From: Malacoraja senta
Lineage: Eukaryota
Reading direction: 5' to 3'
Assembly (NCBI GenBank): GCA_038087875.1
Contig: CM075989.1
Location: 2,604,001-2,668,000, forward strand
Length of the DNA: 64,000 bases
Part shown: positions 1-64,000 of the stretch, in pieces
Numbering within the stretch: the first letter of the stretch is position 1
Layout: the number at the start of each line of letters is the position of its first letter
Program-made: the position numbers and the translations under genes
The notes under the pieces: model-generated
The model's database searches: none
What the model saw: the letters and a program-made list of their open reading frames with translations, nothing else
What the model was told of the DNA's origin: nothing

Positions 1-390
1 GCGCCAGTGACCCGGCTTCGATCCTGACCTTGGGTGCTGTCTGTGTGGAGTTTGCTTGGTCACAACGTGAACATGCAAACTCCACACAAACAGCACCCAA
101 GATCCGAATAGGACACGGGTCACTGGTGCTGTGAGGCAGCAGTTCTGTTACCATGCTCGCACGTTCTCCCTGTGACCGCATGAGTTTCCTCCGGGTGCTC
201 CGGTTTCCCTCCACATCCCCAAAAAGTGTGGGTTTGTGGGTTAATTGGCTTCTGTAAATTGCCCCTTGTGTCTAGGGTGTGGATGAGCAGTGGAATAACA
301 TAGAACTAATGTGAACGGGTTTTCGATGGTCAGCATAATCTCGGTGGGCCAAAGGCCTGATTCCATTCTGTATCTCCAAAAAAAATAAGA
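1..390 (+). mobile_element. HE1-type tRNA-derived V-SINE (5' end outside window) containing a short inverted SINE fragment
   Basis: B-box-like ttcgatcc, core ggagtttgc...tgctccggtttcc...cccacat, CR1-like tail gggccaaaggcctg; 76-140 is the reverse complement of the SINE head. Confidence 0.8.
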
Positions 391-739
391 TAAACTAATC
401 TCATCTGCCTGGACATGATCCCTCCATTCCTTAAACATTCCTTGTACCCTAGACAGGTACATGGATTGAACAGGTTTAAGGGGATATGGACCAAATACAG
501 GCTGGTGGGAATAGTGTAGATGGGACATGTTGGCTGGTGTGGGCAAGTTGGGCCGAAGGGCGTGTTTATCTACAGGTGACTACAGTGAAGTGGTGGCCAA
601 AGGCAAATTTTCCCCCTTGGGCTCCATGGCCTACCTATTCCTCGAAGCAGAGGCCTTTGTCATATTCCTGCAGGTTCCATTGCATGGTTGAACAGTTCCA
701 TCCCCACACACTAGTTGTTCATTGCTTAGAGAGTTATAG

Positions 740-1100
740 AGTGATACGGTGTGGAAACAGGCCCTACGACCCAACAATGTCCCAGCTACTCGAGTCATAG
801 AGTGATACAGTGTGGAAACAGGCCCTGCAGCCCAACTTGCCCACATCGGCCAACATATCCCATCTACACTAGTCCCACCTGCCCCCATTTGGTCCATATC
901 CCTCCAAACCTGTCCTATCCATGTACCTGTCTAACTGTTTCTTAAACATTGGGATAGTCCCAGCCTCAACTACCTCCTCTGGAAACTTGTCCAAACACCC
1001 ACCACCCTTTGTGTGAAAAAGTTACCCCTCAGATTCCTACTAAATCTTTTCCCCTTCACCTTAAACTTATGTCCTCTGGTCCTCGGTTCCCCTACTCTGA
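740..1100 (-). mobile_element. CR1 LINE 3' fragment(s)
   Basis: CR1 3' tail (catagagtgatacagtgtggaaacaggccc) and ORF2 C-terminal sequence on the minus strand, similar to the copy at 34620-35480. Confidence 0.75.
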
Positions 1101-1844
1101 ATCACCTACTATAAATCCTCGCTGCTTACTGCCTTCCTCCTCCAACCATTCACTGTCGAACTGTCCCTCCAAAACCTTCCCTTCCCCCAAGCCTCAATGA
1201 ACTTTTATAACCACAGTGGAAGAGCATTCACCAAAAATGAAACAAAGGCATTCTTCTCGTGTGGGAAAGGGTTAATTCCTTCTAGTTCACCCCAATGAAT
1301 CAGAGGCAGTTAGCAATGAGTTGGATATTTATCCAGCAGAAAGACTTGTATCCCATTTACATTCCAAAATGGTAAAATGCAAATAGCAAACACTTAAGAT
1401 AGCGGAACAGTTATGCATAGCTGTCATACCACCCTCTGCTCGAGTAAGTCCTGAAAATTCTACAGGGACTCACTCAGGGCAAGGGAGTATTTTGCAACCT
1501 TCAATGATGCTATCGTGTCGAGAGGCCATTATCTGCAAAAAAAGCCTCTTACCAAACCTTTTTCCTCTTTATAAACACATTATATTATTTACATCATCAC
1601 ATCTTTTGTACACAGTGACAGGATTAAAATTACACAGCTAATGTTTCTCCTGCATTTGCCGAACAATTTGTCCGGGATATAGTGCTCCTTTAATGGGTAC
1701 TGCTTTGATTTTGTTTTTGTTTTTGCGGGAGATAATAGCAACATTCTACAGCAACAATATAATTAACGAGCTGCAAGCGAGACAACCTGGAAACAAATTA
1801 ATGTTTGCAATATTAGTAAACTGGAGGTGGGACCAGCAGGGAAA

Positions 1845-1881
1845 TAGAGATGAAAGTGAGAGGAAAGAGAGTAAAGCAGAT

Positions 1882-1916
<35 letters not shown>

Positions 1917-2070
1917 GAATGCGAGAATGAGAGAGAGAAAGAATGAAAGAGGAAAAGTGAAATAGAGAGAGAGGGAAAGGGAGGTGAGAGAACCAAAGTA
2001 GAAAGACAGAGTAAGAAAGGGAGAGAGAGATAGAGAGGAAAGTGTGGACAAGAAAAACAAGAGAAAAATA
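1845..2070. repeat. GA-rich low-complexity tract with (GA)n microsatellite
   Basis: gagagagaga... run and purine-rich flanks. Confidence 0.9.
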
Positions 2071-2185
2071 AATGAGGTCACATAGAGAACAAACAAACTC
2101 CATGGAGACATTGGCGGCAGTCGGGATTGAACCTAAATAACCGGAGCTGTGAGGCAACTACTCTCCCTGCTATAGTGCTGTGTCA

Positions 2186-2390
2186 TAGACACAAAAGGCT
2201 GCAGTAAGTTAGCGGATCAGGCAGCATCTCCGCAGATGGGTGATGTTTCGGTTCGAGACCCTTCCATATCTTGTTTCACTTTCCCCTGACTCTAAGTCTG
2301 AAGAAGGATCTTGACCAAAAACATCACGCATTAATTCTCTCCAGAGACGCTGCCTGTCCCGCTGAGTTACTCCAGCATTTTGTGTCTATA
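2186..2390. mobile_element. Penelope-derived short inverted (hairpin) element
   Basis: tagacacaaaa...caggcagcatctc arm and its reverse complement gagacgctgcctg...ttttgtgtcta, with ctgaagaagg motif. Confidence 0.65.
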
Positions 2391-2393
2391 TTC

Positions 2394-2424
<31 letters not shown>

Positions 2425-2428
2425 CATA

Positions 2429-2948
2429 TCTATATTACTAAAAATAAGATCTTGACCACTTTTGACTCACTGCGATGTGATTTCCGAGAGAATGCCACCA
2501 CTTACGGCCGTCATCTTTGGCTACCTCGCTCAGAGCCCCCCTCCGCCGGAATAGACTGGAGGATTTATCTCATCGATCAAAAATCAGAGAGATATTAATG
2601 TTTTAAAAAATTCGCCATTCTCTCTGCTGCCCCCGCTGGCGGCAGGGGGGAGGGACTATAAAACCCGGAAATGTGGTGGCTCACTCAGAGGGTGACGTCA
2701 AGAGGGCGCTGAGTGCAGGCGCCGTTGAATAATTCAGGAGAGCTGCTCTGTCTATGGTGAGTGTGTTTGTTGGATGTTATTTAAAGCACATTTTTGCTTC
2801 AGCACCAGCAGCCTCTACAGGAGGCTTTAAACATTCGTTTTACACACTGTATATTCAACACGTTCTGAAGTTACTTGGCATTTTAGTATTGGGTGAGTGT
2901 GTGTGAGTGAATGAGTCTGTGTGTGTGTATGTGTGTGTGTGAATGAAT

Positions 2949-3002
<54 letters not shown>

Positions 3003-3780
3003 GCGTGTGTGTGTGTGTGTGTGTGTGCGTGTGTGTGTGTGTGAATGAGTCTGTGTGTGTGTGTGTATGTGTGTATGTGTGAATGAGTGTGTGTGAATGA
3101 GTTTGTGTGTGTGTGTGTGTGTGAATGAGTCTGTGTGTGTGAGAGTGAGTGTGTGTGTGTGTGTCTGTTTGAGTGAGTCTGTGTGTGTGTGAATGAGTAT
3201 GTGTGTGTGTGTGTGTGTGAGTCTGTGTGTGTGTGTGAATGAGTCTGTGTGTGTGTGAATGAGTCTGTGAGTGTGTGTGTGTGTGAATGAGAAGGAGCAG
3301 AATGGGGGGGGTGAAGGGAGGAGGGGTGACCGAGTGAACTGCCAGCGTACCAGGCATGGGTGACTGCACTGCCAGCCCACGAGCCGTAAGTGAACTGCCA
3401 GCCCACCAGCCGTAAGTGACTGAACTGCCAGCCAAATAATCCATTCAGTCCACCCTCTCCCCCTTCTCTCAAACAGTCTGTCACCTGTTTTGTGCAGAAT
3501 TTCTGGCAGTTTCTCAGCTGCCAGCCTGCCAGGTCCGAGTGACTGTACTGCCAGGCCTCAGTGACTGAGCTGCCTGCCCAAGAATCCATTCGGCCCACAA
3601 TGTCTATACTAGCCCTCTGGAAACCAGTACCTTCAGCCCACAACACCCATACTAGTGCAACAGAAAGCCCCCCCCCCCCACTGGCGAGCAATATTGGAAT
3701 TGGTAGAGAGGTGTAATATTGTGTTGGGTGACCAGCGCTCCCGTGTGATGCTAGGACCCAACGGGTCCCACTTAGTCTAG
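2429..3780 (+). mobile_element. Non-autonomous Helitron (copy A)
   Basis: 5' TC (tctatattactaaaa) after A; 3' hairpin ggaccc-aac-gggtcc just upstream of terminal CTAG (3777-3780) followed by T; no TSD. Confidence 0.8.
2893..3290. repeat. Compound (GT)n/GAATGAGT microsatellite inside Helitron A
   Basis: Directly visible; source of the spurious HT-repeat ORFs. Confidence 0.95.
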
Positions 3781-4966
3781 TATATAATTAAAAGTGTCAT
3801 CTTGACCACTTCCTGTTTGCACTGTGCGTTGATTTTAGAAAAAACGCTACCACATATGGCTGTGATTTTTGGCCATCTTACTCAGAGTCCTCCTCTGCTG
3901 CGGAGGCCCCGAGGATTTTTCCCATCGATGAAAAATAAAAGACTTATCAGTGTTTAAAAATCTTGAGATTCTCTCTCCTGTCAATCACCGCCAGGAAGGC
4001 CACGCCCCTTCCGGTGGGAGGGGGAGGGACTATGAAACCCGGAAGTGTGGGCGTGGCTCAGTTTGTCTGCAAGATGGTGAGGGAGAGGTCATGACTCTCT
4101 GTCTGAGCTGGGAAACTACAGAACACTGTGAATATGCAATGTACTTAAATGAATGATTTGTTAGCCCTTAATGAAAATGAAATTAGTTGTTTGGCCTGCC
4201 CTGTGCTTGAAACTGCAATGGCAATGGAAATGAAGTGAAATGCAATGAGCTGTTTGGCTTGAGCCTGCCCTTTGCTTGAAAGTGCAAAGGTTATGGAAAT
4301 GAAGTGAAAATGCAATCAGCTGTTTGGCTTGAGCCTGCCCCGTGCTTGAAAGTGCAATGGCAATGGAAATAAAGTGAAAATGCAATCAGCTCTTTGGCTT
4401 GAGCCTGCCCTGTGCTTGAAAGTGCAATGGCAATGGAAGTGAAGTGAAAATGCAATCAGCTGTTTGGCTTGGCCTGCCCTGTGCTTGAAACTGCAATGGC
4501 AATGGAAGTGAAATGAAAATGCAATGACCTATTCGACCTGCCCTGTGCTTGAAACTGCAAGGCAATTGGAAATGAAATGAAATTAGTTGTTTGGCCTGCC
4601 TGAAACCACTAAATCCGGCCTGCAAGGCCACTATTAGCCGAGAAACCAGTCCCTTTTGCCAAACATGCCCGTATTAGCCCAGGAGGAGCATTTTGGCCCA
4701 AAAGGCCCGTGCCAGGCCAGGAAAAGTCCAGAAAAAGTGCCTTTCACTGAGATTTTTTTTTAAAGAGCCCCTTCGGCCTATCAAAACCACCTTTTCAAAC
4801 ACCAGCTTCCAGTGACGTCACAATGTCCTCCACCCCAACGGTCGAGTGAAGCAGAATATTCCACCACCTTCCAGTGACGTCAGGGGCAGGGCCTCATTTC
4901 AAAAACAGCTTCATCAGCTCCCCAACGCACACCGTTTGGGGAGCAGACCAGAATGACTTAGTCTAG
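3781..4966 (+). mobile_element. Non-autonomous Helitron (copy B, related family); its 5' TC may lie at 2392
   Basis: Head tatataattaaaagtgtcatcttgaccact resembles copy A head; ends cttagtCTAG|t (4963-4966) with hairpin gctccccaacg...cgtttggggagc upstream. Confidence 0.7.
4173..4605. repeat. Tandem repeat, ~70-bp unit, ~6 copies, inside Helitron B
   Basis: agctgtttggctt recurs at 4248, 4318, 4388, 4458 (70-bp period). Confidence 0.85.
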
Positions 4967-4975
4967 TATAATATA

Positions 4976-4977
<2 letters not shown>

Positions 4978-5034
<57 letters not shown>
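4978..5034. repeat. (TA)n microsatellite
   Basis: Directly visible. Confidence 0.95.
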
Positions 5035-5038
<4 letters not shown>

Positions 5039-5727
5039 TAATTGGTGCATTTACTGTCATGTGCAAAGTACTAACTCACAGAGAAATTCTTTTCACACAA
5101 ACAGTCTAGTAGATTATTGCCATACCTACGCCCGTGCCCAATTAGCAAATTGTACAGAAATAGTCTACTGAGCCCGAATGCAAGAAGCACCATGAGTTGC
5201 ACTATTCTATTAACATCCAGTTTTAATCCTGATGTTTTATTGCTTGCAATGTGGAGGGGATATCTCAGAGACTCAAAGGCCTGGTATTACCCAGAATTCA
5301 CCCAGAACCTGCCAGGATTTGTCCGGCCAACCTCCTTTTCCTGCTCCTTTACTACTTCCTCTCAGTGTGGGAGACAAGGCCCCTTTGGCTCTTTTACCAG
5401 CGCTCAGCCATTAAGATCTAGTGCGTTACTAAGATCAAAACACAATGTGTTGGAGGAACGCAGCAGTTCAGGCAACATCTGCAGAGGAATTGGACAGACG
5501 ACATTCTGGGTCGCGACCCTTCTTCAGACGAGTAAGGGCGAGAAATCTGGAAATCTGTAAAAGGAGGTAGGGGTGGGATAAAGCTTGGCAAGTGATGGGT
5601 GGAAATAGGTGAGGGGAGGGGTGATGGGTGGCGTAAGAGGTGAAAAGGAGACCAAAGGATATCAGATAAGGGGAGAAGAGGAGGAGTGCTGGAGGGAGGA
5701 ATATAGGTGGAAGGGGACAGCAGGGAT

Positions 5728-5962
5728 TAGACAATAGACAATAGACAATAGGTGCAGGAGTAGGCCATGGCTGATCATCCCCAATCAGTACCCCGTTCCT
5801 GCCTTCTCCCCATATCCCCTGACTCCGCTATTTTTAAGAGCCCTATCTAGCTCTCTCTTGAAAGCATCCAGAGAACCTGCCTCCACCGCCCTCTGAGGCA
5901 GAGAATCCCACAGACTCACCACTCTCTGTGAGAAAAAGTGTTTCCTCGTCTCTGTTCTAAAT
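5728..5962 (-). mobile_element. CR1 LINE 3' end
   Basis: (tagacaa)n tail; minus-strand translation FFSQRVVSLWDSLPQRAVEA...GYGEKAGTGY, the CR1 ORF2 C-terminus. Confidence 0.85.
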
Positions 5963-6157
5963 GATTCAGGGATGGCGTTCGAAGGAGGGGAAAGGAGCGG
6001 GGAGATTGGGGGGGGGGGGGGAATGTGTGTGCACCAGGGTGGTGGGTGAGTGTTGGGGGAAGGGAGGAGTGGGGGGTATAACCGTATCACTAAAACATCC
6101 ATCTCTACCTCTGCGGCAAACACCAATTCCAGCTCTGCTTTTGAAACCTTATCTCAG

Positions 6158-6280
6158 GTAGACAAAAATGCTGGAGAAACTCAGCGGGTGAGGCAGCATC
6201 TACAGATGCTGCCTCACCCGCTGAGTTTCTCCAGCATTTTTGTCTACCTTCGATTTTTCCAGCATCTGCAGTTCTTTCTT
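6158..6280. mobile_element. Penelope-derived short hairpin element with 14-bp TSD
   Basis: Perfect palindrome gtagacaaaaatgctggagaaactcagcgggtgaggcagcatc / reverse complement; TSD aaaccttatctcag at 6144-6157 and 6281-6294. Confidence 0.8.
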
Positions 6281-7299
6281 AAACCTTATCTCAGCCATTG
6301 TAACCTCATGATACCTCATGTCCTGGCTCCTTCATTCGGCATTGTGTGAACCTGAGGTCGGTGAATGTAGCACTACCCTTCCCCTAACCTCCACCAGACT
6401 TGGTCACCTCTATTAGTTTCTGGCTAAACAACACGTTGACTTGAAAATGCACATCACTGTTGTAAAACCCTTGCCTGGCCTCATCTCCCCCGCCCTAAAA
6501 CCCTCCTAAAGTATTCCTGCTCCAACATTGGTCAAAGCTGCCACAGCCAGGAATAAAAACAGCTTTTATCCACGGGTAGTTGCTCTACTCAACAGCCAAA
6601 AATCTGTAGCCTCCCTTTGATCTGGTATTTTGTTGGTTCACATGCTTGATCAATGGTGTTTTATCATTAATGTTTTATTATTATTAATGTTTAGTGTTTT
6701 CTGAGTCATTCGTAACTGTCACTGTATGTCATGTTGTTACTTGTGGGCAGAGCACCAAGGCAAATTCCTTGTATGTGAATACTTGGCCAATAAACTTACT
6801 TATTTACTTACTTGATCAATCCATGTTCCATCACTCTCTCCACAGCCAACAATGGTCTGTCTCCTTTATCATCGTTACTTTTTTGCATATCTTTCATTCA
6901 TTTGTTCTATATCTCTCCATATCACCGTCTATATCTCTAGTTTCCCTTTCCCCTGACGCTCAGTCTGAAGAAGAGTCTCGACCCAAAACGTGACCTGTTA
7001 CTTCTCTCCGGAGATGCTGCCTGATGCTCTGAGTTATTCCAGCTTTATGTGTCTGTGTTCGGTTTAAACCAGCATCTGCCGTTCCTTTCTACACACCATC
7101 TTTAATGGGTCTGGCCTTTGATGTCTTCAGCAACCTGGCCTTCCTTCCCCAATTCCTGGCGGAAATTTTCCGTTCCTCATTCAGCTCATACCTAAAAATT
7201 CCTCCACTTTGTTTATTACATCTTGTCTCCTGTCTCCCCTGTTAGTCCCATTAGGGAGGGTGCCACACACTTTAATTTCCAAGTTTAATTATGTTGTGT

Positions 7300-7590
7300 T
7301 TAGTTTAGTTTAGAGATACAACGCAGAAACAGGCCCTTCGGCCCACCGAGCTAGCACTGACCAGTGATCCCTGCACATTAACCCTATCCTACATGAGGGA
7401 CAATTTAAATATTTATACCAAGCCAATTAACCTAATTGGAAACCGAAGTTCTCGGAGAAAACCCACGTGATCACGGGGAGAACGTACAAACTCCGTATAG
7501 ACAAGCACCCGCAGCCAGGAACGAACCTGGGTCTCTTGCCCTGGAACTGTTGTAAGGCAGCAACTCTACCGCTGCGCCACCGTGCCGCCC
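7300..7590 (-). mobile_element. HE1-type SINE
   Basis: (tttag)n tail, gaaacaggcccttcggcccac, head ctaccgctgcgccaccgtgccgcc. Confidence 0.85.
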
Positions 7591-8171
7591 AAATTCTTAC
7601 TCAGATACAAAGGTCATCATTACAGATGCCAGGACAACTTGCCATACAATCCAGCATCCTTCATTTGCATTTCAGATTTTTAGCACTTGAAGTATTTTTT
7701 CTCCTTTGCTCCAAACTTATAACTCGGTCTTAAATCACACCACCAGTCTTCAAAGGTCACCTATACAGAGGCCCCTGTGATGGAAAGTTTCTGGGGATAG
7801 ATCTGACGGAGACATCTACATCGATGCACAAACAAAGTAACTCTTGCTTGGTCCTTCAAATACTTAAAACATCAAGGTTCTGATTTGTTTAATTCAGTAC
7901 AAATATGATTTATCAGCATATTAAATTCCCCATGGGCTACTTGGAACAGGCCCCATTTCATGACAATACAGGGGCTGTCACTTCACAAGCTTGTGTAGGA
8001 AATCACAGGATGGTAAAAATCCATCCATCTTGTCACTGTATCAACTTTTTTCTTTCCTTTATTCACCCTAACCATTCATAATTCTGCCTTTCAATTCTTC
8101 TATCTATGCTTCCACCAAATCCTTCTCAACACTCCCATTACTGATCTCTCTATTACATTAACAGCCTTGAT

Positions 8172-8782
8172 CACTTGTACCTCCTCCAACCTCATCTACT
8201 CTATCCGCTGTTCCAGGTGTGGACTCTGATATCGGCGAGACTGGCCGATCGTTTCGCCAAACACCTCCGCATAGTCTGCCTTGGCCTATGGGATCTCCTG
8301 GTTGCCAAACACTTTAACTCTCCCTCCCATTCCCACACTGGCCTTTCTGTCCTGGGCCTCCTTCATTGGAAGAGTCAGGCCCAATGCAAATTGGAGGAAC
8401 AGCTTTTTTTTGCTTGGGCAGCTTATAACCCAGTGGTATGAATATTGATTCCTCTAACTTCAAGTAATCCTTGCTTTCCCTCTCTCTCCATCGCTCCCCC
8501 ACCCTAGTTTTCCTAATAGTATCACTGTCCCCCGATTAATTTTACTGTTTGCCTGCCTCATTGACACCTTCCCCTCTGCCATCAATGAACCGCTGTACAT
8601 TTCCTTATCATCGTCTGCTTTGATCTGACTTCTCACACTTTAAATGCTCTTTGTATCCTTCTACATCTCGTATCCCTGTCCCCTGACTCAGTCTGAAGAA
8701 GGGTCTCGACCCAAAATGTCATCCATTCCTTCTCTCCAGAGATGCTGCCTGACCCGCTGGGATACTCCAGCATTTTGTGTCA
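8172..8782 (+). mobile_element. Penelope-like element 3' fragment (decayed GIY-YIG end plus terminal repeat)
   Basis: RLADRFAKHL...VAKHFNSPSHSHT...KLEEQ similar to the ORF at 54892-55488; ends with ctgaagaagggtctcgaccc repeat. Confidence 0.75.
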
Positions 8783-9399
8783 ATTGACTTCAGACTCAAT
8801 CTGACCCATAATGCTCCCCACCCCAAACAGAAAACACTTATCTCCCTCAATCTCCACTTAGCTCCAACCAACTCAAACCACCAGACAGCCCACAGCCCTT
8901 CCCTATGCCCCCATATCCTTTTGGAACCCTATTAACCTTAGGACAAGGTCCTGTTAATGACTCACGGCGTCAGGTACACTTCTGTGGGTTTTTTAATCTA
9001 TTGATTTTTCTTTCACATATTCCAGCACTTTGTACCAGCTGCAAGCTTTCCTTCTGGTGATTTTGAAGATCAGCTTTCTTGGCCAGACCATCCCCTTATG
9101 CACTACCCTTGCTTTGCCCATAGCCTCTGCTCTCTATCTTAAAAGCAAATGAGTGTGGTTTTGTAAAATAAATTTTAAAAGCATTTAAATGACATTTGAC
9201 AAGTACATGGATAGAAATGTTGTAGATGGATATGGGCCAAACACAGGCAAATGTGACTAGTTTAGTTTAGTTTAGTTTAGTTTAGTTTAGTTTAGTTCAT
9301 GTGTACATCAAAAACATTTAAGAGTTGCCGACAGCTCTGTGGAGACAAGCGAGAATGGCCAGCAATGGTCCATGGAAATGTCCCAAGCCCCAGAGTTCA

Positions 9400-9830
9400 T
9401 TGTGACATGAACACAGGCAGCGAAAAGATTTATTTGTTGCATGCTATCCAGTCAGCAGAAGGACTTTACACGTTTACAATCAAGCCACCCACAGTGTACC
9501 GATACAGGATCAAAAGGAATAACGTTTAGTGTAAGATGAAGTCCAATTAAAGATAGTCCAAGGGTCTGCAATGAGGTCGATGGAAGCTCAGGACTGCTCT
9601 CTAGTTGGTGATAGGGTGGTTCAGTTGCCTGATAACAGCTGGGAAGAAACTGTCTCTGAATCTGGAGGTGTGCTTTTTCACACTTCTGTACCTCTTGTCC
9701 AATGGGAGAGGGGAGAAGAGGGAGTGAGACAGGCCCTTGAATATGTTGGTGGCCTTGCCGAGGAAGTGTGGTATAGATGGACTCAATGGAAGGGAGGTTG
9801 GTTTGCGTGATGGTCTGGGCTGCGTCCACA
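9400..9830 (-). mobile_element. Rex1/Babar-like LINE 3' fragment
   Basis: Minus-strand FSPLPLDKRYRS...RFRDSFFPAVIRQLN, matching the C-terminus of the copy at 59545-61060. Confidence 0.7.
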
Positions 9831-10899
9831 ATTCTCTGCTTAGATTTGATATGTTGGTCGGTATGGACTAGTTGGGCTTTTTACGACTTTGCACTTTTTC
9901 CTGAATTTGAACCATCATGCTCTTCTGTCAATCCTCTTCTAAGATGGGCATCTGCTTGTTAATATTTTAGACCGATATAAATAGTTTGCACATATACCTA
10001 GCCGATCAAGATGTCAGCTCTGCCCACCCAGATCCATCATCACTGACGGCTGCCCATTGTTTGGTTAATTTATCTCCCGACAAATAACATCTGCCTTAAC
10101 TGAGTCCTGAGAGCTTATGCATCAGGTGAATGTTTGATGCGGGACATGGCAACAAATTATTTATGATTCATTAGGGAGAAATTCCTCTGTTTAATGGCGT
10201 GAGCTTCGGCAGCTGAGGCACCAAAACTCAGTGGCGAGGAACTTCAATCACAATCACAAGTAGGGAACCTAACGGAAGACAACAGAGATGTTGTAAACGT
10301 GACATCCTCCAGTAATGGAGATAAATCTAATTGTGGCTAAATCTAACTATGGAGGGATGTCCCTCCTCTCTGGCCCAGGGAAGGTCCTCAATTGGTTCCT
10401 CCTGGTGACCCAGCTCCTCAAATTGCAGTGTGGACTCTGTCCATCTAGAGGTACAGTGGTTCTTCATTGCACGCATGGCACTGCATTTCTTTAGTCAGAG
10501 GGTGGTGAATCTGTGGAATTCATTGCCACAGCAGGCTACAGAGGCCACGTCAATGCATATTTTTAAGGCAGAGATGGATAGATTCTTGATTAGTGTTGGT
10601 GTCAGGCGTTATGGGAAGAAGGCTGGGGAATGGGGTTGAGAGTAAAAGATAGATCAGCCATGATTGAATGGTGGAGTGGGCTAAATGATGGGCTGAATAG
10701 ACAATAGGTGCAGGAGTAGGCCATTCAGCCCTTCGAGCCAGCACCGCCATTCAATGTGATCATGGCTGATCATCCCCAATCAGTACCCCGTTCCTGCCTT
10801 CTCCCCATATCCCCTGACTCTGCTATTTTTAAGAGCCCTATCTAGCTCTCTCTTGAAAGCATCCAGAGAACTGGCCTCCACCGCCCTCTGAGGCAGAGC

Positions 10900-11046
10900 C
10901 TTTTATAAAGAAGCTGGTCAATCAAATGACGTCACGCGCCCCAGATGACACAACCTGTCGTACTACTTGTCAGTTTTCAGGCGACATCGGGCGTCAGTAA
11001 CTGACGGCCATCGTCGCCCATAAAATCGCAAAGTGGGACAGGCCCT
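10900..11046. mobile_element. Truncated Harbinger-type MITE (one terminus)
   Basis: Ends gtgggacaggccct, identical to the TIR at 11849-11862; left terminus absent. Confidence 0.5.
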
Positions 11047-11047
11047 T

Positions 11048-11322
11048 CATAGTGCCAGAGATCCGGGTTCGATCCTGACCACGGGTGCTGTCTGTAAGGA
11101 GTTTGTACTTTCTTCCCATGACCTGCGTGGGTTTTCGCCGGTATCTCCGGTTTCCTCCCACACTCCGAAGACATGCAGGTTTGTAGGTTAATTGGCTTGG
11201 TATAATTGTAAATTGTCCCCAGTGTGTATAGGATAGTGTTAATGTGGGGGATCTCTGGTCGGTTCGTGGGCCAAAGGGCCTGTTTCCATGCTGTATCTCT
11301 AAACTAAACTAAGCTAAACTAA
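11048..11322 (+). mobile_element. HE1-type SINE
   Basis: ccgggttcgatcctgaccacgggtgctgtc core; (ctaaa)n tail. Confidence 0.85.
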
Positions 11323-11385
11323 TCAGAAATTCACCCCGTGCTTATGTCTGTTCTTTAATAGAATGCGAGCTAAGATGTCAACTAA

Positions 11386-11862
11386 AGGGCCTGTCCCACG
11401 GGCATGCGACTCCATGCGGCAAGCGCGACCTAACCGCAAGCGGGGGCCGTGCGGAGGTCGAGTGATCCCCGAACAGGGCCGGTCCCACCAGCATGCATCT
11501 GCATGCGGCAAGCGCTACCAAATCGGAAGGGGGGGGCCGCGCGGAGGTCGAGTGCCGTCAAGACGGTGCGTACGGCGGCGAGGCAGTGCGCACGGCCGTC
11601 GATGCGGCTGCGTCCGGCGTCGAGGCAGTGTGCACGGCCGTCGATGCGGCGCGCACGGCCTCGATGCGGCAGGCCGTTGCTGCACGGAAGTTTTGAACAG
11701 TGTCAGTTTTTCGGAGCCCCGCGCGATGTCGGGACAAGCTCCGCACAACTCCATGCGTCTCCCGCGATCGAAGTGGGATCGGCCCCGCGACCACCGCGCG
11801 GCCCCCGCTTGCAGTTAGGTCGCGCTTGCCGCATGGAGTCGCATGCCCGTGGGACAGGCCCT
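11386..11862. mobile_element. PIF/Harbinger-type MITE, GC-rich
   Basis: About 50-bp near-perfect TIR agggcctgtcccacgggcatgcgactccatgcggcaagcgcgacctaac; 3-bp TSD TAA (11383-85 / 11863-65). Confidence 0.85.
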
Positions 11863-12114
11863 TAAGGGTTCCAAAGCAGACCAGATGACCGTGCAGAATG
11901 GTGTCAAGCAAGGCGGTATCACCACAGTTAAACCTTCTAGCTCACCTCCAGCACAATGCCCTTCGATCTGAACCTGATTTACAGGACAAGTGAGAAATCT
12001 GTCAACCTTTGCTGTGTCTACTCCAGAATCATGTCCCTCTGACCCGACTCAGCTTGTAGCTCAAAGAAGCCGTGGGATTAGGATGTCCTTGTAAACAATT
12101 CACAAAAGGCCAGT

Positions 12115-12428
12115 GAGTTTAGTTTGGTTTAGAGATACAGCACGGAAACAGGCCCTTCAGCCTACTGAGTCCACGCCGAACAGCGATCCCCGCACATTAA
12201 CACTATCCTACACTAGGGACAATTTTTTCATTTACACCAATCCAATTAACCTACAAACCTGTACGTCTTCAGAGTTTGGGAGGAAACCAAAGTTCTTGGA
12301 GAAATCCCACGCAAGTCACGTGGAGAACGTACAAACTCCGTACAGACAGCACCCATAATCAGGATCGAACCCGGGTCTCTGGTGCTGTAAGGCTACCACT
12401 ACTCTACTGCTGCGCCACCATGCCGTCC
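12115..12428 (-). mobile_element. HE1-type SINE
   Basis: Reverse-complement SINE core and tail. Confidence 0.85.
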
Positions 12429-12559
12429 GTTAACAATTTGTTTGTAGCTACAGTAAGTGATTAGTTCTCTAACTTAGTTTCAGCCAAGGAACAAGTTTGT
12501 TGGAGGTGAAGAGCAACATTGCGATGAGAAAGGGCCGTAATAATGAAGGTTACTGATCT

Positions 12560-13130
12560 TTGCAAATACATTTGGACATGAATGGAGGGAGAGCATGCTT
12601 TCAGTTACATGGAGCATCTCAACTGAAACACTGTGCAGTATTGGAGTCTTTATCTAAAGAAGGTTGTTAATGCAGAGGAAGTGATTCAGGTAAGGGGTAT
12701 ACAGGACTAATACCTGGAACAGGTAGCTAGTCTATGAGAAAATAATGGATAGGTTAAGTTCATATCTGTTGGAGTTTCAAAGGGTAAGAAAAAACTTGAT
12801 AGGAATGTAAAAGATGGTTGTGGGTATTGGCAGTTTGGATGTGGAGAGGATGTTTCCTTTTCCGTGAGAATCTAGAGTTAATTAAATGTAACCTAGGGGT
12901 CACCTAGGTAAGATGGAGAGTTTTTATTTTTCCTCAGAGAGTCATGCATCTTTGAACTCTCAAGCGGCAGTGGTAGAAGAGTCGGTGAATATTTTTAAGC
13001 TGGAGTCAGAATCTTGATGAGCAAGGGGATGAAAGGTCAGGATGAGTGGAATGGAAATAGGGATTGCAATCAGATCAGCAATGATCTTATATATAAGGGA
13101 GCAGGCTCGAGATGCTGAGTGCCCTACCCC
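12560..13130 (+). mobile_element. Old, diverged CR1 fragment
   Basis: Degenerate CR1 ORF2 3' sequence (gatgtggagaggatgtttcc, gatcagcaatgatc). Confidence 0.55.
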
Positions 13131-13275
13131 TGCAGTAATATGCTAGCTCAAAGTTTCGTAGTTCCCTGATAATATTTGCGTAAGAGCATTATTGGGGTCA
13201 GGCTTGAAATCAACAATGACTGCTGTAGCAAATCAGAGTCTGTTTAACAGTTATATCCACTCAAGCAAACATATT

Positions 13276-13568
13276 TAGACTTTAGATACAGCGTGGAAAC
13301 AGGCCCTTCGTCCCGCCGATTCCATACCGACCAGCGATCCCCATACTATCCTAAACACTAGGGATAATTTACAATTTTACTGAAGCCAATTAACCAACAA
13401 ACCTGCATGTCTTTGGAGTGTGGGAGGAAACTGGATCACCTGGAGAAAAGCCACGCAGGTCATGGGGAGAACGTACAAACTCCGTACAGACAGCACCCGT
13501 AGTCAGGATCGAAGTCGGGTATCTGGTGCTGCAAAGCAGCAACTCTACCGCTGTGCCACCGTGCCACC
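13276..13568 (-). mobile_element. HE1-type SINE
   Basis: Reverse-complement SINE core and tail. Confidence 0.85.
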
Positions 13569-13661
13569 CATATCTTCTGCCAACCTACAAACAAATACCC
13601 TCTACCATCCTCTACTAACCCCACTGCCCCATACCATTCACTGCTATGAAAACCACAAGGA

Positions 13662-14100
13662 CATTGAAAAGACTAGGCTTGTATTCACTAGAGTTTAGAA
13701 GGATGAGGGGGTATCTTATAGAAACATATAAAATTATAAAAGGACTGGACAGGCTAGATGCAGGGGAAATGTTCCCAATGTTGGGCGAGTCCAGAACCAG
13801 GGGCCACAGTCTTAGACTAAAGGGGAAGCCATTTAAGACTGAGGTGAGAAAAAACCTTTTCACCCAGAGAGTTGTGAATTTGTGGAATTCCCTGCCACAG
13901 AGGGCAGTGGAGGCCAAGTCACTGGATGGGTTTAAGAGAGAATTAGATAGAGCTCTAGGGGCTAGTGGAATCAAGGGATATGGGGAGAAAGCAGGCACGG
14001 GTTATTGATTGGAGATGATCAGCCATGATCACAATGAATGGCGGTGCTGGCTAGAAGGGCCGAATGGCCCCCTGCACCTATTTTCTATGTTTTCTATGTC
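13662..14100 (+). mobile_element. CR1 LINE 3' end
   Basis: ORF RLGLYSLEFRRMRG...TRGHSLRL...FTQRVVNLWNSLP; tail (ttctatgt)n. Confidence 0.9.
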
Positions 14101-14728
14101 TCTTTGACTCCCTGAAAGGTGCTGACCACGTCACACATCTCAGAAGCCACTCTCCAAAAAAGGTAGACATTAATAAAATTCACCCCCGCCCCTCAATGCA
14201 CCAAGACAACCTTTGGCTGTCCCAGCTAAAGGGACGTCAAGGCCCTGTATAAAGCTTGTGGTCTTCCTGGTAGTGTGATCCACATTCTTCTGTACACTAC
14301 AACACTGGAGAAATGCAATCTCTGGAGAAATGCAGTATTTCACAAAGTCTTCCAAAACTAGTGACGGATGAGGGAATCACCATCAGTGTCCTATCCCAGG
14401 CTAACATCCCACACTATTGTAATCAATGGACAACCCCAATCATTCAGGGAGGCATGGTGGCACAGCGGTAGGGTTGCTGCCTCACAGCGCCAGAGTTTGT
14501 ACGCTCTCCCTGTGACCGTGTAGGTTTTCTCCGTCTGCCCCAATTTTTATTTCTTATGATTTTAAAGTCAAATTCCACCTCCTTGGTGTTTAGTGGGGGT
14601 AATTTCATCCTGGAAAGATTTTGACATCATTAAATTTTACTGTGTGTTGAATTAATGGAAGATGCATTAATGTTAGCGTAAGTGTTTCTCAATGTCGAAT
14701 GGATTAAAACAGCCTCCCATAATTACTG

Positions 14729-14932
14729 TGTTTAAGAAGGAACTGCAGATGCTGGAAAATCCCAGGTACACAAAAATGCTGGAGAAACTCAGCGGGTGCA
14801 GCAGCATCTATGGAGCGAAGGAAATAGGCAACGTTTCGGGTCGAAAACCTTCTTCCGACCTGAAACGTTGCCTATTTCCTTCGCTCCATAGACGCGGCTG
14901 CACCCGCTGAGTTTCTCCAGCATTTTTGTGTA
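14729..14932. mobile_element. Penelope-derived hairpin element with 16-bp TSD
   Basis: Inverted arms aaaatgctggagaaactcagcggg...; TSD cctcccataattactg at 14713-14728 and 14933-14948. Confidence 0.8.
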
Positions 14933-16601
14933 CCTCCCATAATTACTGCCATGACAGACTCAATGCTGAATTTGTCCATAGCCCTTAAGATTCTCAGTTT
15001 GTGTATTGTCATGTCAGGTCATAAGTGATAGGAGCAGAATGAGGCCATTCAGCCCATCAAGTCTACTCTGCCATTCAATCATGGCTGATCTATCTCTCCC
15101 TCCTAACCCCATTCTCCTGCCTTCTCCCCACACCCCCTGACACCGACAACAATCTATCGAACTGCCTTACGGTATTGTGGTCTAAGATAACTCATTTTAT
15201 TGGGATTTAGTTCTTTAGTAATCAACTCCAATGTTTTCCAGCTGTCAAAATCAAGCTGGCAGAATTCTCAAGATGGAGCTCCAGTCAAGGCTGAAAAATG
15301 TTTAATTATTTTCCTTTCCTCCAATATCAGGGTGATGATTTATTCTGATGCTACCCTCATGTTGATGTCACATGCCCCAGGCATGGTAATGATTAGTTTT
15401 CTTAAAAGAAATACACACACAGGTTGGACTTGCTGTAGTAACCCTGAACGCTGGGGGATAATTCCGGGTGGATTGATCGTTTTTTACAAAGTTTTTGTGT
15501 TTGTATCAGCCAAGGACGTGGAGTGCAGGAAGGAACTGCAGATGCTGGTTTACACCAAAGACAACCACAAAATACTGGAGTAACTCATGTTCATCCAGTA
15601 GGTGATAGGAGCAGAATTAGGCCATTAGGCCCATCGTCTACTCCATCATTCAATCATGGCTGATCATTTAAGAAAGAAGTGCAGATGCTGGAAAAATCGA
15701 AGGTAGACAAAAATGCTGGAGAAACACAGCGGGTGAGGCAGCATCTATGGAGCGAAGGGATAGGTTTTGAGTCGAGACCCTTCTTCAGACTGAGGCTGAT
15801 GGATGATCTCTCTCTCCCTCCTAACCCGATACCTCTGTCTTCTCCCCATAACCCCTGACAACTCAGTGGGTGAGGCAGAATATCTGGAGAAAAGGATAGT
15901 CTGTGGAGAGGGGAGATCTCTAGTTTCCCTCTCCCTTGATTCTCAGTCTGAAGAAGGGTCTCGACCCGAGACGTCACCTGTGGAGAATGTGGAGTGAGCC
16001 GGTTCATTTAATGGAGATACGAGGTGCCCCGCCCCTCTGACCGACATTGTTTCTCCCTTTGCAGAGGATCGATGAATCGCAATCTCGTGAAAATTGTTCC
16101 AATGAGGTCCATCAAAAGCCTTTGAAGCAGCACCTTAACTTAATAACTCAGAGAGCATGCTTTCTGCATTGGTCAATTCTATTGTAGGTCCTGCAATCAA
16201 GGAGTTATTGAGAGGTACAGCACAGGAACAGGCCCTTCGGTCCACTGAGTTAGTGCCGATCATCATACACTAGGGGCAACACAGTGGTGTAGCTGGAGCC
16301 ATCACGTCGACTTGATGGGCCGAATGGCCTAATTCTGCTCCTAGAACTTATGAAGCTCACAAACCCGGAGGAAACCCTGAAGATGGGTCCCGACCTGAAT
16401 TGCCACCTGTCCATGTTCTCCAGAAATGCTGCCTGACCCGCTGTGTCACTCCAGCACTTTGTGTCTTTATTTGTAAACCAGCAACTGCAGTTCCTTGTGT
16501 CAGCAGCAGGATTAAATAGCTCGACAACAGAAATCTTTGGGAGTATCCTGAGGTTGTGAAAAGCACTACAGAAATATTTTCTGATCCCCTTCCCCATATC
16601 G

Positions 16602-16900
16602 GGTGGCGCAGCGGTAGAGTTGCTGCCTTACAGCGGCAGAGACCTGGGTTCGATCCTGACCACGGGTGCTGCCTGTATGGAGTTTGTGCCTTCTCCCCGT
16701 GACCTGTTGTGATTCTCTCTGGGATGTCTGGTTTCCTCCCACACTCCAAAGATGAACAGGTTTGCAGGTTAATTGAATTCTGTAAGGTGTAGATTGTCCT
16801 TAGTATGTGTAGGACAGTGTTAGTTTGTGGGGATCGCAGGTCGACGCAGACTTGGTGGACTGAACTGCCGTGCTGGATCTCTAAACTAAAGTAAATTAAA
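16602..16900 (+). mobile_element. HE1-type SINE
   Basis: ggtggcgcagcggtagagttgctgcc head (A box), gggttcgatcc B box, tail. Confidence 0.85.
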
Positions 16901-17381
16901 CTAAAAGTCAGGAACAGGTGCAAATCCATATTGAATCAATTGTACAAGGCAGCCAGTTGTACCGCTGAGTCAGTTGCCAGAGCACAAGAACCAAGGTGGC
17001 ATAACTGAAACTCAAAGTACACTGTAGCTTTTTATTGAATAACAGCTCTGAATATATCTTGTTTCTGCTGCTTCATGCTGCTTTGTCGAACAGTGAAGAG
17101 GAATGAAGTTGCTCAGTCTTTTAAATAAGTTAAATCCTTGTAAAATCACAGCAGCCACATTATCTACATTTCACCACACAACACTTAGGCTTGTGGAGCT
17201 CAGAGCCTTCTTCAGCCTGAAATAGGGTCAACCCATAACCTCATACATTCATAGTCGCAGAGTCATGCAGCATGAAAACAGGCCCTTTGGCCCAACCTGT
17301 CCATGCCAACCCACATGCCACATCTCATTGTCATTTGCCCACATTTACTCCACATCCCTCTAAACCTTTCCTATCCATGTT

Positions 17382-17637
17382 AGAAACATAGAAACATAGA
17401 AAATAGGTGCAGGAGGAGGCCATTCGGCCCTTTGAGCCAGCACCGCCATTCATAGTGATCATGGCTGATCATCCCCAATCAATAACCCGTGCCTGCCTTC
17501 TCCCCATATCCCTTGATTCCACTAGCCCCTAGAGCTCTATCTAACTCTCTCTTAAATCCATCCAGTGATTTGGCCTCCACTGCCCTCTGTGGCAGGGAAT
17601 TCCACAAATCCACAACTCTCTGGGTGAAAACGTTTTT
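17382..17637 (-). mobile_element. CR1 LINE 3' end
   Basis: (catagaaa)n tail; near-identical to the reverse complement of 13860-14100. Confidence 0.85.
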
Positions 17638-18519
17638 TCCAAATATGTTTTATCCAAATATCTTTTTTAAAATGTTGTTATTGTTCCTACCTCAACTACT
17701 TCCTCTGGTCATCTGTCCATTCCCTCCAAAGATGCTGCCTGATCTGCTGAGTTCCTCCAGCAGTTTGCTTTTTGCTCAATATTTCAGCATCTGGTCTCTT
17801 GTGACTTCAAAGCCATGGTACATGGCCACACAGTAAATGCCAGTGAATACATTTTACACTATTTTTGCAACTGAAGGGTTATAAATGCACCATTGCCTTT
17901 CTCATTACTTGTGTTGATATGACATTACCCTCACAATCTTTCAATCACAGGGGAAGCACAGAACTTGCAGAAATTGAATCAATATTCATCAGATCTTTTC
18001 CTCCTCCAACGCATTCTTTAACACGTCTTTAAAGCACTTGAGTTCCTCTACCTTCTCTTCCGCAAGGTTCAGCCTTCCAAAAGTGCCACTTAACTATTAT
18101 CTACTTACTTGCCTCATCATCTCTCTTATATTATTCAGGTTAGTTCATACTGCTAAAAATTAACAGTGTTCCGTAGTCAAAACATAATAAGACTAAAGAC
18201 AAATGTTGAATTAACTCAATGGGTCAGGCAACATCTCTGGAGGAAATGAACAGCTGACGTTTCGGGTCAAGACACTTCTTCAGACTGAGGTTAAGGGGAG
18301 AGGGAAACTAGAGGCATGGAAATGTTCAGGACAAATTAATGCAGGCACCGATGAGCAAGGAAAGGTGGAGCCCACAATGGTCCATTGTTGGCTGTGGAAG
18401 AGGTGATAATGAAGGGATGTATGGGTGCAAGTGGTGGAACTGGCAGGGCGATTGGAGTGGGGAATGGCCAGAGAAAGGGAAAGCAGGGGTTACTTGAAAT
18501 TCGAGAAATCAACATTCAG

Positions 18520-19530
18520 GTACTTTCCCCTGCAACCACAAGAAATGCAACACCTGTCCCTATACCTCCTCCCTCGACTCCGACCAAGGACCCCGACAGT
18601 CTTTTCAGATGAGGCACAGGTCACGTGCACCTCCTCCTACCTCATCCACTGTATTCACTGTTCCACTGTGGACTGCTATATATCGATGAGAACAAGCTCT
18701 GACTGGGCGATCGTTTCTCTGAAGACCTCCGCTCAGTCCACCTTGGCCTATGTAATCGCCCGGTTGCCAAACACTTTAACTCCCTCTCCCATTCCCACAC
18801 TGACCTTTCTGTCCTGGGCCCCCTCCACTGTCAGAGTGATGCCACACGCAAATTGGAGGAACAGCACCTTATATTTTGCTTGGGCAGCTTACACCCCAAC
18901 GATATGAACGTTGATTTCTCTAATTTCAAGTAATCCTTGCATTCCCTCCCTTTCCATCCCTCCCCGCCCAGTCGCCCTGCCTGTTCCACTGTTCGCACCC
19001 ACATATACCTTCTTCCACAGCCAACAATGGACCATTGTGGGCTCCATCTTTCCTTGGTCATCGGTGCTGGCTCTGATTTGTTCTGTACCATTTTCATACC
19101 TCTAGTTACCCTCCACCCTGAATCTCAGTATGAAGAAGGGGTTTGACCTAAAACATCACCTATTCCTCTTCCTGAGTTATGGGCCTGTCCCACTTACGCG
19201 ACTTTTTCCGCGACTGTCGGTACCCGTCATAGGTCGTTACAGGTCGGCAAAAATGTTCAACATGTTGAAAATCCAGCGGCGGCCAGAAAGACGCTACTGA
19301 CGACCGTCCTGGCGACATGTCGCGGGGTGAAGCCTGTATGGTCGTGACTAGTCGACCAAAGAGTCGTACCTTGTTCTGGTCGCCGCTATGTTGAAAATTT
19401 TCGGCGACCTGTAACGACCTATGACGGATGCCGGCAGTCGCTGAAAAAGTCACGTAAGTGGGACAGGCCCGTTACTCTAGCATTTTGTGTCTATCATCGG
19501 TGTAAACCAGCATCTGCAGTTCCTTCTCAC
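18520..19530 (+). mobile_element. Decayed Penelope-like element 3' part (GIY-YIG remnant plus terminal repeat), interrupted by a MITE
   Basis: actttcccctgcaac...tgcacctcctcctacctcatccactgtattcactg similar to 55080-55260; terminal repeat split at ctgagtta|ctc. Confidence 0.65.
19180..19471. mobile_element. PIF/Harbinger-type MITE
   Basis: TIR gggcctgtcccacttacg(c/t)gactttt; TSD TTA (19177-79 / 19472-74); largely palindromic interior. Confidence 0.85.
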
Positions 19531-21234
19531 GGTTAATAAGACCAATTAGGTTTTGTTGTCCATAAAGGTTTCAGTTCATTTGAATTCACCTGCAAAAATA
19601 TTGTAATGGGCATTAATGTTGTCAAGTATTACTCTGTTGGGTTCTGTGCCTCTTCAGTTTCTGATGATGATAAAGGGTTGAATGAGTCAACTGACAACTG
19701 AGAATGCAGAGGCAGCGGAGGCAAAGGTTATGCGATGAGCCCTGAGGGAATGTGACCGTCTAGAATCGTTGCCATGCTATGCGAAGTTGGCACCGGCTCA
19801 ATTTGCTGAATAATCTTCTTCTTTGCTGCAAAGCTTTTATGATTCTCTGTTTCTATCATCAACTCTCCTGGGACCAAGTGATTCATATCTACTACAGCTG
19901 AAGTGATTGTATTGTCCTGCATTTTATGCTTGTATTATTCAACTGCTCAACATTAAAAGATATCAAATTCTTAGCCAATACAGGCTAACCAATTGTTTAC
20001 CTGATTAGCATCCCAGAGGATAGCATTAACCTAATGGGATGATTGACGGTCGGAATAGAGTGGCAGTGTACACAGGTGCCCGACGCCGATTACTTCATTT
20101 ATTCAGCCAACTTGAGAGGCAAACACCATTGAAAGCATCATCACTTCCTCAATCACAGTCTGGTACGGAAACACTGACAGTCACTCACTACACAGAATAC
20201 AGCGCATTGTCTCCAAGGCCTCTAGGATCATCAACTCTCCCCTCCCCTCAATCCATTCCATTTACCTCCAACGTACCTCAAAACGGGCAACAAAGATCAT
20301 CTCGGACCCCTCCCATCCAGCAAACCAATTTTTCCAGTCTCTCCCTTCAGGGAGGCGCCTTAGGTCACTTGCTACAAAATCCACCCATTTTAAAAACAGT
20401 TTCTTCCCCTCAGCAATAAGAACACAATTCCCTCCAATAACTTTTTGACTTTGATGTATACAGTGTCTTGTCTATGGTTTTTGTCTGTTCTTTTGCACTA
20501 TGATTTGTGATTTGTGATGTGCTTTATTATTATGATCTGTGTTGTTATTAGTGTTAATGTGCTAAAGCAGTGTACCATCATGTACCGAACCCAATTACCA
20601 CCAACCCTGGTCGTGTGGCAAATAAAGTTTCTATCTATCTATCTATTAGAGCAAATGAGTACCAAGTCCTGCATACAGGAGCTCGAGGGTTCAACCAGAT
20701 CTAGAAAGGTCCAGGTTCCATTGTTCAACTGTGCTATTTTCATTGAATGAAGGGTTGCGAGGTCATAGAGTCAGAGAGTCATCGATTGATAAAGTGTGGA
20801 AACAGGCCCTTCAGCCCAACATGACGTCACCAACCACCATTTCACTAGACTCCTGAAATATTCACAGTGAACCGAGGCTGAGTTGGAATCAAGTGGTAAT
20901 CCCAAACATGTAGGAAGGAACGTCAGATGCTGGATACCAAAGGTAGATGCAAAATACTGGAGTAACTCAGCGGGTCAGGCAGCATCTCTGTAGAAAAGGA
21001 ATAGGTGGTGTTTAGGGTCGAGACCTTCTTCAGACTGAGTTAAGATGCTATAAATACTCAGGTAAGATTGTAGAGAGAGAGAAACAGTCTCTTTGTTTCA
21101 CAGCACTCAATTACCTGAAATATGAATATTTTTCAACCTATAATAATTGCTGTCTGACTCGTTAAGGATATCAACTATTTTCATTTTTTTCAGGATTCCA
21201 ACATCTGTGGCATTGTGCTAGTGGACCACTGGAA

Positions 21235-21318
21235 AGCATGGTGCTAAGCAACTATTAGCATGGTGCCAAGCAACTATTAGCATGGTGCCAAGCAACTATT
21301 AGCATGGTGCCAAGCAAC
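21235..21318. repeat. 22-bp tandem repeat, ~4 copies
   Basis: agcatggtgccaagcaactatt units starting at 21235, 21257, 21279, 21301. Confidence 0.9.
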
Positions 21319-21504
21319 TTAAGTAGACTATTAACAGGATGATAAAACACTTTAGAGGGATATTGGTCGTACATGGGGAAGTGGGGCTAGATTAGATAGG
21401 GCACCTTGGTCAGCATGGACGCGTTGGGCCGAAGGGCCTGTTTCCGTGCTGTATGACTACGAGTTGGATGCTTCAGAAATCTAACTTCATGAACCTAACC
21501 ACAA

Positions 21505-22118
21505 GGGTGGCACAGCGGTAGAGTTGCTGCCTTACAGTGCTTGCAGGGCCAGAGACCCGGCTTCGATCCCGACTACGGCTGCTGTCTATGCGGAGTTTGT
21601 ACGTTCTATACGTGACCGCGTGAGCTTTCTCCGAGATATCCGGTTTCCTCCCACACTTCAAATGCGTACAGGTATTGTAGGTTATTTGTCTTGGTATGTG
21701 TAAAGATTGTCACTAATGTGTGTACAGGTTTGTGTTAGTGTGCGGGGTTTGCTGGCAGACTCGGTGTGCCGAAGGGCCTGCTTCCGTGCTGTATCTCTAA
21801 ACTAAACCATGGGCGGCAGAGTAGTGCACCTGGTAGTGCTGCTGCCTCACAGTGCCTGAGATTCTGACCTCACGTGCTCTCTGTGTGGAGCTTGCACCTT
21901 CTTCCCGCGACCGCGTGGGTTTCCTCCGGGTGCTCTGGTCTCCTCCCACATCCCAAAGACGTGCGGATGTCTAAGTTAATTGACCATCTGTAAATCGCCC
22001 CTAGCCTGTAGAGAATGAATGAACAAGTGGTTCAACATAGAACTAGTGTGAATGGGTGATCGAAGGTCTGCGCCGACTTGGTGGACCTGTTTCCATACTA
22101 TATCTTTCAATCAATCAA
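21505..22118 (+). mobile_element. Two tandem HE1-type SINEs (about 21505-21807 and 21811-22118)
   Basis: Two consecutive head-core-tail arrangements. Confidence 0.8.
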
Positions 22119-23199
22119 CTGGTCACAAAAAGAAAAGGAAAATGGAAAAGCTGGTTTCATTTTTCACTGAGGAATAAGCTGAACTATTACAAATTTAGTG
22201 TCAGAAATGCAAAACCACAATTATCTCGATGAGAGGTTATTTGAAAGAATGACAGCAACTCTCGACATGACAGGGTATATTTGAAGCCGCTGCTGATGAT
22301 GTGTTCCAAGCACATCTGTATGGAAAGCAGCACAGCAGTCTCACGGACATGGCAGAATGCAATTTTGTGAAACTGATCCCCACTGTTATAATGACAAGAT
22401 ACTGTAGGTGGCTGCTGGATGGATCATCGGCAGCTCCTTGCAGGAAAGCCTTGCTGAGCTCCTTCCCCGCACAGCATCAAAACACACTGCACTGTGGATC
22501 GTTGATGCCACGTTAGGAGCACACACCTTGAACCTGTTCTGGACGTGGAGTGTACTAACTGGGCAGTAGGTAAAGCCCAGAGCTTGGACATCGAGTATAA
22601 ACGCGGGAGAAAATCAATCCCGAGATGCAGCTGGAGCCAACTATCAGGATGACAGCTGTTTCATTTGGATGGTGAGTCACGGGGTGAGGGAGCGGAAGAG
22701 ACTAAAATGACTCACTTCTGGGTAGGGGGCATGGTTAGTGTTGCTGCCTCACAGCTCCAGGGCTCCTGGTTTGATCCAACCTTCTGCTGCTGCCTGTGTG
22801 GATTTTATCATCCACTTGACAGTCTGCTTAAACGTTGCTTGAGGCAACAGTTGCAAGGGTGGCACAGTGGCGCAGCGGTAGAGTTGCTGACTTACAGTGC
22901 CAGAGACCCGGGTTCAATCCTGACCACGGGGGATTGTAGGTTAATTAGACTCTGTAAAAACAATTGTCAATTGCCCCTAGTGTGTAGGATAGTGCTAATG
23001 TACGGGGCGATCGCTGGTTGACGCAGATTCCGTGGGCCGAAGGGCTTGTTTCCAGGCTGTAGTCTAAAGTCTAAAGTCTAAACCATTCCAAACGGTCCAC
23101 AAACAAAAGACTACAGGAATTCTAAAATAAAACTGAAAATAGAGTCTTGGGATCCAAGGGTGATGTAGCATGGACATATTGTACTACTGTAGCCATGTT

Positions 23200-23875
23200 G
23201 AACAAGATGCCCCATCTAAACTCATCCCCTTTATCCAAGCTTGGCCCAAATTTCTCTAAAGTTTTACTATCCATACTCGTCCAAAATGTCTTTTAAATGT
23301 TGTTATAGTACCTGCCACAACTACTTCCTGGGGCATCTTGCTCCATACACCCACCACCCTCTGTGTGAAAATGTTACCCCTCAGGTTCCTATTAACTCTT
23401 TCCCCTCTCACCTTAAAACTGTATCCTCTTGTTCTTGATTCTCCTACTCTGGGTTAAAGTCGCTGTGCATTAGCCCTATCTATTCCCCTCATGATCATAT
23501 ACACCTTTACCAGATCACGTCTCATCCTCCTGCGCTCCAAGAACAAGGTTCTTGACCACCCAATCTCTCCCTTTAACTCAGGCCCTCGAGTCCAGGCAAC
23601 ATTCTCCTAAACCCTTTCTGCACTCTCCAATATAATAGAATCTTTCCTACCGGATGGGTGACGAAACTGAACCCAATAATTTAAATGTGGCCTCACCAAT
23701 GTATTGTACAACTGAAGCATAATGTCCCAAATTCTACAATCTATTCCTTGACTGATGAAGGTCAGCGTGTCAAAAGCCTTCTTCACCACCCAGTGCACCT
23801 GGAACCCTCTGCTTTACAACACTCCCCTATCATTCCTGTGAAAGTCCTACCCTTGTTTGACTTCCAAAAGTGCAA
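23200..23875 (-). mobile_element. CR1 LINE fragment
   Basis: Minus-strand VVKKAFDTLTFISQGI...LYNTLVRPHL. Confidence 0.75.
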
Positions 23876-23876
23876 C

Positions 23877-23907
<31 letters not shown>

Positions 23908-23965
23908 TTTTATTTATATAGCACGTTTAAATCAACTCGCGTTGAAACCAAAGTGCTTTACATAG
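23876..23965 (-). mobile_element. (TAAG)n tail and 3' end of an L2-like LINE/SINE
   Basis: (aagt)n followed by tttatttatatagcac...caaagtgctttaca, resembling fish L2 3' ends. Confidence 0.5.
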
Positions 23966-24020
23966 AAGAAATAATTAAGTTTCCGTACATCCATAGAAAA
24001 ATTAAGGGAGTCCTCATTTA

Positions 24021-25578
24021 CAGTGGCTTGCAAAAGTATTCATACCCCTTGAACTTTTCCACATTTTGTCACGTTACAACCACAAACGTAAATGTATTTT
24101 ATTGGGATTTTATGTGATAGACCAACACAAAGTGATACATGGTTTTCAAATTTTTTTACAAATAAAAAACTGAAAAGTGTCGCGTGCAAAAGTATTCAGC
24201 CCCCTTTATTCTGATACCCCTAAATAAAATCCAGTGCAACCAATTGCCTTCAGAAGTCACCTAATTAGTAAATGGAGTCCACTTGTGTGTAATCTAATCT
24301 CAGTATAAATACAGCTGTTCTGTGAAGGCCTCAGAGGTTTGTTAGAGAACATTAGTGAACAAACAGCATCACGAAGCCCAAGGAACACACCAGACAGGTC
24401 AGGGATAATGTTGTGGAGAAGTTTAAAGCAGGGTTAGGTTATAAACAAATATCCCAAGCTTTGAACATCTCACAGAGCACTGTTCAATCCATCATCCGAA
24501 AATGGAAAGAGTATGGCACAACTGCAAACCTACCAAGACATGGCCGTCCACCTAAACTGACAGGCCGGGCAAGGAGAGCATTGATCAGAGAAGCAGCCAA
24601 GAGGCCCATGGTAACTGTGGAGGAGCTGCAGAGATCCACAGCTCAGGTGGGAGAATCTGTCCTCAGAACAACTATTAGTTGTGCACTCCACAAATCGGGC
24701 CTTTATGGAAGAGTGGCAAGAAGAAAGCCATTGTTGAAAAAAAGCCATAAGAAGTCCCCGTTTGCAGTTTGCCACAAGCCATGTGGGGGCACAGCAAACA
24801 TATGGAGGAAGGTGCTCTGGTCAGATGAGACCAAATTGAAGTTTTTGGCCTAAATGCAAAACGCTATGTGTGGCGGAAAACTAACACTGCACATCACCCT
24901 GAACACACCATCCCCACTGTGAAACATGGTGGTGGCAGCATCATGCTGTGGGGATGCTTTTCTTCAGCAGGGACAGGAAGCTGGTCAAAGTTGATGGGAC
25001 GATGGATGGAGCCAAATACAGGGCAATCTTGGAAGAAAACCTGTTAGAGTCTGCAAAAGACTTGAGACTGGGGCGGAGGTTCACCTTCCAGCAGGACAAC
25101 GACCCTAAACATGGAATGGTTTAGATCAAAGCATATTCATGTGTTAGAATGGCCCAGTCAAAGTCCAGACCTAAATCCAATTGAGAATCTCTGGCCAGAC
25201 TTGAAAATTGCTGTTTACAGACGCTCTCCATCCAATCTGACTGAGCTTGAGCTATTTTGCAAAGAAGAATGGGCAAAAATTTCAGTCTCTAGATGTGCAA
25301 AGCTGGTAGAGACATACGACTTGCAGCTGTAATTGCAGCGAAAGGTGGTTCTACAAAGTATTGACTCAGGGGGCTGAATACTTCTGTACGCGACACTTTT
25401 CAGTTTTTATTTGTAAAAAATTTGAAGCCATGTATCATTTTCCTTCCACTTCACAATTATGCACCACTTTGTGTTGGTCTATCACATAAAATCCCAATAA
25501 AATACATTTACGTTTGTGGTTGTAACGTGACAAAATGTGGAAAATTTCAAGGGGTATGAAAACTTTTGCAAGCCACTG
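24021..25578 (+). mobile_element. Tc1/mariner DNA transposon, full length, decayed
   Basis: TA TSD on both sides; about 200-bp TIRs starting cagtggcttgcaaaagt; internal transposase. Confidence 0.95.
24371..25364 (+). pseudogene. Tc1 DD34E-type transposase pseudogene
   Basis: HTH region GYKQISQALNISQSTVQSII, GRPPK, WSDET, QQDND, WPSQSPDLNPIENLW; start codon reads ACG; frameshifts and a small deletion. Confidence 0.9.
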
Positions 25579-26139
25579 TATACGCCTTTCATATATAATG
25601 GCCACTAATAGATACATTAAGGGATTCAGAAGATTCTGAATCACCCAATAAACTGGATACATTTGGACATCGCTGCCACAAAGAACACTTGTGGAGTTCG
25701 CACGTTCTCCCTGCAATCACGTGGGTTTCCTCCAGGTGTTCTAATTTCCGCCCACATCCCACAGATGTGCAGGTTTGTAGGTTAATTGGCCTCTGTGAAA
25801 TTTCCTCTTATGTGTAGGGAGTGGATGCTGAAGTGGGATAACATAGAACTAATGTGAATAGGTGATCGATAGTCAGCATGAACTCGGTGGGCCGAAGGGG
25901 CCTGTATCTCTAAACTCCAACACTAAACTGTGACTCAATGTCTCTGCTCACATGGCGCATCTTGAACGGCATAGACACGTAGGGACGGACGTATCAGTTT
26001 CTGTGCTATCTATACCTCTAGAGGCCATCGATTCATGGTGCAAGGGGCAATGTTTAATGGAGATGTGAGCGACAAGTTTTTTTGCGCAGAGTAATTGGTG
26101 CATGGAATGGAATGCCAGGGATGGGGGTGGTTGCACAGT

Positions 26140-26435
26140 CTCTTGTCCAGAGTGGAAGAATCAAGAACCAGGGAGAAAGATTTTATAGGAATCTGAGGGG
26201 TCACCTTTTCACACAAATGGTGGTGGGTTTATGGAACAAGCTGCTGGAGGAGGTAGTTGAGGCAGGGACTATCGCAACGTTTAAGAAGCAATTAGACAGG
26301 TATATGGATAAGACAGTTTTAGAGGGATATGGGCCAAACGCAGACCAGTGGGACTAATGTAGATGGGACATGTTGGTCGATGAGGGCAAGTTTGGCTAAA
26401 GGTGTTTCCAGGCTGTATGACTCCATGGCTCTATA
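26140..26435 (+). mobile_element. CR1 LINE 3' end
   Basis: LRGHLFTQMVVGLWNKL...EGYGPN and CR1 tail. Confidence 0.75.
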
Positions 26436-27409
26436 TGAGTCTGTGGCATGATGATAAATAAACCATTCAAACCATTGAAATCAGACTCCTGCTAAGAATA
26501 GGCAAGCAATTGGACTAATTGAGAATGCCCATGGTGCAGGGAACATCTGGACACAGTGAAGATTAACATCTGGGTTGGAAAGAGAGGAGGAATTGGTATC
26601 CATGATCCATCCCTCAAAATCATAAATACCTCAGGGTAAGGAGGAGAGAAACCAAGGGAAACATTCCCTCTCCCTTGACTCTCAGTCTTAAGGTCTCGAC
26701 CCAAAACGTCACCTATCCCTTTTCTCCAGGGATGATAGCTGACCCACTGAGTTACTCCAGCATTTTGTTTCTATCTTCGAAGAATAAAAACACTACCTTT
26801 ATCAAGAATGAAATGCGATTTACATCACTTTCAAATTAGAAATTTAATGCTATGCAGATTAAGAAATTAAAAATAAATTAACATTTTAGGGGGTTAACTG
26901 TTTTACAAAATTACATTTGAATTCATTTGAAGATTATTGAAAGTGGCTGCACTTTCTAATTCATCAGCAGAATCGACTGTGAACCGTGGTTGGAAGTGGC
27001 AGAACTGGTCAGTTCTCCCGAAGACCACACTGGTACAGACTCTCACGGTAAGATTCATCATCACATCCAAGAGACGAGGGCGAGATGTACTGTCCTAACA
27101 TTGTGTGTTTTCCACCTGTGTGTGATCAGATCATTCATGGCAATGGGATATCTACTCAGGGCTCATTTCATAGAAGTAATTTCAAAGTTTATTGGAACTT
27201 AATTGAAATCTTTACTCCACTGTGATCAGCCATTCTCATTGGTAACACTTTATTTAGATTAAAGGCGCACTGACTTTGGAACAACATTTACGGGTGGTTT
27301 CAACACTTAGACCACCTGAGGTGAACTTCTATATTCAATTATCAGCATTCTTTTCCCGTGGACACAATATAGTACGCTGCAGAATTAGTTGATGTGAATT
27401 AATTGTAAA

Positions 27410-27476
27410 TTTTACTTCGGAGTCACGTGAGTGACTACGTGAAGAGCCCGCCAGGGCGCATGCGCGACATATCTTC
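27410..27476 (+). repeat. DIRS left inverted terminal repeat
   Basis: ttttacttcggagtcacgtgagtgactacgtgaaga...gcgcatgcgcgacatatcttc; distal part is the reverse complement of 32704-32744. Confidence 0.9.
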
Positions 27477-27607
27477 TAGCGCATTGAGAGCGACAGGCGG
27501 GGAGGAGCGTTCCCCGCAGCGGTAAGCTGAAACCCGGAGACCAACAGGTAAGTTACTTACTCTGAGGTCGTTTTTCGGGTGTCTTTCTGTTCACAGGAAG
27601 ACCAACG

Positions 27608-29396
27608 ATGGACAGGACCCGTACCAAGTCCAAACGGGCCGCTAAAAGGCCTGTCTCACGAGTCTGCGGTCATTGGCGGCGAAACGGGAAGAATCTGCCA
27701 CCATAGACCGCGCACTCGTGAGAACGCACAATTCCGGGGCCGTGCGGCGGTGTTCCCAACACCACACGGTGCTAAAATAAAACCTACACTGTTGAAAAAT
27801 ATTTTCCTACCGCACAGCCTCCACCAGTGATGCACGAGTGCGGCACGGCCGCCCGCACGGGCCGCCGCCAGTGTGGCTCGAACGCCGTGCGTCAAACTTG
27901 TACTGCCACAGCCTCCGCCAGTGAGGCACGTGTGCGGCACGGCCGCAGGCACAGCCACCGCTACAGCGCCGCGATCAGGACGGCCGCCGCCACTGCCGCC
28001 GCTCGTGAGTCACGTGCGGCGGGCCGACGTCATCGCAGTCGGCCCGCCCTTTTTTTAACTTACCGCAAGCACGTGGGACCAGCCGTATTTGAATCACTCG
28101 GCCCCCGCGCAGCATCCGTGCGGCGCTCCCGTGGATAGGCTCGGCGCTCTCGCCGTTGCCGTGCGGTCCACTCTACAGGCGAAGCCGCGCTTCACCGCCG
28201 ATGACCGCAAACACGTAAGACAGAGCCTTTAGAAACTGGCTGAGGAGGACTGCGAGAGTACCGGGAGCCAGCAGCGGCCGACTGCAGCACCGCAATCTTT
28301 GCGATCAGCGGTCTCTGTCCCGGCACCTGTGCAGCCTGGGTCGCCACAGGCTGACAGGAACGCCAAAAGGAGGGACACGCTCATGGACTCCGATGTATCG
28401 GGCCATGACCAAACGGCGCCGGCAGACAGCGACAGTAGTCGCATTTCACGTCTGGAGCGGCTAGTGGAGCAATTGCTTCACCGTGACACACTCCGGGAGA
28501 AGGAGTCATGTCACTACGGGCCTCCTAGGACGCCCATGGCAGTACCTTTTTCAGGGCTGCACAATGTATCTCCCTCGACAGAGGGGAGCATTGGGAATCA
28601 TTTCTGGGCTGACCCCGAACAAGGGTTGGCTGAAGATACCTCAAGTGTGCTGGGGGTGCCAGAAGAGAAGATGCTGGGAATGGTGAAAAAGTTTACGGTG
28701 CCTCCACAGTCAGGGCAGCCGCTGAAACAACAACTAGCAGCCAGCATTGACTACCTATCAACCCATCAATTGCAGGAACAGGCGCTCAATAAAACCACTG
28801 CAAAATACCTGGCACCAGGGAACTGTATCACACTGAATGTCCCAGCAGTGAATCCCTCCATCTGGGGACATATTGGTGCAGGTGTAAGGGCACAGGAGGT
28901 ACAAATGCAGAAAATCCTCAAACTTCTAGCTTCGGGGATTACAGCATTTGCCCGGTCGGTGGATGACACGGCAATGACAGAGGCACAGCAAGATACGCTG
29001 GCGATGCTCTGCAATACACAGTTCGAGATCAACTGTTTCCGAAAGAACTCCATCCGCCCAGCCTTGAACCCCAAATTTGTGGCTCTGTGTAAGACCAACA
29101 CCACACCGCCGCCAATTTTGTTATTTGGGGGCAACCTGTCCAAACAGGTTAAAGACCTGGATGAAGAGGCAGAAGCCGCCGGGCTCATCAAGGCATCGGG
29201 GAAAATACCTCGGCGACAGCACCCCTACGCATCCACCAGCAGGCCACGTCACGTCGAAGCTGGTGAAAGCTCGAAGGCCGCAGCTCAAAGACAAAGGTCT
29301 TTTTTAGACCGCGGCCCAGAGCGACCTTCGTGGAAGATGCGCCAACCCCGAATTCCAGCACCTCAACCGGCCAAGAAACAGAAGAAAAAGAGATGA
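27608..29396 (+). pseudogene. gag: DIRS ORF1 (gag-like), interrupted by the MITE at 27646-28228
   Basis: 365-aa open frame 28299-29396 (LFGGNL motif, basic C-terminus) extends upstream to 28233; removing the MITE and one TSD joins it in frame to ATG 27608. Confidence 0.75.
27646..28228. mobile_element. PIF/Harbinger-type MITE nested in DIRS gag
   Basis: Imperfect ~40-bp TIR ctgtctcacgagtctgcggtcattggcggcgaa vs ctgtcttacgtgtttgcggtcatcggcggtgaa; flanks TAA / TTA. Confidence 0.75.
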
Positions 29397-31344
29397 ACAC
29401 CCCACTGGTAACCATGGAGGTAGGTGGGTCTGGTTCCTCCCAGGACTTAGCGGGTGCAATGGATACACTTGTTGGTGGTAGGTTACACTGGTTTAGAGAG
29501 GCATGGAGATCAATAACCTCTGATTCTTATATACTGCATAGTGTTCAAGGGTATGAAATTGAATTAGAAAACAAACGCCTTCCTCCGGTTCAGCATGCGC
29601 CCATCAGATCATTTATTCGATCACAACAAGAGAAGTTGGATGGTCATGCTGAAATTAAGAGGCTTTATACTAAGGGTGTAATTGAGAGATCTCAACATGA
29701 CTCTCGAGAATTTGTGTCAAACATTTTCACAAAAAAGAAAAAAGATGGTGGATGTCGCATCATTATTCATTTAAGACAATTGAACACATTTGTGCAGTAT
29801 ACTCACTTCAAAATGGAAATCTTTGTCACGGCCAAACAATTGATTTCCGAAGGCCCCATGGCATGCATCGATTTAAAAGATGCATACTGTTCGGTGCCTA
29901 TACACAAGGATCACCGCCGATATCTGAAGTTTAACGGGATGGGGCAGCTTTGGCAGTACAAAGCACTACCTAATGGATTGACCTCAGCCCCCAGACTATT
30001 CACCAAATTACTGAAACCAGCTCTGTCGTTTCTTCGGAAACAAAAACATATTATCATGGCGTATTTAGATGACATACTAATCGTGGGTAAAACCTACAAA
30101 TTAGCTAAATTAGCTGTTTCAGTTACCATAGGTCTATTTGAGAAACTGGGGTTTATCATATATCCAGATAAATCAAAGTTAACACCATCCACGACTATGG
30201 ACTATTTGGGATTCACCATTAATTCAGTTCACATGACTGTGACTTTACCTAAGGGAAAGGCAACTGAATTAATGGAAGTTTGCAGCAACCTTGCTGTCAT
30301 CAGTCAACCATCTATCAGACAAGTAGCAAGGGTAATTGGCAAAATCGTAGCTGCTTTTCCAGCGACACACTTTGGACCTTTGCACTATCAAAATTTACAG
30401 AGAGCAAAGGTGCATGCACTTAAACATCATGCTGGTCATTTCGATAGACCAATGCAATTACCAACAAAAGCTATTTTGGAACTGCGATGGTGGACACATA
30501 ACATTCGGCGTTTCTTCAGCTCCATTATTATTAGCAACCCGTCAGTTGTATTACAGACTGATGCCAGCGCTCAAGGTTGGGGTGCCACCAACACCATCTC
30601 CAGTTGTGGGGGCAGATGGGATGCGCATGAATCATCTTTGCTTTATACACTTGGTATAAATTATTTGGAAATGTTGGGAGCATTCTATGGTTTGAAGGCG
30701 TACTGTTAAAAAATGCATCATTTGCATGTTCGCCTGCAAATAGATATACCACTGCGGTGGCTTATATTAATCGCATGGGTGGAATCAGATCGATATCATG
30801 TGATGATCTGGCCAATTCAATCTGGCAATGATGTATTCGGAGAAACATTTGGATATCTGCTATTTACCTACCAGGTAAACTTAATTCAGTGGCAGACACC
30901 AGGTCACGGAAATTTAATGACAACACTGAATGGATGTTGGACCCCAAAGTGTTTGCAGACATCATAGCAAGATATGGAACACCAGATATCGATCTATTTG
31001 CATCTAGGCTTAACCACCAGTTGCCGACATATGTTGCGTGGGAACCAGACCCTGGGGCAGCAGCGATGGACGCATTTTCGCTGCACTGGGGAAATTTGTT
31101 TTTCTATGCATTTCCCCCCTTCTGCCTCATCAGTCGGGTCTTACGCAAAATACAACAAGACTCTGCGTCAGGTATTTTGGTAGTACCCGACTGTCCTACC
31201 CAGCCATGGTTCCCTGTGGTTCTCGACATGGTTTCAGAACCATGTATGGCCATCACTAAAAGACCAGATTTGATGGTCCATCCTGTAACTGGCGAAAGTC
31301 ATCCATGCCATGACAGGACTAATCTGTTAATTTGCAGAATTTAA
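29330..31344 (+). pseudogene. pol: DIRS ORF2: reverse transcriptase, RNase H and N6-adenine methyltransferase-like domain
   Basis: IDLKDAY, LPNGLTSAPRLFTK, YLDD, TDASAQGWGA, INYLEM, then DLFASRLN...YAFPPF; broken by stop at 30707-30709, a frameshift near 30745 and a further stop near 30830. Confidence 0.9.
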
Positions 31345-32315
31345 ACAGGCCACTTCTGGATTTTGGACTGACGGACCGAACCATCAACATGATCACGGCG
31401 GCACAAAGAGAGTCTACCAGGAAACAGTACCTGACTTACATCAGGAAATGGGAACGTTATTGTTCCAGGACTAATGTTGAGTATAACTCAGCCATTGTAA
31501 CTAATGTCCTGGAGTTCCTCTCTAACCTTCATTTCGATGAAAGGCTTAGATACAGTGCCATCAACAATGCCAGGAGTGCCCTATTGACCTATTTGTGGCG
31601 GGGATTCGACCACCATTCACTGGGATCTCACCCCTTGGTTTCCAAACTAATGAGGGGTATATTCAACTCGAATCTCCCTGGGGGCAGATACTCTCACATT
31701 TGGGATGTGAGTATTGTGTTGACGTTGCTTCGGGGTTGGTCACCAGCAACGTCCCTGTCCCTGGAGAAACTTACCCTTAAATTGGTAATGCTGATGGCAC
31801 TGGTCTCGGCCCAGCGGGTGCAATTGCTACACAAGTTATGACTGGACTCGATGGCCAAATGGACATATGATATAACATTTTATATTCATGAATTGGTAAA
31901 ACAAAACAGGCCAGGGTTATCCGGTCTTAAACTAGAGTTTCGGGCATACCCTACAGATGTTCGCTTATGCGTTATGACACATCTGTTACTTTACATTGAG
32001 CTAACAGCTAAAGTAAGAGGCCATGAATTGGCACTATTAGTGAGCCACAAAAGACCTCACAATAGGGTATCGGCCCAAACAATATCTAGGTGGCTTCGAC
32101 AGGTTTTGGGGGCAGCAGTGGTTGATACTGATATTTACAAATCTCATTCCACCAGGGCTGCAGCCACATCGACAGCACGGCACATGGAGGTTCCAATGGA
32201 TCACATCTTGGGTACGGCAGGATGGTCCAGGGAGAAGACCTTCCAAGAATTTTATAATAAGCCAGTTGCCAAGCCTGTGACTTTTGCAGAGACTATTTTG
32301 AGTTCTGTTTTATAA
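31332..32315 (+). pseudogene. DIRS ORF3: tyrosine recombinase
   Basis: N-terminal SAM-like region (STRKQYLTYIRKW), SAQR, HSTRAAATS, AGWS...TFQEFY catalytic motifs; one in-frame TGA at 31839-31841. Confidence 0.9.
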
Positions 32316-32488
32316 TACGCCCCGAAGGACAGGGGTCATTATTATAATTTGTGTTAATAGATCACTTATTGTTTCTTTTTAACAATTGATTCATGTCTGG
32401 ATTTGTTAACATACTTCCTCCTCAGTCTACGACAGCAGGGTGCGAAGCATGGACTCGTTCCATGGCATGAAATCACAGAGCTTTAAAA

Positions 32489-32601
32489 TCTTCACGTAGT
32501 CACTCACGTGACTCCGAAGTAAAATAGTAAGATTAAACGAGAACTTACCAGTTTGAAGTTTGATCTTTATTTTATGAGGAGTTACGTTGAGGGATTACGT
32601 G
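32489..32601 (+). repeat. DIRS internal complementary region (ICR)
   Basis: 32489-32524 is the reverse complement of 27410-27445; 32525-32601 is the reverse complement of 32739-32815. Confidence 0.9.
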
Positions 32602-32891
32602 CCCTCCACGCCCACCCTCTATTATAAAGGTCAGCTGGTATTCAAGTTCTTATCTTACTATGTTAATTCGACTACCGTATCTGTGATTTCACACCACTGC
32701 TTTGAAGATATGTCGCGCATGCGCCCTGGCAGGTTCTTCACGTAATCCCTCAACGTAACTCCTCATAAAATAAAGATCAAACTTCAAACTGGTAAGTTCT
32801 CATTTAATCTTACTATTAAATTGTGCTCTTTCTTAGGCTATGCATGGACAGATCTTATCTGGAGTAAACTGTGATACTTTAGCGATTTGTG

Positions 32892-33108
32892 TAAGAAGGA
32901 ACTGCAGATGCTGGTTTACACTGAAGATAGACACAAAATGCTGGAGTAACTCAGCGGGTCAGGCAGCATCTCTGGAGAGAAGGACATCTCGGGTCGAGAC
33001 CGAGTCCGATGGAGTGTGATGAAGGGTCTCGACCTGAAACGTCACCTATTCCTTTTCTCCAGAGATGCTGCTTGACCCACCGAGTTACTACCGCATTCTG
33101 CATCTACC
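32892..33108. mobile_element. Penelope-derived hairpin element
   Basis: aagaaggaactgcagatgctgg end plus inverted arms with gatgaagggtctcgacctgaaacgtc. Confidence 0.7.
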
Positions 33109-33931
33109 TCAGTGATTTAACTGCTATCAAAACTGTGGCAAAAATCAGACGTACCTCTCACTCATACACATCCAAACTGTGCACTGAACAGGCATTTACA
33201 ATTCCTATAGGAAGGTTAAGATCACACCTTTCACTCACTACTGACTGAATCTGGCCCTCCCGTATCAAGAAAAAGGACTATCACGAAACCAATGATTCAG
33301 ACCTGCCAATGAGACATGGATTAAAAGTGTCCATTCTGACATTGAGCATCCGCCCATCTCATTCACCATCGCTCAATATATTTGCACTTAGTTCATCGAC
33401 GTTTACAGCCTTTTCACCTCAGTGCAACAGACTGCCATCTCTACTTGTCCCACCCCGGTCATTCCTTCTTCTCACCACCCCCATCCAGCACAAGGTACAG
33501 AAGCTTGAAAGCGCGCCCCACCTGACTCAGGAACAGCTCCTTCTCCACTGGTAACAGACTTCTAAATCGTCTGATTCACCTCTACGCCATTGCGGACATT
33601 GGACTTTGTCAATTGAACTAATGCTCTACGATGCTGAGAACTATATTTTGCACTCAGTATCTTCCCATTTGCTCGATCTATTGTACTTGAGTTCGACTTG
33701 TTTGTAGTTGTGTGTGGTAAATCTGACGTGTTTGGATAGCATGCAAAACAAAGATTTCACTGTACCTCGGGACAAGTGACAATAATAAACCTAGTCTAAA
33801 CCTCACTGAGCAAGATAAAACACTCCTGGCATGAGACTCCCTAGAGACACTCACACACATCTTGCCCACTTGACCTCTATTACCTTTACACAGTAGGTCT
33901 GTAACTGTAATGGAGAGAGGACCTTGATCAT

Positions 33932-34250
33932 TTTAGTTTTCATTTAGAGATACAGCACGGAAACAAGCCCTTCAGCCCACCGAGTCCGCACCAACCAGTG
34001 ATCACTGCACATCAACACTAGCCTACACACACTAGGGACAATTTTACATTTATACTAAGCCAATTAACCTACATCCCTGTACATCTTTGGAGTGTGGTAG
34101 GAACCCGAAGATCCCGGAGAAAACCCACGCAGGTCATGGTGAGAACGTAAACTCCATACAGAGAGCACCCGTAGTCGGGATTGATCCCGGATCTCTGGTG
34201 CTGTAAGCGTTGTAAGGCAGCAACTCTACCGCTGCACCAGTGTGCCGCCC
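33932..34250 (-). mobile_element. HE1-type SINE
   Basis: Reverse-complement head, core and tail. Confidence 0.85.
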
Positions 34251-34614
34251 TTACATCTGACATCCTGCCTGCTCGTTAACATGGCAACAATGCAGCCATT
34301 GCAAGGTGTTCATGCAGATCCCTTTGTTCCATACAACTGGAAAATAGAAGAGCTTGCTATCCAAATATCTGTTATTTTTTTCCCTAACCTTATTTTGGAG
34401 GAAGTTGAACTTTGCATAACATTTCATTAATCTTTTTAAGTATGAACTCATTTTTTTTAATTTATGTGCATGGTAGAACACACCAACTATCAATGCTATA
34501 AGATTTTTCCTTCAGTTCCATCTGAAGGATACATTTTAAAATAGTGTCTTAGAGTCATACCGCATGGAAAATGGCCCTTCAGCCCAATTTGTCCATGATA
34601 ACCCAGATACCCGA

Positions 34615-35485
34615 GGCATAGTCATAGAGTGATACAGTGTGGAAACTGGCCCTTCGGCCCAACTTGCCCACACTGGCCAACTTGTCCCGGCTACACTAGT
34701 CCCACCTGCCTGCATTTCGTCCATATCCCTCCAAACCTGTCCTATCCATGTACATATCTAACTGTTTCTTAAATGTTGGGATAGTCCCTGTCTCCTCTCT
34801 CTTCTCTGGCAGCTTGTTCCATACACCCACCGCCCTTTGTGTAAAAATGTAACCCCTCAGATTCCTAATAAACCTTTTCCCCCTCACCTTAAACCTGTGT
34901 CCTCTGGTCCTCGATTCATCTACTCTGGGCAAGAGACACGAGACTCTGTGCATCTACCCAATCTATTCCTCTCGTGATTTTATACACCTCAATAAGATCA
35001 CCCCTCATCCTCCTGCACTCCAAGGAATAGAATCCCGGCCTAATCAACCTCTCCCTACAACTCAGACCCTCTAGTCCTGGCAACATCCTTATAAATCGTC
35101 TTTGAACCATTTCCAGCTTGACAACATATTTCCTATAAGATGGTGCCCAGAACTGAACACAATAGTCTAAATGCGGCCTCACCAACGTCTTATAAAACTG
35201 CAACATGACCTCCCAACTTCTACACTCAATACTGTGACTGATGAAGGCCAATGTGCCAAAAGCCTTTTTAACCAACCTATCTACCTGCGATTCCGACCTC
35301 AAGGAACCATGCACCTGCACTCCTAGATCCCTCTGTTCTACAACACTCCCCAGATGCCTACCATTCACTGTGTAGGCCCGGCCCATGTTGGACTTCCCAA
35401 AATGCAATACTTCACATTTTTCTATATTAAATTCCATCAACCATTCCTCAGCCCACCTGGCCAATCGATCCAGATCCTGCTGCAA
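34615..35485 (-). mobile_element. CR1 LINE 3' fragment
   Basis: QQDLDRLARWAEEWLMEFN..KCEVLHFG...DLGV...LVRPHLDYCVQFW. Confidence 0.9.
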
Positions 35486-35509
35486 CTTTTCACAACTAAT
35501 TTCTGCAAA

Positions 35510-35930
35510 TCCACCCTATTTGCCCATGTTTTGTTCATATCCCTCCAAGCCTTTCCTATCCACGTACCTGTACAAATGTCTTTGAAATGTTGTATTTGTA
35601 CCTATCTCAACTACCCCCCTGTCAGCTCGTTCCATATACCCACCACCCTCTATGTGGAAAAAGTTGTTCCTTGGCTTCCTATTAACTCTTTTCCCTCTCA
35701 ACTTAAACCTGCGTCCACATGCTCTCGATTCCCCTACCCTGGGAAAATGTGTACTCACTCTATCAATTCCCCTTCATGGTTTCCTACACTATAAGATCAC
35801 CCCTCAGCCTCCTGCGCTCCAAGGAATAAAGTCGCAACCTGCCCAACCTCACCCTATAGCTCAGCCCTCAAGTCCTGGCAACGTCCCAGTAAATCCTCTC
35901 TGAAGCTTTTACAACTTAATGGCATCTTTC
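35510..35930 (-). mobile_element. CR1 LINE fragment (older)
   Basis: FPRVGESRA.GRRFKLRG...LEGY. Confidence 0.7.
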
Positions 35931-36271
35931 ATCCAGCAAAGAAATGATCAGGTAAAGGATGGGAGTGAAGTATTACTGCAAAAGAGCAGATTAGATGTGC
36001 TTAAAAATATTAAGGTATTATTATTGATTAGAAATTTTAAATTAAAAAGAAAATGAATGGGCCAGAGAAAGACTAGCCAGCAGAATGAAAACTACTTCTA
36101 ATATTAATTTTCCATCAAAATGGGGCTAATTTTAGTACCTTAACTATCCCCAATATTTGAGAGGTATTACTGGTGCTACATCATTCCTCTTGTCCGCAGT
36201 ACGGGCTACGAACAGAGAGGACGGCCTCTCCCATGCAGCAACTGATGCAGGGAGTGTATGATAGTGCAGTG

Positions 36272-36530
36272 GGGCGGCACAGTGGCGCAGCGGTAGAGTT
36301 GCTGCCTCACAGCGCCAGAGACCAGGGTTTCGATCCTGACCACGGTGCTGTCTGTACAGAGTGTGTATGTTCTCCCTGTGACCGCGTGGGTTTTCTCCGG
36401 GTGCTCCGGTTTCCTCCCACGCTCCAAAGACGTACAGGTTTGTAGATTATTTAGCTTTCGTAAAATTACAAATGGTCCCCAGTGTGTGTAGGATAGTGTT
36501 AGTGTATGGGTGATTGCTGGTCGGTGTGGA
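36272..36530 (+). mobile_element. HE1-type SINE
   Basis: gggcggcacagtggcgcagcggtagagttgctgcc head and core. Confidence 0.85.
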
Positions 36531-36844
36531 TTGTAAAGTAGTGTTTAGGATGTGAAAATGTGAGCTTACCTTTACTTAAAAGGGGAATTTAAAGAAGAGA
36601 TGGCTGGTTTTCCAGGATTACCTTAAGGGACATATCCAGGAAAATTCCCTGTTGTGATCGAGGGTCAAGTCCTGGAGAATGTATGTGGCAAGTATGGGGT
36701 GCCTGAGTCAGGTGGAACTTCTATATCTTTCTGTATAACGTGTTACTGGGAAAAACACTGAAGAGGAACATTGTAACTGTGGTTGCAAGATAATTGGACA
36801 CAAGACGGAAGTGGTTGAAAGATATGTTGTGGTTGCGATGGAAT

Positions 36845-37492
36845 TTAGTGTAGTTTAGTTTAGTTTAGAGATACAGCACGGAAACAGGCCCTTCAGCCCT
36901 CCGAGTATGTGTTGACCACCGTTCCCCGCACTCTAACACTATCCTACACAGGCTAGAGACAATTTACAATTATGCCAAGGCATTGGCATACAAACTTGTA
37001 CATCTTTGGAGTGTGGGAGGAAATCGGTGATCCTGGAAAAAGCCCACGTGGTCACAGGGAGAACGTACAAACTCCGTACGGGCAGCACCCGTAGTCAGGA
37101 TCGAACCCGGGTCTCTAGCGCTGTAAGGCAGCAACAGTACTGCTGCACCAATTGATAGGATGAATCTCCTGCTCCTATTGTTTTAGTTTTAGTTTTTGAG
37201 AAACAGCATGGAAACAGACTCTTCGTTCCACCATGACCACGTTGATCGCCCATTCCCACTAGTTCTATGTCATCCTACTTTTTCATTCACTTCCAACACA
37301 TTGGGGGGACAATTTTCCAGAGGCCAATGAACCAACAAACCCACACGCCTTTGAGGTATGAGGGGAAATTAGCGGAAACCAGTGTAGTCACAGGGAGAAC
37401 ATGCAAACTCCATATAGACACCAACCAAGATCGGGATTGAACCCGGGTCTCTGGCACTGTGAGACAGCAGCTCTACCAGATCTACCACTGTA
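36845..37492 (-). mobile_element. Two tandem HE1-type SINEs
   Basis: Two reverse-complement tail-core-head units (about 36845-37150 and 37180-37492). Confidence 0.8.
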
Positions 37493-37922
37493 CTAAAAAT
37501 ATCCTTATCTGCTGATCTCATACCTTCACACACTCAAAGCTTTGACAAACTATTTAATTTTGCAACACATTCAAGAAGAGGAGGCTGGAGCCACACAGGT
37601 TATCCACTGGGAAACCCAGGCCCCTGTTGGTGGTGTTGGAGTCTGGTGTTTACAATCTAGAGGCAATCATAGCTCACATCTCCATTCCCGTACCTTCGGG
37701 CTCATCCAGGGACAGTTGGATCATTTTGTGAGCAAAGCTGCAGTGAGTTCCCAGTCCCCTTTATAATTGTCAGCCCCAGGTTAAACACAATGGTGTTGGT
37801 TCCCCACACTTTAAACCAAAGTCACCCTGAGGAGAAAACATGTGGCTCCCCGATTAAGACATAGAGCATCTGGGATATATTTAGATTGTTAAATCCTACT
37901 CTCCATCAGTGATTTTACACTT

Positions 37923-39213
37923 AGAAACATAGAAACATAGAAAATAGGTGCAGGAGTAGGCCATTCGGCCCTTCGAGCCTGCACCGCCATTCAATATGAT
38001 CATGGCTGATCATCCAACTCAGTATCCTGCACCTGCCTTCTCTCCATACCCCCTGATCCCTTTAGCCACAAGGGCCACATCTAACTCCCTCTTAAATATA
38101 GCCAATGAACTGGCCTCAACAACCTTCTGTGGCAGAGAATTCCACAGATTCACCACTCTCTGTGTAAAAAATGATTTCCTCATCTCGGTCCTAAAAGTCT
38201 TCCCTCTTATCCTTAAACTGTGACCCCTAGTTCTGGACTTACCCAACATCGGGAATAATCTTCCTGCATCTAGCCTGTCCAACCCCTTAAGAATTTTGTA
38301 AGTTTCTATAAGATCCCCCCTCAGTCTTCTGAATTCCAACGTGTACAAGCCGAGTCTATCCAGTCTTTCCTCATATGAAAGGCCCGCCATTCCAGGAATC
38401 AGTCTGGTGAACCTTCTCTGTACTCCCTCTATGGCAAGAATGTCTTTCCTCAGATTAGGAGACCAAAACTGTACGCAATACTCCAGGTGTCGTCTCACCA
38501 AGACCCTGTACAACTGCAGTAGATCCTCCCTGCTCTTATACTCAAATCCTTTTGCTATGAATGCTAACATACCATTTGCTTTCTTCACTGCCTGCTGCAC
38601 CTGCATTCCTACTTTCAATGACTGGTGTACCATGACACCCAGGTCTCGTTGCATCTCCCCTTTTCCCTAATCGGCCACCATTCAGATAATAGTCTACTTT
38701 CCTGTTTTTGCCACCAAAGTGGATAACCTCACATTTATCCACATTATACTGCATCTGCCATGCCTTTGCCCACTCACCCAGCCTATCCAAGTCACCTTGC
38801 AGCCTCCTAGCATCCTCCTCACAGCTAACACTGCCCCCCAGCTTAGTGTCATCCGCAAACTTGGAGATGTTGCATTCAATTCCCTCATCCAGATCATTAA
38901 TATATATTGTAAATAGCTGGGGTCCCAGCACTGAGCCTTGCGGTACCCCACTAGTCACTGCCTGCCATTGTGAAAAGGACCCGTTTACTCCTACTCTTTG
39001 CTTCCTGTCTGCCAGCCAGTTCTCTATCCACATCAATACTGAACCCCCAATACCGTGTGCTTTAAGTTTGTATACTAATCTCTTATGTGGGACCTTGTCG
39101 AAAGCCTTCTGAAAGTCCAGATATAACACATCCACTGGTTCTCCCTTATCCACTCTCCTAGTTACATCCTCGAAAAATTCTATAAGATTCGTCAGACACG
39201 ATTTACCTTTCAT
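37923..39213 (-). mobile_element. CR1 LINE, 5'-truncated, young; RT domain with one frameshift
   Basis: YLDFQKAFDKVPH, SGVPQGSVLGP, SKFADDTK (38542-39258 frame), continuing in the 38019-38654 frame; (catagaaa)n tail. Confidence 0.95.
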
Positions 39214-39289
39214 AAAGCAACTTGGTTGCTTCTTAAATGCTGTTCCAGTTCTACACATTGCAAAGGCGACTTGAAGCGACTAGAGTATT

Positions 39290-39560
39290 GCATTTATCCA
39301 TTGGCTTGGTCTCCACAGCCGTCTGTGGCAACGAATTCCACTGATTCACCACCCTCTGACTAAAAAAATTCCACCTCATCTCCTTTCCAAAGGTATGTCC
39401 TTTTATTCTGAGGTTATACCCTCTGGTCCTAGACTCTCCCACTAGTGGAAATTTCCTCTCTACATCCACTGTATCGAGGTCTTTCACTAATCGGCAAGTT
39501 TCAATGAGGTGCCCCCTCATCCTTCAGGCCTAGTGTCATCAAATGTTCATCATATGTTAA
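39290..39560 (-). mobile_element. CR1 LINE fragment
   Basis: RGHLIET...FPLVGESRTRG...FFSQRVVNQWNSLP. Confidence 0.8.
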
Positions 39561-40099
39561 TGTGCTGATTCGTTATCCACAGATTTGTATACTCGTCAAG
39601 TCAGCGGTGGGGCCAGTCACAAATGATTTTGAACAAATATAATGATATCCATGTTGCGGACCAAGTGCTGTCTGCATCAATAAGACAAGCAGCTTCCAGG
39701 CCACTTGTGTCAAGTGGCTCCATGCTGTGCACTGTCGGAATCAAGCATGGTATTTGTCTACATAGTTGCAGCTTTAAATTTCAAAACCAGGTTATGCTCG
39801 TAAGTTTGAACACATTTGGTTGAAATCGTCTGACCGCTAATCTCATTTCCTTGACATAAAAAGAAAAAATGCTGGAAAAACTCAGGTCGGCAACACCTGG
39901 AGCAAGAGAAACGGGTAATGTTTCGTGACTGGGACTCTTCATCGGAGCTGGGACAGGGTGAAGCAGGGAAGCTACTAGCTGGCAGTGAGGGTACGGGGAG
40001 GGAAATGGGGCCAGCTAAGGGAGGTTCTCCCATAGTGTGAAGTAATGTGGAAGCTAAGGGAACAATTAAACTTAGGTAAAGCTTCATAAGTGATCATTG

Positions 40100-40900
40100 G
40101 CTCTCATCAGTCAGGGCATTGAGTATAAAAGATAGACACAACATGCTGGAGTAACGCAGTGGGTCAGGCAACATCTCTGGACAAAAAAAGAGTAGGTGAC
40201 GTTCCAGGTTGGAACGTATCTTCAGTTGAAGAAGGGTTCTGACCCAAAACATCACCCGAAATATCACTCCAGCAATTTGTGTCTATCTTCAGTATAAACC
40301 AGCATCTGCAGTTCCTTCTTACACATTGAATGTACTGTAAAAGTTGGGAAGTTATGTTATAGTTGTGCAAGATGTAGGTAAGGCCACATCATGTTCACTT
40401 TTGGTCACCTTGTTACAGGAAGTATGTCATTAAGCCAGATAGAGTGTAGAGGAGATTTGCGAGGATGTTGCCAAGATTCGAGGGCCTGAATTATCGGGAA
40501 AAGTTGGGCAGGTTAGGACGTTATTCCTAGGAGGGAAGGAGGCTAAGGGGTGATCTTATAGAGGTGTATAAAATTATGAGAATAAATAAGGTGAATGCCG
40601 TCCTTTAGTCAGGGTTGGGGGAATCAAGAACCATATACACCATGGGTTTAAGATGAGAGTGGCAAGATTTAATAGGAACCTGATAGGCAACTTATCACTC
40701 AGATGGTGATGGGTATATGGAATGAGGAGGGAGTTGAGGCAGGTACTATAACAACATTTAAAAGATACCTGGCCAGGTACCTGGAAAGGAAAGGTTTGAG
40801 GGATTTGGACCAAACACAGACAAATGGCTTAGATGGGGCATCTTGGTCAGCATGGATGAGGTGGGCCGAAGGGACTGATTCCATGCTGTGTGACTATGAC
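40100..40900 (+). mobile_element. Decayed CR1 fragment interrupted by a Penelope-derived hairpin (about 40131-40322)
   Basis: cagggcattgagtat...gttgggaagttatgtt CR1 sequence split by a gatagacacaacatgctgg hairpin. Confidence 0.65.
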
Positions 40901-40976
40901 TATTGCCTTCTAACCCACATACATCCTCTGCTGACTAGAATCATCTGCTTCTTTCTTAATCAGTTCTGATAAAGGA

Positions 40977-41230
40977 TAGTAAGATTAAATGAGAACTTAC
41001 CAGTTTGAAGTTTGATCTTTATTTTATGAGGAGTTACGTTGGTGATTACGTGCCCTCCACTCCCAACCCTCTTTCATAAAGGTCAGCTGGAACTTCTAAA
41101 ATGTACTTGTTTTTCCTATGTTACTTCATTATTGGTGTTTTGTGATTTCACACCGCTGCTTTGAAGATTGACGCGCATGCGCCCTGACGGGTCTTCTTCA
41201 CGTAGTCACTCACGTGACTCCGAAGTAAAA
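40977..41230 (-). mobile_element. DIRS-derived 254-bp mini-element with both termini and no ORFs
   Basis: Minus strand begins ttttacttcggagtcacgtgag (left terminus) and ends ...ttaatcttacta (right terminus); interior is homologous to the spacer 32602-32703. Confidence 0.85.
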
Positions 41231-41844
41231 TCCTTTCCCTGAAACATTAACTCCTATTCTACTGTGGATGCTGCCTGATTTATTATTTCCCAGCAGTTTT
41301 TGTTGTTATTTCAGAATTCCAACAACCACAGTTTGTTTTAATTTTTTATTTCCTATGAGGAGTTTCAATGCGTTTATCTAAATGTGTTAAGGTTTTTAGA
41401 CGTAATGGGGCAGCTTTCTGTTTACCTGGAAGATGGACACAAAATGGTGGAGTAACTCAGCGGGTCAGGCAGTATCTCTGGAGAAAGGTGAATAGGTGAC
41501 GTTCTGGGACGAGACCCTTCTTCAGACTGAGAGTCGGGGGAGAGGGAAACGAGAGATATAGAAGGTAAGATGTGCAGAAAGCAATGATGGTGTTCACACT
41601 GCGGAGGTGGTAAATCTCACTCTAGATAACCCAGCCGTGTGCAGGGGTTTTAATCAGGAAAATAGAGAATGAAAATCCATCAAAAGAATTACCGATGGGC
41701 AGTGACGGATCTGGAAACCTGCACACAAATGTTCTATCCCAGTTTAATTTCCTTTACAACAACACAGAGTGATTCTTCAGAGTGAACAGGTTTCTGTCCC
41801 ATGTCCCCATCTGACTTTTCGAAGCTCTTTAAGACCTCCTCTTT

Positions 41845-42135
41845 CGGGCAGCTGGTCGAGCTTCTGCCTCATAGCGCCAATAAACACGGGCTCGATCCTG
41901 ACCTTGGGTGCTGCCTGTGTGGAGTTTGCTCGTTCACCCTGTGACTGTGTGGGTTTCCTCCGGGTGCTCCGGCTTCCTCACAAACGTGCGGGTTTGTAGG
42001 TTAATTGGCCCTCTGTAAATTGTCCTTCGTGCGTATGGAATGGATGAGAATAGAACCGATGTGAATGGGTGATCGATGTTTAACACGGACTCGGTGGGCC
42101 ACAGAGCCTGTTTGCGTGCTGTATCTTTCAATCAG
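41845..42135 (+). mobile_element. HE1-type SINE
   Basis: Core gatcctgaccttgggtgctgcctgtgtggagtttgc; tail gtatctttcaatc. Confidence 0.8.
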
Positions 42136-42689
42136 TTTAAATACAGGTTTGGCCAACTGCCCTCATTTCCCCTTACGTCACTCATTGGCAGTAGTTTGAT
42201 AATATGCCTGTGAGACATGCTGTTCTTTTGTAACATTAAAATCACTTTATAAATGCAAGTTGTTATTGTTGCTAGCTGTCTATTATTTCCTAATCTGCTT
42301 CAACGCATTGGCACCCCAGCTTCTGAGGAGACTCACAGGGACATTAATCAAACATAACATCCTCTGTGAACAATTAATCACTTGCAAGTCCCGAGCACAA
42401 TCTGGGCCGCAAATCTTTTCAGAACGTGTTGCAGTGTAGACCACAGGACTGGATCTCAGTCTATCCCTCCCCTCTCGGCTGCAGCTTCTACTTTGATGAA
42501 TGTTCAGTCTTTCCAAGGTATCACTGCTACCAGGGTGTCCAGTCCCAAACTCCACAATGTGGCTTACCTGCAGCAGCAACAGCAGAGTGCACAGGTGTTG
42601 CAGTGTTTCCGTGCCATCATATTTCTGAAGATCTTTCCTGGACCCAGCACACTGATGCAATTATAAATAACGTGCATAATCTTCCTGAG

Positions 42690-43075
42690 AAGATTGCAGA
42701 GATTCGGTATGTCAGAGAGGATCCTCGAACTTCTACAGGTGTACAGTAGAGTGGTTGCATCGTGGCCTGGTTCGGCAACTTGAATGCCAGGAGTGAAGAA
42801 GACTACAAAAAGTTGTGAACACTGCCCGGCTCTGACCTCCTCACCATTGAAGGGATTTACAGGAGTCGCTGCCTCAAAAAGGCAGCCAGCATCATCAGAG
42901 ACCCACGCCATCCTGGCCACACACTCATTTCACCCCTGCCATCGGGAAGCCTGAAAACTGTAACGTCCAGGTTCAGGAACAGCTTCTTCCCTACAGCCAT
43001 CAGGCTATTCTGGTGTGCTGCTGGAAGTAAGAATTTCATCATTCTGTCTGGGACATATGACAATAAAACACTCTT
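42690..43075 (+). mobile_element. Rex1/Babar-like LINE 3' fragment
   Basis: gcctggttcggcaac...agcatcatcagagaccc...ggaacagcttcttccc; ends tgacaataaa. Confidence 0.7.
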
Positions 43076-43369
43076 GATTTTTGTTTCTGGAGTTTTGTTT
43101 CGCTGGTTGCCCGTGTTGGAGGCACCAGCTGTCCAGGAATCAATTACTAACCAGCCAACGAGATGCACAAATTATCTGATCATTATCACATCATAGTATA
43201 TGGGGCACTCACTGCACGGCACAAATTGGCTGCAATATCAATGTTGTGATTACAATTAAGTGATGACTATCCTTCAATGGCTGTGTGATAGCTTGAAGTG
43301 ACCTGACTGGTGAAATGCTGTAGAAATGAAACTCCACCTCCTTACCGACATTTGTCTCACCTGCAGCTG

Positions 43370-44035
43370 TTAGTTTGGTTTAGTTTCGTGACACAGCATG
43401 GAAACAAGCCCTCCGGCCCAACGAGTCCACACCAAACAGCAATACCCTGCACACTAAAACCCCTGTCCCACTGTACGAGTTCATTCCAAGAGTTCTCCCG
43501 AGTTTGCACTGATTCGAACTCGGAGATTTACGGTAATGGCCGCTCGTCGGTACTCGGGGCTCTCATCGACATTTTTCAACGTTGAAAACTCTTCACGAGT
43601 CTTCCCGGGCTTACCTGTTGTTAGCGAGTCTTCCCGAGTACCTGCCGTGAGTGTTACGAGCCGCTAAGAGACGTCCCCGAGCTCCGACGTACCCGCTACA
43701 TTCATTCTCCGTGCTTACCACGAGTTGTTGTTTTTTAAAATTCGGGAGAGCTCTTGAATGAACTTGCATCGTGGGATAGAGCCATAACTCTATTCAACAC
43801 ATACTAGGAACAATTTACATTTTATACCTAGCCAATTAGCCTACAAACCTGTACGTCTTTGGAGAATGGGCGGAAACTGAACATCACGGAGAAAATCCAC
43901 GCAGGTCGCGGTGAGAACGTACAAACTCCGAACAGACAACATCTGTAGTCAGGATCAATCCAAGGTCTCTGGCGCTGTAAGGCAGCAACTCTACCATGCA
44001 CCACTGTGCCACCGTGCCACCGTGCCACCGTGCCA
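43370..44035 (-). mobile_element. HE1-type SINE interrupted by a MITE
   Basis: Tail half 43370-43457 and core/head half 43788-44035. Confidence 0.75.
43458..43784. mobile_element. PIF/Harbinger-type MITE (degenerate TIR)
   Basis: cctgtcccac...gagttcattccaagagttctcccga vs tcgggagagctcttgaatgaact...gtgggatag; TAA on both flanks. Confidence 0.7.
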
Positions 44036-45134
44036 AAAACCATTCCCTCTCCTTCTTTGGTGCTCCTTCTGCATTTAGCTTGGATTAAAACAAATTCAAA
44101 GCACTACAGCGGAGAAATAGACTGTTCAGCCCACTCAGTCCATGCTAGCCCTTTGTTGAGCAACCCAGTCAGTTATCCCTTTGGTTGTCAAGCTTCACAC
44201 CTAGACCTATCTTCCTCTCAGCAACTCACTAACAGTTTCTCTCCCTTTAATATATTTCTGCACATTTCCGCACTTTGCTCCACATAATCCTTATTTACAT
44301 TTCCCTCTAACTTCGCTGTCAGTCAATATCCAGCTCCAGCTGTTCCAGTCTCTCCCTCTCTCCCATTGTCAGAGTGATCATTCTGTTTGCCTCTGTTGTC
44401 AGTATGTCCCTCTCTCTCTCTCTCTATCCTATCTGACAATATCTATCCATAGTGTACATCAGTTCACGTTAGCATGTGACAGCTCTGGACAAGCCATTAA
44501 GGGCAGTATATACAAAGCAAATGAGAAGTTGCATCACATTCATTAGGAAGTCATCGTGATGCTGAGTTAATGACATCTTGAGGGCTTTTTCAGTGGAGCT
44601 GAGAAGATTAAGCAGTGATTTTCAAGATTTTTATGGGATGTAATAAGGTAAATAATGATGGATTGATTCCATTGCTCAGTGAGTTGTTCCGAGAGAGAAC
44701 ACATTTAAGATAATTATTAAAAAAATTTAAACAGAGATTGGGAAAAAAATGACTCCCATGCAAAGGGACATTTTCTATCAGAGCATAAAGGATTACTGGA
44801 AAGTTTAATGAAGGTTCTTTAAAATTCTGAAGGATTTTGATCGAGTGAATTGAAAGACTAGTTAGGAAGTCAATTAATGCTGTCACTAAGAGCGAGGAGA
44901 AATACCATGAGAGAAAGTCTTCATGCTGGGGTTTGTCGGCGCATGGAATGGTTTACTACGGAAAGTAGTCAAGGCATTAAACTACTGCTTAAATTAAGGG
45001 AATATTGGATAAATAAGTGAAGCAAAGGAAGGCACAGGGATATGAAGGGAATTCGATTTTTGTAAGTGATAGCCAAGAACTGTCACAGACCAGGGAAGCA
45101 GAGATTCACTGAGTTATGGAGCTACCCTGCGGGT

Positions 45135-45443
45135 TTAGTCTATTTTTAGTTTAGAGATACAGCGCGGAAACAGGCCCTTCGGCCCATCTAGCCGACCAGC
45201 GGTCCCCGCACATTAACACTATCCTACACCCACTAGGGACAATTCAAAATGTTACCGAAGCCAATTAGCTGACAAACCTGCACGTCTTTGAAGGCATGGG
45301 AGGAAACCGGAGCACCCGGAGAAAACCCACGCGGGTTGCGGGGGAGAACGTACAGACTCCGTACAGACAGCACCCGTAATCGGGATCGAATTCGGGTCCC
45401 AGCCGCTGTAAGGCAGCAGCTCTACCGCTGCGCCACTGTGCCA
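45135..45443 (-). mobile_element. HE1-type SINE
   Basis: Reverse-complement head, core and tail. Confidence 0.85.
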
Positions 45444-45759
45444 GTCGTTACAAACTGTGTCTAGGGTCCCATATACTTTTGACGAATGAGCTGTGGACAC
45501 CAGCAGGATGTCAGGAGAGCCAGGCAGTTATCACACTGAATCACCCTACTCCACAGAATGTGGTATACATCGAAACAGAATGCTGAGTGAAGCCACAGGA
45601 GCCTACCTGCTCAAACACCAACTAAGTTCAAGTTTAAGTTCAAATGTATTTATCACATGCACCATAGGATGCAGTGGAATGGATTTACCATGCAGCGTTA
45701 AGATTCAAAAAGGACATAATACACAACATAATGCAACACAGACATCCACCACAGCAGTC

Positions 45760-46013
45760 TAGGCTCCTCCCGCTGCTGGACATGGGGGGTAGGGTGTGGT
45801 GGAGACGCCCCTCAAAATAAGGGAAGGGATCCCACGCCAGTGGGTCACGTGAGTGGCAAGGGTGGGGGATACATTTGTGAAATTTGAGCAATGTATGTAG
45901 ACTGTATTGGACATTTTGTATAGCCTCCGAAAATGCCCGATGCATTTTTTGCACGGTTCATGTATTGTATATATTTATTACCTGAATAAAGTCAATTTTG
46001 AAATATTAAAAAA
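45760..46013 (+). mobile_element. Possible 3' end of an L1/Tx1-like LINE
   Basis: G-rich then T-rich 3' UTR-like stretch, aataaa and A-rich tail (gaataaagtcaattttgaaatattaaaaaa). Confidence 0.35.
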
Positions 46014-46052
46014 GCATTGATCACTGTGGTGGAAGGCAATACAGTTCAGACA

Positions 46053-46116
46053 GTCCTCCTCCTCCTCCTCCTCCTCCTCCTCCTCCTCCTCCTCCTCCTC
46101 CTCCTCCTCCTCCTCC
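46053..46116. repeat. (CCT)n microsatellite
   Basis: Directly visible. Confidence 0.95.
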
Positions 46117-47399
46117 CTTGTTCACCCGTGGTCGGGGCCCTGACCATCAGTAGTCGCCACTACTGATAACCCATCTAAGTGGAAGTTAGTTATCATCTCA
46201 TAGCTGGCCTCGGGTTTGAATTAACCCATTGTGGTTACCTACCCATGTTCACAATTTCAAATGCTCATGGGTCCTATGAGCAGAATTAGGCCATTCGGCC
46301 CATCAAGTCCACTCCTCCATTCAATTATGGCTGATCTATCTTTCCCTCTCAACTCCATTCTCCTGCCTTCTCCCACCTACTAATTGAGAAACCTGGGTAA
46401 TCATTTCTGAACATGATCGGCATGGGCAAGATGGGCCGAAGGGCCAGTTTCCATGACAATGACACTATGACCCTTTGATTCACTTTGTGTCATGTTTGGT
46501 AAACCATCATTAAACACAAAGCACTCTGGTTTGTGTTAAAGTTGGGAGCAGACACTTTCCTCAGTTGCTAAGACATTGATTGGCAAATCAATGAGTTTAG
46601 GAACAATTAAATTGTTAGAAAGAATGAGTTGTAGAAATGGGATTAGATTAGGCACACGTGGATAATATTCACAGAATGGCAAGTTGATTGACTTGCTTCT
46701 TAAGATCATATGTGATAGGAGCAGAATTAGGCCATTCTGCCCATCAAGTCTACTCCACCATTCACTCATATCTCTCCATCCTAACTCCATTATCCTGCCT
46801 CCCCATAACCTCTGACACTTGCTTCTCTTTCTTTACCAAATGATATCATGTTCTGCCTCCAGTTTTATATTTCAGATACTTTTATGAGATAGGAGAGCTC
46901 ACAAGTTACTTTAGAAATCAGATCACAATCTCGGTTCAATCTTAGAATGCATAAACATGGAGCAGCTGATGCAGGTTTAAAAAAAAGACACAAAGTGTTG
47001 GAGTAAGTCAGCGGGTCATAGAAACATAGAAACCTAGACAATAGGTGCAGGAAGAGGCCATTTGGCCCTTTGAGCCAGCACCACCATTCATTGTGATCAT
47101 GGCTGATCATCCACAATCAGTACCCCGTTCCTCCCTTCTGCCCATATCCCTTGATTCCACTAGCCCCTAGAGCTAGGGTCAGGCAGCATATCTGGAGAAC
47201 ATGGACAGGAGATGTTTCAAGTCGGGACCCTTCTTCAATTGAATCTTGATAGGCATTCATATGTCTAAAGCCACGGAACTGCATGTATGTGATGCTGCAC
47301 TCACTGATATTATCATCAAAGTAGTACCTGAGCCTTGAATCTTATACACAGTGTTGGAAGCAACATACAGTGACGGAGTTACTTACTGAGTTTGAGTTT

Positions 47400-47719
47400 C
47401 GTTTGGACTTTTAGACTTTTAGACTTTAGAGATACAGTGTGGAAACAGGCCCTTCAGCCCACTAAGTCCACACAGACAAGCGATCACCACATCCACTGGC
47501 ACTATCCTACACACAAGGGACAATTTACAATTCACTAAAAATCAATTAACCTACAAACCTGTACGTCTTTGGAGTGTGGGAGGAAAACGGAACACCCGGA
47601 GAAAACCCATGTGGTCACAGGGAAAACATACAAACTCCGTACAGACAGCACCCATAGATCAAACCTGGGTCTCTGGTGCTGTGAGGCAGCAACTCTCTCA
47701 CTGCGCCACTGTGCTGCCC
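47400..47719 (-). mobile_element. HE1-type SINE
   Basis: (gacttta)n tail; reverse-complement core and head. Confidence 0.85.
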
Positions 47720-48090
47720 TTATTGTCATATGTGCCGAGGTACAGTGAAAAGCTTTTGTTGCGTGCTAACCAGTCAGCAGAAAGGCAATACATGATTACA
47801 ATCGAGCCAGCCACAGTGTACAGATACACGATAAGAGGAATAACGTGAATAATGTTTAGTGCAAGGTAAAGTTAGTAAAGTCTGACCAAAGATAGCCCGA
47901 GGGTCTCCAATAAGGTAGATATTAGTTCAGCACTGCTCCCTGGTTGTGGTGGGATGATTCAGTTGCCTAATAACAGCTGGGAAGAAACTGCCCCTGAATC
48001 TGGAGGTGTGGGTTTTCACATTTCCGTATCTTATGCCCGATGGGGTAGGGGAGAAGAGGAAATGGCCGGGCTGCGACTTGTCCTTGAGTG
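47720..48090 (-). mobile_element. Rex1/Babar-like LINE 3' fragment
   Basis: SQPGHFLFSPTPSGIRY...SRFRGSFFPAVIRQLN. Confidence 0.7.
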
Positions 48091-48617
48091 ACACATCATT
48101 CACGGTTGGACCACTCACACTGCAGCAGGCAGCATATTCAGATGTGAAGGACACAAGCAGTGGGTTTGCTAAGTGTGGTAGAGGTGTTTGTAGATGCACA
48201 CAGCAGTTTATCCCATTGGACATCAGCCTCATCTCATCAGGATTGGGATCTCTATCCTCGATACATCACACTGTCACATCAAGCTCTAACCTGACCAGGA
48301 GGGAGCTCCACTGCTAAGCATTGCAGTACAGAACATCTCTGCACTTCAACCCATTCATAGAAACATGGAAACATAGAAAATAGGTGCAGGAGTAGGCCAT
48401 TCGGCCCTTTTGAGCCAGCACCACCATTCAATATGATCATGGCTGATCATCCAAAATCAGTACCCCGTTCCTGCTTTTTCCCCATATCCCATGATTGCGG
48501 AGAATCAAGGCTATGAACAGAGGAAGTGTTCACACGTAGCTGTGTCGGCAAAGGGGCAGAGATTCTATGGCCAATCTCTCCCTCCCTCTCTGCACAAACG
48601 CATGCGTGCTTGTGTCT

Positions 48618-49150
48618 CATAAAGCATGGTACAGTACAACACAGGAACAGGCCCTTCGGCCCACAAGGTCCGTGTCGAACATGATGCCATGATAAACTAA
48701 TCTCTGCTCCCTGCACATGAACCATATCCATCCATTGCCTACGTATCCATGTGCCTATCAAAAAGCCTCTTAAATACCACTGTTGTACCTACCTCCACCA
48801 CCACCCCAGGCAGCACATTCCAGACACCCACCACCCTTGATGTAAAAACTTGCCCGCACATCTCCGTTAAACTTTCCCCTCTCACCTTAAAGGTACTCTA
48901 TGTCCACCAGTCTTTGACTTTTCCACCCCAGGAAAAAGGTTCTGAATGTTCAAGTTATCTGTGCCTCTCATAAATTTTTCCATCTATCATGTCTCCCCTC
49001 AACCTCTGATGCTCCAGAGAAAAGAATCCAAGTCTGTCCAACGTCTTCCAGCTAATTGAGGCAGCATTCTGGTAGACCTCTTCTGCACGCTCTCCAAAAG
49101 CCTCTGCATCCTTCCTGTAATGGGGCGACCAGAACTGCCTACATTACTCC
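48618..49150 (-). mobile_element. CR1 LINE 3' fragment
   Basis: CR1 tail acaggaacaggcccttcggcccac and degenerate ORF2 end. Confidence 0.65.
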
Positions 49151-49294
49151 AATTTGCAACTCAGTCAGTGTGCAACTCACTCTTACTCTCTGAGCGAACA
49201 GATTGGAAGTCCACCTCCCATTCCACAAACTCCCATTCTGGACTGACGGTCCTATGTGTTTAGTGTAGATTTAGTATAAATCAAAACTAAAGAT

Positions 49295-49582
49295 TAGTTT
49301 AGTTTAGAGATACAGCATGGAAACAGGCCCTTCGGCCCACCGAGTCCATGCCGACCAACAACCACCCGTACTATCCTATACACTATAGGGCAATTTACAG
49401 AAGCCAATTAACGTACAAAATTACATGACTTTGGAATTTGGGAGGAAAACAGTGCAGCCGGAGAAAACACATGCGGTCACGGGGAGAAGGTACAAACTTC
49501 ACACAGACAGCACCCGTGGTCAGGATCGAACCTGAATATCTGGTGCTGTAAGGCTGCAACTCTACCGCTGCGCCACCGTGCC
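49295..49582 (-). mobile_element. HE1-type SINE
   Basis: Reverse-complement head, core and tail. Confidence 0.85.
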
Positions 49583-49944
49583 TCCCAGTCCAGAGGGTTC
49601 ACTGTATGGGGACCAGGCCCTTCAACCAATAACAATTTTCTTGCTCAGGTCTTATAACACATTCTTGAAGATGTCAGGAATTGTAATCTTCCACCAAGAT
49701 CTGAGTAATATAAACTGATTATCTCCTCATGGCAGCTTGTGGATTCATGCTGTGAACAAATTGGATGAATTTCTCGCATCACCACATTTTAAAAGCACTT
49801 GAAATTTTCGCTACCATCACGGGCTTGATTCCTACCACGTTTCCCCTATTCAGACTTGTATATACCTCGTTCCTTCATCATAATGGCCACAATCCTGCTT
49901 CCCCCAACCTAATAACACCATGGGAGTACTTACTACACAGTTCT

Positions 49945-50282
49945 GCCTGGATAGGGTGGATGTGGAGAGGATGTTTCCACTAGTCTAGGACCAGACATCA
50001 TAGCCTCAGAATTAAAGGACGTAGCTTTAGGGAGGAGATGAGGAGGAATTTCTTTAGTCAGAGGGTGGTGAATCTGTGGAATTCATTGCCACAGAGGGCT
50101 GTGGAGACCAAGACAGTGGATATTTTTAAGGCAGAGATAGATAGATGCTTGATTAGTACAGGTGTCAGAGGTTATGGGGAGAAGGGGGTTAGGAGGGAGA
50201 GATAGATCAGCCATGTAGACGGAGTAGACTTGATGGGCTGATCGGCCTAATTCTGTGCCTATCACTTATGAACTTATGAACT
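49945..50282 (+). mobile_element. CR1 LINE 3' end
   Basis: ttctttagtcagagggtggtgaatctgtggaattcattgcc; tail (cttatgaa)n. Confidence 0.8.
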
Positions 50283-50952
50283 CATTATTACATTCTCCAG
50301 GGTAAATCTGGCCTTCCCAATGTCCCTGCATCCGCTACCTTGCACATGATATTAAGAGGCCATCAAGTGTTTTGAGACTGTGTTGTAGAACTACAACAAG
50401 TCTGACTTAACTGAAACTGTTGATCTACACATCTCTCTTTCTTCCCGTTAGTTTTCCGTGGGTGTTCCTATTCCCATTCCCTTGCTGTGCTCTTCCAACC
50501 CAATCCCACCCTTCCCAAATCCACGGTTAATTGGGAAGTTGCTGAGGCTGTTATCTCACTGAAGATGTATTACTTTACTGAGGATAGACACAAAACGCTG
50601 GAGTAACTCAGCGGGTCAGGCAGCATCCCTGGAGTAAAGGAATAGGTGATGTTTCGGGTGGGAACCCATCTTCAGACTGAGAGTCGGGGAAAAGGAAACG
50701 AGAGATATAGGTGATTGTGAGAGACATAGAACAAATGAATGAAGGATATGCGGAAAAGTAATGATGATGAAGGAAACAGGCCATTGTTAGTTGTGGGCTA
50801 GGTGAAAACGAGTTACAGACAATGAAACTCACCAGGTCGACATTGAAACTAGTACACCGATTTTACCTTGGATTACAGTAGTAAATAAAATGCTGGAGAA
50901 ACTCAGCGGGTGCTTACCCTGGAGAACATAATGTTTGAAGCAAGAATGGAGG

Positions 50953-51002
50953 GGAAACATCAAGGAAACATCAAGGAAACATCAAGGAAACATCAAGGAA
51001 AC
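50953..51002. repeat. 11-bp tandem repeat (ggaaacatcaa) x4
   Basis: Directly visible. Confidence 0.9.
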
Positions 51003-51529
51003 CACTCAGTGTCAATGGACGGACTGTGATGGAAATGAAGATTTATTTGACTGGATTTGGCTTAGCACAGTCACAATACATAAAAGGGATTTTAAAGACA
51101 GACGCAGACTAATTCTGACATGATCTGACTCAATATAGAACATATGTATAAACATATATTTTATCATTGAACAAATTTATTTGAGGGACAAATCGAATTA
51201 CACATTTCAAACAATGCATTGACCGCTGATGTTTTGAGTATGATTGGCAGTCGCTTTTCAATTAAGTTGACGGTTTGTTAAGCCCACATGTCTTTGAAAC
51301 AGCAGTTAAGTAGAGCAAATTGTTTAAATCACTCAGACAGATCAAGGTAGTCAGATCCCATCCTTGGAAAATTATAGCCACAGGTTAATTACAAACCAAC
51401 AGTTTGGAATGTGAATTATATTCTCATTGAGAAGTGTTCCTGTAAAACATTGAGGCACAGTAACTTTGAACGATGTGTCATATTAATTTATTATTATTAT
51501 TATTATTATTATTAGTTGATTGATTAGCA

Positions 51530-51995
51530 TATTAGTTTAGTTTAGATAAACATACCCTTCGTCCCACTAAATCCAGCGATCAATATCCTACACACACGAG
51601 AGACAATTTACAATTATACCAAGCCAATTAACCTACAAACCTGAGGTAGACACAAAGTGCTGGAGTAACTCAGCGGGACAGGCAGCATCTCTGGAGAGTA
51701 AGAATGGGTGATGTTTCGGGTCAGACCCTGCTAAACGTCACCCATTCCTTCTCTCCAGAGATGCTGCCTGACCTGCTGAGTTACTACAGCATTTTGCGTT
51801 CACCTTCGATTTAAACCAGCATCTGCAGTTCTTTCGTTCTCGACCTACAAGCCTGTACGTCTTTGGATTGTGGGAGGAAGCTGGAGCACCCGGGGAAAAC
51901 CCACGCAGGTCACGGGGAGAACGTACAAACTCCGCACAGACAGCACCGGTGGTGAGGATCGAACCCGCGCTGGAAGGCAGCAATTCTACCACTGC
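51530..51995 (-). mobile_element. HE1-type SINE interrupted by a Penelope-derived hairpin (about 51644-51842)
   Basis: SINE split with duplication acctacaa(a/g)cctg flanking the hairpin. Confidence 0.75.
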
Positions 51996-52625
51996 ACATT
52001 TTGTGTCCTTCCGATTTAAACCTATTACAGAGAGGTTTTTGTAAATTATGATCAGATACTTCCCTGGATTTCAGACGTATTCAGAGGAAGATAAGACTCT
52101 TTTTAAAATATGATCAGCTAACGTATCACCAGTTATATTGACAAAAAGGACCAATATATATAAATCTAGACTGCAAAAATCTCGTGCTGTCTAATGGCAC
52201 CATTGTGAGTGGAAATGACTGGCTATAAGAAATAAAGCACACGGCATACAGAAAGTGTTCATTGTTCATTTAAAGAGCCTCTCTAGCCTTGAAGCGAGAA
52301 ACGGTTCCTTTGTAGCAACAGTTCAGGGCAAGAACAACACTCCTTATCATGTCACAAAATTGCAAAGCAAGGTGATTCAAACAAAGCCTCATGCAAGCAG
52401 CAACGAACGCTAAAGGCATGATTGGAAATGACAACTGTTGCACTCGCAGTGGGAATAATGTCATTAGGTAGCTTCTGCATTGCGATATTATCTGGAATAA
52501 AATATAACAGCAAAGCCGACAATTTGAAATTGCAACTGTTTCAGAGTGTGAGAATGTTTGAAAGGATAAAACAAGTGGGACCTGATTATTGCTGTTTAAG
52601 GTGCCAGATACCTACAGAATAAATA

Positions 52626-53786
52626 GGGGGGTTGCATGTAAGGTCATCGGGTCAAAGGGCGTGGCGAACGGAGCAGCTCAATCCATGTGGAGGACATGGC
52701 AGCTTCCGGCATATACTGTTAATACACAAAACGCCTACTTTCTTACCATTAAATAACGCCAAAATTGTCATTTATCCTACTTCAGAATTCCAAACGTGAG
52801 GAGAAATTATGGTAGAGAGAAGCGAGAGCTGAAGGGACAACAACAGCTAAATGGTTGGTGAACATTGGCCGTGCAGATATCAAGATTGAAAATATTGGGA
52901 ATTATCGCGTTTGCTCACTGCATTTCATCAACAGTAAGGCATTATTTGTGTTTTTTCTTGATTCCTTTGGTATCTAAAAAGTTTCAGAAGTGAATTGGGT
53001 TTTTACATACAAAAAGAAAACGCTTCTGAAGCTAAATTTATCATTAAAAAAACCTCCAGACTTACGAGTGGTGTGTGGAAAAGTACGTTTTCTATCATTA
53101 TGCTATTGAGATGTATATTTCGGCAAATAATAAAATGTCCTGACAGCTTAACTCCATTTCAAAGATATTGTCAATTTGCTGAGGTTGATTATGTCCAATT
53201 AACAGCTAACAATTATGCCATCCCTTGGCTTGCATCTGAGTCAAATGTAATTCAAAACCCACGTATGGTTTGCAATTTTTTTAATGATGAATTTTGCTTC
53301 AGAAGCGTTTTCATTTTGTATGTAAAAACCCACTTGAGAACCATGGGCGTTTAAAAAATTTTACAGCCAGATTTATCACTTCTGAAACTTTTTAGATATC
53401 AAAGGAATCAAGAAAAACACAATGCCTTAGTTGATGAAATACAGTGAGCAAATGCGATAATTGCCAATATTTTCAATCTTGATATCTGCATGGCCAATGT
53501 TCGCCAACCACTTTAGCTGTTGTTGTCCCTACAGCTGTCGCTTCTATCTACCGTCATTTCTCCCCACTTTTGGAATTCTGAAGTAGGATAAATGTCTCTC
53601 ACGCTTACCCCGATATCCATAATTATTTACAGCGCAAAAATTGACCATTTCGGCGTTTTTTAACAGGCCTGCTACGCTGGAAACAATGGTAAGTGCTTAC
53701 CTGCGGTTCATCGCATGTACTCCAGTTGGCGTTGCATGGCAACAGTACAGGTCACGGGTCATGACCCGACTGCCGTGCAACCTCCC
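52626..53786. mobile_element. Non-autonomous foldback DNA transposon, superfamily uncertain
   Basis: Termini TA|ggggggttgcatg ... cgtgcaacctccc|TA; long internal inverted arms 52769-52993 / 53376-53594 and 52997-53052 / 53275-53331. Confidence 0.75.
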
Positions 53787-54145
53787 TATAGCAAACGTGC
53801 TTGGATTGTTTAAAAATATCACAATTGTTTGCGCGGAGTACTGAGCCTTAGCTTAACAAGGGCTCAAGGAATGTGCTTAACATAGGATAAGAGTTCATGC
53901 TAATGCTAAAGAATAGGGTGGCAAAACGGCCAATTACCTGGTTTGAAATACGGAAGGATTCTGGTGGAGTTTGGTTTTACTCTGCTATTTCCTTCCTCTC
54001 CATCATAGCCCCAGGTCCCCAGGTGGAGGAGGAGAGGCAAATTATTTTGCCCTTGCATATTAACACTCGTTTCCTGCTTAATACCCAAACTAACCCGGAC
54101 CTTTACAATTATAGGGTGTAATACCAAGGAAATATTCAATGTAGT

Positions 54146-54450
54146 GGCGGCACAGTGGCACAGCGGTGCAGTTGCTGCCTTATCTACAGCACTAGAGACC
54201 CAGGTTCAAACCCGACTACGGGTGCTGTCTGTACGGAGTTTGTACATTCTCCCCATTGAACTGTGTGGGTTTTCTCCGGTTTCCTCCCACATTCCAAAGA
54301 TGTACAGGTTTGTAGATCATTTGGCCTGATATAAATGGAAATTGTCCCAAAGGTGTATAGGATAGTGTTAGTATGCGGGGATCGCTGGTTGGTGTGGACT
54401 TGGTGGGCCGAAGGGCCTGTATCTATCTCTAAACTAAACTGAACTAAACT
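54146..54450 (+). mobile_element. HE1-type SINE
   Basis: Head, core and (ctaaa)n tail. Confidence 0.85.
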
Positions 54451-55006
54451 TAAATACAATTTGGAAACTATGATTCAAGCAGAGAGGGCTCCAGGAGTCC
54501 ATTTGGCGTTTAGGCAGTGCACCAGATACAACAAATTATGCTTTTTATTTATGCCTTTACAGGGAAAGGTTTCTCAGCTTCATTGGCTGGATACAAGCCG
54601 GGATCTCTGACTCTGACCCTCACCACCTCCCCAGGTGCTTTCCCCTGTAACCGCAGGAGATGCAACACCTGTCCCTTGGCCTCTTCCCCCACCCCCATCC
54701 CAGGGACCCCAGTATGATCAGTCTGAAGAAAGGTCTTGACCCGAAACATCACCCATTCTCTCCAGAGATGCTGCCTGTCCCGCTGAGTTACTCCAGCATT
54801 TTGTGTCTATCCGATTTAAACCAGCATCTTCAGTTCTTTCCTACACCCCAGTAGTCATTCCAAGTGAGGCAGAGGTTCAAGTCCACAGTTATTGTCATGC
54901 ACTTCCTCTCACCTCATCTACTGCAACTGGTCATCTGAACGTGACCTCCTGTACATCTGCGAGACCAAGCGTAGACTCGATGGCTGTTTCACCAAACACT
55001 TGTACA

Positions 55007-55685
55007 CTTCCGCAAAGACCGCTCCCTCCGTAACTCCCTGGTCAATTCTTCCCTTTCCCACCCGCACCACCCCCTCCCCGGGCACTTTCCCTTGCAACCG
55101 CAAGAGATGCTACACTTGTCGCTTTACCTCCCCCCTCGACTCCATTCAAGGACCCAAGCAGTCATTCCAGGTGCGACAGAGGTTCACCTGCACCTCCTCC
55201 AACCTCATCTATTGCATCCGCTGCTCTAGATGTCAGCTGATCTACATCGGTGAGACCAAGCGTAGGCTTGGCGATCGCTTCGCCGAACACCTCCGCATTA
55301 ACCAACCTGATCTCCCTGTGGCTCAGCACTTCAGCTCCCCCTCCCATTCCGAATCCGACCTCTCTGTCCTGGGCCTCCTCCATGGCCAGAGTGAGCACCA
55401 CCGGAAATTGGAGGAGCAGCACCTCATATTCCGCTTGGGCAGTTTGCACCCTAGCGGAATAAACATTGAATTCTCCAATTTCCGGTAGCCCTTGCTGTCT
55501 CCTCCCCTTCTCAGCTCTCCCTCAGCCCTCGGGCTCCTCCCATTCCTTTTTCCTTTCTTCTCCTCGCACCCCCCCCCCCACCCTACATCAGTCTGAAGAA
55601 GGGTTTCGACCCGAAACGTTGCCTATTTCCTTCGCTCCGTAGATGCTGCTGCATCCGCTGAGTTTCTCCAGCACTTTTGTCTACC
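55007..55685 (+). mobile_element. Young Penelope-like element 3' fragment encoding an intact GIY-YIG endonuclease C-terminus (stop at 55488)
   Basis: PGTFPCNRKRCYTC...FTCTSSNLIYCIRCSRCQLIYIGETKRRLGDRFAEH...VAQHF...EQHLIFRLGSLHPSGIN. Confidence 0.9.
55588..55625 (+). ncRNA. Minimal hammerhead-ribozyme-like motif in the Penelope terminal repeat
   Basis: CTGAAGA-a-GGGT ttcg ACCC-GAAA-CGTT: core CUGANGA, stem II, GAAA and a palindromic stem III remnant; stem I pairing is weak. Confidence 0.5.
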
Positions 55686-56981
55686 CCCGGTCCATCAAGG
55701 CCTACTGGATCTCCCATTTGCTAATCATTCTAACTCCTCTTCCCTTTCCACACTGACCTTTCTCTCCTCGGCCTCCTTCTTTGGCAGAGTGAGGAACAGC
55801 ACCTCTTATTCAGCTTGGGCAGCTGACAACCCAATGGCATGAACACTTGAAATCTCCATTTTTAGTTAACTACAAAACATCCCCCCTCTCCCTTCTCCCC
55901 CCACCCCTCCTTGCTCTTCTTCTCCTCTCCCCTGTGCTCCACCTGGACTCTACCTATTATTCCCCTCTCCCCCTTCCCCCTTCCATTCCTTCCTCGAGCT
56001 TCACAATTCGCAACTCTTCAAATCCTTTTGTCTCACACCTTCTGTATTTTCATCTCTGGCCTTTGTCCAATTATTTACCGATCAAAATCCCTCCTCACCT
56101 CCATCAATCTATTACCTGCCAGACTTTATCCTGCCCCTTCTTTCTTCCATCTTGCCCACCCCCCCCCCACGCCCCTGTCAAACTGCCACCTATTCCTTCT
56201 CTCCAGAGATGCTACCTGACCCATTGAGATACTGCAACATTTTGTGTCTATCTTTGGTGCAAACCAGCATCTGCAGTTGCTTCCAACGCAACAGCTTTGC
56301 TATATTTGTCCCTCATTAATGCAACTATACTAAGTGAAAAATTATCCCAAGGGCTCTTGGAAGAAGTTAGCATGTCGCTCTATAATCCCTCCCACAAGGG
56401 TAATGACTTGAACTAAAGCGACCTCCAATGAGTACAACAAGATCTTATCCAGCAGATTATTGTGGGAGCCAAGAGGTTTTTTGAATGAATATAGTTTGTC
56501 CTCCAAGATCTCAATGCAATGCATATTTAATTCACAGGATTAACAATCTCAAATCCCCCCTCCTTCAATGCAAAGTGTTTTAATTATTGCTCCAAATGGT
56601 TACTTTAACAGTTTATTAGTCACTAAGTGCCAAAGAGGAACCATTACAAACATCAGATCTGCATTGTTTCAAATTGTCGCATTACTGTAATTAAAAAACA
56701 GCAGGTTTCTGCATCAAATTGCCTTTTGTATTTTGCGGTGCGCTGGTCACAGCAGTGTTTACTTCAGATAAACACATCACAAGTAATTATAGGGACAGAT
56801 AATGCACTGAAATAAAGACACAATGAACTGCAGATGCTGGCTTACAAAACAAAGACACAAAGTGCTGGATTAACCCATTCTACATTGGAACGAGGTTCTG
56901 TCTCACCTTCCCACCACAGTATGGCCGCTGAGGTCCTGGGCTTCGCACTGCCCACCTGCGGTCAGGTGTTGAGGATAACCT

Positions 56982-57238
56982 TGGTGGCGCAGCGGTAGAG
57001 TTGCTGCCTCACGGCACCAGAGACCCGGGTTCGATCCTGACTATGTGTGCTGTCTGTACGGAGTTTGCACATTCTCCCCGTGACCACATGGGGTTTCCTC
57101 CCACATTCCTATGACGTACAGGTTTGTAGGTTAATTGGCTTGGTATAAATGTAGAATTGTCCCTGGTGTGTGTGGGATAGTGCGGGGACCACTGGTCGAT
57201 CCGCACGAAGGGCCTGTTTCCAAACGAAACTAAACTAA
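56982..57238 (+). mobile_element. HE1-type SINE
   Basis: ggtggcgcagcggtagagttgctgcctcacggc head; B box gggttcgatcc. Confidence 0.85.
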
Positions 57239-57989
57239 CTCAGCGTACATTGCAAGAGGTCTCGCCCTTCCCCCATGATATGAATCACTGAGGTCTGGCC
57301 TTAACACCCGGCCGCTGCAGTTTGGAGAATATATTAGTGCTGTGAAAAATTCAAGAGTGTTTCTGCACTTGAGTCCCCCAGCATGGGTGAAGTGGGCAAT
57401 GATGTGAACTGCGTGCTGCTAGACTGATACATCATGACATTCCCGACTCCCCTACAACACCACTCCACTCTCCCCCGACCCCAGGAACAAGCAGCAATGC
57501 TGAATACACACTCGGCAGCCCTCACTTGATGGCCCCTGGTGTCTCCCGTGCATCATGGCCAACATGTCAAGACTGTCTGAAAAATATTCAAATGAGCTGG
57601 ATTAGCGTTATTGGGCAGAGCCAGTTCTTACATTCAGGGAACACAGACATTTATCAGTTTATAACATCATCCAATGTTCCAGCTCAGAAGGCCTCTGCTT
57701 GCATCTTATCGCTCCACGCAATGAATAACCACTCTCTCCAGTTCCTGCAAAATCACATTCTCTTTCCTTCAATTTGCTTATTTGCTTTAAAAGGAATTAT
57801 AGACTTTGCTTCAATGACATTTTGTGCTTGAGAGGAGCTTTATTTTAACTATCCCTTGTGTCGAGGATTTTAAAGAAATCCAGGTGAATTTTTTTAGTTG
57901 TAATTATCCCATGTTTATGCCCTGTGGTGATCATCTTGTCAAACAGAGGGAAGTAGTGTGTGGTAAACACCATTTATCCCATCACACCG

Positions 57990-58500
57990 AAGATAGACAC
58001 TAAATGCTGGAGTAACTCAGCGGGTTACGCAGCATCTCTGGAGAAAAGGAATGGGTGACATTTCTAGTCGTGACCATTCTTCAGACTGAGAGCCATGGGA
58101 TAGGGAGTCTAGAGATATGGAAGGGTGAGGTGTGAAAACAGCAGATCAAAGCAGATGGTGATAAGGAAATGTAGAATGGTTCATTGTTAGCTGAGGGGGG
58201 GGGGGGTGACAATGAGGCATACAACCAGTAAACTTAAGATGAAGGACATTGAAACTAGTCAGAAAAATATGATGAGGGAGGGACAGAGAAAGAAGGGATG
58301 AAAGAGTTACTTGAATTTAGAGAAATCAATATTCATACCGCTGGGCAGTACGCTGCTCAAGTGAATTAGGAGGCGCTGTTCCTTCAATTTACTCTAATAG
58401 TGGAGGAGGTCCAGGACAGAAAAGTCAGCATAGGAATGGTAAGGGGAGTTAAAGTGTTTAGCAACTAGGAGATCACGTAGGCCTAGGTTGAATGAGCGGA
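57990..58500 (-). mobile_element. Penelope-like element 3' fragment
   Basis: Reverse complement of the terminal repeat plus LLVAKHFNSPYHSYADFSVL. Confidence 0.7.
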
Positions 58501-59542
58501 GTTCAGCCTTCCTACACATTAAAGATGCATCAGTTGCAATAAATGTATTGGTTAGAGCTGCTGACTCACAGCACCAGTAACCCACGTTCGACCCTGACCT
58601 AGTTTGCTGTCTGTGTGGAGTTTGCATGATTTCCTTATGACCGTGAGGGTTTTCTCTGGGTGCTCCGGTTTCCTTCCACATCCCAAAGATGTTTACGTTT
58701 GAGGATTAATTGTCCTCTGTGAATTGCCCTGAGAGTGCAGGGAGTGGATGGGAAAGTGGGACAACATAGAACATAGATTAGCACGGGTGTCAGGGGTTAT
58801 GAGGAGAACTCAGAAGAATGGGGTTAGGAAGAAGCGATAGATCAGCCATGATTGAATGGTGGGGTAGGCTTGATGGGCCGAATGGCCTAATTCTGCTCCA
58901 ATCACATATGACCTTATGATCAAAACAAAAAATGTCAAACTTCTCTGGCGGAATATTGACATGCAAGCAGAAAGTCGGGAATCTTTCCAAGTGAGTCAAC
59001 AACATCCACAAGAGGAAACAAGGTAAGAAATTGTCTACCACTTCTCAAACCATGAGTAGGGTCATCAACTTCTGTTTAATTTTGAGTGCTTGCCCACTCC
59101 CACCCCCACCTCATTCCCCCCACCCCCACCCTCCAGATGGTTCATGACAGCTGCAAAAGCTCGTATTTGGACCACACTTGGGGACTGTGGTCAGTTCTGG
59201 GCAGAACACTGCAGGAAGGATCCATTGGCCCTGCTAGTGGAAATTCACACTCCACTGCAAGAGCTTTAAATTACAAAGGGGAATTAAATTAAAAATTACT
59301 TTCACATGGTTTGAAGCAAAGATTTTAAAGATATATTGAGAGAACTGAGAGGATCGCCAGTGAGAAGCTGCTTCCACCATCATTGTCTATTGGCTGGAAT
59401 GTAACTTGGTGAGCGGGGACAAGCCCGCCAGTAGGCCCGGTTCGCCCGCTGCGGACCGGGGACTCGCTCACCGAGGACGAGGAACTTCTGAACGAGAAGC
59501 TGAATGACCCGCTGAGGTACTCCAGCTTTTTAAGGTCACAAG

Positions 59543-61060
59543 GTCAGATTCAGATCAGATTCAGATTCAACTTTATTGTCATTGTGCAGTGTACAGTACA
59601 GAGACAACGAAATGCAGTTAGCACCTCCCTAGAAGAGCGACATAAATATGAGCAGTAAATAAATAAATCTAATAATCCTGGTGGGAGGAGTGTCCGGGGG
59701 GGGGGGGGGGGGGTGGTGATTGGCAGTCACTGAGGTACAGTGTTGAGTAGTGTAACCGCCGCAGGGAAGAAGCTGTTTCTGGACCTGCTGGTCCGACAAC
59801 GGAGAGACCTGTAGCGCCTCCCGAATGGTAGGAGGGTAAACAGTCTGTGGTTGGGGTGAGAGCAGTCCATGACGATGCTGAGTGCCCTTCGCAGACAGCG
59901 CTTGCTTTGGACAGACTCAATGGTGGGGAGTGAGGAACCGGTGATGCGTTGGGCAATTTTCACCACCCTCTGCAGTGCTTTCCGGTCGGAAACAGAGCAG
60001 TTGCCATACCATACTGTGATACAGTTGGTAAGGATGCTCTCGATGGTGCAGCAGTAGAAGTTCACCAGAATCGGAGGAGACAGATGGACCTTCTTTAGTC
60101 TCCTCAGGAAGAAGAGACGCTGGTGAGCCTTCTTGACCAGAGTTGAGGTATTGTGGGTTCAAAAGAGGTCATCGGAGATGTTGACCCTCAGGAACATGAA
60201 GCTGGAAACACGTTCCACCTCTGTCCCGTTAATGTGGATGGGGGTGTGCATGCCGCCCCTAGACTTCCTGAAGTCTACAATGAGCTCCTTGGTCTTCTTG
60301 GAGTTAAGGGCCAGGTTGTTGTCAGCGCACCATGCTGCTAGGAGCTGGACCTCCTCCCTATAGGCCGACTCATCGTTGTCACTGATGAGGCCAATCACCA
60401 TTGTATCATCTGCATACTTGATGATGGTGTTAGTACCATGTACAGGTGTGCAGTCGTAGGTGAAGAGGGAGTAGAGGAGGGGGCTCAGCACACAGCCCTG
60501 TGGAACGCCGGTGTTCAGGGTGAGGGTTGAAGAGGTGTGCTTGTCTAACCTAACAGACTGGGGTCTGTTGGTTAGAAAGTCCAGTATCCAGTTGCAGAGG
60601 GAGAGGTCGATGCCCAGGTCACCGAGTTTGGTGATCAGTTTAGAGGGTATGATGGTGTTGAATGCTGAGCTGTAATCGATGAACAGCATTCTTACGTAAG
60701 TGTCTCTGTTGTCGAGGTGAGAGAGGGCGGAGTGAAGTGCCGTTGAGATGGCATCCTCCGTACTCCTGTTCTTGTGGTAGGCAAACTGATAGGGATCCAA
60801 CGTGGGGAGTAGGCAGCACTTGGCGATGATGGGAGTAAGTGCAACTGGGCGGAAGTCGTTGAGGCTTGCCGCAGTGGAGTGTTTTGGCACCGGCACGATG
60901 GAGGTGGATTTAAGGCACGTGGGCACAACTGCTTGGGCAAGTGACAGGTTGAAGATGTCAGTCCAGACGTCTGTCAGCTGCGCAGCACAGGCACTGAGGA
61001 CGCGCCCGGGGATGCCGTCAGGGCCAGCAGCCTTACGTGCATTAGTCCTACTCAGTGCCA
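59543..61060 (-). mobile_element. Rex1/Babar-like non-LTR retrotransposon, 5'-truncated
   Basis: [74 protein letters not shown]; (tcagat)n tail. Confidence 0.9.
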
Positions 61061-61249
61061 GTAGGGGGTGAGTGAGAGGCTGGCTGGCTGGCCCTCCGCG
61101 GGCTACGGACTCGGCCCCGAGCCACTAGTGACGACGGAACCCGTGCTGCCGAGAGCGAGGAGGTACCCACACTGCCGGGAGAGTAGATGGTCCATCAAGA
61201 GAGCGAGAAGGGATGACAAGTCCGACCAGGCGGGAGGCTGCTGAGAATA

Positions 61250-61888
61250 CACAATAGACCATAGGTGCAGGAGAAGGCCATTCGGCCCTTCCAGCCAGCA
61301 CCACCATTCAATATGATCATGGCTGATCATCCACAATCAGTACCCCGTTCCTGCCTTCTCCCCATATCTCCTGACTCCGCTATCTTTAAGAGCTCTATCT
61401 AACTCTCTCTTCAAAGCATTCAGAGAATTGGCCTCCACTGCCCTCTGAGGCAGAGAATTCCACAGACTCACAACTCTCTGGGTGAAAAAGTGTTTATTTA
61501 TCTCCGTTCTAAATGCCCTACCCCTTATTCTTAACCAGTGGCCCCTGGTTCCCCAACATCGGGAACATGTTTCCTATCTCTAGCGTGTCCAATCCCTTAA
61601 TAATCTTATATGTTTCAATAAGATCCCCTCTAAATTCCAGAGTGTACAAGCCCAGCCGCTCCATTCTTTCAACATATGACAGTCCCGCCATCCCGGGAAT
61701 TAACCTGGTGAACCTACGCTGCACTCCCTCAATAGCAAGAATGTCCTTCCTCAAATTTGGAGACCAAAACTGCTCACAATATTCCAGGTGTGGTCTCACT
61801 AGGGCCCTGTACAACTGCAGAAGGACCTCTTTGCTGCTATGCTCAACTCCTCTTGTTATGAAGGCCAACTTGCCATTCGCTTTCTTCA
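61250..61888 (-). mobile_element. CR1 LINE 3' fragment
   Basis: VKKANGKLAFITRG...LVRPHLEYC.QFWSP...VQRRFTRLIPGM; tail. Confidence 0.9.
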
Positions 61889-62341
61889 CAATGAAGGGCC
61901 TACCCACACTGCCGGGAGAGTAGATGGTTCTTCGAGAGCGAGGAGAGTTGCCGAGTGCTACCTGGCGGGAGGCCGTCAGGAATGAAGGTGAACCAGGCAG
62001 GGACGTCCGGCGGCAGGCAGTAGATAGGACTATTCTGTGGACTTTTGTAACTTTGTTGGTACCAGATGCATGGTGACACTTGTATACCGCCTCGGTGAGG
62101 TCTGCTGTATGATTTTACCGGGTTGTATGGAAAACACAGTGTTCCACTGTACCTAGGAACACGTGACAATAACGTATCATTGGATCAATGAATCAATGTG
62201 TTGTGAAATATCAGCCATTTCACTTCAAGCTGATACCATTTCTCGGCAATCTTAAGGTCCTGAGCCACTAGCCACTGGCGGCTCCCAGGCTGTTCAGGTG
62301 CTGTGCCATTTATGGAACGAAGAGGCAGATTGTTGACTCAG

Positions 62342-62750
62342 AAGTTCATAAATTCATAAATTTTAGGATCAGAATTAGACCATTCAGCCCATCAAGTCTA
62401 TTCCACCATTCAAACATGGCTGATCTATCTTTCCCTCTTAACGCCATTCTCCAGCCTTCTCCCCATAACCTCTGTCAGCCTTGCTAAACAAGAATCTGTC
62501 AATCTCCGCCTTAAAGAAATCCCTTGGTCTCCACAGCCTTCTGTGGCAAAGAATTCCACAGATTCACCACCCTCTGACTAAAGAAATTCCTTCTTTCCAA
62601 AGGTATGTCCTCTTATCCTAAGGCTCTGACCTCTAGTCCTAGACTCTCCCACTAGTGGAAACATCTTCTCAACATCCACTCTATCCAGTTCTTTCATTAT
62701 TCTGTAAGTTTAAATGACACCCCTCATCCTTATACATTCCAGCAAGTGTC
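62342..62750 (-). mobile_element. CR1 LINE 3' fragment
   Basis: gaattccacagattcaccaccctctgactaaagaaatt and CR1 tail. Confidence 0.8.
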
Positions 62751-63053
62751 GGCATAATGCGATCTAACTGATATAAATGTGCCAGGCCATAGCTCGCTGG
62801 AATTGGCACAGGAACAAGTTCCTTCACTTCAGTGGAGAAAAGTCACTGCTAGAAACCAAAGTGGTGTGTGAGTGACATTTGTTTTTTAAATTAATTGTGT
62901 TTCCTTTAATCTCTATGTGTTTTACAGACACTTTACTTTTATATGTTTTATGATATCATTGATATTTTATAGTTTTTCTCTGCAACTGTTAAATACATTT
63001 ACCATGTTGGTGGTTAATTGTGCAGCAGAACTAGTTGTCAAATGATTTTCAGC

Positions 63054-63355
63054 TTGGCACGGTGGCTGAGCGGCAGAGTTGCTGCCTTACTGCGCCAGAG
63101 ACACGGGATCGATCCTGATTACGGAGCCGTCTGTACGTTCCCTCCTTGACTGCATGGGTTTTCTCCGGGTGCTCCGGTTTCCTCCCACACTCCAAAGACG
63201 TACAGGTTTGCAGGTTAATTGGGTTTTGATAAAATTGTAAAATGTCCCTTGTGTGTGTGCAGGATAATATTAGTGTGCGGGGATCGCTGGTCGGCACAGA
63301 TTCGGTGTGCCGGAAGGCCTGTTTCCGCCCTGTATCTCTAAACTAAACTAAATCT
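63054..63355 (+). mobile_element. HE1-type SINE
   Basis: Head ggcacggtggctgagcggcagagttgctgcc, core, (ctaaa)n tail. Confidence 0.85.
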
Positions 63356-64000
63356 AATCTCTCCCATGGCCCAGATGTCTTCTGGTCAGCCATGCAATGA
63401 CATCACAATATGCACGGCCCTTTCCTAGTGCAGGCTAGCATTTAGAGTTAGCGGGATTTTCACCAAGGGTTGATAATAGCAGGTAGCAAATTGAAAACAG
63501 AAAATGCCGGAATTGCTCCATAAGTCAGGCCTCATCTGTGGAAAGAGAACCGGAGTCATTGGTTCAGAACAAAGACCCTTGGTCAGAATATTTTCAGCAG
63601 ATCACAAGATGGTTGGGAAAGGTTAGAACGAAAGATAGACACAAAGTGCTGGAATAACTCAGCGGGGCAGGCGGCATCTCTGGATAGAAAGAATGGGACA
63701 TTTCAGGTCGAGACCCTTCTTCAGCTGAGTTACTCCGGCACTTTGTGTCTGTCATCGGAGTAAAGCAGCATCTGCATTTCAAGGGGAGGAGGTTTAAATG
63801 GGTATGGGCCAAACACAGGTAAAAATGGTCAGCATGGACAGGTGGGCCAAAGGGCCTGTTTCCGTGCTGTATGACTCTATGAGTGTTAGGTATGATAGCA
63901 AGCTCCAGTAAAATTGCAAAACAGGTGTACACGCATTGGATGGTGAACATTTGTAACGTTGATGCTGAATCAAAATTGTTTGTTTAAACTCTGAGTCGGA

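What the first reader, a model, noticed from the sequence alone, without database searches (positions are those of the whole stretch)
40977..41230. Rearranged 254-bp DIRS mini-element: a solo-LTR equivalent or reintegrated minicircle
Seen: the full DIRS can be written a-c-ORFs-a'b'-s-c'-b, where a and b are the termini, c is the ITR core, a'b' is the ICR and s is the spacer. This locus reads b'-s-c'-a' on the + strand, which is a-c-s'-b on the minus strand. It has both authentic ends (ttttacttcgg... and ...cttacta) around an inverted spacer, with no ORFs and no ICR. It is not a simple truncation, because a' follows c' here but lies upstream of b' in the parent; the switch falls in the shared tcttcacgta. 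The junctions ggAT|agtaag and gtaaaAT|cctt share only AT with the circle junction (aaaATag) and rejoin to ctgataaaggATcctttccctgaaac, with no long TSD. The spacer differs from the 27-kb copy while the termini are nearly identical, so it derives from a different family member. Established: DIRS1 elements integrate as circles via a tyrosine recombinase. Inference, two routes: (i) ITR-ITR inversion followed by deletion between the resulting direct repeats, leaving a 'solo' DIRS footprint; (ii) the ICR-to-ITR loop circularised and was integrated by YR as a non-autonomous mini-element. I do not know of a description of this structure, but I could not search the literature.
Basis: partly seen in the sequence, partly recalled or inferred. 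Interest (0 to 1): 0.8.

Follow-up and report, generated by a model that had tools for sequence, protein, structure and literature searches.

The report
Recurrent 250-bp DIRS mini-element
This 254-bp insert is a gene-less miniature of a DIRS1-type jumping gene, one of at least 22 precise copies in the genome, and it was likely made as a small DNA circle and likely pasted in by the family's own recombinase, which would make it a natural minimal substrate for studying how these elements integrate.

Summary
Window 40977-41230 reads right-ICR, spacer, right-ITR core, left-ICR (b'-s-c'-a'). That is both true DIRS ends around an inverted spacer, with no ORFs and no contiguous ICR.

It is not unique. 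A junction pattern found 49 loci, against 0 in the reversed control. Of these, 22 are independent stand-alone minis of 240-262 bp. All 22 start at the ICR junction, and their flanks follow the same AA|T rule as full elements.

Contigs from two other organisms join 40975 directly to 41230. The orthologous site there is empty, and the insert has no target duplication beyond AT.

Minis are scattered among full-length 3' ends in at least five subfamilies, so they arise recurrently. Two copies at different loci are 100% identical.

The intermediates needed for an in-situ "solo" route are almost absent:
- 0 clean flipped loops, against 1088 normal ICRs.
- 1 reciprocal ITR recombinant among 31 hits.
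- 0 "big" remnants among 23 hits.

Best reading (about 0.6): a ~250-bp unit is circularised by a one-sided template switch at the conserved box, then integrated at its ICR junction by the tyrosine recombinase. No circle was observed.

Five literature searches found no description of this structure; the closest analogue is SIRE/VIPER. The scan earlier noted other protein-less DIRS-type and mini-Crypton elements elsewhere, but not this structure.

The parts
40977..41230 (-). The 254-bp DIRS mini-element. On the + strand it reads rICR(b')-spacer-rITR core(c')-lICR(a'). On the - strand it reads left terminus a-c, inverted spacer, right terminus b.
   Evidence: Contigs with the empty orthologous site lack exactly these 254 bp.
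40978..41052 (+). b', a copy of the right ICR. It is the complement of the right extension plus the divergent part of the right ITR. It begins right after the shared AT.
   Evidence: 76/78 identity to the reverse complement of window 32739-32816, and collinear with 32526-32601.
41053..41162 (+). Spacer s, in the same orientation as in a full element's 3' region and therefore inverted relative to the termini.
   Evidence: Collinear alignment with 32602-32703, with indels. 96% identity over positions 1-245 to the normal 3' end L002.
41163..41194 (+). c', the conserved ITR core. It is identical in the left and right ITRs of this subfamily.
   Evidence: In one search, 99 of the 100 listed left ITRs carry the same core state as right ITRs.
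41195..41204 (+). The conserved 10-nt box TCTTCACGTA, shared by both ITRs and both ICRs. The sequence switches here from right-ITR type to left-ICR type.
   Evidence: A box of this kind is described by Piednoel et al. 2011 (PMC3266345, passages read).
41195..41231 (+). a', a copy of the left ICR and the complement of the left terminus. Its last bases AT are shared with the target.
   Evidence: 37/37 identity to window 32489-32525.
27409..32816 (+). Full-length but degenerate DIRS1-like element of a sister subfamily, used as the anatomical reference. Its parts are: left ITR 27409-27476; lICR 32489-32525; rICR 32526-32601; spacer 32602-32703; right ITR 32704-32771, whose divergent part 32735-32771 resembles lICR; right extension 32772-32816.
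   Evidence: Pfam on its ORFs gives RVT_1 at E 1e-19, with weak below-cutoff hits to Dam methyltransferase and Phage_int_SAM_4, in the order RT-MT-YR.

Best explanation
The locus is a protein-less mini-derivative of a DIRS1-like retrotransposon, consisting of right ICR, spacer, right-ITR core and left ICR. It was likely produced outside the chromosome as a ~250-bp circular unit and likely inserted by the family's tyrosine recombinase at its ICR junction.

Shown by the sequence:
- The mini equals exactly one turn of the segment that lies between two direct repeats in a full element. These repeats are the left ICR (a') and the a'-like divergent start of the right ITR, both of which begin with the box TCTTCACGTA.
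- That turn is opened precisely at the ICR circular junction (AAT).
- The mini sits in the genome without a target duplication, following the same AA|T flank rule as full elements.

Inferred steps:
(1) During DIRS DNA synthesis, a 3' end finishing in c'-box is completed on the wrong template (a / left ITR / lICR complement) and not on the right ICR. This one-sided template switch joins c' to a'.
(2) The resulting unit closes into a circle whose junction is the ICR itself.
(3) The recombinase, supplied in trans by full elements, recombines this junction with an AAT-like target.

Minis are made again and again from different full-length lineages and do not copy themselves.
For: Anatomy.

Family: 49 junction hits against 0 in the control. 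Reading the flanks of all 49 gives:
- 23 hits that are 22 independent complete minis
- 3 truncated minis
- 10 'class B' elements
- 2 composite loci
- 9 normal right ends
- 2 bare left ITRs

Ends and flanks: all 22 minis begin TAG(T/G)AAG and end GTAAAA. The base before the mini is A in 19/22 and the two bases before are AA in 16/22; the base after is T in 22/22. Normal right ends show A at position -1 in 52/55 and at -2 in 53/55.

Clean insertion:
- The orthologous site is empty in two other organisms.
- A neighbouring tandem-repeat unit gives the empty site for L037.
- 5 of 5 paralogous repeat copies are uninterrupted at the L039 site, and 2 of them read identically across it.

Recurrent origin:
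- In the 76-row tree the mini label needs 13 changes, at least 7 of them forced by well-supported branches, and the window copy pairs with a normal element.
- In the L034 subfamily, 9 minis need 8 changes and show no clustering: 268 of 500 shuffles are as low.

Youth: L038 and L048, at different loci, are 262/262 identical.

One-sided switching is common in this family:
- Elements with the right end completed as c'-a' (class B, left end a-c in L054 and L056).
- The mirror form b'-c...c'-b (L165/L186).
- a/a* hybrid left ends, 6 of 31 hits.
- Hairpin run-on palindromes L083, L087 and L088.

Intermediates of the in-situ routes are scarce.

Against: - No circle was observed, and no read data bear on one.
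- An in-situ collapse of a full insertion would leave the same ends, flanks and empty orthologous site. The argument against it therefore rests on the scarcity of intermediates, counted with exact-match patterns that are lower bounds and favour some subfamilies.
- The core c is identical in left and right ITRs. The switch can thus only be placed within about 40 nt, and its polarity cannot be read.
- Star-like trees cannot exclude some mini-to-mini copying.
- Class B locus L042 has b' fragments at its left end, as a decayed inversion form would.
- The circle model of DIRS integration is itself untested. Malicki 2020 found mostly linear single-stranded cDNA.
- The filled allele in the window's own species was not confirmed with reads.
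Confidence: 0.6

Rival explanations
1. In-situ 'solo' footprint. A full DIRS was inserted here. Recombination between its inverted ITR cores (c/c'), or a flip of the b'/b hairpin loop, then created direct repeats, and a second recombination deleted everything between them, leaving a-c-s'-b.
For: This route gives exactly the observed order, the inherited termini, the flanks and the empty orthologous site. L042 has a b'-type left end together with an s-c'-a' right end. The caecilian study reports a higher terminal-to-internal ratio for DIRS than expected and attributes it to ectopic recombination (PMC8498967, one passage read).
Against: - This is a two-step route through 40-107-bp repeats, so intermediates should outnumber the products. 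I find 22 minis against few intermediates.
- There are 0 clean flipped-loop elements among 6 candidate hits, compared with 1088 normal ICRs.
- There is 1 b'-c-internal left junction among 31 hits, and that element has a normal right end.
- There are 0 ORF-a'|flank remnants among 23 hits.
- Minis are as young as the youngest full copies, and two are identical at different loci.
Confidence: 0.15
2. Recombinase resolution of an inverted circle. A c/c' inversion in the full-length circle puts the terminal junction and the ICR in direct orientation. The tyrosine recombinase then splits the circle into a mini circle (b'-s-c'-a') and a big circle (b'-c-ORFs-a'), and each integrates.
For: It explains why the mini is bounded exactly by the ICR junction, and it uses only the element's own enzyme (anatomy).
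Against: The partner product is missing. There are 0 elements ending ORF-a'|flank among 23 hits, all of which are ordinary ICRs with a point change or a small deletion. The only b'-c-ORFs left end found, L165, belongs to an element with a normal c'-b right end.
Confidence: 0.1
3. The mini lineage moves by itself as DNA. Integrated minis are excised by the recombinase as circles and re-inserted, Crypton-like, so the copies descend from other minis.
For: L038 and L048 are identical. Both ends carry half-sites that would regenerate the ICR junction on excision.
Against: There are no mini-specific clades, and each subfamily's minis sit among full-length copies. No excision footprint or within-species polymorphism was examined.
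Confidence: 0.1
4. Assembly artefact or chance resemblance.
For: The filled junction in the window's own species was not confirmed with reads, because the read-laying run did not complete.
Against: There are 22 independent loci with the same exact boundaries and different flanks, 0 control hits, and an exact 254-bp difference from contigs of two other organisms.
Confidence: 0.01

Closest known systems
DIRS1-like retrotransposons (ITR + ICR type; Cappello model; anatomy as in Piednoel et al. 2011, PMC3266345)
   Same: Both termini are the same, as is the short junction core (AAT/ATT here), the absence of a target duplication, and the 10-nt box shared by ITRs and ICRs. The parent family carries RT, a weak methyltransferase-like stretch and a weak recombinase-like stretch.
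   Different: The mini has no ORFs and no contiguous ICR. The spacer is inverted relative to the termini, and the right terminus lacks the conserved ITR core next to it. The mini cannot rebuild its ends from an RNA copy.
SIRE, the short non-autonomous derivative of the tyrosine-recombinase retroelement VIPER in Trypanosoma cruzi (Vazquez 1999/2000, as cited in PMC6681497; one passage read)
   Same: SIRE is a short interspersed element built only from terminal-repeat parts of a YR retroelement, and whether it is a mobile element or a remnant is likewise an open question.
   Different: VIPER has split direct repeats, not ITR + ICR. SIRE is described as 5' part + 30 bp + 3' part, which is a deletion-like layout. 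Here the layout is a circular permutation of an internal unit. I read no SIRE sequence.
Solo LTRs, TRIM and LARD elements of LTR retrotransposons
   Same: They are gene-less leftovers or hitch-hikers made of terminal repeats, and are often more numerous than expected.
   Different: Solo LTRs form by one crossover between long direct repeats and keep a target duplication. A normal DIRS has no direct terminal repeats, and the two-step equivalent is not supported here.
Non-autonomous Crypton DNA transposons (YR-mobilised; Kojima and Jurka 2011, PMC3212892, seen only in search listings)
   Same: Movement is proposed to go through a circle recombined by a tyrosine recombinase at a short core, with no target duplication.
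   Different: Cryptons have no RT stage. Here the source is a retroelement, and the minis appear to be by-products of its DNA synthesis.

Membership tests
DIRS1-like retrotransposon (complete, replication-competent member) | Termini identical to the family's left and right termini | tested here: met
   Left terminus 37/37 (via lICR) and 64/70 to the left ITR; right terminus 76/78.
DIRS1-like retrotransposon (complete, replication-competent member) | Contiguous ICR (lICR + rICR) inside the element | tested here: not met
   a' and b' lie at opposite ends of the mini and are joined only if the mini is circularised.
DIRS1-like retrotransposon (complete, replication-competent member) | ORFs for Gag, RT/RNase H(/MT) and tyrosine recombinase | tested here: not met
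   The 254 bp are made only of ICR, spacer and ITR sequence. The parent copy has RVT_1 at 1e-19 and weak MT and YR hits.
DIRS1-like retrotransposon (complete, replication-competent member) | Insertion without target duplication at a short core shared with the circular junction | tested here: met
   The empty orthologous site keeps one AT. The AA|T rule holds in 16-22 of 22 minis and in 52-53 of 55 normal right ends.
Solo-LTR-type in-situ remnant | Derived at the site of a full element by recombination between its repeats; intermediates and full or solo orthologues exist | tested here: inconclusive
   Intermediates are nearly absent: 0 clean among 6 candidates against 1088 normal ICRs, 1 of 31, and 0 of 23. 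The orthologous sites seen are empty, not full. The end product would nevertheless look the same.
MITE (DDE transposon derivative) | Terminal inverted repeats and a fixed-length target site duplication | tested here: not met
   There is no duplication beyond the shared AT. The ends are a and b, which are not inverted copies of each other.
Trans-mobilised non-autonomous YR element (SIRE-like or Crypton-like) | Independent insertions that depend on a recombinase encoded elsewhere | not testable with these tools
   The 22 loci with recombinase-type junctions are consistent with this. Dependence on the enzyme needs an experiment.

The most novel reading that the evidence does not exclude
The minis are captured replication intermediates. 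A short plus-strand DNA starts at the purine-rich end of the left ICR, exactly at the junction. It runs through rICR, spacer and ITR core, is completed on the left ITR, and is then closed on the ICR splint and integrated. If so, these 250-bp elements mark the so far unknown plus-strand start site of DIRS elements. They also define the complete cis-requirements for circularisation and recombinase integration, and they may go on moving as Crypton-like DNA circles.
Probability: 0.15. Interest if true: 0.8.

Novelty: new variant of a known kind. Interest (0 to 1): 0.55.

Why it matters
How DIRS elements integrate and rebuild their ends is still mostly a 1985 model, with one experimental study. This family provides natural experiments on that model.

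- In every one of 22 minis the DNA is opened at the ICR junction. This supports the idea that this short core is the recombinase crossover site.
- The minis suggest that about 250 bp may be enough for integration.
- The accompanying zoo of forms shows that 3' ends ending in the conserved box choose among several templates. The forms are ITR-homogenised elements, hairpin run-on palindromes and a/a* hybrids.

There is also a practical point. Such minis inflate counts of DIRS 'terminal' sequence and could be misread as evidence of ectopic deletion, or annotated as unknown short repeats.

Tried and rejected
- RNA evidence: no RNA holder is listed among the sequencing runs. This says nothing either way.
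- Read check of the filled junction in the window's own species and in two further organisms: the same read-laying request was sent ten times and never answered.
- Placing the switch point with a diagnostic site inside the ITR core: one left ITR (L122) differed from right ITRs, but 99 of the 100 listed left ITRs do not. The site is private and the test is void.
- Variable crossover in L066, L070 and L072 (CACGTAAT...): this cannot be told apart from a point change or a subfamily variant. Not used.
- One search used a wrong gap length and its zero is void. One search is the corrected search.
- T at position -10 upstream occurs in 16/22 minis against 18/55 normal right ends. It is unexplained and may be chance after looking at many positions.
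- Single-strand fold of the mini (z -3.2): no informative structure.
- Left end of class B locus L069: no DIRS sequence within 5.2 kb upstream, so that copy is 5'-truncated and uninformative.
- Earlier scan notes: nothing on this genome. Two notes on other genomes concern related but different elements.
- Literature: searches, plus term look-ups in PMC3266345, PMC9210276, PMC8969392, PMC12477816 and PMC5753468, found no description of a DIRS1-type mini with this layout. Poulter and Goodwin 2005 and Repbase entries could not be read, so a prior description there is possible.

Full report
**What is there**

The window carries a 5.4-kb DIRS1-like element at 27409-32816. Its layout is the textbook one:
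- left ITR: a, 37 nt, plus core c
- ORFs
- left ICR a' (32489-32525)
- right ICR b' (32526-32601)
- a spacer of about 100 nt
- right ITR core c', followed by a 37-nt stretch about 80% like a' (32735-32771)
- a 45-nt right extension

Its ORFs give RVT_1 (E 1e-19) plus weak, below-cutoff methyltransferase-like and recombinase N-terminal hits, in the order RT-MT-YR. This matches the anatomy that Piednoel et al. 2011 describe: divergent and conserved ITR parts, two ICRs, a right extension, a 3-bp circular junction, and a box of at least 10 nt shared by both ITRs and both ICRs (PMC3266345, passages read). Here the box is TCTTCACGTA.

**The finding**

Window 40977-41230 reads b'-s-c'-a' on the + strand.
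- It is collinear with 32524-32771 (217/260).
- It starts like the reverse complement of the right end (76/78).
- It ends like the reverse complement of the left ITR (64/70) and like the left ICR (37/37).

On the minus strand it therefore has the true left terminus and the true right terminus around an inverted spacer. It has no ORF and no contiguous ICR.

**It is a family**

With the whole mini as query, 38 of the 40 scored genome matches are ordinary 3' ends (a'-b'-s-c'-b); the other two are the locus itself and L018. A pattern spanning the mini-specific s-c'-a' junction finds 23 exact and 49 near-exact places, with 0 in the reversed control. I read the flanks of all 49:

| Class | Hits |
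|---|---|
| Complete stand-alone minis (L031 = L032 is a duplicate, so 22 independent loci) | 23 |
| Truncated or irregular minis | 3 |
| 'Class B' (ORF 3' end-a'-b'-s-c'-a' then flank; 4 independent flanks) | 10 |
| Composite loci (L040, L061) | 2 |
| Normal right ends let in by the mismatches | 9 |
| Bare left ITRs | 2 |

- The 22 minis are 240-262 bp long.
- All 22 begin at the first base after the ICR junction and end at its last base.
- The base before is A in 19/22 and the two bases before are AA in 16/22. The base after is T in 22/22.
- Normal right ends show A at -1 in 52/55 and A at -2 in 53/55.

The minis therefore carry the same junction signature as full elements. This fits a short AAT core shared by element and target.

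**It is an insertion**

Two Logan contigs from two other organisms join 40894-40975 directly to 41230-41457/8. They are X3 record 9 (334 nt) and X5 record 24 (331 nt). Both lack exactly 254 bp and keep one AT. Their flanks differ from the window at 10 of 310 positions, so they come from related genomes and not from the same one. A third contig (X4 record 23) starts its match at 41230 and probably shows the same thing.

Two other minis also have recognisable empty sites:
- L037 lies in a tandem repeat whose next unit reads straight through.
- L039 lies in a dispersed repeat of which 5 of 5 paralogues are uninterrupted at that point, 2 of them identical across it.

I could not confirm the filled junction with reads of the window's own species, because the request did not complete.

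**Origin: many times, from many masters**

In a tree of the b'-s-c' segment (76 rows), minis fall into at least five subfamilies together with normal elements. The mini label needs 13 changes, at least 7 of them forced by well-supported branches. The window copy pairs with normal element L002.

One clade looked mini-only, but that was a sampling effect. After adding 23 normal elements of that subfamily, its 9 minis need 8 changes and are no more clustered than shuffled labels (268 of 500 shuffles as low).

Two minis at different loci are 262/262 identical. Against 1088 exact normal ICR contexts, minis make up about 2% of the family's 3' modules.

**Which route?**

The mini equals the unit that lies between two direct repeats of a full element, namely a' and the a'-like start of the right ITR. 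This unit is closed on itself and opened at the ICR junction. I tested the products that each route predicts.

| Predicted product | Result |
|---|---|
| Flipped-loop full elements (needed for a hairpin-flip plus deletion route) | 6 candidate hits against 1088 normal. None is a clean flipped loop: three are giant palindromes ORFs-a'-b'-loop-b-a-ORFs', one has both c and c' in the loop, and two are duplicates of one truncated copy. |
| Reciprocal junction of a c/c' inversion (right-ITR-type end + core + left internal sequence) | 31 hits: 24 are ordinary left ends with one base change, 6 are a/a* hybrids, and 1 (L165) is b'-c-internal. That element has a normal c'-b right end, so it is the mirror image of class B and not an inversion. 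|
| 'Big' partner product ORF-a'\|flank | 23 hits, all of them ordinary ICRs with a changed junction base or a small deletion, so 0 real cases. |
| Reciprocal unit deletion (ORF-a'/a'-like hybrid-extension) | 1 hit (L089). |

Class B elements with a verified left end (L054, L056) begin with a normal a-c. L042 begins with two short b' fragments. L069 is 5'-truncated.

These counts fit one-sided completion of a 3' end on the wrong template. They do not fit reciprocal recombination, and they do not fit a slow two-step decay at the insertion site.

This fits the Cappello model as summarised by Malicki et al. 2020 (PMC7192593, introduction and discussion read). In that model the ends are rebuilt by ITR-on-ITR copying and then by annealing to the ICR. 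The same paper reports experimentally that the ICR is needed after first-strand synthesis and that the proteins act in trans.

**What remains inferred**

- No circle has been seen.
- An in-situ product would look identical.
- The ITR core is the same on both sides, so the switch cannot be placed more precisely than about 40 nt.
- The pattern counts are lower bounds and are biased towards some subfamilies.

I put about 0.6 on the extrachromosomal unit plus recombinase reading, 0.15 on in-situ collapse, and 0.1 each on resolution of an inverted circle and on self-propagation as DNA.

**Comparison with what is known**

Five full-text searches and term look-ups in five papers found no description of this layout.

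The nearest analogue is SIRE, the short derivative of the recombinase retroelement VIPER, whose status as mobile element or remnant is also open (PMC6681497, one passage read). A caecilian genome study found more DIRS terminal sequence relative to internal sequence than expected and explained it by ectopic recombination (PMC8498967, one passage read). Minis of this kind would be another source of that excess.

Poulter and Goodwin 2005 and Repbase were not readable here. Earlier notes of this scan describe a protein-less 5.3-kb DIRS1-type element and mini-Cryptons with an internal junction copy in other genomes. These are related ideas, not this structure, and I did not test them.

**Verdict**

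The locus is a real, recurrent, previously undescribed (as far as I could search) variant of a known kind. It is of moderate interest to transposon specialists, mainly as a natural minimal substrate for the DIRS recombinase and as evidence for template choice at the conserved box.

Noticed in passing
L083, L087, L088 (G000 C1:151780045, C326:46091, C1299:548): Giant palindromes of the form ORFs-a'-b'-loop-b-a-ORFs'. The 3' hairpin of a DIRS copy is extended on both arms into inverted copies of the coding region, as if the right end had primed on the right ICR and run on.
   Followed up: partly
L043/L054, L046/L056 group (7 copies sharing one flank), L042, L069: 'Class B' elements whose right end is c'-a' (a perfect copy of the left ITR) and not c'-b. 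The left end is a normal a-c in two verified cases, b' fragments in L042, and truncated in L069.
   Followed up: partly
L165/L186 (G000 C1:337166000-337173300): The mirror form: an element whose left end is b'-c (copied from the right ITR) with a normal right end. This gives 107-nt perfect ITRs.
   Followed up: partly
L156/L157, L159, L161, L171, L184: Left termini that are hybrids. The outer 20 nt are of left-terminus type and the inner 17 nt of right-ITR type. This is consistent with the inner part being copied from the other ITR and the outer part from the ICR.
   Followed up: no
L040/L057 (G000 C5:49221000-49229500): A complete element directly abutting a mini, so that the two meet in a perfect circle-type junction (tandem full + mini).
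   Followed up: partly
L009 and L019 (G000 C10:31160220 and C10:31263391; same flank): A stand-alone b'-loop-b hairpin that starts exactly at the ICR junction after an A-run. It is either a second kind of short derivative or a 5' truncation.
   Followed up: no
L089 (G000 C16:10050978): A full-length 3' end that lacks the b'-s-c' unit and has an a'/a'-like hybrid in its place. This is the reciprocal deletion of the mini unit, and only one was found.
   Followed up: partly
flanks of the 22 minis: T at position -10 upstream of the b' end in 16/22 minis, against 18/55 normal right ends. This may be chance.
   Followed up: partly
window 2817-3265: A long array of an 8-10-bp tandem repeat (39 overlapping copies reported).
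   Followed up: no
window-wide, e.g. 32918-32984, 41424-41490, 57984-58050: Many copies of short interspersed repeats (families D3-D10). One starts about 190 bp downstream of the mini. Read depth there is in the millions in all four runs laid.
   Followed up: no
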